Of a stretch of 64,000 bases of DNA, positions 1 through 64,000 are shown one piece after another; positions within the stretch are counted from its first letter, which is position 1, and each line of letters begins with the position of its first letter. The notes beneath the pieces were generated by a model. The model searched no databases, was not told the origin of the DNA, and worked only from the letters and a program-made list of their open reading frames with translations. The stretch lies in the IMG/VR virus record IMGVR_UViG_3300015050_001142, positions 1 to 64,000 of that record. The stretch is one strand, 5' to 3'. The position numbers and the translations under genes are program-made. The DNA is from a virus.

Positions 1-202
1 CAACTCTTGCATTACGTATATCAAATACACCATGTTCTCCAATGTGTTGCCAACAATTACCACTGGCTGTAAATACATCTCCAGTTCTTGAATTAGTTGG
101 TGGCGTACCAAAATGATCAAAGTTAGAATATGCCCATTTTTTGTCTGATGTTTGTTGGTGTTGTATCATAAAAAAGATATAACTACCATCGTTTCTTAGC
201 AT
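1..202 (-). CDS. hypothetical protein, runs off the window edge (MLRNDGSYIFF...)
   Basis: ATG at 202 just downstream of the MazG-like gene; frame stays open to position 1 (hand translation). Confidence 0.6.
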   Translation of the reverse strand, partial: MLRNDGSYIFFMIQHQQTSDKKWAYSNFDHFGTPPTNSRTGDVFTASGNCWQHIGEHGVFDIRNARV

Positions 203-203
203 A

Positions 204-758
204 TTAATAAGATTTACCACCATGCATATACGCCCTGGTTTTATTGTACTTTAATTTCCACTCAACATGTTGAACAATATCGATCTGGTACCATTCGCAG
301 AATTTAACGATCGCTGATAATGCATATCCCCAATCTTTACCTGGATGAAGTTCTGTTTTCTCTTCAAAAGCAAGAAGAATGTACCAGTTCAATCGCAATA
401 CATCATGACCGAAGTTCTGCAGAGATTCTTTATCATAATTTTTCTCAAATAATTCCCAGGCAAATCCATATGCACAATCGAGTAATCGAATTACTGTATC
501 AGCCATTTCATCTTCAACAGTATCCTTACACCATTTCTCGAATACTCCCAAGAAGAAATCTCCTTGATTATGGGCTACAGGATTATATTCTTTATCATAT
601 CGTTTCTTTTTACGATCGGATTCAACCGCTTCACTTAACTCAGTGATGATAAGCATTACTGCCTCACCTTTGTTACGACCTTCAGGCCAGAAACCTTTAG
701 ATGTATTTGTCTCGAAAATATCCCGTTGAAAGGATAAAAGTTTATGGAATGTATTCAT
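204..758 (-). CDS. MazG-like nucleotide pyrophosphohydrolase (NTP-PPase)
   Basis: LIITELSEAVE...EDEMADTVIRLLD and C-terminal KLKYNKTRAYMHGGK, typical of phage MazG-like proteins. Confidence 0.85.
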   Translation of the reverse strand: MNTFHKLLSFQRDIFETNTSKGFWPEGRNKGEAVMLIITELSEAVESDRKKKRYDKEYNPVAHNQGDFFLGVFEKWCKDTVEDEMADTVIRLLDCAYGFAWELFEKNYDKESLQNFGHDVLRLNWYILLAFEEKTELHPGKDWGYALSAIVKFCEWYQIDIVQHVEWKLKYNKTRAYMHGGKSY

Positions 759-770
759 GATTTTAGATTT

Positions 771-802
771 AAAAAGCCTCTTACAATATGCAAGAGGCTT
801 TT
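771..802. terminator. bidirectional intrinsic terminator-like hairpin
   Basis: AAAAGCCTCTT-N9-AAGAGGCTTTT inverted repeat with A/T tails on both sides. Confidence 0.6.
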
Positions 803-826
803 ATTTACTTGTGCCGATCGACAGGA

Positions 827-955
827 TTATCCTTCGTTAACGGCGTCTTCATTTACGGTTTCTTCTGTAGTAGTTGTTTCTTCTGTTGGTTGTGTTTCTT
901 CAACAGGTGGTACAAATTCTTCAGTTTCTTCCGGTTTTACATTTGGATCTAACAT
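827..955 (-). CDS. 42 aa highly acidic peptide (not in ORF track)
   Basis: Hand translation MLDPNVKPEETEEFVPPVEETQPTEETTTTEETVNEDAVNEG*; fills the gap between flanking genes. Confidence 0.6.
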   Translation of the reverse strand: MLDPNVKPEETEEFVPPVEETQPTEETTTTEETVNEDAVNEG

Positions 956-981
956 GATCAGACTGGATTGTTAATGCCCAG

Positions 982-1791
982 TTATTTTAATAATCCTTCT
1001 TTGATAAGGATTAATTTTAATTTTTCCGTAAGTTCTTCGATCGTACCATCATTATTAACAATATAATCAAATTCAGCATTATCGAGAGATGTTTCTGAAG
1101 CATGAAGAGTGCCAATCATAGCATGTCCGTGTCTGCTTTTGAGCTGTAACATTTCAGTAGAAGCACGATTGATACGGATAGTAATGCCTTCACAATCTTT
1201 CACTGCTTTTAACTCATTGGGAAAACGAGTATCAGTAATGATCCAATTAGGCCATTGAAAATTACTAGCCCAATGTGTTGGATTTTCTCTTAAAGTACCA
1301 TCAAGATTATGCGTATATGTACCAGATTGTTGTGCTTTAGCTACATACCCATTCATCAACGCATTTACCCAGGCATTCTCATGCAAGCCATTTCTGATTG
1401 CATCTGTACCGAGCTTCTGCAAGAATTCACGGCCAGTCATTGACTTTGTTTCATAGATTACATCTTTACCATCCCAATCTTCAAGAAGTGTACCCCACTG
1501 TGCAGGTAACTTCATCTGTTTGAATTCATCAGTGTAAAGAAACTCTTCATCCATACCTAATAGTATGGCAGCAACTTTACGTAATGGTCCAGCCCATTTT
1601 TTGATCTGCCAAGGAGAACTACCTGACCAATTAGGAAATTCATTTCGCATTGAATTCCATTTCTCAAATGTATCAATAGAAATGCCATCAAAATTCTTAC
1701 GACAATCTTTATCAGTATTAGTGAGAAATTGTATGATAGATCCACATAAATCTTTACCACTACCGATGTAACCACTAAGGGATATTATCAT
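982..1791 (-). CDS. deoxynucleoside monophosphate kinase
   Basis: P-loop SGYIGSGKD, REFLQKLGTDAIRN, ITDTRFPNE, HASETSLD. Confidence 0.9.
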   Translation of the reverse strand: MIISLSGYIGSGKDLCGSIIQFLTNTDKDCRKNFDGISIDTFEKWNSMRNEFPNWSGSSPWQIKKWAGPLRKVAAILLGMDEEFLYTDEFKQMKLPAQWGTLLEDWDGKDVIYETKSMTGREFLQKLGTDAIRNGLHENAWVNALMNGYVAKAQQSGTYTHNLDGTLRENPTHWASNFQWPNWIITDTRFPNELKAVKDCEGITIRINRASTEMLQLKSRHGHAMIGTLHASETSLDNAEFDYIVNNDGTIEELTEKLKLILIKEGLLK

Positions 1792-2048
1792 TCGTTAACG
1801 AATTGTGCTCGATAAGTTACAATGAACCTGAGCTTGTTAATAGTAAATACTTTCTTTTTACTGTTGAGTACTTCCTTCAAAAGATCAATGTAAAGATTTG
1901 TAGCTGAAATAGCACCATTCATAGTTTTTTCTGAAGAGAGTATAGTACCAAAATCTTCTCCGCCTGGAGTAATTCCCACTGGCCATTCTCCATTGAATAG
2001 AAAGTATTGATAGTCTACCTCGCGGTAGCAAATGAAAAACTGATTCAT
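1788..2048 (-). CDS. hypothetical protein
   Basis: ATGA overlap with the dNMP kinase gene; tight gene packing. Confidence 0.55.
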   Translation of the reverse strand: MNQFFICYREVDYQYFLFNGEWPVGITPGGEDFGTILSSEKTMNGAISATNLYIDLLKEVLNSKKKVFTINKLRFIVTYRAQFVNE

Positions 2049-2548
2049 TATTCAAGATTAAAAAGATGAAACACAAATCCACGGATATCTTTCTTACCAG
2101 ATTTAACAGCAAGTTCAGCATATGTAGCTGCAGCTGTTGCGATCTCTAATTTAAGATCAGCTGGAAGATTGCTCATTGATAGTGGTGCTGCCTGTCCCAT
2201 AGTACGGGTATCAACTAGGAATTCCCTGTTCTCTTGAAAATACTTCAGATCCTTAAGTTCAGTGGCACGGCGATCATCTGATGTCTTACGGTACTGGCCA
2301 AACTCGCAGATAATAGCTTTAATGCTTTCTTCTGTACCTTCTTCAGCAATCCAGTTATATAGACCGTCAGCACGTTTAATAATACGATTAGTTTTCTGAA
2401 GAAAACCGCCGAGCTTGAAATCAGCACCAGCTTCATTGAGTTGCTTATAGATATCGAATGGTACACTAGGTTTTGCCACTTCTAATAATACCTTAGCATA
2501 CTTATCAATTGTTTCAGGTTTTAAACTACCTGCTTTTTCTGTTGCCAT
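2048..2548 (-). CDS. hypothetical protein (likely start MATEKAG at 2548)
   Basis: ORF 2048..2620; the internal ATG avoids a long overlap with the upstream gene. Confidence 0.65.
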   Translation of the reverse strand: MATEKAGSLKPETIDKYAKVLLEVAKPSVPFDIYKQLNEAGADFKLGGFLQKTNRIIKRADGLYNWIAEEGTEESIKAIICEFGQYRKTSDDRRATELKDLKYFQENREFLVDTRTMGQAAPLSMSNLPADLKLEIATAAATYAELAVKSGKKDIRGFVFHLFNLE

Positions 2549-2900
2549 TTTGTTGTTTTGATTTATGATGTTGAATAAAATCGTTTGACCACTTAAATAC
2601 ATTAGGATTAGTTCCTGCATTCTCTAAATGGGTTTGGTATATACCAGGTTCTCTTGCACCGCGAGGAAATTTACAAGAATTATTCATGAATTGTAATGCT
2701 CCAATACAAGGAGAATTTATAGCAGCTTTTGTAAGATCAGTTTTACCTTCATCATCATCATAATCAATAGCCATATGACATGGCATGATATGATATTCCA
2801 TTGGCTTAAGAAATTCCTCTGGTTGATGTGATAAAGTACCTAAATATCCCGGTGCGCTTTCTTTCCGGAATGGACATTCCTTACAAGGTTTTTTACACAT
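2526..2900 (-). CDS. Cys-rich DUF6283-like protein
   Basis: KPCKECPFRK...PCH...CIGALQF pattern. Confidence 0.65.
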   Translation of the reverse strand: MCKKPCKECPFRKESAPGYLGTLSHQPEEFLKPMEYHIMPCHMAIDYDDDEGKTDLTKAAINSPCIGALQFMNNSCKFPRGAREPGIYQTHLENAGTNPNVFKWSNDFIQHHKSKQQNGNRKSR

Positions 2901-2915
2901 AGTTATTAATTTAAA

Positions 2916-3171
2916 AAGTACCAGGTAGAGAGTTTTACACTCTCATCAGTCTTTATGTCTTGGATAGGACCGTTGGTGATCTATCCCAGGATTGTACTGT
3001 ACTATGTTATACAAAAGTAAATTGCGTCACCTGAATCGAGCTACTTAAAGCACAAACGTTGTTTCCTTTACTGTATAAGTATAATTGTTCGAGTTCCACG
3101 CTGATTACAGTTGGTCTACTTATGCTACACAGCATGTTCAACTATTGCCTTACGGCGAGTACCTGGTACTT
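2916..3171 (-). ncRNA. candidate structured RNA with tRNA-like closing domain
   Basis: 12 bp terminal inverted repeat AAGTACCAGGTA/TACCTGGTACTT, with a T-arm-like hairpin GAGAG-TGTAAAA-CTCTC next to the 3' strand; no ORF. Confidence 0.55.
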
Positions 3172-3173
3172 AA

Positions 3174-3953
3174 TTATTGTATGAGATTGTCTAATGGGAA
3201 TTGATTTCCTACATCATCGATCAATCTGGTTTTAAGCATTGGTTTATCTGAATGATTAGTACTTACAACAAATTGAATTTTATCCCAACCAAAATCAGAT
3301 CCATCAATAAAATAAGAAGATGGACAATCGGTAGATGATATAATTCCATTCCATGTAGAGAGTACTTTACTAAAGAAATCATATAATACATGAGCATCAT
3401 ATTTGCCATACAATCGTTCAGCCAAATTATAACCATAACGATATGCATTCTGAATTCGAGATTGATATACTTCTTTTTGATTCAGCAATTTCTTTGGGTA
3501 CTTGTTAATGAATTGAAACCAATATTCAGATAATACATTTTCAAGATTATAAGCATTGTCAATATATTTCTGATAAGGAATACCAATATCATGAATTGGA
3601 AATTGAGTATACTCTTCAGTAATTGCTTCTAAACATTGCCCTTGTGTATCTTCAAAGAATGTATATTGTCGATTACCTCTACGATATTCAAATACATCAA
3701 ATCCACAGGCGTTATGATACATCCATACTCTAATACCTGATGCTACCATTTCACCATAGATGTTACACATATTCTTATCTCTAAAATATCGCAACTTATC
3801 TTCAAACCAATGTTCAAATACGTCATGAAATATTCCTGAAGGTTCCCAAAATGCGTTGAACGGTGCATTAGCATTAAATGTTTCTATATGTGTAAAGCCA
3901 GTATCACCAGTTGAATCATCCTCAAATTTCTTAAGGGTTACAACGTATTTCAT
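3174..3953 (-). CDS. hypothetical protein (HDxxEH motif, possibly metal-binding)
   Basis: 259 aa ORF containing IFHDVFEHWFE. Confidence 0.7.
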   Translation of the reverse strand: MKYVVTLKKFEDDSTGDTGFTHIETFNANAPFNAFWEPSGIFHDVFEHWFEDKLRYFRDKNMCNIYGEMVASGIRVWMYHNACGFDVFEYRRGNRQYTFFEDTQGQCLEAITEEYTQFPIHDIGIPYQKYIDNAYNLENVLSEYWFQFINKYPKKLLNQKEVYQSRIQNAYRYGYNLAERLYGKYDAHVLYDFFSKVLSTWNGIISSTDCPSSYFIDGSDFGWDKIQFVVSTNHSDKPMLKTRLIDDVGNQFPLDNLIQ

Positions 3954-3957
3954 GAAA

Positions 3958-4266
3958 TTAATTTAAGATCTCATCTTCTGTGAGATAGTTACATAATTGA
4001 GTTGAATATTTGGGAAGGTACTTTTTAAGCGATTGCATAGTACCTGAAGTGAAACTGGCACTTGGATTAACTTGTAAGTATTGAGCAAGCTGAGATAAAT
4101 ACATTGAATCACCTTTAGTAAATCCAACTCCATTCTCAATCAAAGTGGTACCTGCATCTTGTTCCAATTCTTCCTGTTTCTCATACAGTTTAAGTAAACA
4201 CTTAATTCTGAATTCAGGATCAGATAAGATGCGAGCTTCGATGATTAATTTCTTTTCAGTATTCAT
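3958..4266 (-). CDS. phage hypothetical protein
   Basis: LYEKQ...EQ...T..ENGVGF..KYSTQL pattern resembling other phage small proteins. Confidence 0.7.
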   Translation of the reverse strand: MNTEKKLIIEARILSDPEFRIKCLLKLYEKQEELEQDAGTTLIENGVGFTKGDSMYLSQLAQYLQVNPSASFTSGTMQSLKKYLPKYSTQLCNYLTEDEILN

Positions 4267-4934
4267 CTGCGTTTAGGTTTTTTAAGATCGTCTTCTTCCT
4301 TCACTGCTAGCTCCATTGGATTCTTTAAACCGGCTTTCTTTAAACGATCTCTGATCTCACAATAATTTGCAAGCTTGATCATATGTTGTCGATTAGCTTC
4401 CTGGAATATTTCATCAGGATCAGGGTCCCATGTACCGGATTTATCATTTTTAGCCCAAGGACTAATGTGAAAGGTAATGGCGGGCATCTTGTCAATTTTA
4501 CCCCAACCATATTCCATAACAGCTTTTACCATCTTAGGATACTTTTCAAAGTGATCACCGCCCCATATTTCCAGTAATGTACAATCTCCCCAGGTTGGAT
4601 GTTCAATTACACCTACAGCTTTACGGTACTGTACCAGATCATAATCACTCCATCCTTCAAAACCACTACCATTATGTTTGAATCCTTGGCCCATGAAACA
4701 TTTACGGCTGTTACGTGGAGTAAATGTATCAATATTGTATTCTCCTTTCTTTGGATAAACACGATAGATTTCAATTTCTTGTTTAAGCATTTCAATTGCT
4801 TGGCGCTTAGTAGTACGTAAGATTTTATCATGTATTGCTGGACCAGTTATTGGTTCAGTTGGTAGGATTGATTTGATTAACTCATCTCTTTTTATTCCTT
4901 CTGGAGTACTATCTTTAAAATGAATTGATGGCAT
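4263..4934 (-). CDS. hypothetical protein
   Basis: 223 aa ORF, ATGA overlap with the next gene. Confidence 0.7.
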   Translation of the reverse strand: MPSIHFKDSTPEGIKRDELIKSILPTEPITGPAIHDKILRTTKRQAIEMLKQEIEIYRVYPKKGEYNIDTFTPRNSRKCFMGQGFKHNGSGFEGWSDYDLVQYRKAVGVIEHPTWGDCTLLEIWGGDHFEKYPKMVKAVMEYGWGKIDKMPAITFHISPWAKNDKSGTWDPDPDEIFQEANRQHMIKLANYCEIRDRLKKAGLKNPMELAVKEEDDLKKPKRR

Positions 4935-4946
4935 ATACTTTGAATT

Positions 4947-5171
4947 TTAAGTTTTTGTTTTGCGGGTAATTATCTCTGTACAATAAATGTATAACCAACC
5001 CAATAGATAAATGATAAATGCTATTGGAGTAAATACCCACAGAAGAATGTTGACTATAATGTTTTTTACAGTATAAGATTTTATTGGTTTGAACATGTGC
5101 ATACAACCAATACATTCTTTTACAGGGTTGTCATTGCCGCAATCAGGACATGGTTCGTGTTTTATTTTCAT
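4947..5171 (-). CDS. small Zn-ribbon plus transmembrane protein
   Basis: CPDC/CIGC pair followed by a hydrophobic segment. Confidence 0.55.
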   Translation of the reverse strand: MKIKHEPCPDCGNDNPVKECIGCMHMFKPIKSYTVKNIIVNILLWVFTPIAFIIYLLGWLYIYCTEIITRKTKT

Positions 5172-5254
5172 ATTAAGGGATTTAAAGTAAAAAGGAGCCA
5201 GATGAGAACATCAGCTCCGTAACTATTAACTGCTTATGTGGGAAGAGATTGCTT

Positions 5255-5333
5255 TGCAAAGAGAGATGGAATCGAACCACCGTACACCGAATATTACTAT
5301 CCGAGAGCTTACCGCTTGCTACTTTATCTCTCT
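5255..5333 (-). tRNA. degenerate tRNA-like element (possibly Tyr/GTA-derived)
   Basis: Minus strand: AGAGAGA/TCTCTTT acceptor-like stem and T arm GGTGG-TTCGATT-CCATC; D and anticodon arms are irregular. Confidence 0.45.
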
Positions 5334-5490
5334 ACCAATACTTAACGTTGCCAGCAACCCTAAAATCGCTTAAATTTGGAACTGGCAGATGTTTTTCCCT
5401 GCTTATTAAGTATTCCCTCTCAATCGTTTTTCTCCCTCTGAGGTTATGGGATAGATCTCCAATTGTCATGAAGACATATGATGATCAGTG

Positions 5491-5562
5491 TGATGAGACT
5501 GGGGATCGAACCCAGGACATACGCATTTGAAGTACGTTATTCTACCTCTGAATTATCTCATC
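5491..5562 (-). tRNA. tRNA with UCA anticodon (opal suppressor type)
   Basis: Full cloverleaf: GATGAGA/TCTCATC acceptor, ATTC-AGAGGTA-GAAT D arm, ACGTA-CTTCAAA-TGCGT anticodon arm, 5 nt variable loop, CTGGG-TTCGATC-CCCAG T arm, discriminator A, no encoded CCA. Confidence 0.9.
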
Positions 5563-5567
5563 AGTAT

Positions 5568-5719
5568 TCTACTAAGATACAAAATGCCTCTTATTTTTAA
5601 TGACCATGCAAAGAGTATCATGCTGCCATTTCTCGGCTCCCAATTTAATGGTACTGTAGTGGGGATTAGGTCAATCTCACCCCTCAAGTGGTATCTCAAC
5701 CAATTTTGTACTTAGTAGA
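5568..5719 (-). ncRNA. candidate structured RNA
   Basis: Ends pair on the minus strand (TCTACTAAG-TACAAAAT with ATTTTGTA-T-CTTAGTAGA); non-coding gap between the PTH2-like gene and the tRNA. Confidence 0.4.
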
Positions 5720-5724
5720 ATTAT

Positions 5725-6042
5725 TTACTCAAGCATTGGTAAGCTTGAAAAGATATTATGCTTATCTGTACAACAACTCATTGCTGTTTTTTGATTACCA
5801 ATACTAGGTTCCCTAAATGCAAATGATGCGATTGATCTTTGTGCGAGTTTTCTTTGCCATAACTTAATAGCATCCTCATTGGGTACCAGTAATAAAACTT
5901 TTGTATGCACTTCGGGTAAATCGTTAACACCATTTTTATAAAAGTAATTATCGCACCATAATTCAACCGCATGACATGCTTGTACAGCTCTCTGAGCATT
6001 ACTAAGATCCTGTCTGACCAAGATATACAGTTTCGGGGGCAT
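5725..6042 (-). CDS. PTH2-like peptidyl-tRNA hydrolase domain protein
   Basis: KLYILVRQDL...AVQACHAV...KVLLLV.NE...FREP.IGNQKTA. Confidence 0.75.
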   Translation of the reverse strand: MPPKLYILVRQDLSNAQRAVQACHAVELWCDNYFYKNGVNDLPEVHTKVLLLVPNEDAIKLWQRKLAQRSIASFAFREPSIGNQKTAMSCCTDKHNIFSSLPMLE

Positions 6043-6388
6043 AGCGTTTCAGGATTTCTTGTAAATATTGAGGGTTAATCTTTTCTGCTTGTTTGAGTGT
6101 AACTGCTGGCAGAAGCTTTGTATAACCACCATACTTGGTACGGAATTGATTATACGCGATGTACATATGCCTGAGATCTACTTTATTGATCTCAACCATA
6201 CGTGTTGCATCAGACGATTCTAACTTACGCAAACCAGTACCAAAGTTTACAGTCTTACGGTTTAATTTAATACAGGTTTGCTCTTCTGAGAGCCTTTTAA
6301 TGTCAGATTTGAATCTGTCTTTCTGCTGTTTGTACGCTTTCTGTGCAGCTAATACTTCTGGAGATAATTGTTGTTGATTAGTTTCCAT
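6002..6388 (-). CDS. phage hypothetical protein (RH..IAY motif)
   Basis: DLRHMYIAYNQFR; overlaps the PTH2-like gene. Confidence 0.65.
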   Translation of the reverse strand: METNQQQLSPEVLAAQKAYKQQKDRFKSDIKRLSEEQTCIKLNRKTVNFGTGLRKLESSDATRMVEINKVDLRHMYIAYNQFRTKYGGYTKLLPAVTLKQAEKINPQYLQEILKRYAPETVYLGQTGS

Positions 6389-6523
6389 GTTTGGAGATTT
6401 AGTTGTTCAAATAATAAATGATCGATTAGATTGAACATCATGGAGAACCTCTTGTTGATACTCATTTCATAGTGTAAGAGTTTTTGATGATCAAATGTAA
6501 GAAGTTGAATTGAATTAAACAAA

Positions 6524-6718
6524 AATGATAGCCTATCCACGTTATAGGATTACGGCTGGGTGGTATACCGGTCTCCCCGTCTTTTCAGGTCTCCGCACCT
6601 GCAAGGTCCTGCTATCAAGAAAATAAAAAGAACCAGATCCCTGGTTTTTAGAGCATTGCCAGCACTGGCTTTAGCATCCCAGCCAGGTAACGTCCTCTGG
6701 GCCTTGTCACTGATTCTT
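6524..6718 (-). ncRNA. two adjacent candidate structured RNAs
   Basis: GC-rich non-coding segment with closing stems AAGAATCAG/CTGGTTCTT and TGATAGC/GCTATCA plus internal hairpins. Confidence 0.35.
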
Positions 6719-6753
6719 CCAAAATTGTTGTATTTTTATTAAAATTATCGAAT

Positions 6754-7758
6754 ATGCCTGATCTAATCAAATTCGGTTCAACCGATAAAGCTGCAATACA
6801 GGATATCAAAACTAAGCTTAATGCATCAGGCAAATATGGTAAAATTGATGTAACCAATCCAGTATTTGATTTCGGTACTCTTGAAATTGTTAAACAATTC
6901 CAGAAAGATAATGGGCTTAAACCAGATGGTATTGTAGGCCCACTTACTCAAGCGAAATTGAATGCTCCAAAGAGTTGGGCAGTACCTGCAGATAAGCCGG
7001 TTAAGGCTTCTACTGATAATACACGAGTGGCTAAAGAATTGCATCCAGAAATGGCTACAAGCAATGATCAAACCGCTATTGGTAAAATATTAGCCGATGG
7101 TTTGCGTAAAGCAACACCTTTTGTGCCCAACAACGTTGGTAACTGGGCGCGAAAGAAAATGGGAATATCAACAGCCATGAATAATAATTCTATTAAGAAA
7201 ATGGATAAAGCGGCTCTTTACAAAATGGTTGATAATGCTATTAAACGTACTGGTAAATTATCAGGTACTACTGAATATGAAGATTACGAAACTACCCCTA
7301 ATGCAAAGAAAAAGATTATAGAAATTAAAAAGGGAAATCTTAATCCGTTGATTGGTGCTTATCTTGGCACTGTAGACCCAGCTTATAATATGGCTACAAC
7401 AGTAGGTAGAGGAAGTTACACTAAAGATCCTGTCACTGGTAATATTAAGTATACTGATAACTATGATTTCAAAAATAATTTTACGCAAGATTCTACTACC
7501 GGTAAATTGAAAGCCGGGTATATGAAAAATCGTGATGATTTTTATGGAATTGAACGTAGGAAACTTGCTGAAGAAGCTAACACAGAATCTCAAAGCAAAC
7601 GCCCCCCTGCACCGAACAAGATTCGTTTTGATCTATCTCCTAAAGATACAATAGGGTACCAAAAATTTCTTGATTCAAGGGGTGATATTGCTGGTTTATC
7701 ATCTAACAAATCTGCAGCGCGATCTCTTTACGATCGATATCATAAGAAGAGTAAATAA
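6754..7758 (+). CDS. peptidoglycan-binding domain protein with a virion/cargo-like C-terminal region
   Basis: N-terminal PG_binding_1-like motif (FDFGTLEIVKQFQKDNGLKPDGIVGPLT) closely matches the N-terminus of the endolysin at 23589. Confidence 0.8.
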   Translation: MPDLIKFGSTDKAAIQDIKTKLNASGKYGKIDVTNPVFDFGTLEIVKQFQKDNGLKPDGIVGPLTQAKLNAPKSWAVPADKPVKASTDNTRVAKELHPEMATSNDQTAIGKILADGLRKATPFVPNNVGNWARKKMGISTAMNNNSIKKMDKAALYKMVDNAIKRTGKLSGTTEYEDYETTPNAKKKIIEIKKGNLNPLIGAYLGTVDPAYNMATTVGRGSYTKDPVTGNIKYTDNYDFKNNFTQDSTTGKLKAGYMKNRDDFYGIERRKLAEEANTESQSKRPPAPNKIRFDLSPKDTIGYQKFLDSRGDIAGLSSNKSAARSLYDRYHKKSK

Positions 7759-7881
7759 GATGATAATCATCGATGGCATGATAATCACAAATAACCATAC
7801 GTTTAACGCTTCATAGGTTGTATGTAATTGAGCTGCCCAAAATTGTAGTGCTTCAACGCACCAATAGAACACTTTGTTCAT
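7699..7881 (-). CDS. small membrane protein
   Basis: TYEALNVWLFVII followed by a hydrophobic helix. Confidence 0.6.
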   Translation of the reverse strand: MNKVFYWCVEALQFWAAQLHTTYEALNVWLFVIIMPSMIIILFTLLMISIVKRSRCRFVR

Positions 7882-7903
7882 ATACTTGAATTTAGTAAAA
7901 AAT

Positions 7904-8256
7904 AAGATTGATTATAAGCCTCAGAAGTACGCTTCAGCCCAATGGCATCACCGTTTCGACCACGTTCTCTGATCAAGAGTTTTGTGCGGTACTTTATAAT
8001 CAATCTCTGCTCCCGGAAGAATATCACTACTCAACCGGGAATTCGTTGTGATGCGCCTACCTGCATTCACATTAAGACCGCAGGACAGTTTATGAAGATT
8101 TCTCTTCTCATGTTAGGCCGTTGTCAACGAAGGGTTTAGTAACCTCTGAAAATCACCAAGACCTAATTTAATCTCTCGATAAAAATGAGGCCAGGGTAGA
8201 AACTCCGGCCGTGATCTTTAAACGTTTGTATGGTCCTTATTTACTATCGAGGAGAT
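7904..8256 (-). ncRNA. cluster of structured intergenic elements
   Basis: 13 bp closing stem AGATTGATTATAA/TTATAATCAATCT (about 7904-8006), the repeated 30 nt hairpin at 8011-8040, and further hairpins. Confidence 0.45.
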
Positions 8257-8262
8257 AGTTAT

Positions 8263-8799
8263 TTAATGCAGTTTTGAAGCTGCAGCTGTTACTGTTTCAT
8301 TGAATCCTTGCTCACAGGTTTTAGCCATATCGAGTACTAATTCTGCTTCAGCAACCTGCTTGTTTTTAGCCAGTACCAATTCAATGGCATCATCTACCGC
8401 TGCTGTACGCTGCCCTTTCAGAATGGTCAGAGAACAACTGATGATCACATTCTGCAGGTTCATTGGGAATTGCATCAGAATACCAACAATCTCATTTTGT
8501 GCATCCTGTGGACGGCCATTGAAATCTTTGGATTTCTTGAATTCATGCAATTGACCAGCTACACTTTCCAGGTTCTTTTTGTAATCTTCAACCTGAGCTT
8601 TCAGATCATTTACATAACCATCACACACAATACTGTGACCTTCAGGTACCGGCTTCAAGTTCTGCTTAAGCTGTTTACTTGCTTTCTTTACTTCTTTTTC
8701 CAACTTGTTAATAGCTGCAGTTCTTACAACTTTCTTAGCTGATTTCTTCGGAGCCGGTAACTTCTTTACTGTTTTCTTCTTTGTTTTTGGCGTTGCCAT
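8263..8799 (-). CDS. Lys-rich N-terminus plus coiled-coil hypothetical protein (likely start 8799)
   Basis: MATPKTKKKTVKKLPAPKKSAKK...; the upstream extension of ORF 8263..9045 overlaps the next gene. Confidence 0.7.
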   Translation of the reverse strand: MATPKTKKKTVKKLPAPKKSAKKVVRTAAINKLEKEVKKASKQLKQNLKPVPEGHSIVCDGYVNDLKAQVEDYKKNLESVAGQLHEFKKSKDFNGRPQDAQNEIVGILMQFPMNLQNVIISCSLTILKGQRTAAVDDAIELVLAKNKQVAEAELVLDMAKTCEQGFNETVTAAASKLH

Positions 8800-9307
8800 T
8801 TTGTTTGGGTTGTGGTTTAGATAATTGCGTGGTACCAACATAGGTAGCCCGCGTTTCATTGTATAACTGGCCTGGATTATCGGTACCAGTAACTGATGCA
8901 TATAGGTATTTATTGCCATCAATATTTCCCATAAGAACCAGATCGATTGCCATCTCTTTGGTACGGATAACAGCACCCGGCCAGAGTGCTGTTTTATTAT
9001 CGAGGTAGACATAGCCTCTTGTGTAAACCTTTTGGTTAGGTACAACCTTGATCAATTTGCAGATGAATTGTTTCCATTTCGGAATCTTTTCAGGTACCGG
9101 CATATCAGCTTCAAACTTCATGATACGAATCTCCTGTGTTGGATCGAATGCAGTTTGCTTCTTTGGCTGTTTAAAGCGTTGGGGAGATTGTTGCTGCTTA
9201 TGATTCTTAATCATTTTATCCAGCTTACTATCTCTTTTTTCTCCAATAGCTAATCCTAACTGTTGGAGTTCTTCGGCTTCTTGTATTAAGTCTTTATCAT
9301 TACTCAT
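8735..9307 (-). CDS. hypothetical protein
   Basis: 190 aa ORF in the operon orientation. Confidence 0.65.
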   Translation of the reverse strand: MSNDKDLIQEAEELQQLGLAIGEKRDSKLDKMIKNHKQQQSPQRFKQPKKQTAFDPTQEIRIMKFEADMPVPEKIPKWKQFICKLIKVVPNQKVYTRGYVYLDNKTALWPGAVIRTKEMAIDLVLMGNIDGNKYLYASVTGTDNPGQLYNETRATYVGTTQLSKPQPKQNGNAKNKEENSKEVTGSEEIS

Positions 9308-9573
9308 GCTACTTTCCTCCCCATCTGCCGTGCGTACTTACGCTGTTTGTTTTGACTAAACATACTGTTACTCCGGCGTGATAACAGCCGATAAGGAATA
9401 GGTGCAGCACCACTCATCGATACAACCTCATGAAGTGGGCGATAAGATCCCATGTTTGATTTGTTACCTGTAAATGCAGGTGAGTTGCCTTGAGCACCGC
9501 TTCTGCGGTACCCAAAGATTCCAGCCACCATCGCAATAGCGGCAAAGAACATTTTGTTAAAACTGCGTCTCAT
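9304..9573 (-). CDS. small basic protein with N-terminal hydrophobic segment
   Basis: MFFAAIAMVAGIFG followed by an Arg/Lys-rich tail. Confidence 0.55.
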   Translation of the reverse strand: MRRSFNKMFFAAIAMVAGIFGYRRSGAQGNSPAFTGNKSNMGSYRPLHEVVSMSGAAPIPYRLLSRRSNSMFSQNKQRKYARQMGRKVA

Positions 9574-9607
9574 AGTTGGTTTAATTTAGACGGTGAAATT
9601 AATATTA

Positions 9608-10048
9608 TTACTTGAATTTTGATTCATCGATGTCAAGCTTCTTTCTACATTCTGGGCCAATACCGATAGTTAATGATAGAGCCTCAGTCAAGGATCTACC
9701 ACAATGACCGCATGTATCACTACGTAGGATCTCGATATAATCTGGTACTGCTTGCTTTTGGATTTTATCCCACATCCATCCGAATACTCTCATTGGATTA
9801 CCAAGTACCACTTCATTAGGTACATCAATACCCGATGAGAAATTACCTTCTGGGTTATTACCAGTGTAGATACTACCTAAGAAAGTTTTCTTTAAATTAT
9901 GGTGTGTAACAAACCAGGTATTATCAGAATCTTTCTTTGCTTTGATAAGATATGTAAATTGATTACCAGTTAATGTATTGTGGAATGTAACCATCGCTCT
10001 TCCAGCAAGCATATAATCCTTGGCATACTTCTGGTCTAATGCTTTCAT
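9608..10048 (-). CDS. DUF6011-like Zn-binding protein
   Basis: C-terminal CGHCGRSLT...SLTIGIGPECRKK. Confidence 0.8.
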   Translation of the reverse strand: MKALDQKYAKDYMLAGRAMVTFHNTLTGNQFTYLIKAKKDSDNTWFVTHHNLKKTFLGSIYTGNNPEGNFSSGIDVPNEVVLGNPMRVFGWMWDKIQKQAVPDYIEILRSDTCGHCGRSLTEALSLTIGIGPECRKKLDIDESKFK

Positions 10049-10392
10049 CTTTTAAGATTTTTGTGATCAAGCCATGAATCTCTCATCTCAACATAGTTAC
10101 CATCTCTCAATGGATGAAGATGAATATCGTTAGATTGAGATTTAAAACTACCTTGACTATAACATACAATATTATCTGTATGCTTATTGAGTTTATATAA
10201 TTCAATAAGTTGATAGAAAGTGAAATACGGGCCTACACCTTTGGAATTATTAAGATTACCAGGATGTAATACAAATCTCGCTTTCTTACGTCTTGTAGCA
10301 TACAAGAACATAATCATTGCAATAACAATAATACCACCAGCCAAATAAATGATTGGTAGCATACCGGGATTAATTACTTCGTTTCCGTTCAT
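10045..10392 (-). CDS. membrane-anchored hypothetical protein
   Basis: N-terminal TM helix followed by RRKK. Confidence 0.6.
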   Translation of the reverse strand: MNGNEVINPGMLPIIYLAGGIIVIAMIMFLYATRRKKARFVLHPGNLNNSKGVGPYFTFYQLIELYKLNKHTDNIVCYSQGSFKSQSNDIHLHPLRDGNYVEMRDSWLDHKNLKR

Positions 10393-10737
10393 AGAATTTC
10401 AGTTTAGGTGGTTTTAAAATAAAAAAAGTACCAGGCTTGAACTCACACCCAAGCACTGGTACATTACTATAGATTATCTCTGTGGTATTGAAACCACTTA
10501 ACCGGCCTTGAGATTGCAGGCTGTCTTTCGACTTTGCTCCAGATAACTATCACTGATTATTCTGGAAAGAGCAATATCATTCTTCGTGAATAATATATGT
10601 ATCTGCTCTTAGCTCCCGAAAGTATATCACTATACAATCGGGAATGGAAGGTCTGCCACTCAATCATTTTTCGGATAATGAATCTGACTAAGGATCTCGT
10701 CCATAGCCAGGAAGAACCCCATATGTCTTCTATTGCC

Positions 10738-11087
10738 AGTTACCTATGAACCTTGTCTCTGTTGCTAATGTAATGCATATCTTAGCTTCTCCAATTAATT
10801 CTCAATTGCATGGATAGTAAAACGTCAAGACACATCAAGACTTTAAATATTACAGTCAAGCAGTGATCAGTGTTACTAAAGAGATCGCTCCCGGAAAGAG
10901 ATTTCTCTCTAACCGGGATAGTTCAGCTTCGATCTGCCGAGGCAGTATATTCTAAGCGGAGAACTGTATGTTTAGTAAAGAGTGTGAGTAGCCTCTTACA
11001 AACTACAATACTTATCATCATTACACATTCCATGAATCACCTTTATACAGGAATTACATTCATAGCTCTCGACAAGAGATAGGTACT
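10738..11087 (-). ncRNA. candidate ~350 nt multibranch structured RNA
   Basis: Nested long-range pairings AGTACCTAT/ATAGGTAACT, CTTGTC/GACAAG, AATGTAAT/ATTACATT, TTACTAAA/TTTAGTAA; contains the repeated GNRA hairpin at 10889-10918. Confidence 0.6.
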
Positions 11088-11097
11088 GTTAAAAAAT

Positions 11098-11631
11098 TTA
11101 TGCTTCAGTGGTTGAAGCCGGCAATGAATTCAAATTACCAGTTGCCTGGTTGAGTTTCTTCTGCCACATGCTTTTCAGATCTTCTTTCTCGATGAATTGC
11201 TCGCCTTCTTTGATCAGTGCAGCCAATGCTTCGTGTGTTTCTTTCTGCAGGTTAATGCTAATACGCAGGTTAACATCGTGGTTCCAATCTTCGTAAGGAA
11301 ATCCTTCAATTGTAAAGATAGGTACACTCTTACCCTTCAATATAGGCAGACGGCTTACAGCTGCATCATAAGCTAATTTACGCTGGTATGCGCCGGCTTC
11401 CATGCAGATCAGATCTTCCAAAGGAATATTGATAGCATCCTTGTCTTTGATGTTAGCAAAACCATCACCATATTCACCATTGGTTTTCCACGGTGTTTCA
11501 GTGATTTTCTCAAGTGATGCTAATTGCTTTTTCAGGTCTTCTAATTGGGCCATAATACCATTACTGTTACCACTGCTTAAAATTTCTACTGCATCAGCAT
11601 TGCGCTGGAAATTGATCATTGTTGTTTTCAT
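11098..11631 (-). CDS. coiled-coil phage hypothetical protein directly upstream of the structured RNA
   Basis: PWKTNG...AYDAAV..L...F.IEG..YEDW..D..LRI pattern. Confidence 0.75.
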   Translation of the reverse strand: MKTTMINFQRNADAVEILSSGNSNGIMAQLEDLKKQLASLEKITETPWKTNGEYGDGFANIKDKDAINIPLEDLICMEAGAYQRKLAYDAAVSRLPILKGKSVPIFTIEGFPYEDWNHDVNLRISINLQKETHEALAALIKEGEQFIEKEDLKSMWQKKLNQATGNLNSLPASTTEA

Positions 11632-11652
11632 TTTGTTGATTGGTTTAAAAGT

Positions 11653-11949
11653 TTAATAAAGTTGAAAATGACATTGTTGATTGGTAATAAATTGATTACG
11701 TGGGAGAGACTTTTTAGCAATAATACAATTCCTAAGCCATAATTCTTGTTGTCTTGTTGCAGGACGTAATGGGCCAGCTAAATCAAATTTACCTTCTGCA
11801 AGATATAAACCTGAACTATCAAGACCAGTAGTTGGAAGTGTATAATTTCTTTTACCCTCTTGTCCTTTAAAACACCAGATAGTAAACAACCTCGGAGAAT
11901 GCTCGCACGTATAATACTTACCAATCTTAAGATCTTGTATTGTTAACAT
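11653..11949 (-). CDS. array protein 8 (C-terminus CHFQLY)
   Basis: DLKIGKYY, RPATRQQELWL, shared C-terminal motif. Confidence 0.75.
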   Translation of the reverse strand: MLTIQDLKIGKYYTCEHSPRLFTIWCFKGQEGKRNYTLPTTGLDSSGLYLAEGKFDLAGPLRPATRQQELWLRNCIIAKKSLPRNQFITNQQCHFQLY

Positions 11950-11951
11950 AA

Positions 11952-12257
11952 TTAGTAGATTGAGAAGTGAACATTACGCAAATCTGGTACATGCATTTCG
12001 ATCTTTACAGTACGTTCATGATTACGAATTGCTTTGAATAATTGAACCTGCTCTTTGTGGGTAGCCTTACGAAATTTATCATCTGCGAGATTTACACTAA
12101 ATTTTACCTGTAAATCTCCTAAAGCATCTAATGCATATGTGGCCCCTGAATCTACACTATTACCACGTTTATAAATAAAAATAATTGTTGCCGGTTTATT
12201 TCCAAAGATAAAATCAACAACATAATACTCATTCTCTTTGAGATCAGATATCTGCAT
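11952..12257 (-). CDS. array protein 7 (C-terminus VHFSIY; likely start MQISDLK)
   Basis: DLKENEYY, RKATHKEQ, shared C-terminal motif. Confidence 0.75.
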   Translation of the reverse strand: MQISDLKENEYYVVDFIFGNKPATIIFIYKRGNSVDSGATYALDALGDLQVKFSVNLADDKFRKATHKEQVQLFKAIRNHERTVKIEMHVPDLRNVHFSIY

Positions 12258-12258
12258 A

Positions 12259-12486
12259 TCAATAGATTTTAAAATGATGAGATTGTTTGAGTGGAATCCA
12301 TTGGCCGTTATCAAGGTAATCAAGAATTGAAATTACATTAAATCTACTGGAGCCACTTCTGGACCAGCTTACCATTGCAGTTAAAGTGTAAAGGTTTTCC
12401 CTAACATCAGTAATAATACCAAAATCTCCAACTCTTACACAATGCTTAATCTTCAATCCATTGATATTGTCTTTAGTATAGTGCAT
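12259..12486 (-). CDS. array protein 6 (C-terminus HHFKIY; likely start MHYTK)
   Basis: Shared C-terminal motif. Confidence 0.7.
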   Translation of the reverse strand: MHYTKDNINGLKIKHCVRVGDFGIITDVRENLYTLTAMVSWSRSGSSRFNVISILDYLDNGQWIPLKQSHHFKIY

Positions 12487-12808
12487 AGTGATTGGTTTTA
12501 GTATAATTAGAACACTTACCAATATCATCAGGATGAATATATTGTTGTGTTTTTTCACATGCAATGAAATGAACTCGTTCTGAAATTAGTGAATCAGTGA
12601 AAAAGTCTATTGAATTATTCTTTTCAGGGTCTAATGAGTTTTTTACTCCTTTATATTGGAACCAATTAGAAGTAGAACAAAGAAATGTAATCAGTTCGGG
12701 AGCAGCCGGTACTCTACCACTATGACGAAATACATATCTTGTACTGCCAGCTATAGCAGTATAGATCTCACCAGTTTTAAGATTTCGCCAATCTTTTTCT
12801 TGTAGCAT
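12473..12808 (-). CDS. array protein 5 (C-terminus NHYALY)
   Basis: NLKTGEIY, shared C-terminal motif. Confidence 0.75.
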   Translation of the reverse strand: MLQEKDWRNLKTGEIYTAIAGSTRYVFRHSGRVPAAPELITFLCSTSNWFQYKGVKNSLDPEKNNSIDFFTDSLISERVHFIACEKTQQYIHPDDIGKCSNYTKTNHYALY

Positions 12809-12810
12809 AG

Positions 12811-13167
12811 TTAATAAGTTGAGAAGTGATGAGATTGAGATACAGATATACTAGCAATTTCCTTCTCATTAAGTATCTTACCTTTTTCAACACATTTAAG
12901 CAATAAATTAATTTCGTATCGTGTTGCTTTACGATAATGAATAAAAGAAGAATTGCTATTTGTATTGAGATCAGAATAGACTCCAGGCGGATTGTAATCT
13001 TGTAATTTATCGTGAGTTATCCTAATATTCGCTACAGAATTCGTTCTATAAAGATCAGACCCTTTTAGAAATTGGAAAATATACTTTTCATTTGGCCAAT
13101 AAGTTCTATCAGCTATAACAGCATAAAACTCCCCAGGTTTAAGCTCTTCAAATTTGAGGTACTGCAT
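12811..13167 (-). CDS. array protein 4 (C-terminus HHFSTY)
   Basis: ELKPGEFY, RKATRYEINLLLKC, shared C-terminal motif. Confidence 0.75.
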   Translation of the reverse strand: MQYLKFEELKPGEFYAVIADRTYWPNEKYIFQFLKGSDLYRTNSVANIRITHDKLQDYNPPGVYSDLNTNSNSSFIHYRKATRYEINLLLKCVEKGKILNEKEIASISVSQSHHFSTY

Positions 13168-13169
13168 AG

Positions 13170-13832
13170 TTAATATAATTTAAAATGATGAATTGATTTA
13201 GAGGGTACCAACAGCTCGTGATATCTCCATATTCCAGGTGGATCGCATGAATAACCAGTTAAGAAATCAGCCCATCCTTCATGGTACATATGATTTGAAT
13301 CAGCACCTGGATTCTCAGCTCGATCAATGTAATGAATAACTCTGATTTGAGATTCAGCTTTTAAATGTATAGAAACACCAAATGGGCCTACAGGTATTTC
13401 AAACCAATCATCACTACATTCAATAAGAGTACCATCTTTTGGTGGACGAGAATCCTTATCATTCTTTCTCCATTTGTTCGGTGATATTATTGGAAGTCCA
13501 TATTGATCATACTGATCCCGATCATGCGGCATATACATTCCAGCTTCTTGTTGAGCGTTGAGAAGATCTTGAAGTTTCATTCGTGATTCAACTTCAGTTA
13601 ACCATTGACCATCCTGATATTGTTTTACTTGTTCACCAACACGAGATTGAGGAATACCTGATCGATCATAAATAAAATTTGCAGTTTGATCATGAATTTT
13701 TATAAACTCATTGATATCACCAGAACTAAAACATTCTTCAGGTGTTCTTGGGTACTCTCTACGCATTCTTTGAATAGCATTCATAAGAGGTCTTGCTTTC
13801 TCTTGAGCTATATCATAATGATTATTACCCAT
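13170..13832 (-). CDS. array protein 3 (C-terminus HHFKLY), with a terminase-like EYPRTPEE peptide
   Basis: 220 aa ORF; RREYPRTPEECF near the N-terminus. Confidence 0.75.
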   Translation of the reverse strand: MGNNHYDIAQEKARPLMNAIQRMRREYPRTPEECFSSGDINEFIKIHDQTANFIYDRSGIPQSRVGEQVKQYQDGQWLTEVESRMKLQDLLNAQQEAGMYMPHDRDQYDQYGLPIISPNKWRKNDKDSRPPKDGTLIECSDDWFEIPVGPFGVSIHLKAESQIRVIHYIDRAENPGADSNHMYHEGWADFLTGYSCDPPGIWRYHELLVPSKSIHHFKLY

Positions 13833-13834
13833 AA

Positions 13835-14077
13835 TTATGTGATTGAAAAGTGATGAGTTGAAGGTACCAGTTCATAGTTATCTGATGCAAACGTATAACC
13901 TTCACTTGATCTATCAGTATTTTTATGAGTTTTGAACTTTAAGTAGGTAAAGTTTTTACACCTTTCCCCTAAAGCTATAATAGTATCACTATCGCCCACT
14001 TTCATTGTACCTCTCTGCCCTTGTTGAAATCGTCTCACACGCATTCCAACCTTTGGTTCAATATTGTTTCTTAGCAT
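13835..14077 (-). CDS. array protein 2 (C-terminus HHFSIT)
   Basis: KOW/SH3-like KVGMRVR; shared C-terminal motif. Confidence 0.7.
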   Translation of the reverse strand: MLRNNIEPKVGMRVRRFQQGQRGTMKVGDSDTIIALGERCKNFTYLKFKTHKNTDRSSEGYTFASDNYELVPSTHHFSIT

Positions 14078-14080
14078 GGT

Positions 14081-14281
14081 TTAATAATTTAAAAAATGGT
14101 GAGTTGAATTAGGTAATCGCCAATGAGAATGATACCCGTAAATTACTCGGCCTTTAAACTTCTCCACCCATTGTGGCCAAGATAGTTTACCAGTTGCATT
14201 GCACCAATCACATTTCTCAGCCTTATGAAGCCAATGGTGCCCTCTTCCTTCGCACATTGTACAAATATACTTAGTACTCAT
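14081..14281 (-). CDS. array protein 1, DnaJ-type Zn finger (C-terminus HHFLNY)
   Basis: CTMCEGRG and CDWCNATG repeats. Confidence 0.7.
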   Translation of the reverse strand: MSTKYICTMCEGRGHHWLHKAEKCDWCNATGKLSWPQWVEKFKGRVIYGYHSHWRLPNSTHHFLNY

Positions 14282-14283
14282 GA

Positions 14284-14451
14284 TTAAGATGTTTTAGTAA
14301 ATCCAACAGCAATAAAAAATTGTATACAGATATAAGAACTTACTAAAGCACAACGATTCTCGAATCCAATATCTTTCCCATCTGCAATAAAGAGATAAAG
14401 GAGAATACACATTACTGTTGTAACAACATGCGTTATAATTTGTTTTTTCAT
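14284..14451 (-). CDS. 55 aa two-TM membrane protein (not in ORF track)
   Basis: Hand translation MKKQIITHVVTTVMCILLYLFIA...IQFFIAVGFTKTS*. Confidence 0.55.
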   Translation of the reverse strand: MKKQIITHVVTTVMCILLYLFIADGKDIGFENRCALVSSYICIQFFIAVGFTKTS

Positions 14452-14786
14452 AATTCTAATAATTTGGTTACAGTATCAAGTACCGGTAAAATGAGTTGAC
14501 CATCAGCTGGCCGTAATTGAATATACATTCCCCATTCAAATCCGGTGATACCTTGTGATTGAAGTTTTTGTACATCCTTATTACTCAGATCAACAAATGA
14601 ATTGAGTTCCATTCCAGGATATCGATCGCGTACATATTCTTGTAAGTATGCAAGTACCTTCTGCTGCATACCAGGCCCAGCCATATCAGCCATAGCCTGG
14701 TACACACCAAGAGGAATCTTATAGATATCATTGCGTGATTCTATTGTAAGATCATGAGAAGGATGAATGATTAATTCAGTTTTCAT
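14448..14786 (-). CDS. hypothetical protein
   Basis: ORF with ATGA overlaps at both ends. Confidence 0.65.
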   Translation of the reverse strand: MKTELIIHPSHDLTIESRNDIYKIPLGVYQAMADMAGPGMQQKVLAYLQEYVRDRYPGMELNSFVDLSNKDVQKLQSQGITGFEWGMYIQLRPADGQLILPVLDTVTKLLEL

Positions 14787-15319
14787 GGTAAGAGATAATC
14801 GGTTTTATCGTCTATATTGAAATCACCATTTACTAATACATTACAACAGATATTAGCGAGCTTTTCTTCAGTATTGAATCGATAAGGATGTCCATAAGAA
14901 CAATGTTCAAACTCATTTTCCATCCATTGCATAGATTTAAGAGAAAACCCCTTTAGATTATCACTATTTCCAAAACGCCGACAACTATCTGTAGAATCAA
15001 TGTCATTACCAAGTCTAATCTGAGACAGCATCATTAACCCTCTCTGACATACTTGACAATTCATTGATTTAAGCTGTTTGTTGAATACTCTTTGTAACTC
15101 TTTACTGGTACCTTCAACTCTTTGGAGATCCTCACTCCAGTATCCAGAATAATGTGCGAAAACTTGTTCTTTCAACACCATTTGTAATGCATCCCATGCA
15201 ATTTCTAATCGCTGAGATTGTGGATCAAGAGAATTGAAATGCTCATTACGCTCTTCAATTCCTTTAACTGTGTTTGGATACTTCGAGAGTACCGATTTGA
15301 ATGTTATGTTTGCTTTCAT
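14783..15319 (-). CDS. phage hypothetical protein
   Basis: QRLEIAWDAL...CQVCQRG...ICCNVLVNGDF. Confidence 0.7.
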   Translation of the reverse strand: MKANITFKSVLSKYPNTVKGIEERNEHFNSLDPQSQRLEIAWDALQMVLKEQVFAHYSGYWSEDLQRVEGTSKELQRVFNKQLKSMNCQVCQRGLMMLSQIRLGNDIDSTDSCRRFGNSDNLKGFSLKSMQWMENEFEHCSYGHPYRFNTEEKLANICCNVLVNGDFNIDDKTDYLLP

Positions 15320-15331
15320 TGTTATTGGTTT

Positions 15332-15631
15332 TTATACTGATAATTCAATTGCTTTCTCAAGCATTTTAATACGTGTACCCCATGAATGAGTCCAAGGCCC
15401 ATTTCGATCTACACTAATATGTTCAGGGCGTTGTTCCCATAATTCTGGTAGTTGTTTTTCAAACACTCTTCCAGAATAACAATCAATTTGAAATGCAGTA
15501 TGTAGCATGTAACAAAATCCATGATAGCATACACTGATAGAATATCCAAAATCTTCTTCTTTTAGTTGAGGATCTGTTGCTATCATATGCATCATTAGAT
15601 ATAACCAATGACGTTCTTGTTTAGTAAGCAT
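15332..15631 (-). CDS. hypothetical protein
   Basis: GFC...LPEL...RIKMLEKAIE. Confidence 0.65.
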   Translation of the reverse strand: MLTKQERHWLYLMMHMIATDPQLKEEDFGYSISVCYHGFCYMLHTAFQIDCYSGRVFEKQLPELWEQRPEHISVDRNGPWTHSWGTRIKMLEKAIELSV

Positions 15632-15729
15632 TGTTTTGATTTAAAAATGAACTACTACACGGTACCAATCGTGTCACCATTGTTATCTCATCGAGTACTC
15701 TAACTGATAACAAGAAAGTAGTTCAAAGA

Positions 15730-15990
15730 TTAAAACCGAAAATTATTATCCGGCTTATAAGTTAATTTGGGTTTGTTCATATCGCTGAGGATGGTACCTG
15801 CATGATGATAAAAATTATGTTGAATCTCAGCATAAGAATAATATTCAGTTTTCACTTCATCAGTATGTAAATGCTGACGAATAACTAATACATGATCTTT
15901 CATCTTAGCACCATATGGTTTTAAGAATGTGAATTTGAAATCATCAGTTACAAATGATAATCTTTCTGCTTTGAATAGTTCTTGTGGCAT
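15730..15990 (-). CDS. hypothetical protein
   Basis: ORF starting in an AATTCTATG context. Confidence 0.6.
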   Translation of the reverse strand: MPQELFKAERLSFVTDDFKFTFLKPYGAKMKDHVLVIRQHLHTDEVKTEYYSYAEIQHNFYHHAGTILSDMNKPKLTYKPDNNFRF

Positions 15991-15995
15991 AGAAT

Positions 15996-16298
15996 TTAAT
16001 TTTCAAGTACCGGCTCAAGACTATCCATCTTAATACCAAATACTCTGTTAGTATCAAGAGATCCCAATCCCATTGCAGCCATTGGCCCACCAACTCCAAT
16101 CTTTTCAACAGTAACAGTTACATCCTCAAGCTTACCAGATTTAGGTTCTTCGTAAGAGAATATAAAACATTGTTTCTTTGAATCTTTGAATTGGTATAAT
16201 TGTGTTGGTGGTAATAGTTCAATCGCGTCTTTGATTATTTGTGGGCGAGATTGATACCACTCTGATGATTTGAGTTCTTCAAATAATTTGTTATCCAT
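15996..16298 (-). CDS. hypothetical protein
   Basis: 100 aa ORF in the operon orientation. Confidence 0.65.
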   Translation of the reverse strand: MDNKLFEELKSSEWYQSRPQIIKDAIELLPPTQLYQFKDSKKQCFIFSYEEPKSGKLEDVTVTVEKIGVGGPMAAMGLGSLDTNRVFGIKMDSLEPVLEN

Positions 16299-16424
16299 AG
16301 AAATTAGTTTAATAAAAAGAAATGCCAGCCGATTTGAGTAGGTGTAGCTATCTCCAGCTGGCCCATTAATTTAATAACAGTGCACGATATTAGGTTACAC
16401 GCCTAAACACTGTGTTCAATTAGA

Positions 16425-16949
16425 TCACCACAAATCCTCGCTGCTTAAGCCTGGATTGAGGGATGGATCATAAAGATTTGGCATTAATAGCTGACCAGCG
16501 GCTTTAGCTATTGTGAATGCTTCTTTACGATCAACAAACTGACCATCACTGGTCATGAATCCGAATACACACATATCATTGTGATATGTACCTGTACCAC
16601 CCATTAAGGCTATAATAGATACACATTGATTGTGTCTACGTCCACAGATTACAAACCCAGTATCCACTGGTTGATTATCATATTCTTTACCATCTTGTAC
16701 ATGGATTGCTGAACACATAATACGTTGTGTAATCATTGTGTATTCAGTTTTGAGCCAATACTTTACAGCATTAGCCGGACTGCCATCATCTACGTTGATA
16801 GATCTATCTGAATATACACTTGCAAGGCGTATTGAACTATTCTCCAGTATTACTGGATACACATTAGGTTTCTCACCTTTTGTGGGTACTATTGGATGCT
16901 CATGATCTACATGAATCCAAGCTGCTTGTTTGTCAAAATTGTGATTCAT
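16425..16949 (-). CDS. phage protein (GRRH...GF.T..G.FVDR.EA...SEDLW type)
   Basis: Recognisable C-terminal domain; likely start MNHNF. Confidence 0.75.
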   Translation of the reverse strand: MNHNFDKQAAWIHVDHEHPIVPTKGEKPNVYPVILENSSIRLASVYSDRSINVDDGSPANAVKYWLKTEYTMITQRIMCSAIHVQDGKEYDNQPVDTGFVICGRRHNQCVSIIALMGGTGTYHNDMCVFGFMTSDGQFVDRKEAFTIAKAAGQLLMPNLYDPSLNPGLSSEDLW

Positions 16950-17067
16950 ATAAATGAGTTTAATTAATGATTTAAAAAGTACCGACAACAGTAGCTGCCG
17001 GTACATTGCAATTTTACATCCGCCAGGTCTTGGATAAGATGCCTGGGCTATCTATTATGCAATATTA

Positions 17068-17439
17068 TTAGTAATGCCATTTCAATCCATAGTCTTTTGA
17101 ATGCTCAAAGATCAATTTGTTGATTGAAGTAATTAATTGATCACGTTTCTTAATCTCTTCTTGAAGCTTAAGTAATTCAAGATCCATCACTTCAGCCAAT
17201 TTAATCATGGTATAATTATCCAGGAATATTGGCTTAGGTGGCAGATCAATCATTTTAGCAAGATTATCAATATCTTCAAATGATAAGATGGTACCTGCAT
17301 CAAATAATTCTTTCTCTTTAGCTGTAGGTACCAGAATATAAATATCATTAGTCTTAGCAATTGTATTGAGTAATGTTGTGGTACCTGAATGGCGCATTCT
17401 GGATACAAATGAATGAAATGTTCGTATAAGTTGTCGCAT
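17068..17439 (-). CDS. hypothetical protein with degenerate P-loop-like RHSGTT
   Basis: 123 aa ORF. Confidence 0.6.
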   Translation of the reverse strand: MRQLIRTFHSFVSRMRHSGTTTLLNTIAKTNDIYILVPTAKEKELFDAGTILSFEDIDNLAKMIDLPPKPIFLDNYTMIKLAEVMDLELLKLQEEIKKRDQLITSINKLIFEHSKDYGLKWHY

Positions 17440-17542
17440 AGAATTAATTAAAAGTTAAAGAGAGATACGTGGCAATAAGAATCATTCTTTCAAACTTCTT
17501 ACTCTACCGTCTGCCTTTCACCGATAGTTATCTCTCAATTAT

Positions 17543-17728
17543 TTATCGATCAGGATTCATTTCACCCTGATTACTGTATGGAATTTGTGTGTCGTTATCG
17601 CCATAAGGATCGTTGAATTGTGATTCTGTTTCATCACCAATAATCCAACCACATTCATCACAGTGATCTTCATCACATGGTTCACCACAAGATGGGCAAT
17701 GATATTCTTCTTCAGGTTCGTTGTTCAT
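17543..17728 (-). CDS. acidic Zn-ribbon small protein
   Basis: CPSC/CDEC pairs; D/E rich. Confidence 0.6.
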   Translation of the reverse strand: MNNEPEEEYHCPSCGEPCDEDHCDECGWIIGDETESQFNDPYGDNDTQIPYSNQGEMNPDR

Positions 17729-17973
17729 AAAAGTAATTTTTTCTGTTCCCAAGGAACAATATAGTTATCAATAAAATTCTTTGCAGTTTGTAATGTGTGT
17801 TCAGGAGATGTATATGGTTCAAATAATTGATTACCCCACTGATCTCTCTTACCCTTGATTAGAGTACCAATTCCATGCCTACGAACTTTGAATTTACCGG
17901 TAGATAATTTCTCAAAGATCTTGTAACAAGAACCAATAAGCTCGATAGTGTAACCATTGTATTCTTGTTTCAT
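17725..17973 (-). CDS. hypothetical protein
   Basis: 82 aa ORF. Confidence 0.6.
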   Translation of the reverse strand: MKQEYNGYTIELIGSCYKIFEKLSTGKFKVRRHGIGTLIKGKRDQWGNQLFEPYTSPEHTLQTAKNFIDNYIVPWEQKKLLL

Positions 17974-17987
17974 AGAATTTAAGATTT

Positions 17988-18105
17988 AATAAAGAGATAA
18001 GCACAATGGTAGTTTAGCACCTGCTTCTGGTTAAGCTAATTCTCAGACCAGTAACCGAAGTTCTAAAAGAGAATTGCTGTCGTTTTATGTGCTTATCTCT
18101 TTATT
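17988..18105 (-). ncRNA. candidate structured RNA with 18 bp closing stem and possible pseudoknot
   Basis: AATAAAGAGATAAGCACA/TGTGCTTATCTCTTTATT; internal AATTCTC/GAGAATT crossing CTGGT/ACCAG. Confidence 0.5.
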
Positions 18106-18106
18106 G

Positions 18107-18559
18107 TTAAGGAGTTTTAGGCCAATTAGTAATAATGTATCCAACTTCATTATCAGTACTGATATTAATAATTACTTCAGCACGAAATGGTAATTCACGA
18201 TCGTTGAGTAATAGAACAGCCAATTCATTGATCTTTTGTTGAATGGCAGCAGCTTTATTATCAGATAACAATAGTTTTTCAATTGCAGGATATTCAACAA
18301 TAAGATCTGATTCATCAAACCAGGATATCTCCCCATACTTATCGAATTTCAATCCGTATTGTTTATATCCATCGTCACCTTTAGAAAATTTCCAATCAGT
18401 TTCTGATTTCTCACCATAGGTGTACATTACAGTGGCTGTATCTTCAGTGAGATATGGCGCTGTATCAGTTTCCATGATTTTGCCATTCCCATCATTAGAC
18501 CACATACGATGGCCAATCTTGACTTTGACTCTGGTACCGTTTGGATATTTAGCTTTCAT
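18107..18559 (-). CDS. hypothetical protein (SH3/KOW-like N-terminus)
   Basis: KYPNGTRVKV...SWFDESDL. Confidence 0.65.
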   Translation of the reverse strand: MKAKYPNGTRVKVKIGHRMWSNDGNGKIMETDTAPYLTEDTATVMYTYGEKSETDWKFSKGDDGYKQYGLKFDKYGEISWFDESDLIVEYPAIEKLLLSDNKAAAIQQKINELAVLLLNDRELPFRAEVIINISTDNEVGYIITNWPKTP

Positions 18560-18567
18560 AGAATTAG

Positions 18568-18765
18568 TTAATTATGAGATTCATAATATCTTTCTGCAAG
18601 TATAGCGCCGAGTATTCCCCAAGCAAAGCCATGTATAAACATAAGCTCAGAAGGACAATCAGGTACATAACGATTGATTAATACTGCAGATAAGAGATTT
18701 AACCCAAATGCCGGGATTATACAGATGAGTATTGTTTTAATCCAGAGGATTAATTTCTTGTTCAT
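18568..18765 (-). CDS. small two-TM membrane protein
   Basis: Two hydrophobic segments; likely start MNKKL. Confidence 0.6.
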   Translation of the reverse strand: MNKKLILWIKTILICIIPAFGLNLLSAVLINRYVPDCPSELMFIHGFAWGILGAILAERYYESHN

Positions 18766-18775
18766 AAGATTGAGT

Positions 18776-19078
18776 TTAAAATGATTTACTATCTCCAAAT
18801 TGTTTCTGTACCCACTCACGGAATGGAGTGAATGCTTTCTGGATCTTTTTACAGTTATTATCTAATCCATAATTCTTGCTTTTACTAATTGGAATATTGT
18901 TCTCTTTCAAGTACCATTCCACAGTTTTCTTCATAAAATTATATGAAGTGATCTTAACTGGTTGACTTCGGCGTATAGATTCCCAACCAGCATGGCCCTG
19001 AAGATATAACCATATGCCATTGAAGGCTGTATCCTCACCGCCGTAACTATTACGTTCTTTGAATGATTTGTATGGCAT
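18776..19078 (-). CDS. hypothetical protein
   Basis: 100 aa ORF. Confidence 0.6.
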   Translation of the reverse strand: MPYKSFKERNSYGGEDTAFNGIWLYLQGHAGWESIRRSQPVKITSYNFMKKTVEWYLKENNIPISKSKNYGLDNNCKKIQKAFTPFREWVQKQFGDSKSF

Positions 19079-19111
19079 AAGATTGAGTTTAGTGTACCAG
19101 GAGATGGTACT

Positions 19112-19474
19112 TTACTTAGTTATAATTTCATTAGGCAATGTGTATACTTGTTGTATTTTATACCACCATCTGTAATTACGCATGGTACCTATAAGTATAA
19201 ATACTTTTCCATCTGAGGCTTTAGGTAATTCAGCCTTGTTGATAATATTATTCATTTGATCATACAACCAAGGAGAACTTGTTAATTCATCAGTAAACCA
19301 ACAATCAATAAGATTACGTGTTGGTCCTCCAAATGCTGATACAGAGAATAATAATATACACTTATAAGTTTTATTCTTAGTTGGTGCAAAATGCCCCCAG
19401 GTATTTTCTAATACGGCTTGTATATAAGGTTGATTAGCCGCAAGAGTTATCTCAGCGTAGCTATTTGATGGCAT
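19112..19474 (-). CDS. hypothetical protein
   Basis: NTWGHFAP...SSPWLYD. Confidence 0.65.
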   Translation of the reverse strand: MPSNSYAEITLAANQPYIQAVLENTWGHFAPTKNKTYKCILLFSVSAFGGPTRNLIDCWFTDELTSSPWLYDQMNNIINKAELPKASDGKVFILIGTMRNYRWWYKIQQVYTLPNEIITK

Positions 19475-19504
19475 AATTGTAGTTATTTGATGAAATAAGA
19501 TTGA

Positions 19505-20062
19505 TTAATGCGGTTTTCTTTTAAGAAATAAGTCCACTTGTTCAACTGCAGCTAAATACTCAGCTTCTGAGATGATATAAGGAATATCTTTTGCAAATAA
19601 TTGTTCAGATATCCAATTCTCACGCATATAGTAATCGTGAATATCATCGAAATAACCAAATTCAGTGTAAGTATCAACATTAATCTTGCTACATATATCT
19701 TTTTGTTCAGTAGCATATGTAAGAATGTTTTCAGCTGATTCTTGAGTACCATCAAATACACCTGGAGAATGTTTACCAAAGAATAATAGTTTAATGGTAA
19801 TAAGCTCACCACCAGTATCAGTCTTTCGTTCCATTTTAGATCTCACAGCTTTGTGAAACTGCAAAGTATAAATCTTTTGTTGAAGATGTAATCCAGTCAT
19901 TAGGTACAATACCTGTTGATCAATAGGATACACTTCTTTTAACTCATTTGTTACTTTGAGGTTTAAATCAGCCAATTCTTTATTAATAGTTGATATTCTG
20001 GTCTGTGATTCTTTGTATAATGCTGTGAGTTTATCCAATAAGGCGAATTGATGGTTGTCCAT
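19505..20062 (-). CDS. hypothetical protein (likely start MDNHQ)
   Basis: ORF 19505..20116 with an internal ATG. Confidence 0.6.
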   Translation of the reverse strand: MDNHQFALLDKLTALYKESQTRISTINKELADLNLKVTNELKEVYPIDQQVLYLMTGLHLQQKIYTLQFHKAVRSKMERKTDTGGELITIKLLFFGKHSPGVFDGTQESAENILTYATEQKDICSKINVDTYTEFGYFDDIHDYYMRENWISEQLFAKDIPYIISEAEYLAAVEQVDLFLKRKPH

Positions 20063-20357
20063 TGTGTAGTTATTAGGGTAAATAATTATTGTTTGAGGTA
20101 GTATCAGCCGTATCAATTGGGTACTGAATAACGGTGATATGGATCGTATAGAGAAATAGGATAGCAGGTTAGATTTAATTACTGGCTAATTAATTGAGAG
20201 AGAAATAGCTATTTATAGCATTTTGTGGATGGGAGTGGGGTGGTGGCTCGCCGCGTGAGCGATGCTCATCAACATTGAAAAATGTATGGTATATATATAC
20301 TGGACATTTTTGCCCAAGAAATTGGTCTGAGTACATGGTTTTGTCAACTGAACATAG

Positions 20358-20365
20358 TATATTTG
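20358..20365 (+). promoter_or_regulatory. Bacteroidota-type -7 promoter element TAnnTTTG upstream of the RepL-like gene
   Basis: TATATTTG about 50 nt before the ATG at 20415. Confidence 0.5.
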
Positions 20366-20414
20366 CCCAACAAATTGAACAAAATCATCATTCTCCATCA
20401 AAAACCGATACAAA

Positions 20415-20939
20415 ATGAGTAAAAAGACCCCAGAAACCAACCCTTTTGTACAAGCTCTTGAAATCAACAGTGTTTGGAAGCTCGAAATCGAGGAAATTAA
20501 CGTTGGAGAATCAGCTGGTGGTAAGATCACCCAGGCCAAAACCAAGATTATTGATGTGGATGATCGCGTATCGGTGTATTCAGCTGGCTTATTGGGCTGG
20601 TTCAAAGATCTGCCGGCCAGTGCCAAGGATATGTTCATGTATATCGGTGCGCACCTTGGTTGGGAGCGTGATATCATTGAAATGGATGAAGAGAAATATT
20701 GTAAGATGATGGATGTGAGCCGCAATACATTCTTTTCAGCTAAGACTGCGCTCACTAATCGATTGATTATACCACGCACGAGCCGTAAGAATACATATTG
20801 GGTGAATCCAGCTTATTTATTTAAAGGTAATCGTGTGACCTCGTACCCTGAACGAGTTGTTGAAACAAATACTAATCCATTGGATAATTTAAGATCAACT
20901 CCTGTTACTAAATCAGGTTATCGGTCAATAATGGAATAG
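20415..20939 (+). CDS. RepL-like replication/HTH protein
   Basis: HTH-like MMDVSRNTFFSAKTAL and YWVNPAYLFKGNR, as in plasmid and crAss-like RepL. Confidence 0.75.
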   Translation: MSKKTPETNPFVQALEINSVWKLEIEEINVGESAGGKITQAKTKIIDVDDRVSVYSAGLLGWFKDLPASAKDMFMYIGAHLGWERDIIEMDEEKYCKMMDVSRNTFFSAKTALTNRLIIPRTSRKNTYWVNPAYLFKGNRVTSYPERVVETNTNPLDNLRSTPVTKSGYRSIME

Positions 20940-20945
20940 ACAATC

Positions 20946-21269
20946 CTGTCCTTTTTCGCAACCAGTGTCCAATTTGAGGTCTGATGGACACTCACTGTCC
21001 TCGCCATGCGATGTATATTAAAGAAAGGATCATGCTGCTGGGTTTCCCAGTTTCAACAGTTATAGTCTGTTTCAGCTCGCGTTGATCCAGTAAAATATGA
21101 ACTCTCACAAGGTTATCATCCTTGCTGACATTGGCCACTGATGAATAGCTCTGTCCATGAGAGTTCAATAAGTTCAACCACCACGTTACGAGGCTCAGTA
21201 TTTATAATACTTCTGCTTACCGCTGAACCATTTAGGATCATGTGATGGACATGAAGTGGATTTCTGTCC
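20946..21269. repeat. cluster of TGTCC/GGACA repeats including an 8 bp inverted repeat
   Basis: Copies at 20947, 20966, 20986, 20996, 21152, 21247, 21265; AGTGTCCA/TGGACACT at 20964-20992. Confidence 0.5.
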
Positions 21270-21733
21270 CCAGTAACAACTGGATAATACAACTGCTATT
21301 GTAATTATACAAACGAGGAGTATTATTACTTTGTAGATTGATTTCATAGCTTGAAGTTTAGTGTAAATATAATAAAGACAAGAGTACCAGATGATATCTC
21401 AGGAGCCACAACTGAGATTAGCTGATTTATATAACCTGGTACTCTTGTATTATTAGTTGGACCACCATGTGACGAGCTGTGATAAAAACCAGTACCCTCT
21501 CCTGATGGATTAGGTACTGGCATTACTATTAGTGTGCGTTGTTTTCTCTGCCCGATATGATCCACAGTGACTTATTGCTAAGTATTGGTGTAACGCTCTC
21601 CTTGGGCTAAGCAGGAGTAATAGTAGTTAGTTGTTATCGAATTCCATTGCATCATCCAACGATACTCTCACACCGTTGATGAAGATAAATCCTGCGTATC
21701 TGGTCATGAACTTTTCCATAATACTGTGGTTGT

Positions 21734-21937
21734 TTAATGGTTAGGGAAATTCTTTGCCATGAAATCTTTATAGCAATCTTCATTGTAATAAGTGATTCCA
21801 CTGCATTTACAGTCTTTCACGTATTCATCATACGTTTTGTATTTGCCTGTTGTAAGCTTACCTGCAATTTCAGCATGGCTGAACATGTAATCAGGATTAC
21901 AGTTCATGTGAAACTTGAGCAATCTGTTACTGTCCAT
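21734..21937 (-). CDS. hypothetical protein
   Basis: 67 aa ORF. Confidence 0.5.
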   Translation of the reverse strand: MDSNRLLKFHMNCNPDYMFSHAEIAGKLTTGKYKTYDEYVKDCKCSGITYYNEDCYKDFMAKNFPNH

Positions 21938-22030
21938 ATAATTAGTTGTTGGTTACATTTAAAATAGTACCAACAGAATCAAATACGACTGCTCGTAAAC
22001 ATCTGTTGGTACTGTAATCAGGTAAGAAGT

Positions 22031-22615
22031 CTACGCTTTAGACTCTTCAGTAGCAGTCTCATCAACCGGTACAGTTTCTTCTTTAGGAAGGAACTCATCC
22101 ATGTTGAATGTTGTGCTGCCAAGTTCTTCAGCGCGTTGAACAGCGATGCTCGAAGGATCGAGTGTTAACAGGCTACCATTGTCTGTTGTAATCATTTCCA
22201 CTTTACCGGAGATTTCAACATTCTGTGATAACTTGTCTGCAACAGCAGATGGCAACAAGATAGCAAAGCTAAACTGTGTTGCATTCAGGTATTGACTGAA
22301 CAGCTCTGAAGCTTTATCAGTTTCACCTGCTTTCTCTGCGGCTAAGCCGTCAATGAATAACTGCTTTGTTCTGGCATTCTTCATACCAACTTCACTGTTG
22401 GCTTTGGTGTTGAAGATGATCTTCTGCAACAGTGTACCATCACCAGCAATGCTGGGAACAGGCTCACCTGCTTTGTTCTTCACGTCAACAACATTACCAT
22501 TACCCTGGATAGTAAGCAAGATGCGTTTACCAACTTGTCCTGCTAATACTAACATGCGTTTCTGCATGATTGACTTCACCGATTGGCTGGTGATTACCCT
22601 TGAATTTGTGCTCAT
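22031..22615 (-). CDS. hypothetical protein with acidic C-terminal tail
   Basis: 194 aa; first gene of the leftward block. Confidence 0.75.
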   Translation of the reverse strand: MSTNSRVITSQSVKSIMQKRMLVLAGQVGKRILLTIQGNGNVVDVKNKAGEPVPSIAGDGTLLQKIIFNTKANSEVGMKNARTKQLFIDGLAAEKAGETDKASELFSQYLNATQFSFAILLPSAVADKLSQNVEISGKVEMITTDNGSLLTLDPSSIAVQRAEELGSTTFNMDEFLPKEETVPVDETATEESKA

Positions 22616-22956
22616 TGAATTGAGGTTTATTGTGAATTAATAAGAGACGAGATAAGAAGCAATGGTTACTACGTGCAACCATTGCTTGTAATTGCTGTGA
22701 TGCTAATGCATCGATCTAAGGTTTAATATCTACTCTATCTAATGCCAATGTATTTGCGGAACGATTGCATATCCATGCATCCTGTCTACATTGGGTGAGA
22801 AGTCCTATTCGTGAAGGTATTTCTCATCAACTGTGAAGTTGACACCGGGTATTTCGATTGCAAAAGTTAGCGGGGGACTGGAAAGGGAAGTGGTTCCTCA
22901 CACCCGCGATCTCAACAAAAAATTTTAGAATATAAAAATTTTTCTATCTTCACACA

Positions 22957-23235
22957 ATGAAACTCAAAGAGCATTTCCTTTCAGTAGGATTCCGTGAAAC
23001 TTCAGTATCACATCAATTCGATGGAGATGCTTATCGCTTGGTTTACATAGGTGTAGATTCATACGGTGCTGAGTTATATAGTATTATCAATAAGCGATAT
23101 GATGAGAATGTATTCCGTGGCCGTATACCTAACGGTAAAGTATTCGATCGCTTATTCGTATTGGTACAGGAAGATTATAACATTGATAAAGAAACAATTA
23201 CCGAAATAGAAGAAATGGCTGATTTACTTGATTAA
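22957..23235 (+). CDS. hypothetical protein
   Basis: First ORF of the rightward block. Confidence 0.6.
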   Translation: MKLKEHFLSVGFRETSVSHQFDGDAYRLVYIGVDSYGAELYSIINKRYDENVFRGRIPNGKVFDRLFVLVQEDYNIDKETITEIEEMADLLD

Positions 23236-23244
23236 TTTATATCA

Positions 23245-23508
23245 ATGATACACGTACAACTCCCACGCGCTGAGAATAAACTCTACACTACCCGTTACAC
23301 AGAAGTTACTTTCTCTATCAAGAACTGGTACGATAGGGTACGTATTTTATTCGGTGGAATAATCAAATTCCATTTCAGTGTTACAATGGAAGCTGTCGGT
23401 ACACCTGCAAGTTTCAGGAAATCATCATGTGGGCCTAACAGTTTTAAGTTTAACTGGAAATACAATCCTAAGCAGGTAGCTCAAACTACAGTAAAGACAG
23501 AATTTTAA
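23245..23508 (+). CDS. hypothetical protein
   Basis: 87 aa ORF. Confidence 0.55.
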   Translation: MIHVQLPRAENKLYTTRYTEVTFSIKNWYDRVRILFGGIIKFHFSVTMEAVGTPASFRKSSCGPNSFKFNWKYNPKQVAQTTVKTEF

Positions 23509-23536
23509 CCTTTTTCTCATAATACCAATCATCTAC

Positions 23537-23567
23537 TCCCTGGATTTCTATCCGGGGATTTTTGTTT
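23537..23567 (+). terminator. intrinsic terminator
   Basis: TCCCTGGAT-TTCT-ATCCGGGGA followed by a T tract. Confidence 0.6.
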
Positions 23568-23588
23568 ACCTTCATAAAAACAATTACT

Positions 23589-24335
23589 ATGAATAATTAT
23601 CCCGGCCACCTTATAGAATTAGGAGATGATGATGCTCAATCAGTTAAGTTGATCAAACAACAACTCAATTCGGTATTGAAAGACTACCCATTACTTGATG
23701 TAACCAATCCACTATTCGGGCCGGAAACACTCAAACATGTAATCGCATTCCAGAAAGCTCATTCGTTAAATCCTGATGGAGTTATTGGATCTCTTACATG
23801 GAAGAAATTATTTGCTGATGATACGAGTCTACCTGTATTCCAGCCACCGGTACAATCACGGGTTTTAAGATACCATGCGCTGGAAGTGGCTAAATCTTTT
23901 CTGTGGGTACGGGAAAAGACTGGGCATAATGATGGTAAGGAAGTAGAAGGATTCCTGCACAATGTTGGATTGACCAAAGGATTTGCCTGGTGCATGGCTT
24001 TTGTGTATAGTAATTTTTTATCTGCAGCTCAAACATTGGGATTAGCTAATCCTGTACCAATGACTGCTGGTGTATTGGATTGTTGGAATAGGGTACCGGC
24101 GAGATTAAAGGTGAAAGATCCACAGAAAGGTGATCAGTTCATAATGGATTTTGGTTCTGGTCGTGGGCATACTGGTCATGTAACTGATGTGATTAATGGA
24201 TATGTTCACACTATTGAAGGGAATACTGGTGAAGATCCGGTACTGGGATCTAACTCTGATCGGGAAGGTGATGGAGTTTATGAGCGTTCACGTAAACTGG
24301 GAGTATTCAAAGGATTCATCCGGTACGAGGATTAA
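23589..24335 (+). CDS. endolysin: PG-binding domain plus CHAP amidase
   Basis: FQKAHSLNPDGVIGSLTW; WCMAFV, GHTG and TIEGNT catalytic motifs. Confidence 0.9.
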   Translation: MNNYPGHLIELGDDDAQSVKLIKQQLNSVLKDYPLLDVTNPLFGPETLKHVIAFQKAHSLNPDGVIGSLTWKKLFADDTSLPVFQPPVQSRVLRYHALEVAKSFLWVREKTGHNDGKEVEGFLHNVGLTKGFAWCMAFVYSNFLSAAQTLGLANPVPMTAGVLDCWNRVPARLKVKDPQKGDQFIMDFGSGRGHTGHVTDVINGYVHTIEGNTGEDPVLGSNSDREGDGVYERSRKLGVFKGFIRYED

Positions 24336-24342
24336 AATAATT

Positions 24343-24375
24343 TTTGTTTATATCAAGCTTTTGTATTTACATTTG
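24343..24375 (+). promoter_or_regulatory. Bacteroidota primary-sigma promoter (TTTG-N21-TACATTTG) for the glycosylation cassette
   Basis: Matches the -33 TTTG / -7 TAnnTTTG consensus with plausible spacing. Confidence 0.6.
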
Positions 24376-24393
24376 TTGAACTAACTCAAACAG

Positions 24394-25593
24394 ATGCCCA
24401 CACTACATATTATCCATCTGCCAGAGAGAACTGATCGGATGGAGCTGCTTCTCAAGGAATTACAGGAACAAGGTATTACTGATTATCGTATTTGGCCAGG
24501 TATTAAGGATGAAGCCAATCCCTGTCGCGGTATCTCTGCAGCGCACAAACAAATAGTAGCATATGCAAAAGCAAACAATCTTGAAGAGATCACTATCGCT
24601 GAGGATGATGTGTCTTTCACTGGGCCGCGAGCATGGGAATACTACCTCGCAAACAAACCAGGTACTTTCGATTTATATCTTGCGAGCGTTTATGTCTTAC
24701 ATGAAATCCGTGGGCATCACATTGAAAACTTCACAGGACTTACCCTGTATACCATTCGCGCCAGATTCTACGATACGTTCCTGTCTACATCTACCGAGGG
24801 TAACATTGATGTAAATCTGTATGGTAAGGGATGGTACGCCTTATGTTATCCATTTGCAGCTATTCAGCACGAAACTTACTCAGACAATTCCAAAGGATTA
24901 ATTAATTACCAGCAATATATTCGTGGTAAACTTCTCTATGGACAGGAGCCAGAGAAAACATTTCCAGTTAATTTATTCGTTAATTTCTATAAAGACTCAA
25001 ATGAAGATCGCTACAAAGAACTGGAGAAATGTCTCCGGTCAAACATTGCTAATCCACTTATTGATAAGGTATACGTGTTTTGTAATGAGCAGGATAGAGA
25101 CTTGGTACTGGGCTTTCCTGATCTTCATAAGGTAGGACTCATCATTAGAGAAGATCGACCAACTTATGGTGAGATGTTTGATGAAATCAATTCTCGTACC
25201 CGCGAATTTGAGGTTAATATTCTTTCCAATACAGATATCTATTTTGACGAATCACTCATTCATGTACATGGAATTAAAAATAATCAATGCTACGCTTTGT
25301 CCCGCTGGGAGTTTGGCATAGTTGAACAGGTACAGACCAGAGGAGATAGTCAAGATACATGGATCTTCCGTGGAAAGATCAGAGAATTAGCTTACACTCA
25401 TTTTACATTAGGTAAACTTGGATGTGATAATCGTATCGCGCATGAACTGGTACTGGCCGGCTATGAAGTAACAAATCCTTCACGTACAATTAAAACCTGG
25501 CATTTACATGAGTCAGGTATTCGTAATTACAATTCTACAGATGTTTCAGTACCTCAACCTTATTATAAAATCAAACCACACGAACTTGTATGA
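24394..25593 (+). CDS. two-domain glycosyltransferase (GT25-like plus GT-A-like)
   Basis: IIHLPERTDR, GISAAH, IAEDDV; second domain ILSNTDIYFD, ALSRW, DSQDTWIF, GCDNRIA. Confidence 0.75.
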   Translation: MPTLHIIHLPERTDRMELLLKELQEQGITDYRIWPGIKDEANPCRGISAAHKQIVAYAKANNLEEITIAEDDVSFTGPRAWEYYLANKPGTFDLYLASVYVLHEIRGHHIENFTGLTLYTIRARFYDTFLSTSTEGNIDVNLYGKGWYALCYPFAAIQHETYSDNSKGLINYQQYIRGKLLYGQEPEKTFPVNLFVNFYKDSNEDRYKELEKCLRSNIANPLIDKVYVFCNEQDRDLVLGFPDLHKVGLIIREDRPTYGEMFDEINSRTREFEVNILSNTDIYFDESLIHVHGIKNNQCYALSRWEFGIVEQVQTRGDSQDTWIFRGKIRELAYTHFTLGKLGCDNRIAHELVLAGYEVTNPSRTIKTWHLHESGIRNYNSTDVSVPQPYYKIKPHELV

Positions 25594-26498
25594 GAATACT
25601 TTATGTTGGAATGTGCACCGGAGAGAATGGATTTACTAAAGCGATGAAGAAACATGCAACGCAATACAGTGAAATGAATTGTGGTGAACCAATGCTTAAT
25701 GAATGTCTTGATATTGTAGCATTGGAGAATTGGGATATATTATTTCTTCAAGTACAAACACCAGGTATTATTGATCCTGAAAGAATCAGGAAGATTAAAG
25801 CTGTAGGCACCACAATATTCAACTTCACTGGAGATGTGCGAACTCCTCTTCCTGATTGGTATAAAGAACTCGCTCCGCATATCACCAGTACCATCTTCAC
25901 TAATATGAATGATGTGAAAGAAATGAAAGCATTTGGGTTTACTTCTGATTGGATGGAATATGGATTTGATCCTGAGATCTATAAACCAGAAGGCCCGATT
26001 AAACCGGTACCACCAATTGTATTCATGGGAAATAATTATGGCCCATCATATTTTCCATTAAGCAACGAGCGTATAGCAACTGTAATTGCATTGGAAAGAG
26101 AATTTGGTGCTGAGTTCGGTGTATATGGAAATGGTTGGACAAGAGCTACAGGTAATTTCAATCATTCACAAACAGAAGAAGCAGCTGCCTATCGTGGTGC
26201 TAAGATAGCTATCAACCTTTCTCATTTTGAATATGAGGATTATTCATCAGATCGACTATTAAGAATAATGGGTTGCGGTACAACGTGTTTAAGCAGATGG
26301 TACCCTGGGATACAAAAGATGCCAGTTACTTCTTATAAGACTATTGATGAGTTAATTGGTTTATGCAAGATTACTCTTAGAGAAGGCGATATACGTAAAT
26401 CTCTTGGTGCTTGCAGTAGTTTGTTCGCACATAATAATTTCACATTCGATCACATGGTACAAAATATAATAAAGCTATATGAAAAATACAAAGCCTAA
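25590..26498 (+). CDS. GT-B glycosyltransferase (CgeB / Glyco_trans_1_2-like)
   Basis: GFDPEIYKP, IVFMGN, YGNGW, AKIAINLS...SDRLLRIMGCG. Confidence 0.8.
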   Translation: MRILYVGMCTGENGFTKAMKKHATQYSEMNCGEPMLNECLDIVALENWDILFLQVQTPGIIDPERIRKIKAVGTTIFNFTGDVRTPLPDWYKELAPHITSTIFTNMNDVKEMKAFGFTSDWMEYGFDPEIYKPEGPIKPVPPIVFMGNNYGPSYFPLSNERIATVIALEREFGAEFGVYGNGWTRATGNFNHSQTEEAAAYRGAKIAINLSHFEYEDYSSDRLLRIMGCGTTCLSRWYPGIQKMPVTSYKTIDELIGLCKITLREGDIRKSLGACSSLFAHNNFTFDHMVQNIIKLYEKYKA

Positions 26499-27213
26499 AG
26501 TTATTGGTTACATACCGTTGATGTACGGTAAAGAATATCTTGATGCTTGTATTAGATCAATGGCACCATTCGTTGAAGTAATTCATATCTTCTATGTGAG
26601 TGAGCCATCACAAGGACACGCAGCTTCAGTACCATGCCCTGAATCAGAGCAGGAGTTACATGATATAGCTATTGCTGCTTCCGATAAAGTAGTATGGCAT
26701 AAATGTGCATTCGGTACTGAAGGAGAACACCGTGCAGAGATCTATAAGTATTCAGAAGGATATGACCTGGTACTCTCCCTGGATGCTGATGAAGTTCTTG
26801 ACCCAGAATTTGCAGAAGCAGCTTTACTTGATGCATTTAATGGTGATCGCAGATATTATGGTAGTTCAAGCTTCGTTAATTTCTGGCGTTCATTTAATGA
26901 GGTGTGTTATGATGGATTTCTCCCGGTACGTGTAATTAATTTACACAACGATAGTCCCTACACCGGAGCATTAGCTTTACCAATTTATCACTTCTCATGT
27001 GCTCAATCAGAAACAATCATTCGATACAAATGGGAAGTATCTGGCCATAAGGATGAACTTCGTCCAGGCTGGGTAGATAACATTCTATACGGTACCAGTA
27101 AGATTGATGTTCATCCTGTATCGCTTGGATTATGGAATGTATCACCGTTTAATCGGCATTCGCTTCCTGATATTCTTCAATTCCATCCAAACTTTAATAA
27201 AGAATCAATATGA
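26479..27213 (+). CDS. GT2-like glycosyltransferase
   Basis: EYLDACIRS; LSLDADEV (DxD motif). Confidence 0.75.
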   Translation: MKNTKPKVIGYIPLMYGKEYLDACIRSMAPFVEVIHIFYVSEPSQGHAASVPCPESEQELHDIAIAASDKVVWHKCAFGTEGEHRAEIYKYSEGYDLVLSLDADEVLDPEFAEAALLDAFNGDRRYYGSSSFVNFWRSFNEVCYDGFLPVRVINLHNDSPYTGALALPIYHFSCAQSETIIRYKWEVSGHKDELRPGWVDNILYGTSKIDVHPVSLGLWNVSPFNRHSLPDILQFHPNFNKESI

Positions 27214-27479
27214 TTAAACCAATTAGTATTCCAATCTTCCATCACACAGATCAAACAGCTAATCTTGAAGAAATGGGATTAGATGATAAAACATCTTTAG
27301 AAGATTGTGAAGAGCGTGATATGACATTCTATAATATCGATGCTACAGATTATTATCTTGAGAACGATATTAAGTATGGGTCTATTATCTGTGCTGGACA
27401 AGTATTTATTTCTCCTTGGGCAAAAGAACGTATTGATGATTTAATATTATTAATTAATTACACAAATATTCAATCATGA
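27210..27479 (+). CDS. hypothetical protein
   Basis: ATGA-coupled ORF inside the cassette. Confidence 0.6.
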   Translation: MIKPISIPIFHHTDQTANLEEMGLDDKTSLEDCEERDMTFYNIDATDYYLENDIKYGSIICAGQVFISPWAKERIDDLILLINYTNIQS

Positions 27480-28102
27480 AAAGAGGAATGGTTATAGTTG
27501 AGACACGTATCATACCTAATTTCAAAGAGGTACTAATGAACCATGTTAAGTACACTGGTTGGCCGTTAATGATTTGGCATAGTACTGCTAATGAAGCTTA
27601 TGTAAAACAATGCAGTAAGTATCTTAGCGTTGAAGTAACATTTGAAAATGTTGATCGTTGGTTCGATGATGGAATGCATGAATCAAATTATAATAAGCTA
27701 CTTACCGGTTATAATTTTTGGAATCAATTACCTTGGGATAAAGTATTAATATTCCAAAATGATTCATGGTTACTTCGTCCAGGTATTGAACAATATATGC
27801 AATATGATTTTATTGGCGCTCCTTTATATCATATTGACTTCCCTGCAATGAATGGTGGATTATCATTACGCGATCGTAGGGCAATGCTTGAGATAATTAA
27901 GAGTACTCCATATAATTCAAATGTTGGTAATGAAGATATTTATTTCTCAACCCGATGTAAAGAACAAAATTTACCAACATATGAAATAGCAACTACTTTC
28001 TCTGTAGAAACATGTTGGGGTTGGGGAAACTTTGGAGTTCACGCACTTGATAAATGGAAATCACCTGACGAATGTAAACTCATTTTAAATCAATACAAGT
28101 AA
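27476..28102 (+). CDS. DUF5672-like putative glycosyltransferase
   Basis: LIFQND, YDFIGAP, NGGLSLR, EDIYF. Confidence 0.8.
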   Translation: MKRGMVIVETRIIPNFKEVLMNHVKYTGWPLMIWHSTANEAYVKQCSKYLSVEVTFENVDRWFDDGMHESNYNKLLTGYNFWNQLPWDKVLIFQNDSWLLRPGIEQYMQYDFIGAPLYHIDFPAMNGGLSLRDRRAMLEIIKSTPYNSNVGNEDIYFSTRCKEQNLPTYEIATTFSVETCWGWGNFGVHALDKWKSPDECKLILNQYK

Positions 28103-28602
28103 TGGGACAGATGATTACTGGAGAATACACTTATGGTAATCCATCTCGCAGAGGAGAAGGAAATAATATTACTATAGGTAAGTTCTGTTCATTTGCACTG
28201 GGTGTAGTATTTGATTCAGGATTCAATCACAATTCATCATTCATATCTACTTACCCATTCCACACATTCAAATCTGAATTGCAAAGTAATATCGTTATTA
28301 AAGGTGATACTGTTGTTGGCAATGATGTGTGGGTTGGTGAACAGGCGATGATAATGAGTGGAGTTACGATTGGCGATGGTGCTGTAATTGGTATGCGTGC
28401 AATCATATCTAAAGATGTTAAACCTTATGAGATTGTTGTTGGCGCTCCGCAGAAAGTATTGCGTAAACGATTCACTGAAGAGCAGATTGAACAATTACTT
28501 TTAATCAAATGGTGGAATTGGTCTATTGAGAAGATATTGGAAAACACACACTTAATACAGAGTGATAATATAACCGAGTTTATTAACCTTCATAAAATAT
28601 AA
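28102..28602 (+). CDS. CatB/Vat-related hexapeptide O-acetyltransferase
   Basis: IGKFCSFA, ISTYPF, VGNDVWVG, SGVTIGDGAVIG, IKWWNW. Confidence 0.9.
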   Translation: MGQMITGEYTYGNPSRRGEGNNITIGKFCSFALGVVFDSGFNHNSSFISTYPFHTFKSELQSNIVIKGDTVVGNDVWVGEQAMIMSGVTIGDGAVIGMRAIISKDVKPYEIVVGAPQKVLRKRFTEEQIEQLLLIKWWNWSIEKILENTHLIQSDNITEFINLHKI

Positions 28603-28604
28603 TC

Positions 28605-29192
28605 ATGGAAACAAGAATTGAGCAAGAATTTAAATTACGTATTCAAACACCATCAGACATTAATGAATTACTTCCAGATCTTGCAAGTGCTGCAATTACG
28701 TGCCAGCACATTACAGAAATGGGAGTACGTAATCCCACAAGTACTTATGCATTTCTAAGAGGGTTGGAAGTACAGAAAGGATCTAAGAAACTTATTAGTT
28801 ACGACATTGGCCGGTACCCTGAAGTAGATTTAGTTGAACAGTTAGCAAGAGAAGCTAGTATTGATTTCACATTCATTCTTCAGGATGTGCTTGTTGCTGA
28901 TATTGAAGAAACAGATTTCTTATTCATAGATACATTCCATACTGCAACTCAACTTGAGAAAGAATTGGCATTACATGCTGGTAAAGTAAGAAAGTACATT
29001 GGCTTCCATGACACGACTACCTTCTGGGAGAATGGAGAACCATCATATGAATCAGTACAAGATAAGGGTACTAATTGCGGAAGAGGATTAAAATATGCGC
29101 TTGAACCTTTTCTGGAATCTCACCCGGAGTGGAAAATTGTACTACGCCGCGAATACAATAATGGTTTAACTATAATCGAAAGACAATCATGA
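28605..29192 (+). CDS. class I SAM-dependent methyltransferase (Methyltransf_24-like)
   Basis: EMGVR, DFLFIDTFH, YIGFHDT, NNGLTII. Confidence 0.8.
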   Translation: METRIEQEFKLRIQTPSDINELLPDLASAAITCQHITEMGVRNPTSTYAFLRGLEVQKGSKKLISYDIGRYPEVDLVEQLAREASIDFTFILQDVLVADIEETDFLFIDTFHTATQLEKELALHAGKVRKYIGFHDTTTFWENGEPSYESVQDKGTNCGRGLKYALEPFLESHPEWKIVLRREYNNGLTIIERQS

Positions 29193-29878
29193 AAATACTT
29201 GTAGGAATTCCTGTAATCACGGGAGCTGATCATTGCCGTAAAGCATTTGATTCAGTACTCAATCAAGAGAATATTGAATTACTCATCATTGATAATAACG
29301 CTGAACCGAAAGTGAAAGCATTGATTGCTGAGTACAAGGATAGATATAATGTTCATGTAACTGTTAATCCAAAGAACATTTACGTTAATGCTGCTTGGAA
29401 TCAGATCATGAATTACTTTTTGTGGTATAGTGATTGTAATTATCTTGTAATCATGAATTCTGATTTAATAATGCAGAATCAATGGGCAGAGATTTGTCGT
29501 AATAGATGGACTATTAATCCTGATGAGATAATTTTACCGGTGATACTTGAACACATTGAATTGTTTGATACAATTGCAACAAGTGTATTAGAGCCTGTTG
29601 TCGCTTACGCAGGTACACCGGGAGTATTTATTACATTAAATAGAAATCAGGCCAAGTTTGTTAATCCAATAAATAGGGAGTTAAAGATTTGGTTTGGTGA
29701 TAATTGGATCTTCGATACTCTACGTAGAAAAGGGTACCTTACTGTTATACCGAATAATCTTCAGGCTAAACATGCATGGAGTAGTACGATTAACCGGGTA
29801 CCTGAAGCTCATGAGATTATCGAACAGGATAAAATTGCTTGGGAGAAAATCAAACATTTAGTTTATGGAGAAGTATAA
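29189..29878 (+). CDS. GT2 family glycosyltransferase
   Basis: ILVGIPV, LIIDNN, NAAWNQ, MNSDL, WFGDNW. Confidence 0.8.
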   Translation: MKILVGIPVITGADHCRKAFDSVLNQENIELLIIDNNAEPKVKALIAEYKDRYNVHVTVNPKNIYVNAAWNQIMNYFLWYSDCNYLVIMNSDLIMQNQWAEICRNRWTINPDEIILPVILEHIELFDTIATSVLEPVVAYAGTPGVFITLNRNQAKFVNPINRELKIWFGDNWIFDTLRRKGYLTVIPNNLQAKHAWSSTINRVPEAHEIIEQDKIAWEKIKHLVYGEV

Positions 29879-30215
29879 AACTTCAGTCAAAGATATTCCT
29901 GAGTGTAATCAGAAACTAATTCATGAAGTAGCGAAGATGAATAAGGTTTCTCCTGCAAAAGCGAAAGATATTATGGATTTCGTTGGTACCTATATTGGTA
30001 ATGTTATCAAAAAAGGTCAGATGGAAACAGTAATGATTCCTAACTTTGGTAAATTCAAACCGAAACAGAGTTTATTGAAAGCATTACATTATTCAAAGAT
30101 CAATCAACCAATTCAAACAACGATATTCAAAATTCTTAAAGGTAAGAATGTAAAACTGGAGAACAATGACATTATTCGAGATAGACCAGGAGACGAACCT
30201 GGTGAAAATAAATAA
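29865..30215 (+). CDS. HU/IHF-like DNA-binding protein
   Basis: LIHEVAK...V.IPNFGKFKP. Confidence 0.7.
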   Translation: MEKYKTSVKDIPECNQKLIHEVAKMNKVSPAKAKDIMDFVGTYIGNVIKKGQMETVMIPNFGKFKPKQSLLKALHYSKINQPIQTTIFKILKGKNVKLENNDIIRDRPGDEPGENK

Positions 30216-30936
30216 ACCCTGGATTGGATTACATCCTGTTCTCAATGATTTGATCAAACGGGATAAGGGTGAACCACGTAAAGAAGCTGGTAAATCTATC
30301 CGGTTGCATCTTCGTGCGCGCAGAGAATTTACATTCATTTACTTTTATACTGATTTCGGTTCTCCACTATATGATTATGAAGATGATGAACGATTAAAAG
30401 AATCTCTTACTTATGCTGATCTTGAGGAAAAAGATTTGGATAAAGCTGTGTGGGCCGCGAATGCTGCATATGAAAGTTTAATGGTTAAAGCAGCGCGATC
30501 ACTACGTACATATAAAGCTCTTTGTAAGATGCTCAATGAAATGGATAGGTACATTGAAAATCTTGATATGACCAAGCTTACAAAAACTGGTGAGTTACAG
30601 AACAGCCCTGATCGTATTGCTAATCTGGTGGCTAAGATGGATAGTATGCATACAGCTGTTGAGAACTTCCGTAAGCGTGTAGATAATGAGTTGAAACAAC
30701 AAGGATCTATTCGTGGTGCAGCTACTCTTGGAGATAATGAGACAAAAGCTACACAACAATGGTCAGAAGCGGAGATTGCAGCAGGCTCACAGAAAGCAGC
30801 CGATGGTTCTAGTACCGCAGATATTAACAGCGGTAGAAGCATGGATCATTTGAGTAAACACTTACAAGATATTCCAATGGTTAATCTTGATGATGTATTA
30901 GGTGATGAGGAACCAGAAGAAGAAACAGAAAATTAA
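30166..30936 (+). CDS. protein upstream of terminase (possible small terminase subunit)
   Basis: L..RDK...A..EF.FIYF..D..SP pattern; position directly before TerL. Confidence 0.55.
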   Translation: MTLFEIDQETNLVKINKPWIGLHPVLNDLIKRDKGEPRKEAGKSIRLHLRARREFTFIYFYTDFGSPLYDYEDDERLKESLTYADLEEKDLDKAVWAANAAYESLMVKAARSLRTYKALCKMLNEMDRYIENLDMTKLTKTGELQNSPDRIANLVAKMDSMHTAVENFRKRVDNELKQQGSIRGAATLGDNETKATQQWSEAEIAAGSQKAADGSSTADINSGRSMDHLSKHLQDIPMVNLDDVLGDEEPEEETEN

Positions 30937-30957
30937 AGTCAACACCAAACAGAAAAG

Positions 30958-30986
30958 ATGCCGGGTAGAGATATCCGGCATTCTTA
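30958..30986 (+). terminator. terminator-like hairpin
   Basis: ATGCCGG-N10-CCGGCAT followed by TCTT. Confidence 0.45.
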
Positions 30987-30999
30987 TTAACTTACACTC

Positions 31000-33102
31000 A
31001 TGGCATTTCATAATTTAGTTAATACAAGATTATTCTCTGAAGCAGCAACAGATTGGAAATCTAATGGTGGAAGATATACGATGGCACCAAAAGGTTCTCG
31101 TGATTATTTTCAGTATTGGGAAGAACAGGAGAAGCGATGTAAGTTCGGATATAGTGTTGGTGATTTGTGGATACCCGGTCGGATGTATTTCTGGCTGAAT
31201 TTCTTTCCAATGTCAAGGGTACCAGATTCTGTATTGATGAAAGCACTTGATGAACGCAGAGATAAACGAGGTAAATTATCTGTAACTACTGCTGAGAAAA
31301 TAATATCATTTCCCGCATTCTGGGAAATCCACTATGAATGGTGGAGATTCAAACATATTTCCTGGTACGGCGGTGAATTCATGGGAATTAAATCAGATGG
31401 TGGTAAGCATCTTGGTTGTTTAAAAACCCGTGGTGCCGGTTTCTCTTATCTTGAAGCTTGTGATGGTGTATATAATTACAACTTCATTCCCGGTAGCAAA
31501 TCTTATTATTTTGCTGGCGCTGAACCATTCTTAGTTGGTGATGCGATTATGGATAAGGTACAAACAGCTCTTGACTGGATCAATGAATATTCTTCTTACT
31601 GGAAACAGAATAGGCAGAAGAAGTTCTCACTCATGCACCAGAAAGGTTCTTACATCGATGAATTCGGTGTTGAGCGCGGGAAAATGCCTGAGATCATTGC
31701 ACAGATCGTTGATAAACCTTCAAAGACTCGTGGTAAGCGTGGAAGAAAAGCTTCATTTGAAGAAGCAGGCTCATTTCCTAATCTGGAAGCAGCTCTTGAA
31801 GTATCGATGGGTTCTATGCGTGAAGGTTCTGTATATGTGGGCCAGATCTCAGTATTCGGTACCGGTGGTGAAGTTGGACCAGGTATTCAAGGTTTGGAGA
31901 ATATCTTTAATTCGCCTGAATCCTGGGATATGCTTGCGTTTCCTAATATTTGGGATGAAGGTATGTACGGAACTCAATGTGGATACTTTGTACCATGTTG
32001 GAGAGCTAACTCCTGGTTCATGGATGAAGATGGTAATGTTGATATGGAATCAGCTATTGCTGCAGATGATCGGGAACGGGAGAAAAAGAAAAAATCTGGC
32101 CGGCCGAAGGATTTGGATAGAAGAAAGGCTGAGTACCCACGAACTCCGGCCGAAGCACTGCAGCGTATTAGTGATAATGGATTCAATATCGCGGAGATTG
32201 ACGCACAGATATCCCGGATATTAACCAATAAATCTATCCAGGCTATGATCCGCCACGGTAAGTTGATTACCTCAACAACTGGTACTGGCGGAATTGACTT
32301 TGTACCGCAATCAAAAGCTGTAGCTAAACCTATTGAAGACTTCCCACATAAGAAAGGTGATGATTTAACTGGCTGTTTCTCTATTATTGAACGACCATTT
32401 ACTGATCAGAATGGATTGGTACCCAAAGGAATGTATGTGATCAGCGTGGATAGTTATTCAAAAGAAGAATCCGAGGATGTAACATCGCTGTTCTCATTTA
32501 AAGTGTGGAAACAGGAGAATACTATTGATCCGGCATATGCTGGATTACCGGTAGCCTGGTACGCGGGCCGACCAAAACGATTAGATGATAACCATGACAT
32601 ATTATTCAATGCATCTCAATACTTTAACGCTGATATACAAGGTGAAATAGCCGGCGGTGGCCAGATGATCGTCAATTATGCCCGTACCCATAAACTCATG
32701 CACCGGTTAAAGCATGAGCCGGATATGATTCACAATAAAGAATTGGCAAGTAAATCTGCAGGTAATTCTTATTTGATGAATATGTCAACTGAGCGTAAGG
32801 AAGTAGGACTTACCTATCTGGAAGATTGGCATGTACAGCCACGCGGATTAGACGACAAGGGTAATAAGGTACTGAATGTTCATAGGATCTATGATATTGC
32901 CTGGTTGAGAGAAATGAAGAAACATCACTCAAAATTAAACTGCGATCGTATCTCTGATGCGATTATTGCTATGTACGAATTAAAGGAAAGAATGGCTATT
33001 CTGGTACAGGCCAGAGCTGAAACCAGAGGCTTTTACTCAAATAAACGGGTATTATATGGTGGATCAGCTATGAATACTGGTGGCCGTACTACCGCATATT
33101 AA
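31000..33102 (+). CDS. terL: terminase large subunit
   Basis: LKTRGAGFSY Walker A-like motif, FEEAGSF Walker B, FGTGG, nuclease-domain ISVDSY and DRISD; crAss-type. Confidence 0.92.
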   Translation: MAFHNLVNTRLFSEAATDWKSNGGRYTMAPKGSRDYFQYWEEQEKRCKFGYSVGDLWIPGRMYFWLNFFPMSRVPDSVLMKALDERRDKRGKLSVTTAEKIISFPAFWEIHYEWWRFKHISWYGGEFMGIKSDGGKHLGCLKTRGAGFSYLEACDGVYNYNFIPGSKSYYFAGAEPFLVGDAIMDKVQTALDWINEYSSYWKQNRQKKFSLMHQKGSYIDEFGVERGKMPEIIAQIVDKPSKTRGKRGRKASFEEAGSFPNLEAALEVSMGSMREGSVYVGQISVFGTGGEVGPGIQGLENIFNSPESWDMLAFPNIWDEGMYGTQCGYFVPCWRANSWFMDEDGNVDMESAIAADDREREKKKKSGRPKDLDRRKAEYPRTPAEALQRISDNGFNIAEIDAQISRILTNKSIQAMIRHGKLITSTTGTGGIDFVPQSKAVAKPIEDFPHKKGDDLTGCFSIIERPFTDQNGLVPKGMYVISVDSYSKEESEDVTSLFSFKVWKQENTIDPAYAGLPVAWYAGRPKRLDDNHDILFNASQYFNADIQGEIAGGGQMIVNYARTHKLMHRLKHEPDMIHNKELASKSAGNSYLMNMSTERKEVGLTYLEDWHVQPRGLDDKGNKVLNVHRIYDIAWLREMKKHHSKLNCDRISDAIIAMYELKERMAILVQARAETRGFYSNKRVLYGGSAMNTGGRTTAY

Positions 33103-33104
33103 TC

Positions 33105-33112
33105 TATATTTG
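33105..33112 (+). promoter_or_regulatory. TAnnTTTG -7 element upstream of portal
   Basis: TATATTTG in the 28 nt intergenic gap. Confidence 0.5.
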
Positions 33113-33130
33113 TACATAAACTGAATTCTT

Positions 33131-35569
33131 ATGTCAAGAGAAACTGTTATAAATAATCGGGTTACATCCACTGGGAAACCCTTACAGGTAATCCCTTACA
33201 CTGAGAAAACACCGGACTGGTATAAGAATAATGTAGATTATTATATCATGCGATCGAACTTTAACTTCGGATCGAAAGATAATACTGGCCGCAAAGATTT
33301 ACGGGTACTTTATGAGGTTTACAACAACCAGTTTCCTCTTGATTGGTTTGCACACGTAACTGATCCTCTATCAGCTAAAGTTGAAGCACACAAAGCATTT
33401 CCAGCTAAAATAAGACCGGTAACTATTCTGCGTACAAATATTGATCTATTGTTGGGAGAATGGCCTCGCCGTCCATATGTATACAACGTAGAGAATCTTG
33501 GAGAAGGTGGATATAATAATTACATGGCCGCACTTGAAGAACAGTTGAAAACTAATATTACTCAACACTTTGTACAGGCAGCATTACAATCAGCCAAAGA
33601 ATCTGGGCAACAAATAACTCCAGAACAGGAACAGCAATTACAACAGAATCCACCTACCCCTGAAAAGATAAAAGAACAATTCCAACAAACATATAAAGAT
33701 GCTGTAGCAGTTAAAGGGCAGAAGTTTCTACGTAAGATGATCCGTGAGAAAGAGATTAAACAGAAGCAACATCAAATGTTTAAAGACTGGAATATTGCTG
33801 GTCAAGCTTATTCTTTTAAAGGTGTGATGAATGACGACCTGGTTTATCGCCGGGTTTCTCCATTATGTATTGATTACGATAAATCAGAGACTGAGAAACT
33901 TATTGAGAATGGGGAATGGGTAGTTAATCGTGAACTCTATGTTGTGAGCGATGTGGTTAATATGTTTTGGCAAGTATTAAATAAACAGAATCAAATTGAT
34001 ATTGATAACCGTCTTCCATTCGCTACAGCAGCGGGATTTTATTCAGCATTGAATGGTTTATATACTGATGAGAATGCGCGTAATAAAGTACCTGTTTACC
34101 ACGTACAATGGAAGGGTAGACGTAAGGTATTATTTTTGTCTTACCTCGATCCTGAAACATTTCAGTACGTTGAAGATGTAAAAGTTGATGAAGCTTATAT
34201 TCCTGATAAATCCCGTGGTGAAGTTGTTGAAGAACGTTGGGTAGATGAAGTTTATGAAGGTCATAGAATTGGCGATCAGGCTAATGCTATTTATGTAAAT
34301 CTTCAACCTGCAGCAGTACAGCGTGCACCAATGAATAATATGTCTGCGTGTAAGCTGAATTACAATGGACGTAAGTATTCTGATACCCATGCTGAGAATC
34401 TGTCGGTACTGGAGATGGGTATTCCTTTTCAGATCATGTACATCATTATCACGTACATCTTAGAGAAAACAATTGCCAAGAGTAAGGGTAAGATATTAAT
34501 GATTGATCAGAATGCTATTCCAAATGAAGGCGAATGGGATGATGAGAAATTCTTCTATTATTCTGAAGCACTTGGATATGCATTGCTTAATCGTAATCAG
34601 GTTGGCGTAGATAAGAGCTGGAACCAGTACCAGGTACTTGATATGAGCTTGTTTGATTCAATTCAACAGCTAATAGAATTACAAGCGCATACTAAACAGG
34701 AATGGGATGATTTGATTGGTATCAGCCGTCAGCGTAAAGGACAAACTTATTCCAGTGATGGTCAAGGTGTAAACGAACGTGCAGTATTCCAATCAACTGT
34801 AATTACTGATATGATCTTTATTGGCTTTGAAGAGTTTGTACAAAGTGAATTGCAAGGTATAATGGATTATGGTAAATTCCTTACAGCTAAAGGGCATAAA
34901 TCTATTTACAATGATGATGAATTTGGTACCATGTTGATGGAGATATTTCCAGAAGATTTTATTAATGAAGATCTAGGAGTATTTGTAGATAGTAGTTCTG
35001 AACATATTCATAAATTACAGCAGATGCAGGGATTGGCCCAGGCAATGGTACAGAACAATGCACGTATCTCTACTGTATTGGAAGTAATGGATGCAATTAA
35101 TGTGGCTGATCTTAAAGCTAAGATAAGGCGTATTGAAGAGATTGAAGATCAAATAGCAGCTTCACAAGGACAATCAGAACAGGAAGCTTTAGCAGCAGCC
35201 GATGAACGTAAAGAACGTTATGCTAAATATGAAAACATTCTTGATACATTATTCATGAATGATGAATATAATCGTAAAGAAGATATTGAGCATATCAAGG
35301 GTAGTTATCAATTAGAAGCAGCAGCTAAAGATGATAGTGTAAATGAAGATCCAAATGCTTCAGCTAACTTTGAGAAATTAATGCTTGAGCGTCAGAAGTT
35401 TGATGTCGATCGACAAGATAAATTAGCTGAACGGGATCGTAAAACTAAAGAATTACAATTACAGAAAACAGAACTAGAGCATAAGATGGAAACCGATCGA
35501 CAAAAATTAAAACTTGATGCTCGTAAGATAACAGTAGCAGCAAAAAAGAAAGCATCACCAACCAAGTAA
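33131..35569 (+). CDS. portal protein
   Basis: 812 aa between TerL and MCP; DLLLGE, VYHVQWK, W.DEVYEG, GISRQRKGQ resemble crAss-like portals. Confidence 0.88.
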   Translation: MSRETVINNRVTSTGKPLQVIPYTEKTPDWYKNNVDYYIMRSNFNFGSKDNTGRKDLRVLYEVYNNQFPLDWFAHVTDPLSAKVEAHKAFPAKIRPVTILRTNIDLLLGEWPRRPYVYNVENLGEGGYNNYMAALEEQLKTNITQHFVQAALQSAKESGQQITPEQEQQLQQNPPTPEKIKEQFQQTYKDAVAVKGQKFLRKMIREKEIKQKQHQMFKDWNIAGQAYSFKGVMNDDLVYRRVSPLCIDYDKSETEKLIENGEWVVNRELYVVSDVVNMFWQVLNKQNQIDIDNRLPFATAAGFYSALNGLYTDENARNKVPVYHVQWKGRRKVLFLSYLDPETFQYVEDVKVDEAYIPDKSRGEVVEERWVDEVYEGHRIGDQANAIYVNLQPAAVQRAPMNNMSACKLNYNGRKYSDTHAENLSVLEMGIPFQIMYIIITYILEKTIAKSKGKILMIDQNAIPNEGEWDDEKFFYYSEALGYALLNRNQVGVDKSWNQYQVLDMSLFDSIQQLIELQAHTKQEWDDLIGISRQRKGQTYSSDGQGVNERAVFQSTVITDMIFIGFEEFVQSELQGIMDYGKFLTAKGHKSIYNDDEFGTMLMEIFPEDFINEDLGVFVDSSSEHIHKLQQMQGLAQAMVQNNARISTVLEVMDAINVADLKAKIRRIEEIEDQIAASQGQSEQEALAAADERKERYAKYENILDTLFMNDEYNRKEDIEHIKGSYQLEAAAKDDSVNEDPNASANFEKLMLERQKFDVDRQDKLAERDRKTKELQLQKTELEHKMETDRQKLKLDARKITVAAKKKASPTK

Positions 35570-35587
35570 ACCACAAACAGTAATTAT

Positions 35588-36757
35588 ATGCAAAATTTGA
35601 TTAGACTTTTCCGCGATCCAAATCCAAATGACACGTCATTACCACCATCTCTTGTAGAATTGGAATCAGGTGTTGGTGCAGATGGTAAACCATTAATTAA
35701 ACCTTTACCGCTTGACAATCCACTACCACCAAAACCAGGTGAAGCGGGATATGTAGAACCAAAGTTTGGCGAAGAAGGTTACGTTCTTAAACCCGGTGAT
35801 GAAGGATACGAATTAAAACCGGGAGATGATGGCTACGAACCTAAACCCGGTGAAGAAGGTTATGTACCAAAAGAAGGAGAAGAAGGTTATGTAGCTCCTG
35901 AAGCCGGTACTGAACCACAATTCTGGGATGAGGTTGAAAAGATCACTGGACGTAAGGTTGAAATAACTTATCCTGATGGCATTGAAGCTGATACTCCTGA
36001 AGGTGCTGCATTCCGTGAAGAGTTTGTACGCGAAGAAGCAGCTATTGAATTTGAGAGTAAATTAGCTGAATCATCCCCTCGTGCTTATGCATTCTTTCTG
36101 CACATGGCCGCAGGTAAACCAGAAAATGAATTCTTTGGTGATACAGGTGCAAGTTTTTCGTTACCAGAACTATCAGCATTAGAAGCTTCAGTTGATCTTC
36201 AAACCAGTATGTACAAGCATGATTTAATCTCTCGTGGATTAGATGATGATGCAGCGCAAACCTTAGTGGATAAGGCTATCAAGGATAATAAGCTTAAAGA
36301 CCTTGCTGTAACTGCTTATAAGATTACTGATGCTGCACAGAAGCAGCAATTAGCGGATTTACAGAAAGAACAAGCAGCAGAAGAAACTAAATTCAATACT
36401 TCTGTACAAGCGATTTCTACCCGTATTGCAACTGCAATTAAAGAGGAACTGAGCTTTGTTGTACCTACTGCAAGAGAAGAAGAGTTTAAAACTTTTGTAG
36501 CCAATCATTTACAATATGATAAAGGCGAATTTTTCCTGGTACAGAAGGTAGCTTCTGATAAAGATTTCAAGAATCAACTGGAAAGTTTATTCTTTCAGTT
36601 CGTAAAAGGCGATTTAAGTACTGTTGTGAAAAAACAAGTAAAAACAGAAGCTGCACAGCGTCTTAAGTTAGTTGTGAAGAAGGCAGAAGCAGGTACCGGG
36701 GGTGGTCAACGTAGTGGAGATGATGGTACAAAGAATATACCTTTAGGCGATCATTAA
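35588..36757 (+). CDS. acidic scaffold-like protein with a Pro/Gly repeat
   Basis: Sits between portal and MCP; six K[PFE]G[ED]xGY units. Confidence 0.7.
   Translation: MQNLIRLFRDPNPNDTSLPPSLVELESGVGADGKPLIKPLPLDNPLPPKPGEAGYVEPKFGEEGYVLKPGDEGYELKPGDDGYEPKPGEEGYVPKEGEEGYVAPEAGTEPQFWDEVEKITGRKVEITYPDGIEADTPEGAAFREEFVREEAAIEFESKLAESSPRAYAFFLHMAAGKPENEFFGDTGASFSLPELSALEASVDLQTSMYKHDLISRGLDDDAAQTLVDKAIKDNKLKDLAVTAYKITDAAQKQQLADLQKEQAAEETKFNTSVQAISTRIATAIKEELSFVVPTAREEEFKTFVANHLQYDKGEFFLVQKVASDKDFKNQLESLFFQFVKGDLSTVVKKQVKTEAAQRLKLVVKKAEAGTGGGQRSGDDGTKNIPLGDH
35732..35896 (+). repeat. about six tandem 27-30 bp coding repeats (KPGEEGYxx)
   Basis: KPGEAGYVEP KFGEEGYVL KPGDEGYEL KPGDDGYEP KPGEEGYVP KEGEEGYVA. 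Confidence 0.85.
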
Positions 36758-36783
36758 TACTTCTAACCTAAAATCTAACCAAG

Positions 36784-38313
36784 ATGTCAAGTAACACTTT
36801 AGTTCCCCAGATGAAGTTCCAGGTACAGGAACAGATATTTGATGCTAAGAGTATGTTGGATGAAACCAACTTTTACCATCAGCGTCAAGGTATGCCGTCC
36901 GAGCTTACCAAAAAGTTAACCTATATCCTCGGATCTCAGAAACGTAACTATCCATTGTCACTTATGACTCTTGGTGCAGGTGGTTTCAACACTGATAACA
37001 AAGGTGGTGGATCAGCTATCGAGATCGATGATGTACAGTACACTTATCCGGTAATGACCCGCACCAACAAAGCATCAGTTATTTACTCAACAGAGTATGT
37101 AACCGGTGATAAGCCTGGTATTGGCCACGGTAAGTTCTACGCAACATTTACTGATAACTGGATCAAACGTTTCTATGTTCTCCAATCTACAGGTGGTACC
37201 CAAGCTTACGTACATAGCGATGGTGAACCGGTAGCAGGTGGTTACAGATATGAACTCCAGTTAGATCCGGCCGGCCCGACAGATTTCTGTCCTTTGGCAC
37301 AGCTTGATCCCGGTACTCGTTGGGTTGAATTACATACAGCAGTAGCAGAATCTGAATCCCGTTCAACTGAGAGCAAAATGGTTATGCCAGGTTTGTTCAA
37401 GAATCAGATGGGTTTCATGAGAGCTGGTATGAGCTGGGCAGGTAATTCAGCAAATAAAATGATGAGGATCACAGTTAAAACCGATAAAGGTGAGACTGAT
37501 ATGTGGATGGATTACTACATGTGGCAGATGGAAGAGCGTTGGGCTGAAGAGTGTGAGCACATGTATTGGTACAGCCGTTATAACAGACTCGTTGATGGTT
37601 CTATTCCATTGAAAGATATGTTCACCGGTAAAGTAATTCCGCGTGGTTCCGGTGTATTTGAACAGATCACAAACAAATCAACCTATGCCCGCCTTACTTT
37701 GAATGCTTTGACAAATAAAGTAGGTGATGCATTGTTTGGTCAGACTGATACTGGTGGAATGACTATTACCCTTATGACCGGTACTGGTGGTATGAGAGAG
37801 TTTGATCGTGCTTGTCGTGAGGCAGGTATTGCTAAACTTGGACCATTCGGTGCAGGTGATATCGCCAGCAAATTTGTATCTGGTACAGGATATAACTTGG
37901 CTTTGGGTGGATACTTTGATACTTTCTATCATATTGATGGATATACAATTAAAGTAAAACATAACCCGGTATTCGATACAGGTCGTGTTGCGCTGGCTTC
38001 TCCATTACACCCTGAAAGTGGTTTACCACTGGAATCTTACAGGATGTGTTTCCTTGATGATAGCGATGTTGATGGATCACCAAATATCCGTCACGTAGCA
38101 CAGAAAGGCCGTTCATTCCTGGATGGTGTTGTAAAAGGTTTAACTCCAATGCCACGTTCATTACAAATCTTGATCGGTTCTACCGGTGGTGCAGCTTCTA
38201 AAGATTTGGCAACTGTGCAGGATAAGAGTGAATACACAAGGTTTAAATCTGCAGGTATTCAGATCATGCGCGCTAACCGCTGCTTTGATCTCCAGTGTAT
38301 CGCAGGTCAATAA
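36784..38313 (+). CDS. major capsid protein
   Basis: 509 aa; GSGVFEQI, LMTGTGGMREF, GYTIKVKHNPVFD, HPESGLPLESYRM, as in crAss-like MCPs. Confidence 0.9.
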   Translation: MSSNTLVPQMKFQVQEQIFDAKSMLDETNFYHQRQGMPSELTKKLTYILGSQKRNYPLSLMTLGAGGFNTDNKGGGSAIEIDDVQYTYPVMTRTNKASVIYSTEYVTGDKPGIGHGKFYATFTDNWIKRFYVLQSTGGTQAYVHSDGEPVAGGYRYELQLDPAGPTDFCPLAQLDPGTRWVELHTAVAESESRSTESKMVMPGLFKNQMGFMRAGMSWAGNSANKMMRITVKTDKGETDMWMDYYMWQMEERWAEECEHMYWYSRYNRLVDGSIPLKDMFTGKVIPRGSGVFEQITNKSTYARLTLNALTNKVGDALFGQTDTGGMTITLMTGTGGMREFDRACREAGIAKLGPFGAGDIASKFVSGTGYNLALGGYFDTFYHIDGYTIKVKHNPVFDTGRVALASPLHPESGLPLESYRMCFLDDSDVDGSPNIRHVAQKGRSFLDGVVKGLTPMPRSLQILIGSTGGAASKDLATVQDKSEYTRFKSAGIQIMRANRCFDLQCIAGQ

Positions 38314-38347
38314 TATAACTGTTTGGGTTGGTTTATTCCAATCTATG

Positions 38348-38378
38348 AGTCCCGTCAGAAATGGCGGGATTCTTTTTG
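38348..38378 (+). terminator. intrinsic terminator after MCP
   Basis: GAGTCCCGTCA-GAAA-TGGCGGGATTC-TTTTT; followed by a TACATTTG promoter element at 38393-38400. Confidence 0.75.
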
Positions 38379-38423
38379 TCCTAAACTTCCCCTACATTTG
38401 TAAGACAATAAACCCATAACAGT

Positions 38424-39374
38424 ATGAAGACAACGGAAAAACACCTAAACAGTAAAACAGTCACCATCTTTCGATCAGGATCATTTCTGGCCCGCGCGCA
38501 GGGGCCGGCTATCCAGGATTATTTTGAATCAGCCAAAGTATCCATTGGTTCTTATTTTGAATCACAGAGTTCTACAATGATTGGTTCAGGATTAACCTTT
38601 GAAGAACAAAGGGTATTAATGCCGATATTAGTTGATGCTCCATTTGAGGATAGAGAGTTCAGGAAACTGGTACGTGACTACTTTTCAAATATTGATACGA
38701 AAGTACCACATGGTACCGGCTGTATTCTTGAGATTGGTTTAGCGAAAAATAATGCTGAACCAGTGAGTCTTGAAAATATGCCAATCTCTATCGTTGACTT
38801 TGTTCGGTACCGTCATGCTTATCATCACCCTTTTATGGCATTAAGTAAAGAAGAAGCGGATAGTAATCCTACCAAACAGTATTACATTTTTGATAAATCT
38901 CAATTACAGGAAAAGAATAAGAAAAATACTCAGGAAGCCGATGCTGCAATGGCATTGTACCTGGCTGTGAAGAAAGATGAATCTAAAGTGAATATGCTTC
39001 TTACATTACTTGGCCTTGATCCGCGTTCCTTTACAAGTGAGTCAGATAAAACTGATAAACTGAAAGAAATTGCAGTACAAACACCGGAGAAATTTACTGA
39101 GAAACATAACAGCGATGATTTCGATATCAGGTATTGGATTGAATCAATGAAGAATGTAAAAATTCTTTTGTTGATTGGGCAGAAATATATCAATGCTGAT
39201 ACCAAAAAAGTTATTGGTAACACATTGGAAGAAACTATCTACTTCTTCAAAGATGATGCGAATTCAGATGAGGTTGGTATCCTGAAAGCTAAGATGCAAG
39301 AGGCTTTACGTAATCCATTAGAAGCTCAGAAACGTGCAACCGCGCCGAAAGAAGGTACTGGTGCAACAAAATAA
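38424..39374 (+). CDS. crAss-like virion-module protein following MCP
   Basis: Synteny; 316 aa. Confidence 0.65.
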   Translation: MKTTEKHLNSKTVTIFRSGSFLARAQGPAIQDYFESAKVSIGSYFESQSSTMIGSGLTFEEQRVLMPILVDAPFEDREFRKLVRDYFSNIDTKVPHGTGCILEIGLAKNNAEPVSLENMPISIVDFVRYRHAYHHPFMALSKEEADSNPTKQYYIFDKSQLQEKNKKNTQEADAAMALYLAVKKDESKVNMLLTLLGLDPRSFTSESDKTDKLKEIAVQTPEKFTEKHNSDDFDIRYWIESMKNVKILLLIGQKYINADTKKVIGNTLEETIYFFKDDANSDEVGILKAKMQEALRNPLEAQKRATAPKEGTGATK

Positions 39375-39380
39375 TTTTGT

Positions 39381-40436
39381 ATGACAGTTAACGAAATGCA
39401 TATTGAATTAAGACAATCCGCTAATCAGATTGGTGCAAACAAAAGTCGTAAGTACGAACCTGAAGAATTGGATTGGATACTTAACAAGATGTATAATCGT
39501 TTTATACAATCAAAACTTAAACCAAAGAAAGACGGATCTGGTGGCTTTGAACTGGACCAGATCAGTGCAGACCAGATCCGTACTTTAATTGTTCCTTCAT
39601 ATGACTTGGTACCCTATGTAGATGATAGTAGAAGGTACCAATGTTTTCTCCCGGCTGATTACGCTTACCTGTTGTCTGATTGGTCAGCTACAACATTACT
39701 TTGTACTGGAGATACCATTACTGAAACAGCTGAGAATCTCTATATAACAGCGATCAGACAAGATTACTCTACCGGTGCTTCTCCAAGCGGATTCTATCGA
39801 ACATTGAAAGTATTGTTTCCTGATGCAACTGTAGAAATTCCAACTGATTTACCTTATGGTAATAATTATCAAGGATACACAAAGAAGACAGATATTTCAT
39901 TTCTGATTCCTTGGATTCGTGCTAAGGGCCAATATTACTGGGAAAGATTCGCTGATTTGTTTTATCCTGGCTATTACATCCATACCTCTTTAACTCCGGT
40001 CGCATCACCAATTCCTACGATTGGTATTACCATTGATGGAATTACTTACCATACATACCAATACGTGATCAAGAATCTGGTGAAACATACCGGTACCGGT
40101 CAGATAAGAGATAATCGGTTAACAGCTTCTAATAAAATCTCAGGCTTAAACAGCACCCCATTCTGGAAATCTTCTCATTATAGTCCTGTTTCCGAGCTTG
40201 GAAATGGAATTTTATATATTTACAGAGATAATAGCTTCACAGTAAATGGTGTGAGCATTTCTTACATTAGGAAACCTGTCCCAATCAGTTTAAGTTTGAA
40301 TACAAATTGTGAATTACCTGAAGAGTTTCATCAAACGATCTGTGATTTAGCAACTCAGTACATGGCCGGAAGGTTAAAAGATGGAGATGCTTACCAACTT
40401 GATAAAGATGATAACGACACCAGAGTAGTTCTATAA
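39381..40436 (+). CDS. ring/head-tail adaptor protein
   Basis: MTVNEMH...EELDWILN; C-terminal YIRKP..I...CELPEEFHQTI.DLA. Confidence 0.75.
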   Translation: MTVNEMHIELRQSANQIGANKSRKYEPEELDWILNKMYNRFIQSKLKPKKDGSGGFELDQISADQIRTLIVPSYDLVPYVDDSRRYQCFLPADYAYLLSDWSATTLLCTGDTITETAENLYITAIRQDYSTGASPSGFYRTLKVLFPDATVEIPTDLPYGNNYQGYTKKTDISFLIPWIRAKGQYYWERFADLFYPGYYIHTSLTPVASPIPTIGITIDGITYHTYQYVIKNLVKHTGTGQIRDNRLTASNKISGLNSTPFWKSSHYSPVSELGNGILYIYRDNSFTVNGVSISYIRKPVPISLSLNTNCELPEEFHQTICDLATQYMAGRLKDGDAYQLDKDDNDTRVVL

Positions 40437-40455
40437 CCCACTAAAAATTATTATC

Positions 40456-41376
40456 ATGGAAATGAATCGGTTCTTCTCCGCAACCCTCGGCGTACAAGCT
40501 GAATGTATTATCGCCCAATTTATTGACAATTCATCCCCCGGCCAGTCGCCTACACACAGAGCATTCGTTGATAACGCCTTAGCAGGTTCTATCGCTGTTT
40601 ACTTTGATGATACCAATCTGTTGGTACCTGCAGGTGGAACCAGTTTGGCCGCTAATGCAAATCGTAAATTCTTTTATGCCTGGAAACAAGCTGATGGCCG
40701 TGCGTTCCGAACAACCGGTTTCCCATGTCTTCCAACATATAAGCAGGCAGCTTACAATGCTGGTGTTGCACAAACAACTACTCTTACAGTAACTGGTACA
40801 GTAAGTACAACCCAGATATTGCATGTTCGTATTACTGATACAACTCCTACACAGGTACCGTATCCTACATACGAATATCAATCAACTGTATCTGTTGACG
40901 TTGCTACTTCATTAACTTCTATTGCTGCTCAAATTACTGCTGAAACCAATGAACCAATTGCTACAGCTACTTCTGCAGGATCAGTTCTTACTATCGTAGG
41001 ACTTTACAAAACCCGTACATTTACTGTAACAGCTTACTTGGAAGTTAGTGCAACACAAGCAACTGATCTCAGTATATTTACCGCAGTGAACACTGTTAAA
41101 GCAGTAGCTCCGGTAGGTACCATTGAAGATGTGCTGGCTTTTGATAAGTATGTGATCGAGCAAAATGGTGGTGTACTATACACAGAAGCTGGTACTTTAC
41201 CTGCTGAATTCCAGGCATGGGCCACAAATGCACTCAGCACAATTAACTATGGTTATCTGATTGTAAGTGCCAATAAACATGTTGTTGATGAAGGCGCTAC
41301 CAGAGCATATGACAAGAAATCATACATCATCGTAGCACTACCAACTGCACAAGTGGCAACACTGGCAGCTAACTAA
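40456..41376 (+). CDS. Thr/Ala-rich virion protein (possible auxiliary capsid protein)
   Basis: Beta-rich composition; followed by a terminator; synteny. Confidence 0.55.
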   Translation: MEMNRFFSATLGVQAECIIAQFIDNSSPGQSPTHRAFVDNALAGSIAVYFDDTNLLVPAGGTSLAANANRKFFYAWKQADGRAFRTTGFPCLPTYKQAAYNAGVAQTTTLTVTGTVSTTQILHVRITDTTPTQVPYPTYEYQSTVSVDVATSLTSIAAQITAETNEPIATATSAGSVLTIVGLYKTRTFTVTAYLEVSATQATDLSIFTAVNTVKAVAPVGTIEDVLAFDKYVIEQNGGVLYTEAGTLPAEFQAWATNALSTINYGYLIVSANKHVVDEGATRAYDKKSYIIVALPTAQVATLAAN

Positions 41377-41400
41377 CCGGCCATTCTACCCCATATATCA

Positions 41401-41429
41401 AAATCCCTCGGCTAACTACCGGGGGATTT
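41401..41429 (+). terminator. terminator-like hairpin
   Basis: AAATCCCTCGG-N7-CCGGGGGATTT. Confidence 0.6.
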
Positions 41430-41458
41430 GTATTATCTTTATTCCCAAATCTATCACT

Positions 41459-42124
41459 ATGCCGGCAGAAACTCTCAATACGATAACCACGGTCATAGCA
41501 TCGCACTTCGATCGTGAACAGGATGAACCATTCAAGCGATCACTTGGGCCGGCAGTAGATGCCTGGAGATCTAAGCTTGTAACCAACTCATTGGAGAAGC
41601 ACCCTGAGCAACGTAAATTTTTCAAGCAAACATTATGGGTACCAATGGAATCGGCAGCATCAGTTCCATGTCCAATGCCAATGACTCTATGTCCGGTAGC
41701 TAAATCTAAATTTGCTATCCCCAAACCATTAAGATTACAAGGAATTCTTTATGATTACGTTGGTAGCTACGATGGCCGGAACCCATTTAAGGAAGCAGCT
41801 CCCGGTACCCTTGAATTTCTACAATCAGGAAAGTATTCAGGTAATATAACTTTCTGGGAAAATGAAAATCAATATATAAAGATTGGTGATAATGCAAAAC
41901 TTCCCAAGATACGTGTTGATGGTGTATTTGATAAACCATTGGATGTAATGCTGATTAATTGCCAAAACAGTGGCGATTGTGATTACTGGGAAATGGAATA
42001 TCCTGCAACCGGAGATATTATTCAAATGATCATTCAATATATTTTACAGGTAGATTTCAATCGACCGAAATTACCTGATGCACCTGAGATTGAAGTAACT
42101 CCAACAGAACCAAAAAATCCATAA
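41459..42124 (+). CDS. ring/tail protein
   Basis: IRVDGVFDKP...C..W..EYP; synteny with crAss-like ring genes. Confidence 0.65.
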   Translation: MPAETLNTITTVIASHFDREQDEPFKRSLGPAVDAWRSKLVTNSLEKHPEQRKFFKQTLWVPMESAASVPCPMPMTLCPVAKSKFAIPKPLRLQGILYDYVGSYDGRNPFKEAAPGTLEFLQSGKYSGNITFWENENQYIKIGDNAKLPKIRVDGVFDKPLDVMLINCQNSGDCDYWEMEYPATGDIIQMIIQYILQVDFNRPKLPDAPEIEVTPTEPKNP

Positions 42125-42126
42125 GC

Positions 42127-42789
42127 ATGAAAGTAGAAGGCATTAAAGTACACACAATAAAACACATGTGGGAAGCTTATTCTAAAAAAATTGTAGAAGC
42201 CAATCCTGATTGTATTACTGTGTACCAAAATAACATTCATAATTTTTACATTTTCAAACCTAAGACCAGATCTAAAATAATTACAACTGTTTTCCCTTCG
42301 CGTACAAGTTATCGTAGAGAATATAGTATGGATGGATTAATCTTCAGCTATGAGATGTTTCGTAAAATAATAGATGATTATTTCATGAAAGCTCGTAAAG
42401 AAATCGTTGAAGGTAATGCCCTTCGTTTAAATACAATGGGAGTAATCTGCGGTAAGCGTGTAGAGAGAGATTATCGTAAATCAAAACAACGAATGATCAA
42501 TTGGCAGAAGACTAAGCTTCAACCTTTAGTTTATGATGAAGCACTTGGCCGAGATCGATATGAGAAAAAGATTTATTTTACTGGTGATGATTGGTGTCGT
42601 ATAGCCTGGTGTAAGACTGTGCCGGTTACAAATATGACTGTATATGAGTTTACTCCGACATCTTCAACATCTGGTCAAAGAAATGGATTTAAATCTCAAT
42701 TCACTGATGCACTTGCTTCTAACCCATTATTGAAATATCAATATTTATTTGAACCAATATATTATCCACCGATTAAGCCAACAGTATGA
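42127..42789 (+). CDS. IHF-like protein of the crAss-like tail module
   Basis: EIVEGN.LRL..MG...INWQKT...RIAW.K. Confidence 0.6.
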   Translation: MKVEGIKVHTIKHMWEAYSKKIVEANPDCITVYQNNIHNFYIFKPKTRSKIITTVFPSRTSYRREYSMDGLIFSYEMFRKIIDDYFMKARKEIVEGNALRLNTMGVICGKRVERDYRKSKQRMINWQKTKLQPLVYDEALGRDRYEKKIYFTGDDWCRIAWCKTVPVTNMTVYEFTPTSSTSGQRNGFKSQFTDALASNPLLKYQYLFEPIYYPPIKPTV

Positions 42790-43625
42790 TCTATACATCA
42801 ACAGGTATAAAAGAAGTCATTGGCCGTGTTATACGTAATACCCGTATTCAGGACAGTTCTTATATTTCTGATATGGTTGAATGGATACCGGAAGCAATGG
42901 GACTCATGCAAACCAAGATGGAATTAAAACCTGCTTATGAAGATATACGTGTGAATTTTCATATGGGCAAGCTTCCATGTAATCTTCGCTGGATCACTGC
43001 AGTTGAATGGAATGGTTGTCGTATACCTGAAAACAATTCAGCACGATCTGCAGCAAGTATTTCCCGCAGGCGTATTGATGCAGCATTAGGTACTGCTGAA
43101 GGTTTTATAACAGTACCCACTAAATGGGATACACCTACAGGTAATCAAATGTATGATACTGCACTGGTACAATTCAGTTCATTATGTGCTGATTCATGTG
43201 GAAGACTTCCTTGGAATCAGGCAGTATGGTACCAGGTAGAAATGGATTACTTACAGTTCTCAATTGCTGATACTGTAGTAAGGGTACATTACAAAGGAAT
43301 TCCATTAGATGAAAATGGATTCCCGTTAATTCCTGATGAAGAAAATTATAAGCAAGCTCTTTATTTCTATACACGGAAGATGATGATCGGTGCAGGATAT
43401 GAAGATAAAGTTTATACCATGTTACAGCTTGATGCTGAATTTGAAAAGTATGCTGGTCGTGCAATGGGAAAGATTCGGTACCCTTCTGTAGATTCAATGG
43501 ATATGAAAGTTGATCGAATGACAAGATTAATTGTTGATCCTAATTACTTCAATTCATTTTTCTCCGGTACTGGTCCAGAGAAATTTTATGGTTTACCAAG
43601 CAAAATAAACTATCCTAACTTATGA
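42786..43625 (+). CDS. tail tubular/ring protein
   Basis: EWIPEAM, GKLPC, HYKGIPLDENGFPLIPD. Confidence 0.75.
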   Translation: MIYTSTGIKEVIGRVIRNTRIQDSSYISDMVEWIPEAMGLMQTKMELKPAYEDIRVNFHMGKLPCNLRWITAVEWNGCRIPENNSARSAASISRRRIDAALGTAEGFITVPTKWDTPTGNQMYDTALVQFSSLCADSCGRLPWNQAVWYQVEMDYLQFSIADTVVRVHYKGIPLDENGFPLIPDEENYKQALYFYTRKMMIGAGYEDKVYTMLQLDAEFEKYAGRAMGKIRYPSVDSMDMKVDRMTRLIVDPNYFNSFFSGTGPEKFYGLPSKINYPNL

Positions 43626-46600
43626 AGCCAATAAAAGGAATACAAATGGATAATCGTCCCTCAGAGCAACCTGAAGGGACTTATCCGTTTGGTAAGAATG
43701 GTATTCAATTTGATTTGAATGGATCTGTATTCAATGAACCAGGGTTTAGAGCAATGACTGCAGTAGTACCTTATGCACTTAATGGTATAATCGAAACTGA
43801 TGATAAGCCAATATTATTCTCAACAAATAATACTAATTCAGCAATTGGTTTCTTTAATCCAAAGACTGAATTATATGAACCCATTATCGATGATGCAAAC
43901 TGGGCTTTAACAGGACAGTATCTTGGGTTTAAGATTGAAAATTATATTACCGGTGAATCTCAGCGTAATTATAAAGGAGAGATGGTAGTAACCTTTACTG
44001 ATAAGGTAACGTATCCAAAATATCTTAATTGTGATAATCCAAGCCTAGCATCAATTGATGATTTGAGATTATTCGCATATTTTCTTCCACCAACATTAAC
44101 TGTAGTACAAGCTCAAGGCGGTAAACTTTTACCCGGTACTTACTATGTTGCAGTTGGCTATGAAAGAAATGATGGTACTTCATCTCCTTATTCTGCAGTG
44201 AGTAATGGCACTTTTGTTACTCCGGGCGCTACTATTGGAGTAACAAATAAATCACTAAGCATTACAATCGATAATGCAGATACAAGTTATGATTCAATCC
44301 GTGTTGCAATTATATCTCGTATTGATGGTAAAACAACTGCAGTTGAATTAAATGATTTCTTACCCATTACAGGCGCTACAATTCAATTGACATATACAGG
44401 TGTAAATCCAAGTACTGATATTGCTATTGAATCAATATTAACTCCACCAGCTTTGTACAGTAAGGTTGGAACAATGGGACAATTAAATGATGCTTTGTAT
44501 TTGGCTGAACTTGAGAAAGAACCGGATTTAGATGATATGCAGCCTTATGCTGCTTCTGTTATTTTAGAATGGACTTCAGAATTAATGAATGCACTTAATC
44601 CGCCAGAAGAACATGTTACCGGGATCAAGAAATCTAATATGCACGAGGAAGTTTATGCTAGATATATTAGGTACCGTAAAGCTCGTGGTGGATTCACTAA
44701 ATGGTACGTTATTCCTGGACCGGTACCTGAAGCTGCAGATATAGCCGCATCATCAGAAGCTGCTGTAAGTGGATATACTGGCGGAAGTGTACCGAAATTT
44801 AAAGTAGAAGATACGATTCATTATTTCGATCCTGTTGCTAAAACGGGATCTTGTGGTGTTTGGGTAAATACAACTGAAAGATATCCAGACACAGTTGATT
44901 TCGATGCTACATCTATCGGCGGACCAAACCTGCGTAATCAATTGGTTCGTCACCATAAGATGCCATCTCTCAGATGGTGTAAAGCAAATCTTTATCAAAC
45001 AGAAGATGATTATGGTAAAACTAAACTCGATCTGCTTGGTGTGCGTGCATTAAATGTTCGTATTCCAGATAAATATATTGGAATTATTAATGGTTATGAA
45101 CTTGGATATGCATTACGTACAACAGGTAATATGACTGTACTTGGCCAAGGAGCATTAATGCATGGAGCTACTGATACACGTAATTATCAGCATGCATTAA
45201 ATACAATACCAATCTATACAACTGGTGGAAATTTTACCAGTGCCATATTTCATCCAACAGTAAACTTTTTTAGTTCGGATCGTGGTCCGTGGAATGATGA
45301 TGATGCATTACAGGATCTTAGACTGGATACAATGAGATTTCATGCGTTTGATTTATTATTCAATAAACCTGCGATATCTCCAACATTTATATCTGCACAG
45401 TTTAAGCTTCACAGAGATATTGGCTATCCTCAATACTTAGAAGATGGTACTCTTGACGATACAGTTCCTGGTGATGCACCATTAGGATTTTTAATTGATT
45501 ATACAATTGGATTGAAACCTGTACAAATTGCAACTGGAAAGAAACTTCGAGCTATTGGTTCAAGTTTCTATCTTGATAATACAGTTAATGTAAATCAGTT
45601 TGTAAATCTTAGACACGAGAATACATATGGTGGTACTTTATTAGGAACTCCCTGGAGTATTGTGTATGGTAATTCATCATTAAGAATGCGCCGTGGTAAT
45701 GCTACTGATTATACACTCGGAATGCCACCTTATGAAGAAACTTACCTCATCAATCTTCTTTCATTGAAGAATGACATCTATAATAATTTCTATTCTCAAA
45801 TGCTTGTATCATCCGGTACCGCAAAAAGTCTTTCTGATATAACTCCATTCTGGGGCGGCGATACATTTAATTGTGATTATACTTTTCATACTTATGGAAG
45901 ACATGATGCTGTAGATTCAGAAGGTGATGGATTTAGAGGAAAGAAAATAGTTCGTAGAATTATTTGTGAAAGCGTATCGAACATTGCAGTAAGATATGAG
46001 ATACCAGGAAATATTTATTCTAAGTGGTACCCACATAACTCTATTACAACAGGAGTACCTGAGCAATGTTATCCTACATTTCAATTAAGAACTGAAGATC
46101 CTAATCAATTTGGATACTCTAAAGATTTCAATGCATTGAATGATTTAATTGATGCAACAATATATTCTCCATTCAGAGAATATATTTATTCGTTTCCATT
46201 TCGTATTCATCGTGGTGGTAAGAATAATCGTCAAACAAGGCCACGTTCATGGAGAACATTTTTACCACTTGATTACTATGAATGCCAAAAGAATATGGGC
46301 CGGATAATTAATCTGGAAGGTTTAGATGATCACTTATTAATTCATCACGAAAATGCATTATTCCAAACTTTGGATAAATTAAAACTTGATGGGGATGTAT
46401 TATCTGTAACACTTGGTTCCGGTGATATATTTCAGTTTGAACCACAAACACCAATTGATGCTAAACTCGGCTATGCAGGTACACAGCATGATTTAGCATG
46501 TATTAAAACTCCAATGGGGTACTTTTTTGTTGATGCTAAACAAGGAGAAGTATATCTCTATAAATCTAATACTCCTCAAAATCTTAATGCGGGTGCAAAT

Positions 46601-48607
46601 ATTTTCTTACGTGAATTCTTAAAAATAACTGAGAAGAACACATATATAGGTAATGGTATCACTGTAGCATGGGATCAGAAATATAAAAGATTATTACTTA
46701 CAATTAAAAATAGAACTGTTGGAACTGGTGTAATTAAAATATTCCAGGATACAGATGAGTTTTGGGATTCACTTGAAGTTGGTGATGTTGTAAGTTATAA
46801 AGGTAGATTAGTTCAATTCAAAGGAAATAATGATACAATTTATTCCTGCCCAACTGTACCAACTCCTGAAGTATTGGTATGGACAAAGACTACTCCTTAC
46901 TGTACTCCAAATGATCGCAGTCCTGCGGGTAATAGCGGAATGAAAGCCTGGAGATATCGTACAAGAACTGGTGGAAGTCCTAATCCATATGTTGAATTAA
47001 ATACGCCTAACAGTGGATTGGGACCATACTTTCCACCTGAATATGATCCTGCGACATGCCCTTTACCAATCCCGGTTGTTGAATGGATTGGAATAAATCC
47101 TTATTGTGTTAAATCAGGTGGTGGAAGCCAGTGCCCTGTTGGTTGGACTCTTTCAGATGATGGTACATACTGTTATATGATCGATCAATACCCGGCAACT
47201 GCATCAACATCTCCAGCATCTGTATTGAGATTAGCACATTTTCAATACGAACATTATGGAGAAGTGGGTACTGTTGTACATAAACTTAATGGTTTCAATG
47301 CTGATGGTACTTGGGATACAGGTGATTCAGCTAAATGGCCAAATATTTATGCCCCTATAGCTTATCAAACTGTTTACAATCATGCTACTGTAATTGACTA
47401 TCCATCAGGAATGTGGAGAAATGCATTATCTAATTTAACTGATGGCAGACTAAATACAGCAGGTATATGGTTACAGGGGAATCAAAATTATAACGGTACT
47501 CTTGGATTTTCAAGGCAAGTAAATATTCCTGTTGCCGGTACTTATTACATTGGTGTTGGATCTGATGATTATGGTACTATTAAAGTCGATGGAGTAACTG
47601 TTGTAATGCAATCAGTAGCTACATTATCTGGTGTAAATTATTTGAATACGCCTGGTCAAGATTGTTTATTCAGACACTGGATATTATATCCAGTACAATT
47701 AACTGCAGGCCCACATATATTTGAATTGATTAGTACCAATACTGGTTCATTAGGCATTCTTGGAATGGAAATATATGTAGGTGATGAAGCAACTTTAATG
47801 GCTTTAACAAGTCTTGATGCCAGTCATTATTTATTTTCTACAAAAGATGAAATTGATGGAGATCCATTTGATGTTGGTAATTATAATTGTGATGCTTATC
47901 CTGGATATCAATTAGTAAATGATGGCGGTGTTTATTATTGCCGTAAAATAACAACTCAAGCGCCTGTAGCCGGTGAAACAAATACCGGATCAAAAGGATA
48001 TAACGATCGTGCACGAATAACTAATGGAGAACGCGATGGTTATGAAGAGCCTAATACATTGTTTGATGGACTAGGCACATACGTACCCCCAATTGTTGAT
48101 TATACAGCTTGTCCAGTAACATCTCCAGTGGCATCTCCGGCAGATCCGATAATTAGTGGTACTGTAACAAAGTTCTGCAGTGATGAAGGTTGTGCCGTAG
48201 AAGGGCATGTATCTTTATACCTTGAATTTGATCAACCGGTACCATTTGACTTGGTTTTATTAGTAGGAGAATTGATTACATTATTTGATGGACGTAAAGA
48301 ATATACAGGCAGTGATATCTTTACTCCACCACCAGGCGCAAGGCCGAATCAACTCTTTTATCAGGCAGGAGCTGGTAAGAATACTCCATTTGAAATCAAT
48401 ATCCCTGCAGGCGCAAGAGGTATTACTATTCCTGAAATCATTTATCAAGAAGGATACTTTGGGGTACCTTTCGCCGATTGGAGATGCAATAATTGTCAAT
48501 ATCCAATAAGTGATCTTTATTTCAAATTAAAACTACCTGAATCTGGGTACACTTTGAATTTACGTGGAGCAGAGAGTCCTGGAATAACTATTCATAATCA
48601 AAATTAA
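43622..48607 (+). CDS. tail stabilisation (muzzle) protein, N-terminal part, with appended Cys-rich/PA14-like domains
   Basis: KGIQMD..PSEQPEGTY, VRHHKMP, WGGDTF, SWRTFLPLDY, GYAGTQH, YFFVDAKQG. Confidence 0.8.
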   Translation: MKPIKGIQMDNRPSEQPEGTYPFGKNGIQFDLNGSVFNEPGFRAMTAVVPYALNGIIETDDKPILFSTNNTNSAIGFFNPKTELYEPIIDDANWALTGQYLGFKIENYITGESQRNYKGEMVVTFTDKVTYPKYLNCDNPSLASIDDLRLFAYFLPPTLTVVQAQGGKLLPGTYYVAVGYERNDGTSSPYSAVSNGTFVTPGATIGVTNKSLSITIDNADTSYDSIRVAIISRIDGKTTAVELNDFLPITGATIQLTYTGVNPSTDIAIESILTPPALYSKVGTMGQLNDALYLAELEKEPDLDDMQPYAASVILEWTSELMNALNPPEEHVTGIKKSNMHEEVYARYIRYRKARGGFTKWYVIPGPVPEAADIAASSEAAVSGYTGGSVPKFKVEDTIHYFDPVAKTGSCGVWVNTTERYPDTVDFDATSIGGPNLRNQLVRHHKMPSLRWCKANLYQTEDDYGKTKLDLLGVRALNVRIPDKYIGIINGYELGYALRTTGNMTVLGQGALMHGATDTRNYQHALNTIPIYTTGGNFTSAIFHPTVNFFSSDRGPWNDDDALQDLRLDTMRFHAFDLLFNKPAISPTFISAQFKLHRDIGYPQYLEDGTLDDTVPGDAPLGFLIDYTIGLKPVQIATGKKLRAIGSSFYLDNTVNVNQFVNLRHENTYGGTLLGTPWSIVYGNSSLRMRRGNATDYTLGMPPYEETYLINLLSLKNDIYNNFYSQMLVSSGTAKSLSDITPFWGGDTFNCDYTFHTYGRHDAVDSEGDGFRGKKIVRRIICESVSNIAVRYEIPGNIYSKWYPHNSITTGVPEQCYPTFQLRTEDPNQFGYSKDFNALNDLIDATIYSPFREYIYSFPFRIHRGGKNNRQTRPRSWRTFLPLDYYECQKNMGRIINLEGLDDHLLIHHENALFQTLDKLKLDGDVLSVTLGSGDIFQFEPQTPIDAKLGYAGTQHDLACIKTPMGYFFVDAKQGEVYLYKSNTPQNLNAGANIFLREFLKITEKNTYIGNGITVAWDQKYKRLLLTIKNRTVGTGVIKIFQDTDEFWDSLEVGDVVSYKGRLVQFKGNNDTIYSCPTVPTPEVLVWTKTTPYCTPNDRSPAGNSGMKAWRYRTRTGGSPNPYVELNTPNSGLGPYFPPEYDPATCPLPIPVVEWIGINPYCVKSGGGSQCPVGWTLSDDGTYCYMIDQYPATASTSPASVLRLAHFQYEHYGEVGTVVHKLNGFNADGTWDTGDSAKWPNIYAPIAYQTVYNHATVIDYPSGMWRNALSNLTDGRLNTAGIWLQGNQNYNGTLGFSRQVNIPVAGTYYIGVGSDDYGTIKVDGVTVVMQSVATLSGVNYLNTPGQDCLFRHWILYPVQLTAGPHIFELISTNTGSLGILGMEIYVGDEATLMALTSLDASHYLFSTKDEIDGDPFDVGNYNCDAYPGYQLVNDGGVYYCRKITTQAPVAGETNTGSKGYNDRARITNGERDGYEEPNTLFDGLGTYVPPIVDYTACPVTSPVASPADPIISGTVTKFCSDEGCAVEGHVSLYLEFDQPVPFDLVLLVGELITLFDGRKEYTGSDIFTPPPGARPNQLFYQAGAGKNTPFEINIPAGARGITIPEIIYQEGYFGVPFADWRCNNCQYPISDLYFKLKLPESGYTLNLRGAESPGITIHNQN

Positions 48608-48612
48608 TTACA

Positions 48613-49368
48613 ATGCCTGTACTTGGTTGTATGAATCCGAATGCTGTTAATTATAATCCTTCTGCAACTCAGGAAGATAATAGTTGTATATACCTGATTA
48701 GCCATGATTCTGAATGTAAAAAGTTTATTGATTACACAGATGTAATTGATCGATCATTTACTTTATCTTATTCAATCATGGGGAATTCATGGGTATTCTT
48801 TCATGATTATATACCGGATATGTACCTGCAAACAAGAGAGAATCTCTATTCAGTTAAGCAATCTGAAATTCGTAAACACCATGAAGGAGCACCAGGTAAT
48901 TATGACGGTACTATTAGCCCGTTCTTTATTGATATAATATTTAGAGCTGAATCAGACCTATTATTAGAATCAATTACCTGGATAACCGAATTCCTTGACG
49001 CTAATGCGAAAGATCAGGAATTCGATACATTAACTCATATTAGTATTTGGAATTCTACTCAACATTCAGGACGAATTGAACTTTCTCAAGTATTTGAGAA
49101 TTTAGAATTTCAGGTAAGACGTACTCAGGGATCATGGACATTCAACGATTTCCGTAATATCATTAAAGACAATGGAGTACAGTTCTTACTCGATCTTTTC
49201 CATAATTATCGTCTGGATACAGATCAAATAGATCCTAACCTTTCATGGTACGATAAAGCTTTACTTCAAGATAAGTGGTTTTGTATCAGATTTGAGTCTG
49301 ATAATATATCAGGAAAGAAAGTTATCTTGCATGATACAACGATCACAGCATTAAAATCTAACCGATGA
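48613..49368 (+). CDS. C-terminal part of the tail stabilisation protein, as a separate ORF
   Basis: SFTLSYS...WVFFHDYIPD, WNSTQHSG, W.FNDFR; N-terminal GCMNPNAVNYNPSAT.EDNSC. Confidence 0.7.
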   Translation: MPVLGCMNPNAVNYNPSATQEDNSCIYLISHDSECKKFIDYTDVIDRSFTLSYSIMGNSWVFFHDYIPDMYLQTRENLYSVKQSEIRKHHEGAPGNYDGTISPFFIDIIFRAESDLLLESITWITEFLDANAKDQEFDTLTHISIWNSTQHSGRIELSQVFENLEFQVRRTQGSWTFNDFRNIIKDNGVQFLLDLFHNYRLDTDQIDPNLSWYDKALLQDKWFCIRFESDNISGKKVILHDTTITALKSNR

Positions 49369-50348
49369 GTAAGTTATATAAACGATATGGAAACGGTGGG
49401 GATACTACAAAAATAAGAGTGCCTAAACTTAATATGGCAGAAGAAATTGCTGCTATTAATGCAGGTAAAAAAGGATTTAGTGATGTACAAAGAGATAGCA
49501 TTGCTGCAACATTTGATAGAAAATCATGGCTTCATACTGTTGATAAAGCTGGATTTGATACAACCAAAATTATAAATTCAAAAGCACCTATAAATACAAC
49601 TATAGTTAAACGAAGAATGGGTAATGGTGGAGATACAAGGTCTGCTGTTCTTGGTAATCAAATTGGTACTGCAGCTGGTGTCGGTGCGGGAGTCATTGAT
49701 GCATTTGATGGCGGAAATGATTTAGGGTACCAGGGAAAAGGTACAGTAATTGGTAAGAGTGTGCTGACTGGAGCTGCAACTGGAGCTATGTTTGGACCGA
49801 TTGGGGCCGGCGTTGGTGCTGTAGTTGGCGGTATTACCGGGATTGTTCGTGCCGGCCAACAAGCTAATGAACAAAAAACATTGAGATCCCGTATCAAGAC
49901 GAATAAATTCATGAATGATGCCGCTAATTCTCAAGCACGAATAGCAACTAATCCTGAACTTGTAACCGGTTCACAGAATGCTCAATACTTTGCTGATGGT
50001 GGTCAAATGAAAGCACCACTTACTGAAGCTTATATGAAAGGCGGTAATGCGAAACAATTATCATCAACCAATAGCGAACTTGAAGGTAATAGCCATGAAC
50101 AAGGTGGAATTGATGTACCTGCTGTAAATGCTAATCTGGAAGATGGCGAAACAACTGCAGGTACTTTTGTATTCAGTGAGAAATTAGGATTCGCTAAATT
50201 GCATAAGCCTATTGCCAGAGCGATCGGTAAGATTGAGGAGAAAGTACAAACTCCTGATCGTGTTGAAGCTATAAAACGATTGAAAGCAAGAGAACAGGAA
50301 TTAGCACAGAAACAAGAATTATACAAAAAGCTTTATAATATAAATTGA
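49365..50348 (+). CDS. cargo/ejection protein with glycine-zipper TM region
   Basis: GAATGAMFGPIGAGVGAVVGG; EGNSHEQGGI...EDGET...VFS; repeated xxGG motifs. Confidence 0.7.
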   Translation: MSKLYKRYGNGGDTTKIRVPKLNMAEEIAAINAGKKGFSDVQRDSIAATFDRKSWLHTVDKAGFDTTKIINSKAPINTTIVKRRMGNGGDTRSAVLGNQIGTAAGVGAGVIDAFDGGNDLGYQGKGTVIGKSVLTGAATGAMFGPIGAGVGAVVGGITGIVRAGQQANEQKTLRSRIKTNKFMNDAANSQARIATNPELVTGSQNAQYFADGGQMKAPLTEAYMKGGNAKQLSSTNSELEGNSHEQGGIDVPAVNANLEDGETTAGTFVFSEKLGFAKLHKPIARAIGKIEEKVQTPDRVEAIKRLKAREQELAQKQELYKKLYNIN

Positions 50349-50353
50349 TTTCT

Positions 50354-51427
50354 ATGAAACAATTATCTAAAGGATTTCGTAAGATGGCTTATGGCGGTGA
50401 TAATGATCCGTTCTCTGGTTCATCATCTGCATCTGTAAGTTCTACTCGTAAAAAGAAATGGAATCCAGATATTAAAGCTGCGCCACAATCTTTTATGGGT
50501 ACTGCTTTAAATCTTACGCCTAAGAAACGATTTACTGGAAGTACAGCAGATCCTGATTTGAAAAAACCTGGAGTTAGTGCAATTGTAGATAAGATATTGC
50601 CTTATGCAAGTAATATTGCTAATGCGTTTCGCCGTGCGCCAAAACCATCAGCTCCAATATTAAATGCAGCTCAGAAATTACAGAAGATTAATATGGATGA
50701 TGCGCGGTACCAAGTTGGTCGTGAGATAGGCGCTTCTAATACTGGAGCCGATCGTACACTCGATAGTAATACTGCAATGTCAGTTAAGTTATTTAATTCC
50801 GGTCGTAAGATTAATGAATTAGGAAAGATTAATGAATTCGAGAAGAATGCCAATGCGGGAATCTCTAATCAACAAGCAATGCTGGATTATCAAAATCAAG
50901 TTGGTAATAATGCAAAGCTTGATGAATTTAACAATACTATACTTGAAGGTAAGATTGCTGATAGCGCAAATCAATCTGCAAACTTTGCTAATGCTGCAGA
51001 TAAATATATTGCTATTGGTAACGAGAGAGCTAAAGGTCAACTCGATCTTGATAAGACAAAAACACTTTCAACAATGTTCTCAACAAATGGACCAGGGGGT
51101 GGGTTGTTTAATCGTGAAAGATTACGTATTGCAAAGACAGGTGCTGTTGATCCATTACTTGGCCGAGCATTAACTCCAATGGAAATAGCACAGATTGGAT
51201 ATACTAATGATGAACCAGTAGTTACCAGTACACCACCTGCAGTTCAACCTACCGCTGTTACGCCAGCACCGATAAGTTCCGATCGTATTCCTTATATGCC
51301 ACCACAAGCAAAAGGGTATCCTTACAGTAATACCACTTTACCAAAACAATTTTCAGTTCCAGCTAATCCACTGATACGTAAATCAAAGTTTCAATTGGGT
51401 GGACAAATGAGAAAAGTTAAATACTAA
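50354..51427 (+). CDS. cargo/ejection protein
   Basis: N/Q/A-rich helical region; RKMAYGG and KFQLGG motifs. Confidence 0.65.
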   Translation: MKQLSKGFRKMAYGGDNDPFSGSSSASVSSTRKKKWNPDIKAAPQSFMGTALNLTPKKRFTGSTADPDLKKPGVSAIVDKILPYASNIANAFRRAPKPSAPILNAAQKLQKINMDDARYQVGREIGASNTGADRTLDSNTAMSVKLFNSGRKINELGKINEFEKNANAGISNQQAMLDYQNQVGNNAKLDEFNNTILEGKIADSANQSANFANAADKYIAIGNERAKGQLDLDKTKTLSTMFSTNGPGGGLFNRERLRIAKTGAVDPLLGRALTPMEIAQIGYTNDEPVVTSTPPAVQPTAVTPAPISSDRIPYMPPQAKGYPYSNTTLPKQFSVPANPLIRKSKFQLGGQMRKVKY

Positions 51428-51430
51428 GCC

Positions 51431-53749
51431 ATGTCATTATACGATAGATTCCGTTTAAGCAATTCAACTGAGATCCCACGATATCAAGGATCAACTGGCC
51501 CTGAAGCAATTCAGGTAGGTAGTTATTTGCAAGGTAAGTACGATGTTGCTGAACAAGGTATTGGTACTATTGGTGATGCATCGATGAATATTATTAATAA
51601 TGCAGTACCTGAAGATCGTGAAGAAGCATTGAACTATCAAAGAGAAGTTAATAGTAAACTCGATGAATTCTCTAAACGTGGTGATCTTGAGAACCTGGTA
51701 CCTTCGGTTCAATCACTTGGTAGAAAGTTCTCAGCTAATTCTCAAGCATTCTATCAGCGTGCACAAGCTCAATCAGCCTTCCAAAAACAACTTGATGAAC
51801 AGGATAAGGGTAAACCTGAAGCATTAACTCCTGAACAAAAACAGATAGCAATGATGATGGCCAGAACAAATAATGGCTCAATCAAGAAAGATGCTAATGG
51901 TAATTACATGGGTACTTGGTCAGGAGATACTATTGCTCCAAACGTTGATACCAGTAAGATCGTTGATGATGCAATGAAAGAACGTGTAATCAGTAAACAT
52001 GGTTCAGAATGGTACGAGCGCCATAAGAATGATGCTACATTCAGTCGTGGTGCTGATGGAGAAATATGGATGAAACTTGGAAATAAAACTGAAAAAGAAT
52101 CTCTTGGTAAAATCCATGATATTCTTAACCCAGCATTATCTAATAATCAAGCTTATCAAGCAGCTAAACAACGCGAAGGAAAGTTTGCCACATTCTTAGC
52201 TGGTAACAAAATTAAAGATCCGTCTGATTTATCTGATACTGTAACTGTTGCAGGTAAACAAGTACCAAATCCTATTAAGCAACAGGCATTACAATTATCA
52301 AAAGAGAAAGGAATTCCATTTAAAGATGCTGTTGCATCTATTGCCGGTAATATGTCTGCACAACAATTTGAGGATAATGCTTATCAATACGCATACAATA
52401 AATACTTCCAGGATGATAAACATACAACTGTAGATATGACTGCAGATCCATTTGCATTAAAGGGTACCAGAGAAGGACCGGATGAGTTCCGTATCGCTGG
52501 TGTAGGCCCGAATACTGAAGCTGGATTTGTTGGTGGTAATGTTGACCATGATATTACGCAATCTCAGAAAGCTATAAGTGGATTACAAGATCAATTGAGT
52601 TTCAAACAAATTCAATTAGCTCAAGCTCAAAAGAATGGTCAACCTCTTGGTAATCTTGAGGCTGATATTGAAGCGTTACAAACTCAGATTAATGGTAATA
52701 CTGCAATCATGAATGCAGCTACTGAAAGGAAAAATCGTGTAGCTGATGCGGCTGTACAGAAAGCTAATATTGATGATGGTACTGGAAAACCAATTACATC
52801 TTATGTACAGTTATTGAAATCTGAATTACCGAAAGTAACTGGTGAGGTACGTAAGCTTTATCCTAAAGGATTATTTATTGGTGGAATGATTTTAAGTCCT
52901 GAGCAATTGGCTGATATTGCCATGAACAATAAAATTAAAACTATTGTACCTGCTGATGCCGGTAGTGGACCAGGAGCGATAAATTCAGCTAAAACTGCAA
53001 TACAATTACCAAATGGTAAAGTAGTAGAATTTGCTAATAATTCTGAAAGAGCGAAAGTATTGAACGGATTATTACATTTGAACACAAAAGTTCGTAATGG
53101 TGAAGTTACCAATCTTAATAAAGTAAATGAAGCTGCGAAGACTATTGATAAGACAGCATTGAAAAATTTTAGCATGACTCCAGATGCTGTTGGATTAAAT
53201 GAAGAAGAAGCTAAAGCAATCAGCCATTTTGGAATTGGCAGTGGTAAGGTTTATGAAGTACCAGGTACTATGCAGGAATATAAGAAAGCTGATATTCAGA
53301 AAATGATCTGGGAGCCTCAATCTTATAATATTCAAACTAATCGTATTCAAGGTAGGTTTAAAGATCCTGATAGTAAAGAATATACTTCTCCAATGGAAAT
53401 TGATATGCCATCGAATGTACCAAGTGAATTACGTACCCGTATTGCCAAACGCTCGAAAGGTGATCCTGCGTGGACTGGCATTGTAAAAGAGCTTGAATTA
53501 AATGGTAAAGATCCATTGAAATATATTCAACCAAATACTGGTATCACAGAACATCCAGGAAGTAAGCAACCATTGAAATTAACTGATGGTACAAAGGTTG
53601 AATTATTCCTTGATCATCGCGGAACAACTCCTGAATGGCAGGTAAGAATACCAGGCAGTGATAAACCGGTTCGTAAACCAGATGGAAGTATTTATCGAAC
53701 AACTAACCAGGCCATTGCACATTCATGGCTCGAAAGCTTAAGTAAATGA
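51431..53749 (+). CDS. large helical cargo protein
   Basis: 772 aa in the cargo block upstream of the vRNAP. Confidence 0.65.
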   Translation: MSLYDRFRLSNSTEIPRYQGSTGPEAIQVGSYLQGKYDVAEQGIGTIGDASMNIINNAVPEDREEALNYQREVNSKLDEFSKRGDLENLVPSVQSLGRKFSANSQAFYQRAQAQSAFQKQLDEQDKGKPEALTPEQKQIAMMMARTNNGSIKKDANGNYMGTWSGDTIAPNVDTSKIVDDAMKERVISKHGSEWYERHKNDATFSRGADGEIWMKLGNKTEKESLGKIHDILNPALSNNQAYQAAKQREGKFATFLAGNKIKDPSDLSDTVTVAGKQVPNPIKQQALQLSKEKGIPFKDAVASIAGNMSAQQFEDNAYQYAYNKYFQDDKHTTVDMTADPFALKGTREGPDEFRIAGVGPNTEAGFVGGNVDHDITQSQKAISGLQDQLSFKQIQLAQAQKNGQPLGNLEADIEALQTQINGNTAIMNAATERKNRVADAAVQKANIDDGTGKPITSYVQLLKSELPKVTGEVRKLYPKGLFIGGMILSPEQLADIAMNNKIKTIVPADAGSGPGAINSAKTAIQLPNGKVVEFANNSERAKVLNGLLHLNTKVRNGEVTNLNKVNEAAKTIDKTALKNFSMTPDAVGLNEEEAKAISHFGIGSGKVYEVPGTMQEYKKADIQKMIWEPQSYNIQTNRIQGRFKDPDSKEYTSPMEIDMPSNVPSELRTRIAKRSKGDPAWTGIVKELELNGKDPLKYIQPNTGITEHPGSKQPLKLTDGTKVELFLDHRGTTPEWQVRIPGSDKPVRKPDGSIYRTTNQAIAHSWLESLSK

Positions 53750-56700
53750 TAAACGATCTTAATGATATCTACGACCCACAACAAGTAGAGCAACCCAAAC
53801 CAGTACCAAAGACAGCCGGCCCCGGACCTAAAAAACCAGTGCCGGCTGCTCCTATTGTGGAAGGGCCGGGAACACGCGCACAAACATCTGGAACTGATGT
53901 ACCGGATTATGCTGGCTATATGCCTGAAGGTGTATACGATTCCAAAGGTGATTTAGATTTATTACGCGGTGAAAGACAATCGGGATTTGCTAAACTTGGG
54001 ATTCGTGCGGCTAATCTTATCCCCAATATGGCTGCATCTGTATTAGGTATGATCGGTTATACTGGTGCATTAGTAATGGATTGGGGAGATAACAGAGATT
54101 ATTCCAATGCTTTTACTCAGGCTGCTGATGAGATGAAAGATCCATTCGGTAAAACTTATCGCAGAAGTAATGATGTATTCGCATTAAGTGATCCTACATG
54201 GTGGATAGATAATATTGCCAATCTTACCGAGATGGCGGTACCCTTTGCAGGAGAAGCAGCCCTGGTTGGTAATCTTATGAGTAAGGTTGCATCTGGTGCA
54301 TCCAAATTGATGAGGCTTGGACAAACTGGTTCCCGTATAGCTCAGGGAGCTGCACAATTGGGTACTGCAGGCTTTACAGCTTATACAGAAGCTGCTATGG
54401 ATGGTGCTGGTGTATTCCAGAAAACTTATGATGCACAGGTTCAGAAATTACTTGGTAAAGGAGTGCCTGTTGATCAAGCGAAAGAACAGGCCAAACATAT
54501 CGCTGCTCAATCAGCTGCAACTACTGTACAACTCTCTACAGCAATGACAACATTGCTCAATTTATCATCTGTTGCTCCATTCTTTAAGAAATCCGAGGAT
54601 GTGGTTGCTGATGTGTTAAAGAACCAAATGAAAAGAGAAGTTGGTGAAACTGTTGAACAATGGGGAAAGAGAATTAAGAACTTACAAGCAACTCAATTCA
54701 AGGATAAATTATTTGGTAATACAAAATCAACTCTTGCGCGTGAAGCTGGTCAGGAAGGATTTGAAGAACTGGAACAATATTTCGCACAGCGTACAGGTGA
54801 AGAAGAAGGTGAGAAGGGCACTGTACATGGATTCCTCGATCAGTTTAAACAACTGGAACATTTCTTTGATCGTACAATGGATCAACAAGGTGCATTATCA
54901 TTTGCATTAGGTGCATTCGGTGGTGTAGCTCAAACTGCATTGATACATAGTATTGTTCCATCAAAATATTCTGAGATCAATCAGGATGGAAATAAAACTC
55001 AAGCTATTGATAAGGATGGTACACCAATGTTTGATAAGAAAGGTACCCCATTGTATGAGAGGAAATTAGTTACTCCTCGTACATATGATCAGTGGAGTAC
55101 TAATCAAACGTTCACTAATATGCGTGATGCATTAGCTACTGATATCACCAATTTCAGTAAGATGCAGAATGATTTTGTTACAGCATCGAAAGCCGGTAAT
55201 GCTGTTGAAGCAGATAAGATTCGTAATAAGATGTTCAATGTTGCTAATCTCCAGGCAATTAAAACTGGTATGGCTGAACCGTGGATTGGTACTTATAATG
55301 ATATTGCTTCTCTTGATAATACAGAATCAATTGATCCGGCTGATGAGAATGGCCCAACTGAAGCTATGCAACGTGGTTATGCAAAAGATCGTACTGATAA
55401 TGAGTATAAACAAAAAGCAACTAAGGCCGCAGGTGATATTGTAAAGTACCAGAATGAATATGATAAACTGGTTAAACGATACGGTGCTCAATATGAAGGT
55501 AATAAAGGATTGATGCCTGTTATTGATAACATCTTTGCGCGTAAGGTAGCTTTGATGTCTGATAATGATACGTTGACAGAGCATGAAGAGAAGCTCAAGG
55601 TAATGGAAGCTGAGGAGAATGAGATGGTACATGTCTCTAATCCAATTGATTTTGATGCATCTCTTGGTGATTATCAGAAACAAGCTGCAGCTGCGCAGGA
55701 AGTAAGTAAACGATTGATTGCTGATCATAAATTAATTGAGAAAGCATTAGCTGATAATGATGTGGTACTCGCTAAGAAATTAGTTGAGAAATATAAAGCT
55801 GTTGGTATCAATGATAGCGATTTAGTAAGTGCATTAAAAGATCTTTCAACTAAGATCCATAAAGGAAATGAATTGCAGCTTCACAAGATGCAGCAAGCTG
55901 AGGAGAAATTAATGAATTCATCTGGATACCTGCAATGGAAAGAACATAATCCAACAAAGGAATTCAAAGATTATCGTAATGAAGTAGAAAAGAAATATAA
56001 TCTTTCTGCAACTAATAATGCGTATCGTGCAAATATTGAAGAAGCTCGTGCTCAATATAATATTGCATCACAGAATTACAATGATATTGTGGCTGAGAAA
56101 TCAGTTCACAAATTTGTATCTAAAGCCAGTAATTGGTTGAATGTATTAGAAGCTAATACTGCACGCATCCAGGCTGCAGAGCGAGCTGAGTTAGCAATTC
56201 GTGCGAAGGATAAAGCTACAATGCAAACATTGAATGGTACTGCACCTGTTGCTACAAGTGTACCAGTTACAGAAGCTGTTGAACCAGAACAGGTTGCTGA
56301 GGAGCCTGATGAGATACCAGAACCAGAAGTTGCTGTGATCACAGATGATATTCAAGATAAATTAGAAGATATTCAAGAAAGGCAACGCAGTGATTTTGGT
56401 AATATGACTATTGCTCATCATTTAGCTCATGCACCTTTAACATCTGCAGATGGAAAGTTTGTTATAATTAAGGGTACCAAAGAGGAAGTTAAAGATCAAA
56501 TTTTAGCTTTTCATGCAGCTGAAATTGCAGCTTTAGGTTTACCTGATATAGTACCACCAGTTGTAACTGATAGTCCAATCATCGCATTACCAAATGATTC
56601 AATCGCTGAAGCCCTGCCTACAGAATTAGGAATGCACATGGGTAAGAAAACAGTTGATGTATTATCAATTGCAAACAGTACCATTGGCTATCATGAAGTA

Positions 56701-58467
56701 GAACGTAGTGGAAAGTATTATAAGATCACCGATAAAACCAAGCTCAATGAGAATACTAATCCTGATATTCTTACACCTGGCAGATTAAATTCCGGCCATC
56801 CAATAAGATTAGAAATTGATCGTGATTATGATGGTACTGTAAACATCGATGATGAATTGATCCAGGATGAGTATGGTGAGAGAATGCAACGTAATGAGAA
56901 TACTGATCAATATTTCAAAGATGATAAAGTTGTACCTCGTCCAGAGAATATTGGTAATGTACCCATTCGTATTATCGATGTAATAACCAATAAACCAATC
57001 GGATATGTACGTAGAGTTGATTGGGTACAGGCCAAGTATCCAAATACAACTGATTACAGAAATGTAGTTGATACATTATATGATAGTGAAGGGAATGCTA
57101 CTGATAATATCGGTAAGCAAACTGCTGCATTGATGGCATTACGAAATAAAGTTGTTGAACAGTACAATGCTGGTGGTAAGCCAACGGAAGCTAAACTCAG
57201 CGGTAAAGGAACAGGTACTTTAATAAGAAATTTATCTTTCAATGCGAATACTGAGAAAGCCAAATTAGAATTGGGTTATGCACGATCACGTAAAGAAGAG
57301 AATAGTTTATTACCTGATTTGAGTTTGCAATTAGCTATTGTCAATAATGGTACCGCATACGTTGGTAAAGATTATCCATTCAAAGGATCGAAAGGATATG
57401 AGGAAGTGAAGTTGAATGATGGTAATATAGTTGTAATGTTACCCGGTGCGAATGGTGAGCATTTATATGCACCATTAGTTGGACAGATGTTAGCAGAGGG
57501 TACCCGCAGATCTGCAGTAGTAACAGTTGCTAAGGCGATTGAATTATTTTTAACCAATGACGGGTCAAGAGGAGACGTAGTTGACGAAATAAAAGATTTA
57601 CAGAGTAACACCGGTTTTGATATATCCACTGAAGAAGGTTTACGGAATTTTATCAATCAATATTTTACTTACACAGAATCTTTTAAAGATGTTGATACAT
57701 CTCCGAATGCTACAGCTGGAGAGAAACGTGAAAGATTCTTATTCAGCATTGCAGATGCGATCGGATCTCAAACCAAAGGAAATATTAAACTGGGATGGGC
57801 TTACTCAGGTAGACCGATCATCCAGGCTAAGTTAATTGATGGTAAGATCAACCCGGAGTTCATAGAAGCTCTTGAGGAAGGATTCAATACCCGTGCCCGC
57901 GCGGTGAACTACACTAAACCCGGTCAAGGATTAATTGGTATCAATTCTATTGGTGAGTTCAAAGATGTGATCTTTACAGTTGATGGCAAACCACGGTATA
58001 CCAAGTATCCGAATTACAATGAGTATGTGAAATCATTCTCTAAAACTGCAGTGTATGGCCGCAACCAATTAAAGGATGGTACCTATGTATACACTGCCAA
58101 TCCAACAATGCCGATCGCTGTGGATACTGCAACTGAATTCCCAACACTGAATGTAACTGAGAATACAACAGGTACTGAACCAGTGGTTAATGGGCCAAAA
58201 ACTTACAATGAGCAGGCTGCTGATATCTTTGATCAATTATCCAATTTCTCTATAATTCAAGCACCACCTGTTATCAGCTCCCAAGAGATTGGTACTGGCC
58301 CAGAGAATTCAGTGCCCTTAACTGAACAGAGTCTGCAGGAATTGTATAACTTTACCCCAGAGGCAAACCGCAACGGCAAAACTGTACGCGAGGTCTATGA
58401 GCAACTGGCCAGCAATGGTCATACGTTCCTGGCTCAAGGTTACAATCCGTTTACCCGGTGCCTTTAA
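53746..58467 (+). CDS. giant cargo protein (RNAP-associated block)
   Basis: 1573 aa; RGERQS..AKLG, TM-like Gly/Ala segments, EAGQEGFEE. Confidence 0.7.
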   Translation: MINDLNDIYDPQQVEQPKPVPKTAGPGPKKPVPAAPIVEGPGTRAQTSGTDVPDYAGYMPEGVYDSKGDLDLLRGERQSGFAKLGIRAANLIPNMAASVLGMIGYTGALVMDWGDNRDYSNAFTQAADEMKDPFGKTYRRSNDVFALSDPTWWIDNIANLTEMAVPFAGEAALVGNLMSKVASGASKLMRLGQTGSRIAQGAAQLGTAGFTAYTEAAMDGAGVFQKTYDAQVQKLLGKGVPVDQAKEQAKHIAAQSAATTVQLSTAMTTLLNLSSVAPFFKKSEDVVADVLKNQMKREVGETVEQWGKRIKNLQATQFKDKLFGNTKSTLAREAGQEGFEELEQYFAQRTGEEEGEKGTVHGFLDQFKQLEHFFDRTMDQQGALSFALGAFGGVAQTALIHSIVPSKYSEINQDGNKTQAIDKDGTPMFDKKGTPLYERKLVTPRTYDQWSTNQTFTNMRDALATDITNFSKMQNDFVTASKAGNAVEADKIRNKMFNVANLQAIKTGMAEPWIGTYNDIASLDNTESIDPADENGPTEAMQRGYAKDRTDNEYKQKATKAAGDIVKYQNEYDKLVKRYGAQYEGNKGLMPVIDNIFARKVALMSDNDTLTEHEEKLKVMEAEENEMVHVSNPIDFDASLGDYQKQAAAAQEVSKRLIADHKLIEKALADNDVVLAKKLVEKYKAVGINDSDLVSALKDLSTKIHKGNELQLHKMQQAEEKLMNSSGYLQWKEHNPTKEFKDYRNEVEKKYNLSATNNAYRANIEEARAQYNIASQNYNDIVAEKSVHKFVSKASNWLNVLEANTARIQAAERAELAIRAKDKATMQTLNGTAPVATSVPVTEAVEPEQVAEEPDEIPEPEVAVITDDIQDKLEDIQERQRSDFGNMTIAHHLAHAPLTSADGKFVIIKGTKEEVKDQILAFHAAEIAALGLPDIVPPVVTDSPIIALPNDSIAEALPTELGMHMGKKTVDVLSIANSTIGYHEVERSGKYYKITDKTKLNENTNPDILTPGRLNSGHPIRLEIDRDYDGTVNIDDELIQDEYGERMQRNENTDQYFKDDKVVPRPENIGNVPIRIIDVITNKPIGYVRRVDWVQAKYPNTTDYRNVVDTLYDSEGNATDNIGKQTAALMALRNKVVEQYNAGGKPTEAKLSGKGTGTLIRNLSFNANTEKAKLELGYARSRKEENSLLPDLSLQLAIVNNGTAYVGKDYPFKGSKGYEEVKLNDGNIVVMLPGANGEHLYAPLVGQMLAEGTRRSAVVTVAKAIELFLTNDGSRGDVVDEIKDLQSNTGFDISTEEGLRNFINQYFTYTESFKDVDTSPNATAGEKRERFLFSIADAIGSQTKGNIKLGWAYSGRPIIQAKLIDGKINPEFIEALEEGFNTRARAVNYTKPGQGLIGINSIGEFKDVIFTVDGKPRYTKYPNYNEYVKSFSKTAVYGRNQLKDGTYVYTANPTMPIAVDTATEFPTLNVTENTTGTEPVVNGPKTYNEQAADIFDQLSNFSIIQAPPVISSQEIGTGPENSVPLTEQSLQELYNFTPEANRNGKTVREVYEQLASNGHTFLAQGYNPFTRCL

Positions 58468-58473
58468 TAATCT

Positions 58474-61400
58474 ATGGCATGTTCCCACCTGGCTCCCAAT
58501 GGAGAAAAATCACTGTTATATGATCAGTTAGAGCAGAAGTATGGTCCAGAGAAAGCCCATGAAATCTGGGATTTGGTACGTACCCAACAGTTTCTGAATA
58601 AACATGGGGACTGGAATGCCTATACTCCTGTTAAAACAGAATTATTTAAAGGTTTCTGGACAAGGGAACAGATTGAGAAGCAAACTGATAAGGTATTCTT
58701 GTTTGGAGATAATACAAATGATCGGATGCATACAAAGTATGTTCCAACTTCTACACAGGCTGTAATACGTGGTTTACCAAATGCAATTGGAATTGATACA
58801 AAAAGAGATAGAGGTACCACAAAAGCATCTTACTTTTCAGATAATGATTTAAATGTTTTTGAATTACAATTAGCTCAAGCTTTAAACAAAGCTATTGATA
58901 GTGGTAAAATTATTGTAATACCCGCAGATGGAATTGGTACTGGTAAAGCAATGCTTAAGGAAAAAGCTCCAAAGTTATTCGAGTATTTAGTTGATCAACT
59001 ACAAAAATTACAAACTTCAATATTAGATGCTAACGGTGAACCTACAATTGATTGGGTACAGAAAACTCTTAATCTAACTGAGCCAACTATTGAACAACAG
59101 AAAGAGATTATAGAAATATCTTTTGAACCAAAGGAGAATGAGAAAGCTAAGTACAGAAGTACAAGAGATTCAGAACAGATAATTTCTCAGAAGATCACAG
59201 ATTTAATTCTTACTGCAACAGATAATCCTAATAAGCAATATAAGTTTAATTACCTGTTCACTGAATCAGGAAGTTTAAAGAGTGGGTATACGGTTAAAGA
59301 ATTAGCGAATCTGATTGATCAATTTGATCTTCCATCGAATATTGTATTACCAGAAGCTTATCACAATCTGGTACGTAATTCTTCTAAGAGAATTATTGAA
59401 CAGTTTCAATCAAATACGCCTGTTGAATTTCTTAATAGAAACGAGGAAGCGTTACAACTGGATATTGCCCGTATACTGGTACCCAAAGTTGATGCTAATG
59501 GTAAAACTCAAGGATATTTTACACCGGTACAGTACCAGGAGATTACTGATTCAATTGTTTCAGGTGTTCAATTAATACTGAGACAAGATCCAAATCAAAA
59601 AGCTAATGCAGTAATTAAAGCTATATATGCATTTGATCAAGGTAGAAGAAAACTTGAATCACTAAATAGCAAACCAGAGTTACAAGAAACATTAGGATTT
59701 ATCCACAATCAGCGTGTAAGATTTGCTGAAGCTGCTATTAAACGATTATCTGATTATGGATTAAGTATTACTGATAAGAGTAAAGCCACGATCCTGAAGG
59801 CGGTACAATTGGTTCAACCATTAGCTGAACAACAGAAACAAGATTTCATTACAGCCAATCCAGGCATTGATGCAGATCAGATTGATGAAGCAACTGGTGA
59901 ATTTATTGAGGCGCAGGGCCGTGGATTAAAAGATTGGAATGATGTGGTGTTTGAACTCGATCCAAAGGATACAGCATCAGCCAGGATTAAAATGTTCATC
60001 GCTACACTACCGGAAACCGATCGCGGTATATATAATGTTGATAAAGATGGTGTAGAGATATTCCCAGCAGCGATCAGAGTTGGAGACAAAACCCTGGGCA
60101 ACTATATTGAAGAATTGGGTCCATCACTGGCATTTAACAAGTGGAAGCAATTGGATATCAATGGATTACAACGGACAATCCGTGAGACAAACAGAAAGAC
60201 TTTTTGGATGCAAAATGAAGAATTGTCTAAGGAATTTGCCAAGTTCTTAAACAATAATTTCCCAATGATCGCCAAAGAGAACTTCTTAGGCATGAAGAAA
60301 TTGGTTGATTTCGAGGCTACATTCGACAATCTGTTACAGCTATTGGCCGATAAAAAGGCTGATTTCGCCGATTATATGAAGACTCTGGAAGATTCAGGGA
60401 AACCAAATCTCCAGTACCTGGTCAATGAGATGCGTAATGCTGATCCTCAGCTACAGAAAGAGTTCATGAAGGTTATGACCAAACAGTACCAGAACTTCAC
60501 TATGGTACTCTTTAACCGTGATGCGGCCGGTTATACATTCAAGCTTCTCAATGCAAACAGGTACTCTCAAAAGAATAGTCTTATTAAGAATTGGCAGGAA
60601 GAGCAGAAACTTTCTGAGATGGTTATCATCAATGATCAGGGAGAACGTGTATTCGATGTAGAACGCGCACATGAACGTTGGATTCCAATGCTGGCCCGCG
60701 CACAACGTATTAACGATTGGGGAATAAAAGAGAATAAATCCTGGGCGATTAAATCGATGGGTAATATTCTTCGTGTATCAGGTATCGATATAAGCGAGGA
60801 AATGGTTACAGATCTGTTTGATAACATGGAGAAATGGACCAAGGGTACCACATTCACAGGCGGTATTGGAAGACAATTCTCTGTAACTCAAACCGGTGAA
60901 CCTAATGGCTTGTTTTCTGCATTCATTATGAAAGCTGCAGGAGTAAGCAATGTAAATGATCTTGATATCGATGAAGAAACAACTGCAAGAGCTGAACAGA
61001 ATAATCCTTTATACACTGAAAAAACTGCAATGCAGATATTAGCATCAGTTGTTGCTAAACATACCCCTGTATTACACTCATCAAATCACAAATCAGTTGA
61101 AGGTAAAAGTGTTTGGGATTTTGGTTTAAATACTAAGCTCTCACATAAGTTCCGTGATATGACTGAGAACTTTGAAGAATTCAAGAAGATTCAACTACAG
61201 ATTGATATTGCGAAAGATAGTTGGTTGTTGAATGCAATTAATAATACTCCAAAGTACCTGGAAAAAATGCAATTAGCTTATCTCGATGGAGTTAAACCTG
61301 AATGGTCTAAACGTGGAACTACTCGTTCTGATATGAGTGATCGTGAACAGTTATTAACTGCAGTTTCGTTATTTCAGAATAAAGGATATGGGTTCAATAA

Positions 61401-64000
61401 GATTCCAGTAGCAAACTATTTATCGCTTACTCATGCTGATAAAACTATGGCTCCGTTATATATGAATATGCCCAAATTGAATATGGGCGCATATGATTCG
61501 GTACCCGATACTATAACCGGTAAGATTGGATCAGCAATGTACAATGTATTCAGCAGTGAACATCAGCGTATTGTTAAGCAATCTAATATTGATTTCAACA
61601 GTAAACAATATGATCAGGGAAAAAAGTTATTCTATTTCTTACCTGAATTCAATTATGATTCAATGAAGGAATTAGCTCGTCAGGGAATTATATCTCAAGG
61701 CGAGTTTAAATCTTTATGGGTAGATGGTCAACGTGTATTGTCTCCTATCATCCGTGCTGATAAGGAGTTGATTGTAATCAATAAAATCATTCAGCGTCAT
61801 TTAGATTCATTAGTTGCTAATACATTACAGCAATGGAAAGATACTGGTATAGTTTCTGAAGAGGGTACCATGTTCGATAAGAAATATATCAAACAGGTAC
61901 TGTATGCTAACGGAATTAAATCAAGTAAGAAAGCTGCCAATGTTATTGAATCATTTACAGATAAGACAGGTAATAAACTTCATGCTAAACAAGTACAGGA
62001 TATTATTGTACAAACTGCAGCAAAGGATTTCGCATGGAATTATTTCTTATTCAATACAGCATTAAGTCAATTGATGTATGGTGATCCTGCGCTTACTTAT
62101 AAAGCTGCAAAAGGAAAGAATCTTACTGATATGGACCATGTGAATAGTACCATGAAGGAATATGCTAAAAGATTGGCCAAAGACATAGCGCCGGGGCAAG
62201 ATCCGTACTGGCTTCCGAATGAGAAAACTTATAATACTATTACTCTGGCCGATGTTAAGACAGCAGAGAAATACATGTATAAATTCAGTGAAAGCTTATA
62301 CGATTCCTATTCTGATGTTGAAGGCACAGATGCTCAGGAATTAACTACAGTTAAGGAACATATTCGTGTAATGCGAGCAATGGGTACCATCTCTGAAACA
62401 ACATTCAATGAGATGATGGATATTATCAATAAAGCCAAAGGTGGGTACTATGAATTCACTAAACCTGAACATCTGGCTATTGTATTACAACCAATGAAAC
62501 CAGTATACTCTGGTACACGTTTACCACAAAATGGTGCTCAACTTGAAGACTATATCAAGACTTCATCTTATCCATTATACCCACCATTAACAGCAGGATT
62601 GGAGATTGATAAGTTTCGTAAGTTGATGGAAGATACCAATATCGATCGTGCTAATTATGCATCAGGAAAGAAGATTGGATTACCAGCGCAGTCATTAGAA
62701 ATATTCACTCCAGAAGGAAAGTTTATCGATCCGGTTGGTGATGTAGTAGTTAAAGCAACTCAACAATTATCTCGTGATGGATTCCGTATTCAGCAAGAGG
62801 TACCCTATGATGAAAATAAGGAAGAGATCCGAACTGTATCTCAAATGAATAAGCTTATTGTTGAAGGTATTGGTGATATCAAAGGATTTGAAGTACCGGG
62901 ATATGGTAAGATGGATGGCACTCAAATTCGTGAATTGAAAGAGAATATTCGTAAGCAGATGATCAATATCGGCTATACGAATTTCAAGAATAAATTCAAT
63001 GTAGATCCTGTATCATTAGTTATTCAGAATAAGAACAAAGTATATGATATGCTTGCCGATGAAGCAGAAGCTAAAGGATATACTTTGAATGAACGCCAAG
63101 CATTACTTATCCGTGATAAGGATGGAGAATTGGCAATTCCACTCATTTACAATACTGCAGCTGATAAGCTTGAGAGTATGATGATGAGTTTGGTTAAGAA
63201 GATTGTTGATATTAAAGTACCCGGTAAATCATTTATTCAGGCATCTTCTGTTGGGTTTACTCGTGATAATATTCGTACTGAAGATTCAATTGATAAATCC
63301 CAGGTTGTTTGGCTTGATGGATATGATGGTACCGCATTGAAAACTGTTCATCTCGGTGAAGATGGTACAGTACAAGCCGCACAGGTATTGGTACCCTTTA
63401 ATTTTATGGATGAAGATGGTAATAGATTGAATGTACAGGACTTTATGATTGAACGTGATGGTCGTAAATACCTGGATACTGAACGTGTACCAAAAGAATT
63501 GATACAGATGATTGGTGCCCGTATTCCCAACCAGGGCCATAACTCTATGCTTCCAATCGAGATAGTAGGATTCTTACCAGCTAATGCTGGCGATCTTATT
63601 ATTGTACCATCAGCTATCACTAAGCAAATGGGTGCAGATTTCGATGTGGATAAATTATTCTGTTATCGTAGACCATATACATATAATCCTGAAACTAAAA
63701 TATTCTTACCTACTCGTGCAGAAGGTACTGAATATGAATTTGAAGACCAATTACAAACAGCTTATTTCGATGTACACTGGAGTATTCTTACTCATCCTGA
63801 AATGCTTGAGAAGGTATTGAAACCTCTTGATAAACCAGATCTAAAAGAAGAAGCAGCTAAGATTAAAGTTCCTCAACCGAATAATTACTACGATGTAATT
63901 ACTCAGTTGAGTGAATTCCAGTCCGGTAAAGATGCGAAAGCATTAGTTGGATTAACATCTCTTTCTGTAACATTCAATGCTGTAATTCAAGATAAAGGAT
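58474..64000 (+). CDS. virion-packaged RNA polymerase (crAss-like two-barrel type), runs off the window edge
   Basis: ATG at 58474 (MACSHLAPNG). RIPNQGHNSM at 63520 and catalytic GADFDVDKL at 63631-63657 are in the same frame. Absence from the ORF track fits an ORF with no stop inside the window (over 1800 codons). Confidence 0.9.
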   Translation, partial: MACSHLAPNGEKSLLYDQLEQKYGPEKAHEIWDLVRTQQFLNKHGDWNAYTPVKTELFKGFWTREQIEKQTDKVFLFGDNTNDRMHTKYVPTSTQAVIRGLPNAIGIDTKRDRGTTKASYFSDNDLNVFELQLAQALNKAIDSGKIIVIPADGIGTGKAMLKEKAPKLFEYLVDQLQKLQTSILDANGEPTIDWVQKTLNLTEPTIEQQKEIIEISFEPKENEKAKYRSTRDSEQIISQKITDLILTATDNPNKQYKFNYLFTESGSLKSGYTVKELANLIDQFDLPSNIVLPEAYHNLVRNSSKRIIEQFQSNTPVEFLNRNEEALQLDIARILVPKVDANGKTQGYFTPVQYQEITDSIVSGVQLILRQDPNQKANAVIKAIYAFDQGRRKLESLNSKPELQETLGFIHNQRVRFAEAAIKRLSDYGLSITDKSKATILKAVQLVQPLAEQQKQDFITANPGIDADQIDEATGEFIEAQGRGLKDWNDVVFELDPKDTASARIKMFIATLPETDRGIYNVDKDGVEIFPAAIRVGDKTLGNYIEELGPSLAFNKWKQLDINGLQRTIRETNRKTFWMQNEELSKEFAKFLNNNFPMIAKENFLGMKKLVDFEATFDNLLQLLADKKADFADYMKTLEDSGKPNLQYLVNEMRNADPQLQKEFMKVMTKQYQNFTMVLFNRDAAGYTFKLLNANRYSQKNSLIKNWQEEQKLSEMVIINDQGERVFDVERAHERWIPMLARAQRINDWGIKENKSWAIKSMGNILRVSGIDISEEMVTDLFDNMEKWTKGTTFTGGIGRQFSVTQTGEPNGLFSAFIMKAAGVSNVNDLDIDEETTARAEQNNPLYTEKTAMQILASVVAKHTPVLHSSNHKSVEGKSVWDFGLNTKLSHKFRDMTENFEEFKKIQLQIDIAKDSWLLNAINNTPKYLEKMQLAYLDGVKPEWSKRGTTRSDMSDREQLLTAVSLFQNKGYGFNKIPVANYLSLTHADKTMAPLYMNMPKLNMGAYDSVPDTITGKIGSAMYNVFSSEHQRIVKQSNIDFNSKQYDQGKKLFYFLPEFNYDSMKELARQGIISQGEFKSLWVDGQRVLSPIIRADKELIVINKIIQRHLDSLVANTLQQWKDTGIVSEEGTMFDKKYIKQVLYANGIKSSKKAANVIESFTDKTGNKLHAKQVQDIIVQTAAKDFAWNYFLFNTALSQLMYGDPALTYKAAKGKNLTDMDHVNSTMKEYAKRLAKDIAPGQDPYWLPNEKTYNTITLADVKTAEKYMYKFSESLYDSYSDVEGTDAQELTTVKEHIRVMRAMGTISETTFNEMMDIINKAKGGYYEFTKPEHLAIVLQPMKPVYSGTRLPQNGAQLEDYIKTSSYPLYPPLTAGLEIDKFRKLMEDTNIDRANYASGKKIGLPAQSLEIFTPEGKFIDPVGDVVVKATQQLSRDGFRIQQEVPYDENKEEIRTVSQMNKLIVEGIGDIKGFEVPGYGKMDGTQIRELKENIRKQMINIGYTNFKNKFNVDPVSLVIQNKNKVYDMLADEAEAKGYTLNERQALLIRDKDGELAIPLIYNTAADKLESMMMSLVKKIVDIKVPGKSFIQASSVGFTRDNIRTEDSIDKSQVVWLDGYDGTALKTVHLGEDGTVQAAQVLVPFNFMDEDGNRLNVQDFMIERDGRKYLDTERVPKELIQMIGARIPNQGHNSMLPIEIVGFLPANAGDLIIVPSAITKQMGADFDVDKLFCYRRPYTYNPETKIFLPTRAEGTEYEFEDQLQTAYFDVHWSILTHPEMLEKVLKPLDKPDLKEEAAKIKVPQPNNYYDVITQLSEFQSGKDAKALVGLTSLSVTFNAVIQDKG

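Follow-up and report, generated by a model that had tools for sequence, protein, structure and literature searches.

tRNAs that read stop codons have already been described in phages that use the standard genetic code, and such a tRNA alone is a known puzzle, named as one in the papers on the phages XacN1 and Atu_ph07 and on Zeta crAss-like phages (PMC5852040; PMC6102473; PMC12386605). The cultured Agrobacterium jumbo phage Atu_ph07 carries a tRNA-UCA, although UGA is the stop codon of 267 of its genes (PMC6102473), and no client was identifiable for the two tRNA-CUA genes of Xanthomonas phage XacN1 (PMC5852040). In the Zeta crAss phages, "non-functioning" suppressors were found in 2025 to have been kept over long divergence, and a host-weakening idea was put forward (PMC12386605). 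Yutin (2021) proposed both the "pre-emergence" of suppressors and an anti-defence role (PMC7886860), and Borges (2021) described a standard-code Agate phage with a TGA suppressor in which TGA had been depleted beforehand, to 4 of 146 genes (10.1101/2021.08.26.457843). A pre-recoding state, disruption of the host, and read-through of selected genes are all published hypotheses (PMC7886860; 10.1101/2021.08.26.457843; PMC12386605).

The stretch of DNA analysed here (the window) comprises the opening 64 kb of one viral record of 95,585 bp. The TerL, portal, and major capsid protein of this genome matched crAss-type PHROGs, and the capsid protein was approximately 33% identical to those of gut crAss-like phages and 60–76% identical to those of uncultivated IMG/VR relatives; these matches and identities therefore place the genome in an environmental crAss-like lineage. 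The window contains a tRNA gene with the anticodon UCA next to a gene for a protein similar to Pth2 (Table 1). What is added here is the link between the suppressor tRNA and this neighbour: with a probability of roughly 0.6, the two appear to form one cassette, rather than to mark a genome-wide change of code.

Table 1. Features of the minus-strand block around tRNA(UCA), in window coordinates
Feature	Position	Strand	Remarks
Degenerate tRNA-like element	5257..5333	minus	Rfam RF00005, 22.7 bits, under the cut-off of 29; E 0.062
tRNA, anticodon UCA, opal suppressor type	5491..5562	minus	ARAGORN; Rfam RF00005, 66 bits (gathering score 29), E 3.9e-12, model positions 1-71 of 71
Spacer, Pth2-like stop codon to tRNA 5' end	5563..5724	minus	RNA fold -42.3 kcal/mol, z -2.66
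Pth2-like gene, 105 aa	5725..6042	minus	Motifs Y-x-x-V-R-x-D-L, Q-x-x-H-A, F-x-E-P; PF01981; AF2; Foldseek
128-aa gene, first of the co-oriented block	6002..6388	minus	Overlaps the Pth2-like start by 41 nt
In-frame TGA 3 codons before the Pth2-like ATG	6049..6051	minus	Position of the matching stop in the family
Hypothetical 27-codon leader, from ATG 6132 or GTG 6129	6052..6132	minus	Code 4 translation, in frame with the TGA
TACATTTG, Bacteroidota-type -7 promoter-like word	6492..6499	minus	Consensus match, about 105 nt upstream of the block

The tRNA(UCA) gene

ARAGORN made a single tRNA call in the window (5490–5562, minus strand, anticodon tca). The gene is 72 nt long and lies on the same strand as the surrounding genes. 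Read on the minus strand, it has a 7-bp acceptor stem, a 4-bp D stem, a 5-bp anticodon stem, and a 5-bp T stem, with a 7-nt anticodon loop (C-U-UCA-A-A), a 5-nt variable loop, and the T loop TTCGATC. The positions characteristic of RF00005 members are present, namely U8, A14, G18G19 in the D loop, U33, a purine at position 37, and the T-loop motif TTCRA, as is A9. The acceptor end consists of a G1-C72 pair and the discriminator A73, and CCA is not encoded. The preliminary description of this DNA, which reported a 72-nt UCA tRNA with this loop, G1-C72, and A73, was therefore correct according to both ARAGORN and Rfam. With the anticodon UCA in a canonical 7-nt loop, tRNA(UCA) is of the opal suppressor type and, judged by its sequence, a functional-looking reader of UGA.

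ARAGORN labelled the gene "SeC" because the anticodon alone triggers that label. Bacterial tRNA-Sec has an 8-bp acceptor stem combined with a 5-bp T stem, a 6-bp D stem, a long variable arm, and G73. The 7/5 arms, 4-bp D stem, 5-nt variable loop, and A73 of tRNA(UCA) rule out this identity, which the preliminary description had likewise rejected.

The elements that specify the amino acid are ambiguous, in that C35 and A36 fit Trp but A73 does not. A73, which the preliminary description had set against the G73 normal in bacterial tRNA-Trp, is the commonest discriminator among viral UCA tRNAs (22 of 42 unique sequences among the matches listed in an IMG/VR pattern scan, against 15 of 42 with G73) and so is not unusual in this class; it also occurs in 35 of the 64 suppressors of the cassettes described below. 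Since U34 is able to read both A and G, and C35 and A36 are identity elements for TrpRS, the gene might encode a Trp tRNA that mainly boosts UGG decoding by wobble, as in Mycoplasma and mitochondria. We give this idea almost no credence: TGG accounts for just 1.35% of the codons in the genome, A73 departs from the G73 of bacterial Trp tRNA, the linkage to the Pth2-like gene would be left unexplained, and the cassette versions with CUA and UUA anticodons do not fit it.

No near-identical copy of tRNA(UCA) turned up in exact-pattern scans of IMG/VR, GTDB genomes, and metagenome contigs; the sole exact-pattern matches, at two loci (L001 and L094), arose by chance, and neither is a tRNA. When tRNA(UCA) was compared with phage records by blastn, all matches were weak, to Asn, Lys, Arg, and Trp tRNAs. 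Its similarity to the cassette suppressors was 64%, against 61% to other tRNAs, so it is no closer to them.

The absence of near-identical copies from these scans would accord with an inert relic of a former tRNA array, or with an assembly error in the anticodon, the gene doing nothing in either case. A degenerate tRNA-like element with a good acceptor stem and T arm and an 8-nt anticodon loop lies approximately 160 nt downstream of tRNA(UCA), and one relative has a 23-tRNA array, both of which also suit a relic. Nevertheless, the flawless cloverleaf with all conserved loop positions, and the recurrence of the same gene–tRNA arrangement in dozens of unrelated phages, make an inert gene very improbable.

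Other unusual RNAs occur in the genome and its relatives. A second tRNA gene lies outside the window, at 94281–94353 on the minus strand of the complete record (G000; L102:10281-10353), with an Rfam score of 51.8 bits. Its anticodon stem has 4 bp and its 9-nt loop, A-A-G-A-C-A-A-U-C, has no U33; ARAGORN reported it as Cys(aca), and it cannot be a normal decoder. Two relatives carry tRNAs of 51–54 bits with 8-nt anticodon loops, called as "ggtt" and "caac" by ARAGORN (L087:15383-15457 in G004 and L095:19-93 in G006), and expanded anticodon loops seem to recur in this crAss-like lineage. Full-length tmRNAs were found in two crAss-like relatives with 63% identical capsid protein (L048:1498-1843 in G002 and L096:1498-1843 in G009; RF00023, 72 bits; tag ending ...AADKAIAA), which adds a second type of RNA for translation rescue to those of the clade. 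An array of approximately 21 tRNAs occupies 42714–46750 of G005 (L090, a 47-kb fragment), and ARAGORN accepted no tRNA in the complete genomes G001–G003. The tRNA content of the clade is very unstable.

Genetic code of the genome

Translation in this genome follows code 11, with TGA as the stop codon of about one gene in four. Among the 108 called genes, the stops were TAA in 73, TGA in 25 (23%), and TAG in 10, and in 19 of the 25 genes with TGA the stop overlaps a start codon as ATGA. The preliminary description had likewise stated that TGA is still a stop and that such overlaps are many. The comparison of coding density that it had proposed, made across the whole 95,585-bp genome with a non-overlapping ORF set, gave no gain (93.2% cover under code 11 and 93.6% under code 4). 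No in-frame TGA was found on the coding strand when all ORFs of five relatives were compared with the genome by tblastn, all stop matches being antisense or at natural gene ends; TerL, portal, the major capsid protein, and the other conserved genes contained none. The proposed search for a synthetase or release factor, extended to the whole genome, detected no RF-1/PCRF or class Ib synthetase domain, and thus no accessory RF1 or TrpRS gene of the sort that some recoded phages carry (PF00472, PF03462, and PF00579 without a match at E ≤ 1).

The preliminary description had offered a pre-recoding state as one explanation of the tRNA. The phage would then be at the start of a shift to TGA as a sense codon, a course suggested before for crAss-like and Agate phages. 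There are indeed published cases of suppressors in standard-code phages related to recoded ones (10.1101/2021.08.26.457843; PMC7886860), and the genome has a low GC content (37%) and prefers TAA. However, TGA is undepleted, at 25 of 108 stops compared with the 4 of 146 genes in the published precursor, and its share falls within the 10–28% observed in relatives that have no UCA tRNA. After a TGA stop, the next TAA or TAG was a median of 5 codons away, which did not differ from the relatives (p = 0.51), so back-up stops are no closer. Neither the TGA share nor the back-up stops show any sign that the genome is adapting to the suppressor. In addition, conserved genes lack in-frame TGA, code 4 brings no gain in coding, and none of the relatives examined was clearly recoded. 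The Zeta crAss paper itself argues that long-retained "idle" suppressors misfit such a model (PMC12386605). An incipient change of code is therefore improbable, and this claim of the preliminary description was not borne out.

Among the relatives, the complete genomes G001–G003 have neither a UCA tRNA nor a Pth2-like gene. One fragment of 41.9 kb (G006) gave an ambiguous "tca" call with the loop G-C-U-U-C-A-U and contains no Pth2-like gene. The small-gene arm of the genome was not conserved in the relatives, and an endolysin query matched PG-binding domains alone.

Several candidates for hidden recoding or for UGA read-through were rejected. ORF sets under code 4 and under TAG=Q merged no real genes, and nothing was seen in the lysis region (6350–8300). 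The sole candidate for a client of the form ATG-x-TGA (93967–94359) is an ORF crossing the second tRNA-like gene, and genes of this form were not in excess (one candidate with TGA, against control candidates with TAG and TAA numbering five and two). Apparent TGA read-through extensions at 17725–17973, 24394–25593, and 78820–81678 are alternative frames of the next gene with further TGAs inside. No convincing UGA client other than the Pth2-like gene was found in the genome.

The Pth2-like gene and its recurrence beside stop-reading tRNAs

The Pth2-like gene adjoins tRNA(UCA), 162 nt upstream of it on the same strand. The 105-aa product matched PF01981 with E = 6.8e-4 and 20.3 bits, under the 23-bit cut-off, and all 30 of its ESM Atlas matches were in viral PTH2-annotated clusters. 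A HMMER search identified 248 representative clusters of approximately 100-aa proteins at E ≤ 1e-3. As a query, the single protein found no relative in IMG/VR. PF01981 was matched by 31 of 63 family members at E ≤ 1e-3, and a profile built from the 63 members matched the PDB Pth2 entries 24bt/2zv3 at approximately 1e-8. The structure predicted with AlphaFold2 had a pLDDT of 95.5, and the top 11 Foldseek matches were Pth2/Bit1 proteins, including archaeal Pth2 and human Bit1, plus one uncharacterised protein (probability 1.0, TM 0.65–0.76). The modelled protein thus has the Pth2 alpha/beta fold.

The phage protein shares with Pth2 (PF01981; PDB 2zv3, 1xty, 1wn2, and 3erj; human Bit1, 1q7s) the fold and the motifs R-x-D-L and Q-x-x-H-A, but it is approximately 15% shorter and 13–20% identical, and the family has F-x-E-P-D and T-A signatures of its own. 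Q21, H24, and E78 are retained in the 105-aa protein. No conserved residue of the family corresponds to the Lys of the GK motif in Pth2, and the window copy has Ser in the E-P-D motif where >90% of members have Asp; because of these two differences, the hydrolase activity is only putative.

The minus-strand block consists, in order, of a 128-aa gene that has no Pfam match, the Pth2-like gene, a structured 162-nt spacer, and tRNA(UCA). The spacer has near-perfect complementary ends that form a stem of approximately 18 bp abutting the tRNA and enclosing approximately 110 nt. It matched no Rfam family at E ≤ 1, and a theta or HDV-like ribozyme beside the tRNA was likewise not matched at this threshold; the fold might serve in processing or termination. 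The block may be driven from the promoter-like word TACATTTG; a looser word, TANNTTTG, was not enriched in the window.

To characterise the linkage in both directions, we collected viral loci by tRNA and, separately, by protein. In the forward test, IMG/VR loci were picked solely by the tRNA(UCA) pattern (n ≥ 116). Among the 116 listed, nine contained a Pth2-type gene, of which eight belonged to the present family and one was a canonical Pth2, so that the family is present in only approximately 7% of the UCA-tRNA loci listed. At four of these loci (L147, L183, L203, and L186), the UCA tRNA is the sole tRNA and lies 3–727 nt from the Pth2-like gene on the same strand; at two others (L132 and L107), the distances are 125 and 179 nt. 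About half of the longer UCA-tRNA loci, among the matches listed, appear to be standard-coded. For the reverse test, protein similarity was the sole criterion in picking 80 IMG/VR loci; the domain was present in 73, with a tRNA within 4 kb in 69 of these; the nearest tRNA had the anticodon CUA in 54.

After dereplication at 90% identity, 72 public viral loci and the window remained, and a stop-reading tRNA was located near the Pth2-like gene in 60 of them. The median distance between the suppressor tRNA and the gene was approximately 200 nt, with 52 of the 60 pairs at ≤1 kb, and the tRNA was upstream in 27 and downstream in 33. In 44 of 56 cassette loci, recoding TAG raised the ORF cover by <8%, and hence these loci are mostly standard-code. 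The layout in the window, the gene followed after 162 nt by the tRNA, is typical of the set, and the family member and the stop-reading tRNA lie within approximately 1 kb of each other on the same strand. Membership of the window in the cassette set is well supported by this arrangement.

For each dereplicated locus, an in-frame stop within the domain was scored as the gate; where the domain had none, the first one upstream of it in the same frame was taken. Among the 51 CUA-linked loci, this was TAG in 37 and TGA in none, with a nearby TAA (an ordinary upstream stop) in five and no stop within 12 codons in nine. The eight UCA-linked loci had TGA in six, including the window, TAG or TAA in none, and no stop within 12 codons in two, and the single UUA-linked locus had TAA. 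The association of CUA and UCA with TAG and TGA had a Fisher p of 1.6e-7, although the loci are related and the counts overstate the number of independent events. Gating is not universal, since a gate matching the tRNA is missing in 12–14 CUA-linked members. The typical gated layout is ATG-x-(x)-STOP-x-x-K-L-Y-V-x-x-R-x-D-L, often without a later start. We found no paper describing either the cassette or this covariation of anticodon and stop.

The tRNA bodies in the cassettes are diverse, the commonest features being G1-C72 (54 of 64) and A73. Such diversity suggests that what counts is the anticodon, and not which residue is inserted. Among the cassette CUA suppressors, type II bodies with long variable arms (at L248/L250 and others) occur alongside type I bodies, and the cassette suppressors therefore derive from different tRNA classes. 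In XacN1 (L222; AP018399.1, 243756-244595), a Pth2-like domain forms the C-terminal part of the 279-aa "hypothetical protein" ORF364, four genes downstream of a gene annotated as "glutamyl-tRNA amidotransferase"; the two CUA suppressor tRNAs of this phage sit in its terminal repeats.

In the window copy, the in-frame TGA is as far from the domain as the gate stop of L107 is, and it accords with the UCA–TGA rule. A TGA ≤3 codons upstream of the start occurs by chance in 9 of the 111 genes of the genome (8%), so the TGA in the window agrees with the rule but is no proof of it. The ATG at 6042 follows the TGA and aligns with family position 1. The upstream ATG that usually stands 2–7 codons before the gate stop is absent: L107 and L203 have it three codons ahead of the stop, the window copy has AAG there, and the nearest in-frame upstream ATG (6132) is 27 codons before, within the preceding gene. 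The hypothetical leader from this start lies inside the 3' end of that gene. The window copy is thus outside the class of obligately gated genes, which have a start 2–7 codons upstream of the stop and none after it. The ATG that follows the TGA probably allows synthesis of the protein without read-through as well, and the gate in the window may be a relic or may use the far upstream start.

Read-through of a selected gene, the third explanation offered in the preliminary description, is the best-supported reading of the tRNA, with the Pth2-like gene, to which that description had not connected it, as the candidate client.

Proposed mode of action and comparison with known systems

How the cassette acts we infer from its layout. 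tRNA(UCA) would be transcribed together with the minus-strand block, and then excised and CCA-tailed by host enzymes. Charged by a host synthetase, it would compete with RF2 at UGA, its selected client being the neighbouring Pth2-like gene. Trp is the usual guess for the inserted amino acid, which would probably be of little weight because the bodies of the cassette tRNAs are very different. The Pth2-like product might in turn hydrolyse ester-linked tRNA species, for example peptidyl-tRNA left by read-through. More tentatively, and at less than an even chance, the cassette could be a self-contained switch, in which synthesis of the hydrolase-like protein is confined, wholly or for the most part, to the time when the phage suppressor overrides the matching stop. 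The window would then hold an opal (UCA/TGA) version of this switch, either gated from a distant start or recently un-gated.

The own ATG of the Pth2-like gene in the window would be compatible with the published hypothesis of a weapon against the host (PMC7886860; PMC12386605), in which the tRNA, produced in bulk, would read through host UGA stops and harm host or defence proteins, and the Pth2-like enzyme would clean up the side effects. The cassette itself is also compatible with this, and the highly expressed structural genes of the phage (30166–41376) all end in TAA. However, the phage genes end in TGA as often as those of relatives without the tRNA and have no extra protection, and the stop that tracks the anticodon inside the neighbouring gene would be left unexplained. 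We regard a host-directed weapon as unlikely, though less so than an incipient change of code.

Against the puzzle posed by suppressors in non-recoding phages, the anticodon-matched linkage to one small protein family offers a testable answer, in which tRNA and neighbour together would make up a single device. If this is true, a switch of this kind would explain the "idle" suppressor tRNAs in many standard-code phages, and would be a natural tRNA-operated gene switch of use in synthetic biology. It would also call for caution before an alternative code is deduced from any suppressor tRNA in a phage, and would draw attention to a so far unstudied branch of the Pth2 fold with tRNA as its target in the course of infection. 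For annotation, gated Pth2-like genes will be truncated or missed by gene callers.

Several known systems come close. Atu_ph07, XacN1, the alpha and Zeta crAss-like phages, and the Agate relatives likewise have a stop-reading tRNA, many genes that end in the same stop, and no evident client. In the papers on these standard-code phages, peptidyl-tRNA hydrolases are separate "translation genes" unlinked to the suppressor or to a matching in-frame stop. The genome studied here differs from those phages in that tRNA(UCA) is essentially its sole canonical tRNA, in a 95.6-kb environmental crAss-like genome. The recoded crAss-like, Lak, Jade, and Agate phages (code 4, TGA=Trp; code 15, TAG=Gln) employ the same tool, a suppressor charged by host enzymes, and share the idea that read-through licenses a subset of genes. 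In contrast to them, the present genome has no in-frame TGA in conserved genes, no gain in coding density, and no RF1 or TrpRS. Within the cassette set, the window represents an opal version, in a crAss-like phage, with a gate that has no nearby upstream ATG. Finally, the autoregulation of prfB (RF2) offers a likeness by analogy and not by homology, in that the synthesis of a translation factor hinges on the decoding of a stop within its mRNA; whereas prfB senses the level of RF2 through a +1 frameshift, the cassette would rely on a tRNA of its own, encoded next to the gene.

Follow-up and report, generated by a model that had tools for sequence, protein, structure and literature searches.

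A repeated RNA-type hairpin in two gene-free gaps of a distant crAss-like phage: a candidate lineage-private module of non-coding RNAs

The window, the whole stretch of 64,000 nucleotides analysed here, belongs to a 95.6 kb genome that, judged by its proteins, is a distant, uncultured crAss-like phage. Its MCP is ~33% identical to those of crAss phages, and PHROG matches identify both the portal and the MCP. At the gathering threshold, Rfam recognised a single element in the whole window, a tRNA at 5491-5562. Two gene-free gaps on the minus strand lie in the arm of small genes, and both fold better than shuffled sequences. Gap 1 (7882..8262, 381 nt, fold z -2.9) follows the last gene of the minus-strand run 10392-8263, and the next solid gene past it is on the plus strand (6754-7758), with endolysin-type PHROG matches and a homologue in another genome (G007). 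In gap 2 (10393..11097, 705 nt, fold z -4.0), translation by code 11, by code 4 or with TAG=Q gives no credible ORF. We also considered recoded genes running across the hairpins hp1 and hp3 described below (opal-suppressor tRNA, code 4), which proved to be merely short ORFs with one to three reassigned TGA codons, and rejected them. Gap 2 is closed by an intrinsic terminator on the minus strand (10421..10462; GUACCAG...CUGGUAC followed by U7; -17.9 kcal/mol).

The first-pass annotation had reported three minus-strand hairpins at 8011-8040, 10614-10643 and 10889-10918, and the sequence matches this description exactly. Read directly, all three copies follow one 32-nt design: a 6-bp outer stem, a UU/UU internal loop, a 5-bp inner stem, a GNRA tetraloop and a trailing GC, which extends them to 8009..8040 (hp1), 10612..10643 (hp2) and 10887..10918 (hp3). 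Gap 1 holds hp1 (UCCCGG-UU-GAGUA-GUGA-UAUUC-UU-CCGGGA-GC; 52.6 bits), which has one G-U pair in its inner stem. Gap 2 holds hp2 (UCCCGA-UU-GUAUA-GUGA-UAUAC-UU-UCGGGA-GC; 53.1 bits), with a G-C to A-U swap in the outer stem, and hp3 (UCCCGG-UU-AGAGA-GAAA-UCUCU-UU-CCGGGA-GC; 51.1 bits). All three share the outer stem (UCCCGR/YCGGGA), the tandem U-U loop, the GC linker and a GNRA loop closed by an A-U pair, and they vary in the inner stem, which retains its pairing. The covariance-model search proposed in the first-pass annotation returned these three copies and, only with filters off, a degenerate fourth in gap 2 (hp4, 10534..10568, minus strand; UCCAGA-AU-AAUCA-GUGA-UAGUU-A-UCUGGA-GC; 20.3 bits, E 0.009). 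This copy has the outer stem TCCAGA/TCTGGA, a GUGA loop and the trailing GC, so that the loop is of GNRA type in all four copies. A degenerate pattern allowing up to two mismatches found three sites in the window and none in 100 dinucleotide shuffles, and across all 95,585 bp of the genome it returned hp1, hp2 and hp3 and nothing else. The same three alone were returned in this genome by a sequence-free descriptor (6 bp - TT - 5 bp - N4 - 5 bp - TT - 6 bp, or GNRA with any 2x2 loop), which found nothing in three complete relatives.

Every one of the 33 pair cells in hp1-hp3 is a standard pair and none is broken, in agreement with the earlier claim that the stems covary around an invariant U-U loop, GNRA loop and trailing GC. 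Across the 11 paired positions there are four two-sided changes, one one-sided change (G-U/A-U) and six invariant pairs. Sliding the register lowered pairing to 42-67%, and equal covariation was reached by 7 of 500 shuffles. The covariation is nevertheless formally weak, because there are just three good copies and these are related by duplication. Folded in isolation, hp1-hp3 adopt the structure described above, with energies of -15.5 to -19.3 kcal/mol (z -4.5 to -6.3), and hp4 folds at -8.7 kcal/mol (z -2.7). The hairpins also appear when each gap is folded whole, in the MFE as well as the centroid structure. The minus strand of each of hp1-hp3 folds better than its complement by 3.4-7.4 kcal/mol (hp1, -16.9 versus -9.5 kcal/mol; hp2, -15.5 versus -12.0; hp3, -19.3 versus -15.9). 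Together with the G-U pair and the GNRA loops, this strand asymmetry points to an element that acts as RNA, in the sense orientation of the neighbouring genes, in line with the RNA module inferred in the first-pass annotation.

The hairpins themselves are not intrinsic terminators, as had been claimed: the sequences 3' of the stems (GCAGAGAUUG, GCUAAGAGCA and GCGAUCUCUU) contain no U tract, and a terminator scan called nothing at hp1, hp2 or hp3. In hp1 and hp2 the GC linker runs directly into another long helix. Directly 3' of hp1 this is a terminator-like domain (7895..8006, minus strand) with a closing stem of ~14 bp that ends in AUUUUUU, and the unit formed by hp1 and this helix folds at -46 kcal/mol (z -3.3). 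In gap 2, hp2, a central helix and hp4 form a three-hairpin unit (10533..10645, minus strand; -37.7 kcal/mol, z -5.4). With regard to the genes upstream, hp3 and hp1 are placed 180-220 nt past stop codons.

A phage ~90% identical to this one is present in public sequencing runs, as records of about 1.0-1.4 kb that span 7899-8544 and 9941-11107. It keeps 10533-10643, from hp2 to hp4, with 5 changes in 111 nt and with both flanks replaced, and 7899-8014 with 10 changes in 116 nt, none of them listed in 7977-8014. Its coding stretches differ by about 10-11%, and the blocks that start at hairpins are thus kept at least as well as the neighbouring genes. The breakpoints between the two genomes fall at the first base of hp2 (10643), one base past hp4 (10533) and inside the 3' arm of hp1 (8014), and the sequence upstream of hp1 and hp2, hp3 included, is swapped or missing in the relative. 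The third copy lies within a 323-nt segment that the relative does not have, and this segment folds poorly (z -0.8, versus -5.4 for the kept block). Because the hp3 segment is poorly structured and dispensed with by a close relative, not every copy need be functional.

Beyond this relative, the hairpin was not found. No Rfam 15 family matched the hairpins at the gathering threshold, and at E<=5 the region 7700-11200 gave mir-2833 (19.7/65 bits) and alpha_tmRNA (14.1/50 bits), both at chance level and far below gathering; the earlier view that the hairpin lies outside described families was thereby borne out. Group II domain 5, integron attC, SRP domain IV and Y RNA were rejected on the Rfam result and on anatomy, as their bulge, conserved triplets or loops are missing from the hairpins. 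A blastn search with 7800-11200 found nothing among 50,697 phage records, and scans of IMG/VR for the exact motif and for the 23 nt past hp1, in which very near records may be lacking, each returned zero. In JGI/ENA metagenome contigs the pattern matched 52 times, all by chance and with unpaired inner stems. A scan of prokaryotes, one genome for each of 185,579 species, gave no true copy and 44 single chance matches, none of which lay in an array or combined a fully paired inner stem with the outer pair. This also led us to reject mimicry of a CRISPR repeat, as a mimicked array fitting the scanned pattern would have appeared among these species. Among relatives, the covariance model found nothing up to E 0.1 in 25 records and nothing at 6 further loci, the one weak match being at 11.7 bits (E 0.4). 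BLAST of 7850-11150 against 39 relatives yielded nothing beyond chance words of 18-27 nt, and 45 related phage contigs contained no true copy. The hairpin is absent from relatives whose marker proteins are 49-76% identical, which suggests that at that distance its role is dispensable or replaced. The sequencing runs that hold the stretch were DNA runs with a small share of it, or contig runs, with no RNA run among them.

The neighbouring ORFs have no meaningful family match, only DUFs or unnamed PHROGs, and no binding protein can therefore be named. ORF 11098-11631, which the first-pass annotation had put forward as the first candidate partner, matches no PHROG and reaches Pfam DUF5339 only below threshold (18.1 bits, the cut-off being 27.7), and its Atlas model has a pLDDT of 0.45 and no usable neighbours. 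No relative of this ORF or of ORF 10045-10392 was found among 5.8 billion proteins, their 90% clusters containing just the source genome, and ORFs 9608-10048 and 11098-11631 led to no syntenic locus in IMG/VR. The ~90% identical relative has swapped most of gene 11098-11631 for unlike sequence while keeping hp2, and this replacement speaks against the encoded protein as an obligate partner.

We propose that the hairpins are one lineage-private RNA module built into candidate non-coding RNAs, with a shared handle for protein recognition as its likeliest role, a reading to which we give about an even chance. By position and strand, the hairpins are presumably transcribed, and we infer that they act as RNA and bind a protein. 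The copies would be carried by non-coding RNAs made from the two gaps of the small-gene arm, and a single protein, of phage or host origin, would recognise all of them. Lying at the 5' edge of conserved RNA units (hp1 with the terminator helix, and hp2 with the central helix and hp4), the handle may mark or protect these RNAs or recruit to them, and its inner stem would be free to vary provided that pairing holds. Both gaps are gene-free, folded and on the sense strand, as in the loose class of crAss-like gene-free-gap RNAs. The CsrB/RsmZ sponges offer a parallel in which a small hairpin is repeated along a non-coding RNA, suggesting repeated binding of one protein; however, their loops are GGA and not GNRA, and here there are 3-4 copies spread over two loci. 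We know of no CsrA-type partner in the likely Bacteroidota hosts. RNA anti-CRISPRs are likewise of repeat size (~32 nt) and scattered in phage noncoding regions, but here the inner stem differs between copies.

A role in processing or stability with no dedicated partner is an unlikely alternative to this protein-recognition handle. The hairpin could be a cleavage site or an exonuclease barrier for small RNAs derived from 3' UTRs, or could stabilise the upstream mRNA. Stable 5' or 3' hairpins are classical stabilisers of RNA, and the distance of hp3 and hp1 from the preceding stop codons, at the 5' edge of well-folded units that end in terminators, is consistent with this. However, a mere barrier would leave the invariant U-U loop, A-U closing pair, GNRA loop and GC linker unexplained, and the barrier reading is disfavoured because these constant parts persist while the inner stems have fully diverged. 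A helix of 13 stacked layers is also too short for a canonical RNase III site.

Somewhat less probable again is antitermination of the nut or put type, in which the nascent hairpin, with or without a phage protein and Nus factors, would enable read-through of terminators. The phage lambda nut sites (boxA and boxB) and the HK022 put sites are, like the hairpins, few and small copies upstream of terminators that keep their structure while differing in sequence, and the folded boxB loop is of GNRA type. The arrangement in gap 2 fits this model, with hp3, hp2 and hp4 ahead of the strong terminator at 10427 and five genes beyond it (10392-8263), and hp1 is similarly ahead of the terminator-like helix near 7900. 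Past that helix, though, come just a doubtful 60-aa ORF and next a convergent plus-strand gene, which leaves no evident target for read-through, and the strong minus-strand terminators at 21488, 16978, 6629, 5193 and 775 have no such hairpin upstream. Words resembling boxA follow two copies (UGCUCUUU at 10573 after hp2 and CUCUUUA at 10883 after hp3) and of the 42 CTCTTT words on that strand of the genome, 4 lie in the 705-nt gap. Yet these words were picked out after the fact, one of them lies within a predicted helix, none follows hp1, and as boxA elements they are tentative candidates. The loops (GUGA, GUGA and GAAA) are tetraloops on a two-tier 11-bp stem and not the GNRNA pentaloop of boxB, and no protein resembling N, Q or NusG turned up among the neighbouring ORFs.

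A DNA hairpin promoter, extruded in single-stranded or supercoiled DNA and read by an injected virion RNA polymerase, appears very doubtful. Transcription would start at the invariant GC immediately past the stem and would yield short, abundant early RNAs ending at the terminators. The early promoters P1-P3 of phage N4 combine constant and freely compensated stem positions with a conserved base just past the hairpin (PMC4496689), and in the present genome, too, three strong copies with such mixed stems share one orientation and lie in noncoding sequence of the small-gene arm. The conserved blocks seen in the relative start at or within hairpins with no common motif upstream, and neither gap contains a host-type TAnnTTTG promoter. 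The phage moreover has a putative giant virion RNA polymerase (ORF 58474-70173), whose giant counterparts in three complete relatives are ~27-32% identical to it over 1,800-3,500 aa. The geometry, however, is not that of N4, where promoters form in the template strand, have a stem of 5-7 bp, a 3-nt purine-centred loop and a start ~11 nt from the loop centre, and serve a T7-like enzyme. The present hairpins have a two-tier 11-bp stem and a 4-nt loop, and the template would be the plus strand, on which every hairpin is weaker (by 3.4-7.4 kcal/mol, under RNA parameters) and hp1 carries an A-C mismatch. The GNRA and U-U loops are features of RNA, no copy lies at the head of the arm (22616-22956), so that the hairpin cannot be the general early promoter, and the crAss virion RNA polymerase is a two-barrel enzyme unrelated to that of N4. 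In the cultured Cellulophaga crAss-like phage phi14:2, too, no motif common to the early transcripts was found upstream of them (bioRxiv 10.1101/2020.03.07.982082).

The most improbable reading is a repeat that works as DNA and has no part in RNA (a hot-spot of recombination or a module boundary, the remnant of a small mobile element, or a binding site for a DNA-binding dimer): the breakpoints against the ~90% relative do coincide with hairpins and hp3 lies in the 323-nt indel, but duplex binding or recombination needs neither compensated inner stems nor strand-specific features, no integrase, transposase or endonuclease family was found nearby, the other genomes and contigs scanned contain no copy and thus no sign of mobility, and the GC skew turns near 20 kb, at a distance from the site.

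Phages of the crAss-like type rank among the most abundant known. To our knowledge, their early region produces abundant non-coding RNAs with no explained role, and no promoter has been defined for their injected RNA polymerase. There is a small chance that the hairpin is the recognition element of a new crAss-phage system, in one of two forms. It may be a start signal of the crAss-type virion RNA polymerase, the first to be defined, as a hairpin promoter with +1 at the invariant GC, or it may be the handle of a new phage RNP in which the variable downstream domains would carry the function. A possible counterpart is found in phi14:2, in which two long early intergenic regions are transcribed above most genes, with their role unexplained (Drobysheva et al., bioRxiv 10.1101/2020.03.07.982082). 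These lncRNAs (g004-g005 and g005-g006) resemble the gaps described here in belonging to the same phage order and in being gene-free, among small genes and on the sense strand. They differ in having no similarity of sequence or motif, and in that their expression was shown, whereas that of the present gaps is presumed; the first 9 kb of phi14:2 yielded neither a hairpin of this build nor any repeated hairpin. As a module confined to one uncultured lineage, with a presumed expression and function, the hairpin carries limited weight. Either form of such a system would, if true, open the early non-coding RNAs of Crassvirales, so far unexplained, to direct experiment, and its sharply defined constant and free positions, together with its recurrence at the edges of the proposed RNA units, make the hairpin a practical bait for its partner in pull-down, gel shift or in vitro transcription.

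The hairpin repeat is real, cleanly compensated, strand-specific and of an undescribed type. The three 32-nt minus-strand sequences reported in the first-pass annotation (hp1, 8009-8040; hp2, 10612-10643; hp3, 10887-10918) were present letter for letter, each with a 6 bp outer stem, a UU/UU internal loop, a 5 bp inner stem, a GNRA tetraloop and a trailing GC. A degenerate pattern allowing up to 2 mismatches matched these 3 sites in the window and 0 in 100 dinucleotide shuffles, and a pattern search of the whole 95,585-bp genome recovered no further copy. A sequence-free descriptor (6 bp, 2x2 loop, 5 bp, tetraloop) matched only hp1-hp3 in this genome and gave 0 matches in three complete relatives. 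The claimed stem covariation was borne out, with 33/33 pair cells standard in the three-row alignment: 4 of the 11 pairs changed on both sides, 1 exchanged G-U for A-U and 6 were constant. Sliding the partner register lowered the paired share to 42-67%. Folded singly, each copy adopted the drawn structure at -15.5 to -19.3 kcal/mol (z -4.5 to -6.3), and no U tract followed any of them, in line with the annotation's view that they are not intrinsic terminators. A covariance model run over every position without filters identified a degenerate fourth copy, hp4 (10534-10568, minus; 20.3 bits, E 0.009), 44 nt after hp2. Its outer stem (TCCAGA/TCTGGA) differs from those of hp1-hp3 yet is perfectly paired, and it retains a GUGA loop and the trailing GC. 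The last third of the genome contained no copy.

The hairpins were more stable on the minus than on the plus strand (hp1, -16.9 vs -9.5 kcal/mol; hp2, -15.5 vs -12.0; hp3, -19.3 vs -15.9). The G-U pair of hp1 corresponds to an A-C mismatch in the plus-strand version, the loops of all four copies are GNRA on the minus strand only, and the genes around the hairpins are encoded in minus sense. Together, these observations favour an RNA element carried on sense transcripts, but they fall short of proof, since the copies are related by descent and one G-U pair carries little weight.

All copies lie in two minus-sense gaps of the small-gene arm without a credible ORF: gap 1 (7882-8262), holding hp1, and gap 2 (10393-11097), holding hp3, hp2 and hp4. 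Reading TGA or TAG as sense opened no convincing frames in either. Both gaps folded better than shuffles (gap 2, z -4.0; gap 1, z -2.9), with the hairpins formed in MFE and centroid structures. A strong intrinsic terminator at 10427 closes gap 2, and near 7900 gap 1 finishes with a long helix and then AUUUUUU. Neither gap had the TAnnTTTG promoter box of host type that stands before several late genes. The invariant GC of hp1 and hp2 is a linker into a further long helix, and a unit of three hairpins spanning 113 nt (z -5.4) is built from hp2, a central helix and hp4. The gene run 10392-8263 finishes in gap 1, and the first solid gene past that gap (6754-7758, plus, 334 aa) is convergent; it gave hits of endolysin type and has a homologue in a relative. 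Since the minus-strand ORFs at 7261-7593 and 7699-7881, which overlap this gene, are probably spurious, the putative hp1 RNA would end a unit converging on a lysis-type gene. Gap 2 also contains a two-tier hairpin with a U-U mismatch (10680-10706, minus; CUGGCUA-U-GGA-CGAGA-UCC-U-UAGUCAG) that is distinct from the repeated motif. Further, boxA-like words (UGCUCUUU, CUCUUUA) occur in gap 2 at 10566-10573, 10877-10883 and 10976-10982 (minus); they were picked post hoc, one lies inside a predicted helix, and CTCTTT occurs 4 times in this 705-nt gap and 42 times on the minus strand genome-wide.

The IMG/VR virus record whose first 64 kb were analysed is complete. Crass-type PHROGs are matched by its portal protein, its major capsid protein and its large virion proteins, and the capsid protein is ~33% identical to those of cultured and uncultured crAss phages, which makes the phage a distant member of Crassvirales. 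Small minus-strand genes run from ~22.6 kb down to 0.2 kb, and late genes lie on the plus strand, from 23.5 kb onward. Three complete relatives share a giant ORF (58474-70173) at 27-32% identity. We searched 39 related contigs found via the capsid protein (52-76% identity; three complete genomes) and six found via a conserved neighbour protein, and neither the covariance model nor BLAST detected the hairpin or the gaps in them. These relatives have structural and replication genes in common with this phage, but almost nothing of the small-gene arm. An Rfam search returned 0 family matches, in line with the annotation, which did not recognise the hairpin as a described family, and an IMG/VR motif scan did not find it. 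Pattern matches in metagenomes (52) and prokaryote genomes (44) were attributed to chance, as none had five inner pairs and the sixth outer pair. Across these searches the repeat was restricted to a single uncultured lineage of crAss-like phage.

Five parts of the element are constant: outer stem, tandem U-U, closing A-U pair, GNRA loop and GC linker. The inner stem is fully free in sequence, with its pairing always kept. The constant parts would be superfluous in a hairpin acting as a barrier or spacer, and the pattern therefore looks like the signature of a recognised shape. Considered alongside the strand bias and a setting that is folded, lacks ORFs and ends in terminators, it points, with about an even chance of being correct, to an RNA handle common to modular non-coding RNAs of the phage and probably bound by a single putative protein. 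The nearest described parallel to the gaps is in the cultured Cellulophaga crAss-like phage phi14:2, whose early region has two long intergenic stretches with transcript levels higher than those of most genes, already at the earliest time point (bioRxiv 10.1101/2020.03.07.982082), although these have no sequence or motif in common with this locus. The region in which the repeat is embedded is of a non-coding kind already known, though unexplained, in this phage order.

A pure processing or stability role is unlikely, as it leaves the constant features unexplained. Antitermination of the nut/put type is quite unlikely: the gap 2 hairpins do come before a strong terminator that is followed by further genes, and boxA-like words are nearby, but gap 1 does not fit, and the arm has five other strong terminators without the hairpin. 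We consider an N4-style DNA hairpin promoter improbable. Such a promoter would suit the copy number, the invariant GC, the way constant and compensated positions alternate in the stems (PMC4496689) and the lack of shared sequence upstream of the hairpins; however, the template-strand hairpin is the weaker one, the head of the small-gene arm has no copy, the virion RNA polymerase of crAss phages is of a type unrelated to the N4 enzyme, and phi14:2 shows no upstream motif (bioRxiv 10.1101/2020.03.07.982082).

Public sequencing runs X2-X4 contained contigs of a phage ~90% identical in the hairpin region. These aligned over 10643-10533, a block that begins with hp2's first base and extends one base beyond hp4. 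It differs at 5 of 111 nt and is conserved no worse than adjacent coding stretches. Upstream of hp2 they join directly to 10967 via 15 unrelated nt, and so lack the 323-nt segment bearing hp3. In gap 1 the alignment starts at 8014, in the final GGGAGC of hp1, and runs on through the terminator helix; no change was listed for 7977-8014, and 195 unrelated nt replaced 8015-8134. The breakpoints fall at the hairpins, as a DNA-level recombination or mobile-element role would predict, but that role is highly improbable, leaving the compensated stems and strand bias unexplained and showing no sign of spread in IMG/VR, metagenome contigs or prokaryote genomes. The kept hp2-helix-hp4 block is well folded (z -5.4) and the missing segment is not (z -0.8). 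The hairpins thus border units that are conserved and well folded, and the material upstream of the hairpins is exchangeable. The gene directly upstream of gap 2 (11098-11631, minus, 177 aa) encodes an orphan, found in this genome only among 5.8 billion proteins; in the relative its place is taken by unlike sequence except for the last few codons, though the noncoding block downstream is kept.

Other structured features were observed in the arm. Its ~340-nt gene-free head (22600-23000, minus) is much more strongly folded than shuffled sequence (z -3.8) and contains several long perfect hairpins, none a copy of the motif, and may be another structured leader or ncRNA. A tRNA (5490-5562, minus) has anticodon UCA, that of an opal suppressor, and is labelled SeC by ARAGORN, although the large genes are unbroken when read with code 11. 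At 2915-3171 (minus), a helix-closed domain of ~250 nt has its ends paired as AAGUACCAGGUAC ... CUACCUGGUACUU, followed by a U run, and the same GUACC...GGUAC stem type occurs in the terminators at 10427, 16978 and 21488.

What the first reader, a model, noticed from the sequence alone, without database searches (positions are those of the whole stretch)
10738..11631. ~350 nt multibranch RNA directly downstream of a 177 aa coiled-coil gene: candidate RNP system
Seen: about 700 nt without a credible ORF in a densely coding genome. The first 350 nt begin 10 nt after the stop codon and show nested long-range helices (AGTACCTAT/ATAGGTAACT, CTTGTC/GACAAG, AATGTAAT/ATTACATT, TTACTAAA/TTTAGTAA), a copy of the repeated hairpin and a short GTCTTGA direct repeat. 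Inference: a large ncRNA co-transcribed with, and possibly bound by, the upstream protein.
Basis: partly seen in the sequence, partly recalled or inferred. Interest (0 to 1): 0.75.

Follow-up and report, generated by a model that had tools for sequence, protein, structure and literature searches.

The report
Orphan structured noncoding stretch, crAss-like phage
A 705-base gene-free stretch in the variable small-gene arm of an uncultured crAss-like phage looks like folded non-coding RNA built around a repeated 30-base hairpin found only in this phage. It is not tied to the protein gene in front of it, and no relative or RNA data confirm it.

Summary
The sequence features are mostly real. On the minus strand, 10393-11097 (705 nt) has no ORF under any stop-codon reading, no residual codon bias, no protein-family remnant and no Rfam match. 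It ends in a strong intrinsic terminator.

It splits into two folded domains:
- Domain A (10735-11090) is closed by significant terminal arms, but its overall z-score is only -2.4.
- Domain B (10420-10734) has z -4.9, the most structured window found in the 9 kb scanned.

The stretch holds three of the genome's four copies of a 30-nt hairpin: a conserved 6-bp base, a UU/UU internal loop, a covarying 5-bp stem and a GNRA loop. The fourth copy lies in a second gene-free stretch (7890-8185). No properly paired copy was found in IMG/VR, in the metagenome contigs or in 185,579 species genomes.

The proposed pairing with the 177-aa protein fails. Eight distinct viral loci (nine fetched) encode relatives of that protein, and in all of them the next ORF starts within about 70 nt, with no RNA downstream.

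There are no homologues of the stretch and no RNA data, so the RNA gene remains an inference. The closest precedent is the abundant early long non-coding RNAs of the crAss-like phage phi14:2. Earlier agents in this scan noted similar gene-free stretches in other crAss-like phages, on other DNA.

The parts
11098..11631 (-). 177-aa helical protein gene, a member of a phage protein family of unknown function; not specifically linked to the RNA
   Evidence: ORF. 187 phmmer relatives. 19 of 40 members match phrog_2574. AlphaFold pLDDT 84, helices at 24-44, 71-94 and 113-168. No informative fold match.
11091..11118 (-). Weak terminator-like hairpin (6 bp, -7.1 kcal/mol) overlapping the stop codon, followed by a U6 run
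10735..11090 (-). Domain A: a 356-nt multibranch fold closed by about 40-nt imperfect inverted terminal arms (11045-11090 with 10735-10780)
   Evidence: MFE -94.8, z -2.44. Arms -28.9 kcal/mol, 0/1000 shuffles, 1/1289 genomic controls; pair probability 0.99 for two helices.
10889..10918 (-). Hairpin module copy 1 (GAAA loop)
   Evidence: pair probability 0.95-1.0
10825..10841 (-). GTCTTGA x2 direct repeat with a 10-nt period; no significance shown
   Evidence: read
10420..10734 (-). Domain B: a 315-nt multibranch fold and the most structured part of the stretch
   Evidence: MFE -98.5, z -4.93, 0/100. In the 350-nt window scan of 7.7-16.8 kb the extreme is z -6.2 at 10325-10674, against +1.4 to -3.1 for the windows outside the two gene-free stretches, almost all coding. 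65 pairs with p>=0.8.
10614..10643 (-). Hairpin module copy 2 (GUGA loop)
10532..10569 (-). Degenerate fourth hairpin module (GUGA loop; the GGAGC-AAAG tail is kept)
   Evidence: covariance model R1, 22.9 bits, E 0.0002-0.02
10421..10462 (-). Intrinsic terminator: a 14-bp hairpin (-19.1 kcal/mol, two G-U pairs specific to the minus strand) followed by U7
   Evidence: on the plus strand no U run follows
10045..10392 (-). Next gene (115 aa, N-terminal membrane helix); its start lies 28 nt after the terminator's U run
7890..8185 (-). Second gene-free structured stretch carrying hairpin module copy 3 (8011-8040). It lies between a terminator (8180-8210) and a U-rich end.
   Evidence: z -3.27, 0/200. 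Hairpin. No codon bias. Terminator.

Best explanation
The 705-nt stretch is a minus-strand non-coding transcript region of an environmental crAss-like phage. It is either one RNA of about 650 nt or two of about 330 nt, and it ends at the strong terminator at 10421-10462. It folds into two multibranch domains.

Its functional core is a phage-specific 30-nt hairpin module present three times here and once more in the gene-free stretch at 7890-8185. The module has a sequence-conserved base (UCCCGR/YCGGGA plus GC), two U-U mismatches, a 5-bp spacer stem of free sequence but fixed length, and a GNRA cap.

I infer that the RNA accumulates as a stable structured RNA, like the early long non-coding RNAs of phi14:2. 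I further infer that the repeated modules are docking sites for one partner. The most likely partner is a protein, which would make the RNA a multi-site scaffold or sponge. The alternative partner is another copy of the module.

Shown: absence of coding signal, the terminator, excess folding, and the repeated covarying hairpin. Inferred: transcription, stability and binding. The 177-aa protein is not part of the system.
For: - No ORF in any stop-codon reading.
- The codon-usage score of the gap equals that of shuffles: 0.02 against 0.24 for coding windows, whose 5th percentile is 0.11.
- No Pfam or PHROG remnant in the six-frame pieces.
- The genome is about 95% coding, so 705 free bases are unusual.
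- A strong minus-strand terminator closes the stretch.
- Folding z-scores are -4.9 (domain B), -2.4 (domain A) and -3.3 (7890-8185). The scan extreme lies inside the gap.
- A generic structural scan of the whole 95.6-kb genome, both strands, finds the hairpin architecture exactly three times, all on the minus strand and all in gene-free DNA. The same scan finds 3 unrelated terminators in 598 kb of other phage DNA.
- All 33 pair cells of the three copies are paired, and 4 of 11 pairs change on both sides.
- Copy 3 has a G-U pair that would be an A-C mismatch on the other strand.
- Of 56 database sequences that share the 18 fixed bases, none keeps the inner stem.
- Precedent: phi14:2 makes two abundant, persistent long non-coding RNAs from long intergenic regions of its early arm (bioRxiv 10.1101/2020.03.07.982082). 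Related phages carry a tmRNA in comparable gaps.
Against: - No homologue of the stretch exists in any collection searched, so there is no cross-species covariation.
- No promoter was recognised: the Bacteroidota -7 box is absent.
- Plus-strand folds have similar z-scores. G-U counts separate the strands only for 7890-8185.
- Domain A's overall stability is within reach of chance (1 of 100 shuffles).
- Outside the hairpin, the three units share nothing alignable.
- The hairpin evidence rests on three or four paralogous copies in one genome.
Confidence: 0.5

Rival explanations
1. The stretch is a cis-acting intergenic spacer rather than an RNA gene: a long structured 3' tail of the upstream small-gene operon. 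Its hairpins would be processing, stability or read-through signals, and its terminator would gate expression of the genes from 10392 down to 8263.
For: - No own promoter was found.
- Terminator-like hairpins bracket both gene-free stretches.
- The next gene starts only 28 nt after the terminator, so its expression needs read-through or a hidden promoter.
- The fourth hairpin copy sits at the very end of the minus-strand gene block, after its terminator.
Against: - 650 nt is very long for a 3' tail in a genome that is 95% coding.
- The hairpins have no U tract and total only 11 bp, which from my own knowledge is short for RNase III.
- Two closed multibranch domains are more than a signal needs.
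Confidence: 0.25
2. One reading: a ribonucleoprotein in which the 177-aa coiled-coil protein binds the RNA encoded directly downstream.
For: Adjacency and the shared strand only. In one family-bearing contig (L130), a module resembling part of a phi14:2 non-coding RNA lies 1.8 kb downstream of the family gene (29.5 bits, E 0.004).
Against: - All nine loci with a family member (eight distinct) have an ORF within 0-70 nt downstream and no hairpin module.
- The family is spread over unrelated phages. Its structural neighbours include uncharacterised proteins of Bacillus phages Hakuna and CAM003.
- No RNA-binding fold was recognised.
- A terminator-like hairpin separates the gene from the RNA.
- The fourth hairpin copy lies 3 kb away, behind a different gene.
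Confidence: 0.05
3. The stretch is the remnant of one or more decayed protein genes in a fast-turnover slot.
For: - The 2-29 kb arm has almost no homologues in three complete relatives.
- In L097 and L096 the family gene and the DUF6011 gene keep the same order, but small ORFs fill the slot between them.
Against: - There is no residual codon bias in any frame.
- There is no family remnant.
- Folding exceeds that of coding windows.
- The hairpin modules show compensatory changes, which decay would not preserve.
Confidence: 0.07
4. Domain A is a small non-autonomous mobile insertion (MITE-like), and its 'closing helix' is really a pair of terminal inverted repeats.
For: A 350-bp unit bounded by about 40-nt imperfect inverted arms that are all Watson-Crick and therefore strand-neutral. 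Plus- and minus-strand z-scores are equal.
Against: - It is a single copy in the phage.
- blastn of the whole 705-nt stretch against the phage records found nothing. The other collections were searched for the hairpin pattern only, which found no properly paired copy.
- No target-site duplication is visible at its ends.
- It contains a hairpin module that also occurs outside it.
Confidence: 0.07
5. A very diverged tmRNA or other tRNA-like RNA, as found in comparable gaps of related phages.
For: - phi14:2 and the relative G002 carry tmRNA genes in 625-690-nt gaps of the same arm.
- Domain B has a T-arm-like hairpin (GUGGU-UUCAAU-ACCAC) directly 5' of the 3' strand of its closing helix.
- There is a noise-level alpha_tmRNA hit at 10721-10832 (14 bits).
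Against: - ARAGORN finds nothing down to 80% of its thresholds.
- Rfam reports no tmRNA hit even on 361 nt alone.
- The closing helix has no G3-U70 pair, there is no CCA-type 3' end, and no tag frame ends in an Ala-Ala or Val-Ala type tail.
Confidence: 0.04

Closest known systems
Early long non-coding RNAs of the crAss-like Cellulophaga phage phi14:2 (g004-g005 and g005-g006 junctions; Drobysheva et al., bioRxiv 10.1101/2020.03.07.982082)
   Same: Gene-free stretches of about 690 nt among small genes of a crAss-like phage, co-oriented with the flanking genes. In phi14:2 they are transcribed early, more strongly than most genes, and they persist.
   Different: - There is no sequence or covariance-model similarity.
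- One phi14:2 RNA region contains a tmRNA; this stretch does not.
- phi14:2 lacks the hairpin module.
- Expression here is untested.
Multi-site protein-sponge RNAs such as CsrB/RsmZ (comparison from my own knowledge)
   Same: A non-coding RNA that presents several copies of one short hairpin motif.
   Different: - The conserved part here is the stem base and a UU/UU internal loop, not a GGA loop.
- There are only 3-4 copies.
- No partner protein is known, and no Csr-type system was identified here.
Loop-receptor hairpins of tectoRNA and of large oligomeric RNAs (ROOL, GOLLD) (comparison from my own knowledge)
   Same: A GNRA cap and a conserved C-G-rich helix segment lie about one helical turn apart (pairs 9-12 counted from the loop). 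This geometry lets two hairpins dock side by side. GOLLD and ROOL are phage-associated.
   Different: - There is no Rfam match to GOLLD or ROOL.
- There is no canonical 11-nt receptor.
- Docking is pure inference.
RNase III processing hairpins between early genes of phage T7 (R1.1 type) (comparison from my own knowledge)
   Same: Repeated hairpins with an internal loop in intergenic parts of a phage early transcript.
   Different: - This hairpin has only 11 bp with a symmetric 2x2 loop and a GNRA cap.
- The copies cluster in two gene-free stretches instead of lying between genes.

Membership tests
tmRNA (Rfam RF00023 and permuted forms) | Covariance-model or ARAGORN match: a tRNA-like domain with a G3-U70 acceptor pair and T-arm, plus a tag reading frame | tested here: not met
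   - No hit at Rfam gathering scores.
- Only a 10-14 bit alpha_tmRNA hit in the E-value searches.
- ARAGORN finds none down to ps80.
- The same tools find tmRNA in phi14:2 and G002, which serve as positive controls.
Catalogued large or phage-associated RNAs (GOLLD, ROOL, HEARO, group I and II introns, ribozymes) in Rfam 15 | A covariance-model match at or near the gathering score | tested here: not met
   No family of any kind at E <= 10 apart from two noise hits.
phi14:2 g004-g005 non-coding RNA module (shared with Cellulophaga phages phi4:1 and phi17:2) | A match to the conserved module of about 115 nt | tested here: not met
   Model R2, built from three phages, scores 105.9 bits on phi14:2 and 29.5 bits on L130. 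It finds nothing in the window at E <= 10. blastn and nhmmer are also negative. The model is shallow, with 1.19 effective sequences.
Structured non-coding RNA gene in general | Covariation across homologues, and a detected transcript | not testable with these tools
   No homologue in any collection. No sequencing run was listed. Only within-genome paralogue covariation of the 30-nt hairpin is available.
Protein-RNA gene pair (177-aa family plus downstream RNA) | Homologous protein genes keep a structured non-coding element directly downstream | tested here: not met
   In nine loci (L096, L097, L129-L135; eight distinct) the next ORF lies 0-70 nt downstream. There is no hairpin module. The L097 275-nt gap further downstream has z -0.74.
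Recoded protein gene (opal or amber reassignment, given the UCA tRNA) | A long open frame once TGA, TAG or TAA is read as sense | tested here: not met
   The longest frames in the gap are 83-130 aa pieces with several recoded stops, and they show no codon bias.
MITE-like mobile element | Multiple copies, terminal inverted repeats and a target-site duplication | tested here: inconclusive
   Inverted arms are present. The element is a single copy in the phage and no duplication is visible at its ends. The host genome is unknown, and the arms themselves were not searched in the large collections.

The most novel reading that the evidence does not exclude
The 30-nt hairpin is a self-docking loop-receptor module: a GNRA cap plus a conserved C-G helix one turn away. 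Through three or four copies it makes this phage RNA fold or oligomerise into a defined particle. That would be a new, phage-private class of architectural RNA comparable to ROOL or GOLLD cages. Alternatively, the module is the operator of a still unidentified phage RNA-binding protein, forming a new regulatory circuit of crAss-like phages.
Probability: 0.1. Interest if true: 0.75.

Novelty: new variant of a known kind. Interest (0 to 1): 0.38.

Why it matters
crAss-like phages are among the most abundant viruses known. Their early arms are turning out to carry many non-coding RNAs of unknown function: the abundant phi14:2 RNAs, tmRNAs, and several gene-free stretches noted by earlier agents of this scan.

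This stretch adds a case in which the unit under selection can be pinned down to a 30-nt hairpin, with a fixed base, fixed length and free inner stem. That gives a concrete handle (a bait for pull-downs, or a probe for docking) on what such RNAs do.

The value is limited. The phage is uncultured, the element is private to one genome, and the attractive RNP idea does not hold.

Tried and rejected
Searches for homologues of the stretch
- blastn of the gap and of 6 kb around it against 50,697 phage records: no match.
- BLAST of the gap against five related IMG/VR crAss-like records: only chance matches of 12-29 nt.
- The three complete relatives share no genes with the 2-29 kb arm, so no syntenic comparison was possible.
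- All-against-all comparison of long gaps in this phage, its relatives and phi14:2: only the tmRNA and the hairpin recur.

Searches with the hairpin pattern (18 fixed bases)
- IMG/VR: 0 hits.
- Metagenome contigs: 32 hits, none with the stem.
- GTDB species genomes: 24 hits, none with the stem.

Searches for the 177-aa protein and its neighbours
- The search for related loci with the 177-aa protein, the 115-aa protein, the DUF6011 protein and P0009 as single queries: nothing.
- tblastn of P0001 and P0010 against the phage records: nothing.
- The family profile in 401 Bacteroidota genomes: not found in those searched.
- The full family alignment was too variable for a pattern search.
- ESM Atlas: no usable hit.
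- Foldseek against the PDB and VIA-align wide gave only generic long-helix matches, all below Z 8.

Tools and data not available
- Sequencing runs: none was listed and no RNA holder was listed.

Ideas considered and dropped
- A hairpin promoter for the virion RNA polymerase, N4-style. The orientation and position of the copies would drive antisense or non-genic transcription.
- RNA anti-CRISPR solitary repeats. The inner stems differ between copies.
- Type III toxin-antitoxin repeats. The copies are not tandem.
- Group II intron domain V. The internal loop is symmetric, there is no intron context and no Rfam hit.
- The UAUGG...CCUUAG string in domain B as a tetraloop receptor. It differs from the canonical receptor by one base and folds as a plain stem.

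Full report
CONTEXT
The window is the first 64 kb of a 95,585-bp IMG/VR virus record rated 100% complete. Large terminase, portal and major head protein match PHROG families. The major head protein is about 33% identical to gut crAss-like phages and 52-76% identical to environmental IMG/VR contigs. A 3899-aa ORF of the size of the crAss virion RNA polymerase follows the structural genes (the assignment is from its size and my own knowledge). The phage is therefore an environmental crAss-like phage.

The finding lies in a block of small minus-strand genes (22.6 to 8.3 kb). This block has almost no homologues even in three complete relatives. The genome is about 95% coding under the standard code.

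THE OBSERVATION
The 177-aa ORF is on the minus strand (11098-11631). The next minus-strand gene starts at 10392. The 705 nt between them hold no credible ORF under table 11, table 4, TAG=Q or TAA=Q. The recoded readings had to be checked because the phage carries a tRNA with anticodon UCA at 5490-5562.

- Codon-usage scores in the gap equal those of shuffled sequence: about 0.02, against 0.24 for coding windows of the same arm, whose 5th percentile is 0.11.
- Ten six-frame pieces match no Pfam or PHROG family.
- Only two of the four helices are robust. TACCTAT/ATAGGTA and CTTGTC/GACAAG have pair probability about 0.99, AATGTAAT/ATTACATT about 0.35 and TTACTAAA/TTTAGTAA about 0.01.
- The terminal arms of the first 350 nt pair far better than chance: -28.9 kcal/mol, reached by 0 of 1000 shuffles and 1 of 1289 genomic controls.
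- The domain as a whole is only marginal (z -2.44).

WHAT ELSE IS THERE

- 10420-10734 folds with z -4.93, 0 of 100 shuffles.
- It contains the extreme of a 350-nt window scan over 9 kb: z -6.2, against +1.4 to -3.1 for the windows outside the two gene-free stretches, almost all coding.
- It ends in a 14-bp hairpin of -19.1 kcal/mol followed by U7 (10421-10462).
- The terminator's two G-U pairs and its U run exist only on the minus strand. This fixes the strand.
- A weak terminator-like hairpin with U6 overlaps the stop codon of the 177-aa gene (11091-11118).
- No Bacteroidota-type -7 box lies in the gap. How the region is transcribed is therefore unknown.

THE HAIRPIN MODULE
A purely structural scan was run over both strands of the whole genome. 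It asked for a 6-bp stem, a 2x2 loop, a 5-bp stem and a GNRA loop. It returns exactly three sites, all on the minus strand and all in gene-free DNA: 10889-10918, 10614-10643 and 8011-8040. The same scan over 598 kb of other phage DNA returns three unrelated terminators.

- The three copies share UCCCGR-UU...UU-YCGGGA-GC.
- Their inner stems differ, yet all 33 pair cells are paired.
- Four of the 11 pairs change on both sides, and one copy has a G-U pair.
- A covariance model of the three copies finds a degenerate fourth copy at 10532-10569 that keeps the GUGA loop and the GGAGC-AAAG tail (22.9 bits).
- Outside the hairpin the flanks are not alignable.
- The pattern of 18 fixed bases occurs 0 times in IMG/VR, 32 times in metagenome contigs and 24 times in 185,579 species genomes. 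None of those 56 sites keeps the inner stem.

The module is therefore private to this phage. The third full copy lies in another gene-free, structured stretch (7890-8185, z -3.27). That stretch sits behind the terminator of the last gene of the block. I re-derived them independently and added the fourth copy and the controls.

THE PROTEIN AND THE RNP IDEA
The 177-aa protein has no close relative but 187 distant ones of about 150 aa. Of 40 members tested, 19 match phrog_2574, a family of unknown function.

- The AlphaFold model (pLDDT 84) is a long helical hairpin.
- Its only meaningful structural neighbours are uncharacterised phage proteins.
- PDB searches give generic coiled-coil matches below the noise level for helical models.
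- Pattern searches recovered nine viral loci with a family member, eight of them distinct because L131 and L132 are near-identical.
- In every one of them another ORF starts 0-70 nt downstream on the same strand.
- None of them contains the hairpin module.
- In L097 and L096 the family gene and a homologue of the DUF6011 gene (9608-10048 here) keep the same order, but the slot between them is filled by small ORFs.
- A 275-nt gap further downstream in L097 is not structured (z -0.74).

COMPARISON WITH KNOWN RNAs
Rfam 15 gives nothing at gathering scores, and only noise in E-value mode on 24 kb, 1.6 kb and 361 nt.

The published transcriptome of the crAss-like phage phi14:2 reports two long intergenic regions transcribed early, more strongly than most genes, and persisting. 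Their function was left open (bioRxiv 10.1101/2020.03.07.982082).

- In the phi14:2 record one of these regions contains a tmRNA: ARAGORN places it at 4031-4500 and Rfam scores it 46 bits, E 4.5e-16.
- The relative G002 has a canonical tmRNA in a 625-nt gap of the same arm.
- The present gap is not a tmRNA by the same tools, even at relaxed thresholds.
- A model of the conserved module of the other phi14:2 RNA, which is shared with the unrelated Cellulophaga phages phi4:1 and phi17:2, finds nothing in the window.

The stretch therefore resembles the phi14:2 RNAs in kind (place, length, orientation) but belongs to no family I could test. Earlier agents of this scan reported several gene-free structured stretches in other crAss-like phages, some conserved and some orphan. 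These are on other DNA, and I did not check them.

MECHANISM
- Shown: the stretch is non-coding, is bounded by a minus-strand terminator, folds beyond chance in its 3' half, and carries repeated hairpin modules whose pairing is kept through compensatory change.
- Inferred: it is transcribed with or after the small-gene operon and accumulates as structured RNA.
- The module's design is a fixed base, a fixed length, a free inner stem and a GNRA cap. This says that something reads the base and the UU/UU loop at a set distance from the cap.
- I rate a protein partner, with the RNA acting as scaffold or sponge, as the most likely reading. Hairpin-to-hairpin docking is the more novel alternative: the conserved C-G pairs lie 9-12 pairs from the loop, about one helical turn.
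- A purely cis-acting role, as a structured 3' tail with read-through control of the genes behind the terminator, is the main rival.

LIMITS
- There is no homologue, so no covariation test of domains A and B was possible.
- No run was listed for expression.
- Plus-strand folds score similarly.
- G-U counts favour the minus strand clearly only for 7890-8185.

VERDICT
This is a real gene-free, structured stretch and probably a phage-private non-coding RNA region organised around a repeated hairpin. The RNP link to the 177-aa protein is not supported. Interest is moderate.

Noticed in passing
L098 (NC_021806, Cellulophaga phage phi14:2) 4031-4500, + strand: ARAGORN calls a tmRNA (tag GSSVQKLAMVA*) and Rfam RF00023 scores 46 bits (gathering score 47, E 4.5e-16). 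It lies inside the g005-g006 junction, which the phi14:2 transcriptome paper describes as an abundant long non-coding RNA of unknown function. The record lists no RNA feature there.
   Followed up: partly
L056 8487-8830, - strand (G002:C1:48487-48830): A complete relative of this phage carries a canonical tmRNA (G3-U70 pair, T-arm, tag ending AIAA*) in a 625-nt gap between small genes. A weak match to the hairpin model (18.5 bits, E 0.2) lies about 120 nt upstream at L056 8953-8991.
   Followed up: partly
window 5490-5562, - strand: A tRNA with anticodon UCA (66 bits). ARAGORN labels it SeC, but it looks like an opal suppressor. The window's genes are intact under the standard code.
   Followed up: partly
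window 5257-5333, - strand: A sub-threshold tRNA-like match (22.7 bits, gathering score 29) about 160 nt downstream of the UCA tRNA on the same strand.
   Followed up: no
window 2621-3173: A second long gap (553 nt). Its first 300 nt or so score like coding sequence on the codon-usage measure (0.28, 0.23), so a short or oddly started gene may have been missed there. The rest scores as non-coding. ARAGORN finds no tmRNA or tRNA down to 80% of its thresholds.
   Followed up: partly
L098 3247-3370; L127 (phi4:1) and L128 (phi17:2) about 492-606; L130 4685-4792: A module of about 115 nt in the phi14:2 g004-g005 non-coding region is shared at 74% identity with intergenic DNA of unrelated 145-kb Cellulophaga phages. 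It has a probable copy (29.5 bits, E 0.004) at the end of an 85-kb IMG/VR contig that also encodes a relative of the 177-aa protein.
   Followed up: partly
window 9608-10048 with 11098-11631; L097 3938-4390 with 5726-6151; L096 3914-4381 with 7413-7832: The 177-aa family gene and a DUF6011-domain gene keep the same order and strand in three otherwise dissimilar viral contigs. The filling between them is variable.
   Followed up: partly
window 2000-29000: Nearly all genes of this arm lack homologues in three complete related phages, whereas the structural and replication modules are syntenic. It is a hyperplastic arm.
   Followed up: partly

Follow-up and report, generated by a model that had tools for sequence, protein, structure and literature searches.

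In an uncultivated crAss-like phage, the products of eight consecutive small genes terminate in one shared short peptide, which we read, with a probability of about one half, as a portable C-terminal docking or degradation tag, nearest in kind to the C-terminal degrons of Lon. The phage record comprises 95,585 bp with 112 called genes; the window, by which we mean the whole stretch of DNA presented here, covers 64,000 nt. The ending H-[FY]-x-x-[YT]-stop occurs in 8 of the 112 called genes of the whole record, all of them consecutive and on the minus strand at 11653-14281. Within the window it closes 8 of 540 stop-to-stop frames of at least 40 aa, exactly the genes of this run. The chance of the motif is 1.8e-4 per gene, so that 0.02 tagged genes would be expected, and the probability of finding at least eight is ~5e-19. 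The tagged genes and the untagged gene that closes their transcription unit are the following:

g1, 14081..14281, minus strand: 66 aa, two CxxCxGxG motifs; tail ..STHHFLNY (..RLPNSTHHFLNY-stop, TAA)
g2, 13835..14077, minus strand: 80 aa, no family; tail ..STHHFSIT (..ELVPSTHHFSIT-stop)
g3, 13170..13832, minus strand: 220 aa; tail ..SIHHFKLY (..LLVPSKSIHHFKLY-stop)
g4, 12811..13167, minus strand: 118 aa, faint paralogue group; tail ..SVSQSHHFSTY-stop
g5, 12473..12808, minus strand: 111 aa, paralogue group; tail ..YTKTNHYALY-stop
g6, 12259..12486, minus strand: 75 aa from the favoured start at ATG 12486; tail ..QSHHFKIY (..WIPLKQSHHFKIY-stop)
g7, 11952..12257, minus strand: 101 aa, paralogue group (RKAT); tail ..NVHFSIY (..HVPDLRNVHFSIY-stop)
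g8, 11653..11949, minus strand: 98 aa, paralogue group (RPAT); tail ..QCHFQLY (..FITNQQCHFQLY-stop)
g9, 11098..11631, minus strand: 177 aa, untagged, no family; sets the limit of the run; the next 705 nt contain no ORF

A recheck of the ORFs and translations found the eight genes and their termini to be as the preliminary description gave them. The genes flanking the run end without the motif, in ..GFTKTS and ..ASTTEA, as it had also stated. When the tails are anchored at the C-terminus, pair identity among them is 1.00 at position -5, 0.75 at -4 and -1 and 0.36 at -6, and equals the background (0.04-0.14) from -9 upstream; in a control, 2000 random eight-gene sets reached no more than 0.54. 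The weakest match of the eight is the g5 tail, and the g2 tail alone ends with Thr. For g6, the only tagged gene with a TGA stop, a start at ATG 12486 is favoured, with ATG 12528 or TTG 12456 as possible alternatives; ATG 12486 lies inside the g5 tail in a different frame. One further HHFSNY-stop, at 86428 on the plus strand, is antisense within a DnaB-like helicase gene and was for this reason taken as a chance occurrence.

The tail is carried by bodies of different kinds. Searches of Pfam, PHROGs and NCBIfam returned nothing above threshold for the eight tagged proteins. In g1, matches to a DnaJ-type zinc finger fall below the cut-offs, with E 0.0038 for Pfam DnaJ_CXXCXGXG and E 0.001-0.04 for the NCBIfam DnaJ and anti-TRAP zinc-finger regions. 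A label of 'KOW-like', given earlier to g2, finds no support in Pfam, PHROGs or NCBIfam; both g2 and g6 lack a family and any match to the other proteins beyond the tail. The N-terminal 85 aa of g3 carry an EYPRTPEE stretch resembling the TerL of the same phage, and its residues 86-220 form a domain with a single outside homologue, P0002. The gene g4 has LKxGxxY close to its N-terminus and an RKAT helix. It had been described as an apparent paralogue of g5, g7 and g8, and similarity within this group is indeed present, but it is only faint (within-set BLASTP E 0.006-0.25); within the whole set, the BLASTP matches are for the most part the tails. P0002 is 49% identical to g3 (E 8e-29) and ends in ..IPNIIALHPFKYY. 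Relative to its stop, P, H(-6), F(-4), K(-3) and Y(-1) occupy the same places as in g3; at -5, where His is invariant across the eight-gene run, it has Pro.

The synonymous codon variation of the motif and the shifted next start at 12486, both claimed from the first inspection, are present. The codons of the invariant His(-5) are CAT in four tails and CAC in the other four, and shared tail residues use the same codon in 60 of 109 pairs, against 57.6 expected from codon usage. In the tails, nucleotide identity falls mainly on the first two positions of the codons for H, F and Y. A nucleotide profile of the motif, run over both strands of the 95.6-kb genome, recovered no copy beyond the eight in-frame sites, and the non-coding DNA and other frames of this genome hold no further copy. 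The gene junctions of the run have no conserved RNA fold. The tails of g5 and g8 hold the register to their own stops despite displaced next starts, that after g8 lying 21 nt downstream. Together with the residues kept in P0002, these observations support purifying selection that acts on the peptide rather than on a DNA or RNA site, as the preliminary description had favoured. One nucleotide feature stands apart: all eight tails have A as the last base of codon -3, although the residue there varies (P 0.0013 uncorrected, ~0.016 corrected). Together with the run-specific TAA-NN-ATG junction, it hints that the mRNA may be constrained as well.

The tag is known from this one phage record and from the homologue P0002. 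In a word-based search against 5.8 billion proteins, g3, the paralogue alignment A2 and the alignment A3 matched nothing but P0002 and proteins of the phage itself. Scans of IMG/VR, JGI metagenomes and GTDB genomes with g3, P0002 and A3 recovered no relatives, and these three collections yielded no related cluster. A PDB profile search with A2 gave nothing, and the ESM Atlas gave no named relatives, all leads being <0.9. The DNA pattern HHFxxY-TAA-NN-ATG has 66 single matches in IMG/VR, 64 of them out of frame; the two in-frame matches were rejected, as both lie within an intergenic stretch. A two-tail pattern gave 20 matches, 0 of which fall at real ORF ends. A scan of IMG/VR with the 146-aa protein at 9608-10048 recovered no relatives, and blastn of 11000-15000 against deposited phages found no match. 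The closest TerL relatives show at most 61% identity; the five longest were fetched whole and searched for the pattern, and the syntenic blocks of the relatives G003 and G004 have no shared tail of any kind. Our search of the literature on shared C-terminal tails in crAss-like and other phages found no relevant report.

We propose that the eight tails may represent a single short and portable linear peptide, [STQ]-x-H-H-F-x-(hydrophobic)-Y-COOH, preceded in some cases by an [LVI]-P linker. At least three kinds of body would carry it, namely a DnaJ-type zinc finger, the g3/P0002 domain and the LKxGxxY/RxAT paralogue group, in addition to g2 and g6. The fixed register to the stop suggests a single common partner that would read the tail together with its free C-terminal carboxylate. 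The run may have expanded in a hypervariable accessory block via tandem duplication of gene-plus-junction units, the tail being kept while the bodies diverged or were replaced. The partner could be a host AAA+ protease or adaptor, and the tail a common degron limiting how long these phage proteins persist; this is our leading guess. The tail, short, probably flexible, terminal and rich in aromatic residues and His, resembles Sul20 and LarA, two degrons of Lon. A docking role, with some other hub of the host or the phage as partner, appears about equally possible. We infer both the single reader and its action, much as the preliminary description had inferred a docking, targeting or degradation signal leading 'interchangeable effectors' to one receptor. 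Of the candidate readers, no protease, PDZ protein, clamp or adaptor was found in the 48 of ~112 phage proteins scanned with Pfam, PHROGs or both.

The bodies are possibly paralogues that have diverged beyond recognition, and if so the tail could be a structural remnant of an old tandem family, with a role within or between the copies and no separate reader. We regard this as unlikely, though the arrangement of the genes agrees with it: they form a tandem array with a common TAA-NN-ATG junction style, and the junctions are direct repeats of 20-39 nt with 67-85% identity, whose extension into the 5' end of the gene that follows fits the duplication of units. The faint resemblance among g4, g5, g7 and g8 points in the same direction, as does a similar beta-hairpin-like motif that opens several bodies (LKxGxxY, KVGxxV, KDGTLIE). 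Profile comparison, however, finds nothing common outside the tail: when the g3/P0002 family is set against the paralogue family in hhalign, the last 12 residues alone align, and the two kinds of body have no detectable sequence similarity. The proteins range from 66 to 220 aa, with features as unlike as a zinc finger and the g3/P0002 domain. The distance between the Pro linker and HHF differs by 2-5 residues among the tails, so the tail appears more linker-like than a packed strand. In the AF2 model of g4, which is of low confidence (mean 53), strands and helices are followed by a coil tail (109-118, pLDDT 32) that looks like an unstructured appendage; the model of the g3 domain (pLDDT 39.5) is unusable. 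Roles suggested for such a remnant are a last strand, self-association and metal binding by His-His.

We consider it very unlikely that the ending serves translation, with the last six residues acting as a nascent peptide in the exit tunnel or their codons as the initiation region of the next gene. Its more specific form, in which HHFxxY slows release or recycling at the stop and the same ribosome restarts at an ATG 1-3 nt further on, is marginally less likely still. Such an arrangement would tune termination and re-initiation in a tightly coupled run of eight genes, in a host phylum where Shine-Dalgarno pairing is little used; the nascent-peptide version would amount to a peptide-encoded coupling device for eight genes in a phage of the Shine-Dalgarno-poor Bacteroidota. 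The exact register of the motif with the stop would fit, as would the invariant A that closes codon -3. The next ATG lies within 1-3 nt of six of the eight stops, in a TAA-NN-ATG form special to the run, other coupled genes of the genome having ATGA overlaps. Yet the motif is kept in g8, with its distant next start, and in g5, where the next start falls within the tail. The junction ahead of g1 is likewise TAA-NN-ATG, and the motif is missing upstream of it; other tightly coupled genes are also without the motif. The remaining synonymous sites are free, and no RNA structure is conserved across the junctions.

Least probable of all is a DNA or RNA junction element, that is, a promoter, a processing site or a cassette-recombination site on the model of T4 PeSL repeats or integron attC, with the peptide as a by-product: the dispersed 20-39 nt repeats at the junctions and a 12-nt exact direct repeat on both sides of the g8 tail-encoding DNA (11674-11685 / 11633-11644), which could be the microhomology footprint of grafting, would suit it, but synonymous sites are at codon-usage expectation, no copy exists beyond the eight in-frame sites of the 95.6-kb genome, a Bacteroidota-type TAnnTTTG element does not recur at the junctions, no fold is conserved there, and P0002 keeps the peptide positions at 49% protein identity. 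The preliminary description had offered a coupling or recombination site of this sort as its alternative.

To our knowledge, small early or accessory genes of crAss-like phages mostly lack both relatives and a known function, and a common tag would offer a handle on eight such genes together. Were the tag read by one partner, pulling down with a single peptide would identify the host or phage machine on which they converge, and one class of mutation, with the tail removed or extended, would probe all eight. Should a protease read it, Bacteroidota genetics would also gain a transferable degron ready for use.

Several known systems place a short terminal peptide on diverse proteins. The peptides that address diverse proteins to one receptor in capsids and compartments, an HK97-fold shell or scaffold, include the C-terminal cargo-loading peptides of encapsulins and the N-terminal capsid-targeting sequence of T4. 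The run resembles them in having a short terminal peptide on diverse proteins. The tagged genes, however, stand in a divergent minus-strand block ~22 kb from the major capsid gene (36784-38313, on the opposite strand), outside the structural module and among small genes without a family, and their motif does not resemble the loading peptides of GSL type.

Another system consists of small proteins whose conserved C-terminus is of the FxSxx-COOH type, reportedly described by Haft and Basu 2011. As in the run, the proteins are small and diverge fast, the C-terminal peptide being what is conserved; the FxSxx-COOH motif differs from that of the run, whose carriers are eight tandem phage genes. The conserved peptide is reportedly processed by a neighbouring zincin-like metallopeptidase (summarised in Kaur et al. 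2020, PMC7159879). No peptidase was found among 20 neighbouring or nearby phage proteins with Pfam and PHROGs, and the scanned neighbourhood yielded no metallopeptidase or vWA-MoxR genes.

Another parallel may be seen in tails that plug into a pocket of one hub protein, often via a terminal aromatic residue. The T4 proteins gp43, gp33 and gp55 bind the gp45 clamp by their tails, the bacterial beta-clamp motif is QL[SD]LF, and SSB and T7 gp2.5 have acidic tails with an aromatic terminal residue. As in the run, unrelated proteins bear the same short C-terminal peptide; the tails described here nevertheless misfit QL[SD]LF, the PIP box and acidic tails. The clamp motif and PIP box (Qxx[LIM]xx[FY][FY]) were considered and rejected: Gln is found at -8 in g4, g6 and g8 (in g8 also at -7), but the slots for Leu, Ile or Met are taken by Ser, His and Cys. 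The known carriers are replication and transcription factors, whereas those of the run are small, lack relatives and are encoded in an accessory block. The scanned proteins included no recognisable clamp or SSB, and for the clamp the scan extended to replication genes.

Nearest in kind are the C-terminal Lon degrons. The phage regulators lambda N, O and CII are degraded by host Lon, ClpXP or FtsH. We know of no description of H-H-F-x-hydrophobic-Y as a degron, or of one degron common to eight phage proteins. An ssrA-like ClpX degron (..LAA-COOH) was rejected: 0 tails end in AA, and only g5 has Y-A-L, with Tyr after it. Lon reads the flexible aromatic and His-containing C-terminal peptide Sul20 of E. 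coli SulA (..KIHSNLYH), in which Y19 and H20 are critical (PMC8087443), and the LarA degron of Caulobacter consists of five residues, is transferable and ends in His (PMC10665427). The last six positions of the phage tails run through H, H, F, a hydrophobic residue and Y, with a terminal Tyr (once Thr), a likeness to the Lon degrons in composition only. The resemblance is loose in that the Lon degrons have a terminal His and the phage tails Tyr or Thr. Both kinds of ending are short, terminal, aromatic or hydrophobic and His-rich, and the phage tails, like the Lon degrons, may present unrelated bodies to one reader.

Re-reading the open reading frames reproduced exactly the eight C-terminal ends listed in the preliminary description: g1 to g8, numbered in transcription order, all end in H[FY]xx[YT] followed directly by the stop. 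This ending is found in 8 of the 540 frames of at least 40 aa in the window and in 8 of the 112 genes called in the whole genome, which are the same eight and all consecutive. Proteome composition predicts 0.02 such genes by chance (P for eight or more ~5e-19). When the proteins are anchored at their C-termini (−1 being the last residue), all pairs agree at −5 (His; pair identity 1.00); identity is 0.75 at both −4 (Phe/Tyr) and −1 (Tyr/Thr), drops to 0.36 at −6 and equals background from −9 upstream. None of 2000 random eight-gene sets gave a value above 0.54. The fuller pattern reads optional [LVI]-Pro, 2-5 residues, [STQ]-x-H-H-F-x-(hydrophobic)-Y-COOH. A perfect HHFSNY-stop also occurs outside the window at 86428 (+) (locus L109), in a 23-codon open frame. 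Lying antisense within the DnaB-like helicase gene, it was read as a chance match, although by a rough estimate the six frames should contain only about 0.01 strict HHFxxY-stop endings.

The IMG/VR record (95,585 bp), of which the window is the first 64 kb, is rated complete by CheckV. It encodes a large terminase, a portal and a major head protein, all with hits to PHROG families, and the named relatives of the terminase come from crAss-like phages of Bacteroides, Flavobacterium and Azobacteroides (~30% identity), which identifies it, at the level of sequence, as a distant crAss-like phage, probably with a host among the Bacteroidota. The features that frame the tagged run are:

about 1-20 kb, minus strand: block of small genes holding the tagged run
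11653-14281, minus strand: g1 to g8, with no gaps between ORFs
11098-11631, minus strand: g9 (177 aa), untagged, closing the operon
75-95 kb: replication genes (family A DNA polymerase, helicases, DnaB-like protein)

The small-gene block is directed away from the structural genes, which lie on the plus strand and begin at about 23 kb. The operon ends with g9 and is followed at once by 705 nt (10393-11097) that lack a credible ORF, in surroundings that are densely coding, and that may hold a structured RNA. At 5490-5562 (minus) ARAGORN calls a 73-nt tRNA with anticodon TCA (reading UGA), labelled tRNA-SeC. The tagged genes stop with TAA in seven cases and with TGA in one (g6), where read-through would extend the protein five residues beyond the tag.

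None of the eight proteins matched Pfam, PHROG or NCBIfam above threshold. The g1 product has two CxxCxGxG motifs and sub-threshold matches to the DnaJ zinc-finger region and to anti-TRAP, and the suggestion that g2 is KOW-like found no support. The common pattern expected of the four apparent paralogues, g4, g5, g7 and g8, was recovered (LKxGxxY near the start, R[KP]AT and then a helix), but it is faint; by sequence these genes are probably old paralogues. In a profile-profile comparison, the family of g3 (220 aa) and its homologue P0002 aligned with the paralogue family over the last 12 residues only. By sequence, the tail is thus carried by at least three kinds of body, in addition to g2 and g6, which have no family match. 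AlphaFold2 applied to the paralogue alignment predicted a body of four strands plus two helices and, behind it, a tail in coil conformation (pLDDT 32). With a mean pLDDT of 53, this low-confidence model is weak evidence in agreement with a free tail; the model of the g3 domain was unusable. The probable paralogy of four members is what an old tandem gene family would show, in which the tail has a role inside or between these proteins themselves; given an alignment confined to the tail, we consider this possible though rather unlikely.

An exhaustive HMMER search with g3 against 1.84 billion representatives produced just one homologue from outside this phage, P0002, a protein of 130 aa that covers g3 residues 86-220 at 49% identity (E 8e-29). 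The tails end in ..WRYFIPNIIALHPFKYY in P0002 and ..WRYHELLVPSKSIHHFKLY in g3. Registered on the stop, they have Pro, H(−6), F(−4), K(−3) and Y(−1) in common, and H(−5) is replaced by Pro in P0002. The retention of these residues in register at 49% overall identity indicates that the tail predates this phage, with key positions retained. P0002 comes from one 4.8-kb Logan contig, and no copies were found in IMG/VR, JGI metagenomes or GTDB genomes. The N-terminal extension of g3, absent from P0002, contains EYPRTPEE, and the phage's own large terminase (TerL) contains EYPRTPAE; g3 residues 20-43 (13728-13766) and TerL 372-395 (32113-32184) are identical at 10 of 24 positions (E 0.002 in a single comparison).

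The proposal that selection acts on the peptide is borne out by the codons and the register. The invariant His is encoded by CAT in four genes and by CAC in four, with CAC making up only 23% of His codons genome-wide. Over the last 12 codons, gene pairs with the same amino acid use the same codon in 60 of 109 cases versus 57.6 expected from codon usage; the tail has no nucleotide conservation beyond the demands of the peptide. It also stays in register with its own stop in g5, where the following gene has its ATG within the tail but in a different frame, and in g8, where 21 nt separate the stop from the next ATG. Two small signs point to an added constraint at the mRNA level: codon −3 has A as its third base in every one of the eight tails while its amino acid varies (P 0.0013, ~0.016 corrected for 12 columns), and the junctions of the run, like the one before g1, have the form stop-NN-ATG (TAA-NN-ATG) with gaps of 1-3 nt, whereas other coupled genes of the genome have ATGA overlaps. 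With these signs beside codon choice at its usage expectation, we find it improbable that the nascent peptide or its codons act in translation to couple the run.

A position weight matrix built on the 39-nt junction, scored on both strands of the 95.6-kb genome, gave 24-38 bits for the eight junctions and never more than 13.7 elsewhere, and revealed no copies in another frame, on the opposite strand or in non-coding DNA. RNAalifold found no common RNA structure at the junctions, and the Bacteroidota-type TAnnTTTG element does not recur there. A direct-repeat finder picks up the junctions, with repeat lengths of 20-39 nt (67-85% identity), which conserved peptide, stop and start would yield. 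If the downstream gene is a paralogue, these repeats continue into its 5' end, a pattern that tandem unit duplication would leave. A DNA or RNA element at the junctions, which such repeats might suggest, is very unlikely in view of the weight-matrix result. A 12-nt exact direct repeat (11633-11644 and 11674-11685, 41 nt apart; minus strand ACCAATCAACAA) flanks the DNA for the g8 tail and stop, one copy coding T-N-Q-Q before C-H-F-Q-L-Y and the other abutting the g9 ATG. Its chance at such a place is roughly estimated at about 0.01, and grafting or duplication of the tail may have left it behind as a microhomology footprint.

The nearest IMG/VR terminases are 53-61% identical over the best aligned segment. 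Among the five longest records of these phages, compared whole, gene order around the block is kept in two (G003 at 24-39 kb, G004 at 1-15 kb). Neither syntenic region contains homologues of g1 to g8 or a shared tail of any kind, which marks the tagged run, on this comparison, as an insertion specific to this lineage within a hypervariable stretch of accessory genes. The tail pattern, single or doubled at gene spacing, gave only chance matches in IMG/VR. G003 (loci L099-L101), which has the best synteny with the left arm, has 48.8% G+C versus 37.2% here, a large shift for phages still syntenic.

Unrelated neighbouring small proteins of this phage share a short C-terminal peptide, in register with the stop and kept by purifying selection that acts on the protein. 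The simplest mechanism covering all observations, to which we assign a probability of about 0.5, is a common partner that would recognise the tail together with its free carboxylate. If the partner were a degron reader, this set of phage proteins would get a common, limited lifetime. Such a role in degradation is suggested by analogy, and a docking function at some other hub has about the same likelihood as a common degron. Family-library scans of 48 phage proteins turned up no protease, PDZ protein, clamp or adaptor.

The observation is solid and unusual, and its basis is one uncultivated genome and one homologue. C-terminal recognition peptides common to several proteins are familiar from degrons, clamp-binding tails and SSB tails; the literature searched held no description of this motif, or of its use on eight tandem genes of a crAss-like phage that lack known relatives. 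Sul20 is a random coil whose critical contacts with the Lon N-domain are made by the final Tyr and His (PMC8087443), and the last five residues of LarA are a transferable Lon degron (PMC10665427). The phage tail combines His, Phe, a hydrophobic residue and Tyr. Although the terminal residue differs, and the comparison with a tail known from sequence is one of likeness and not of membership, Lon degrons are the closest described peptides to the phage tail, which is likewise short, terminal and probably flexible.
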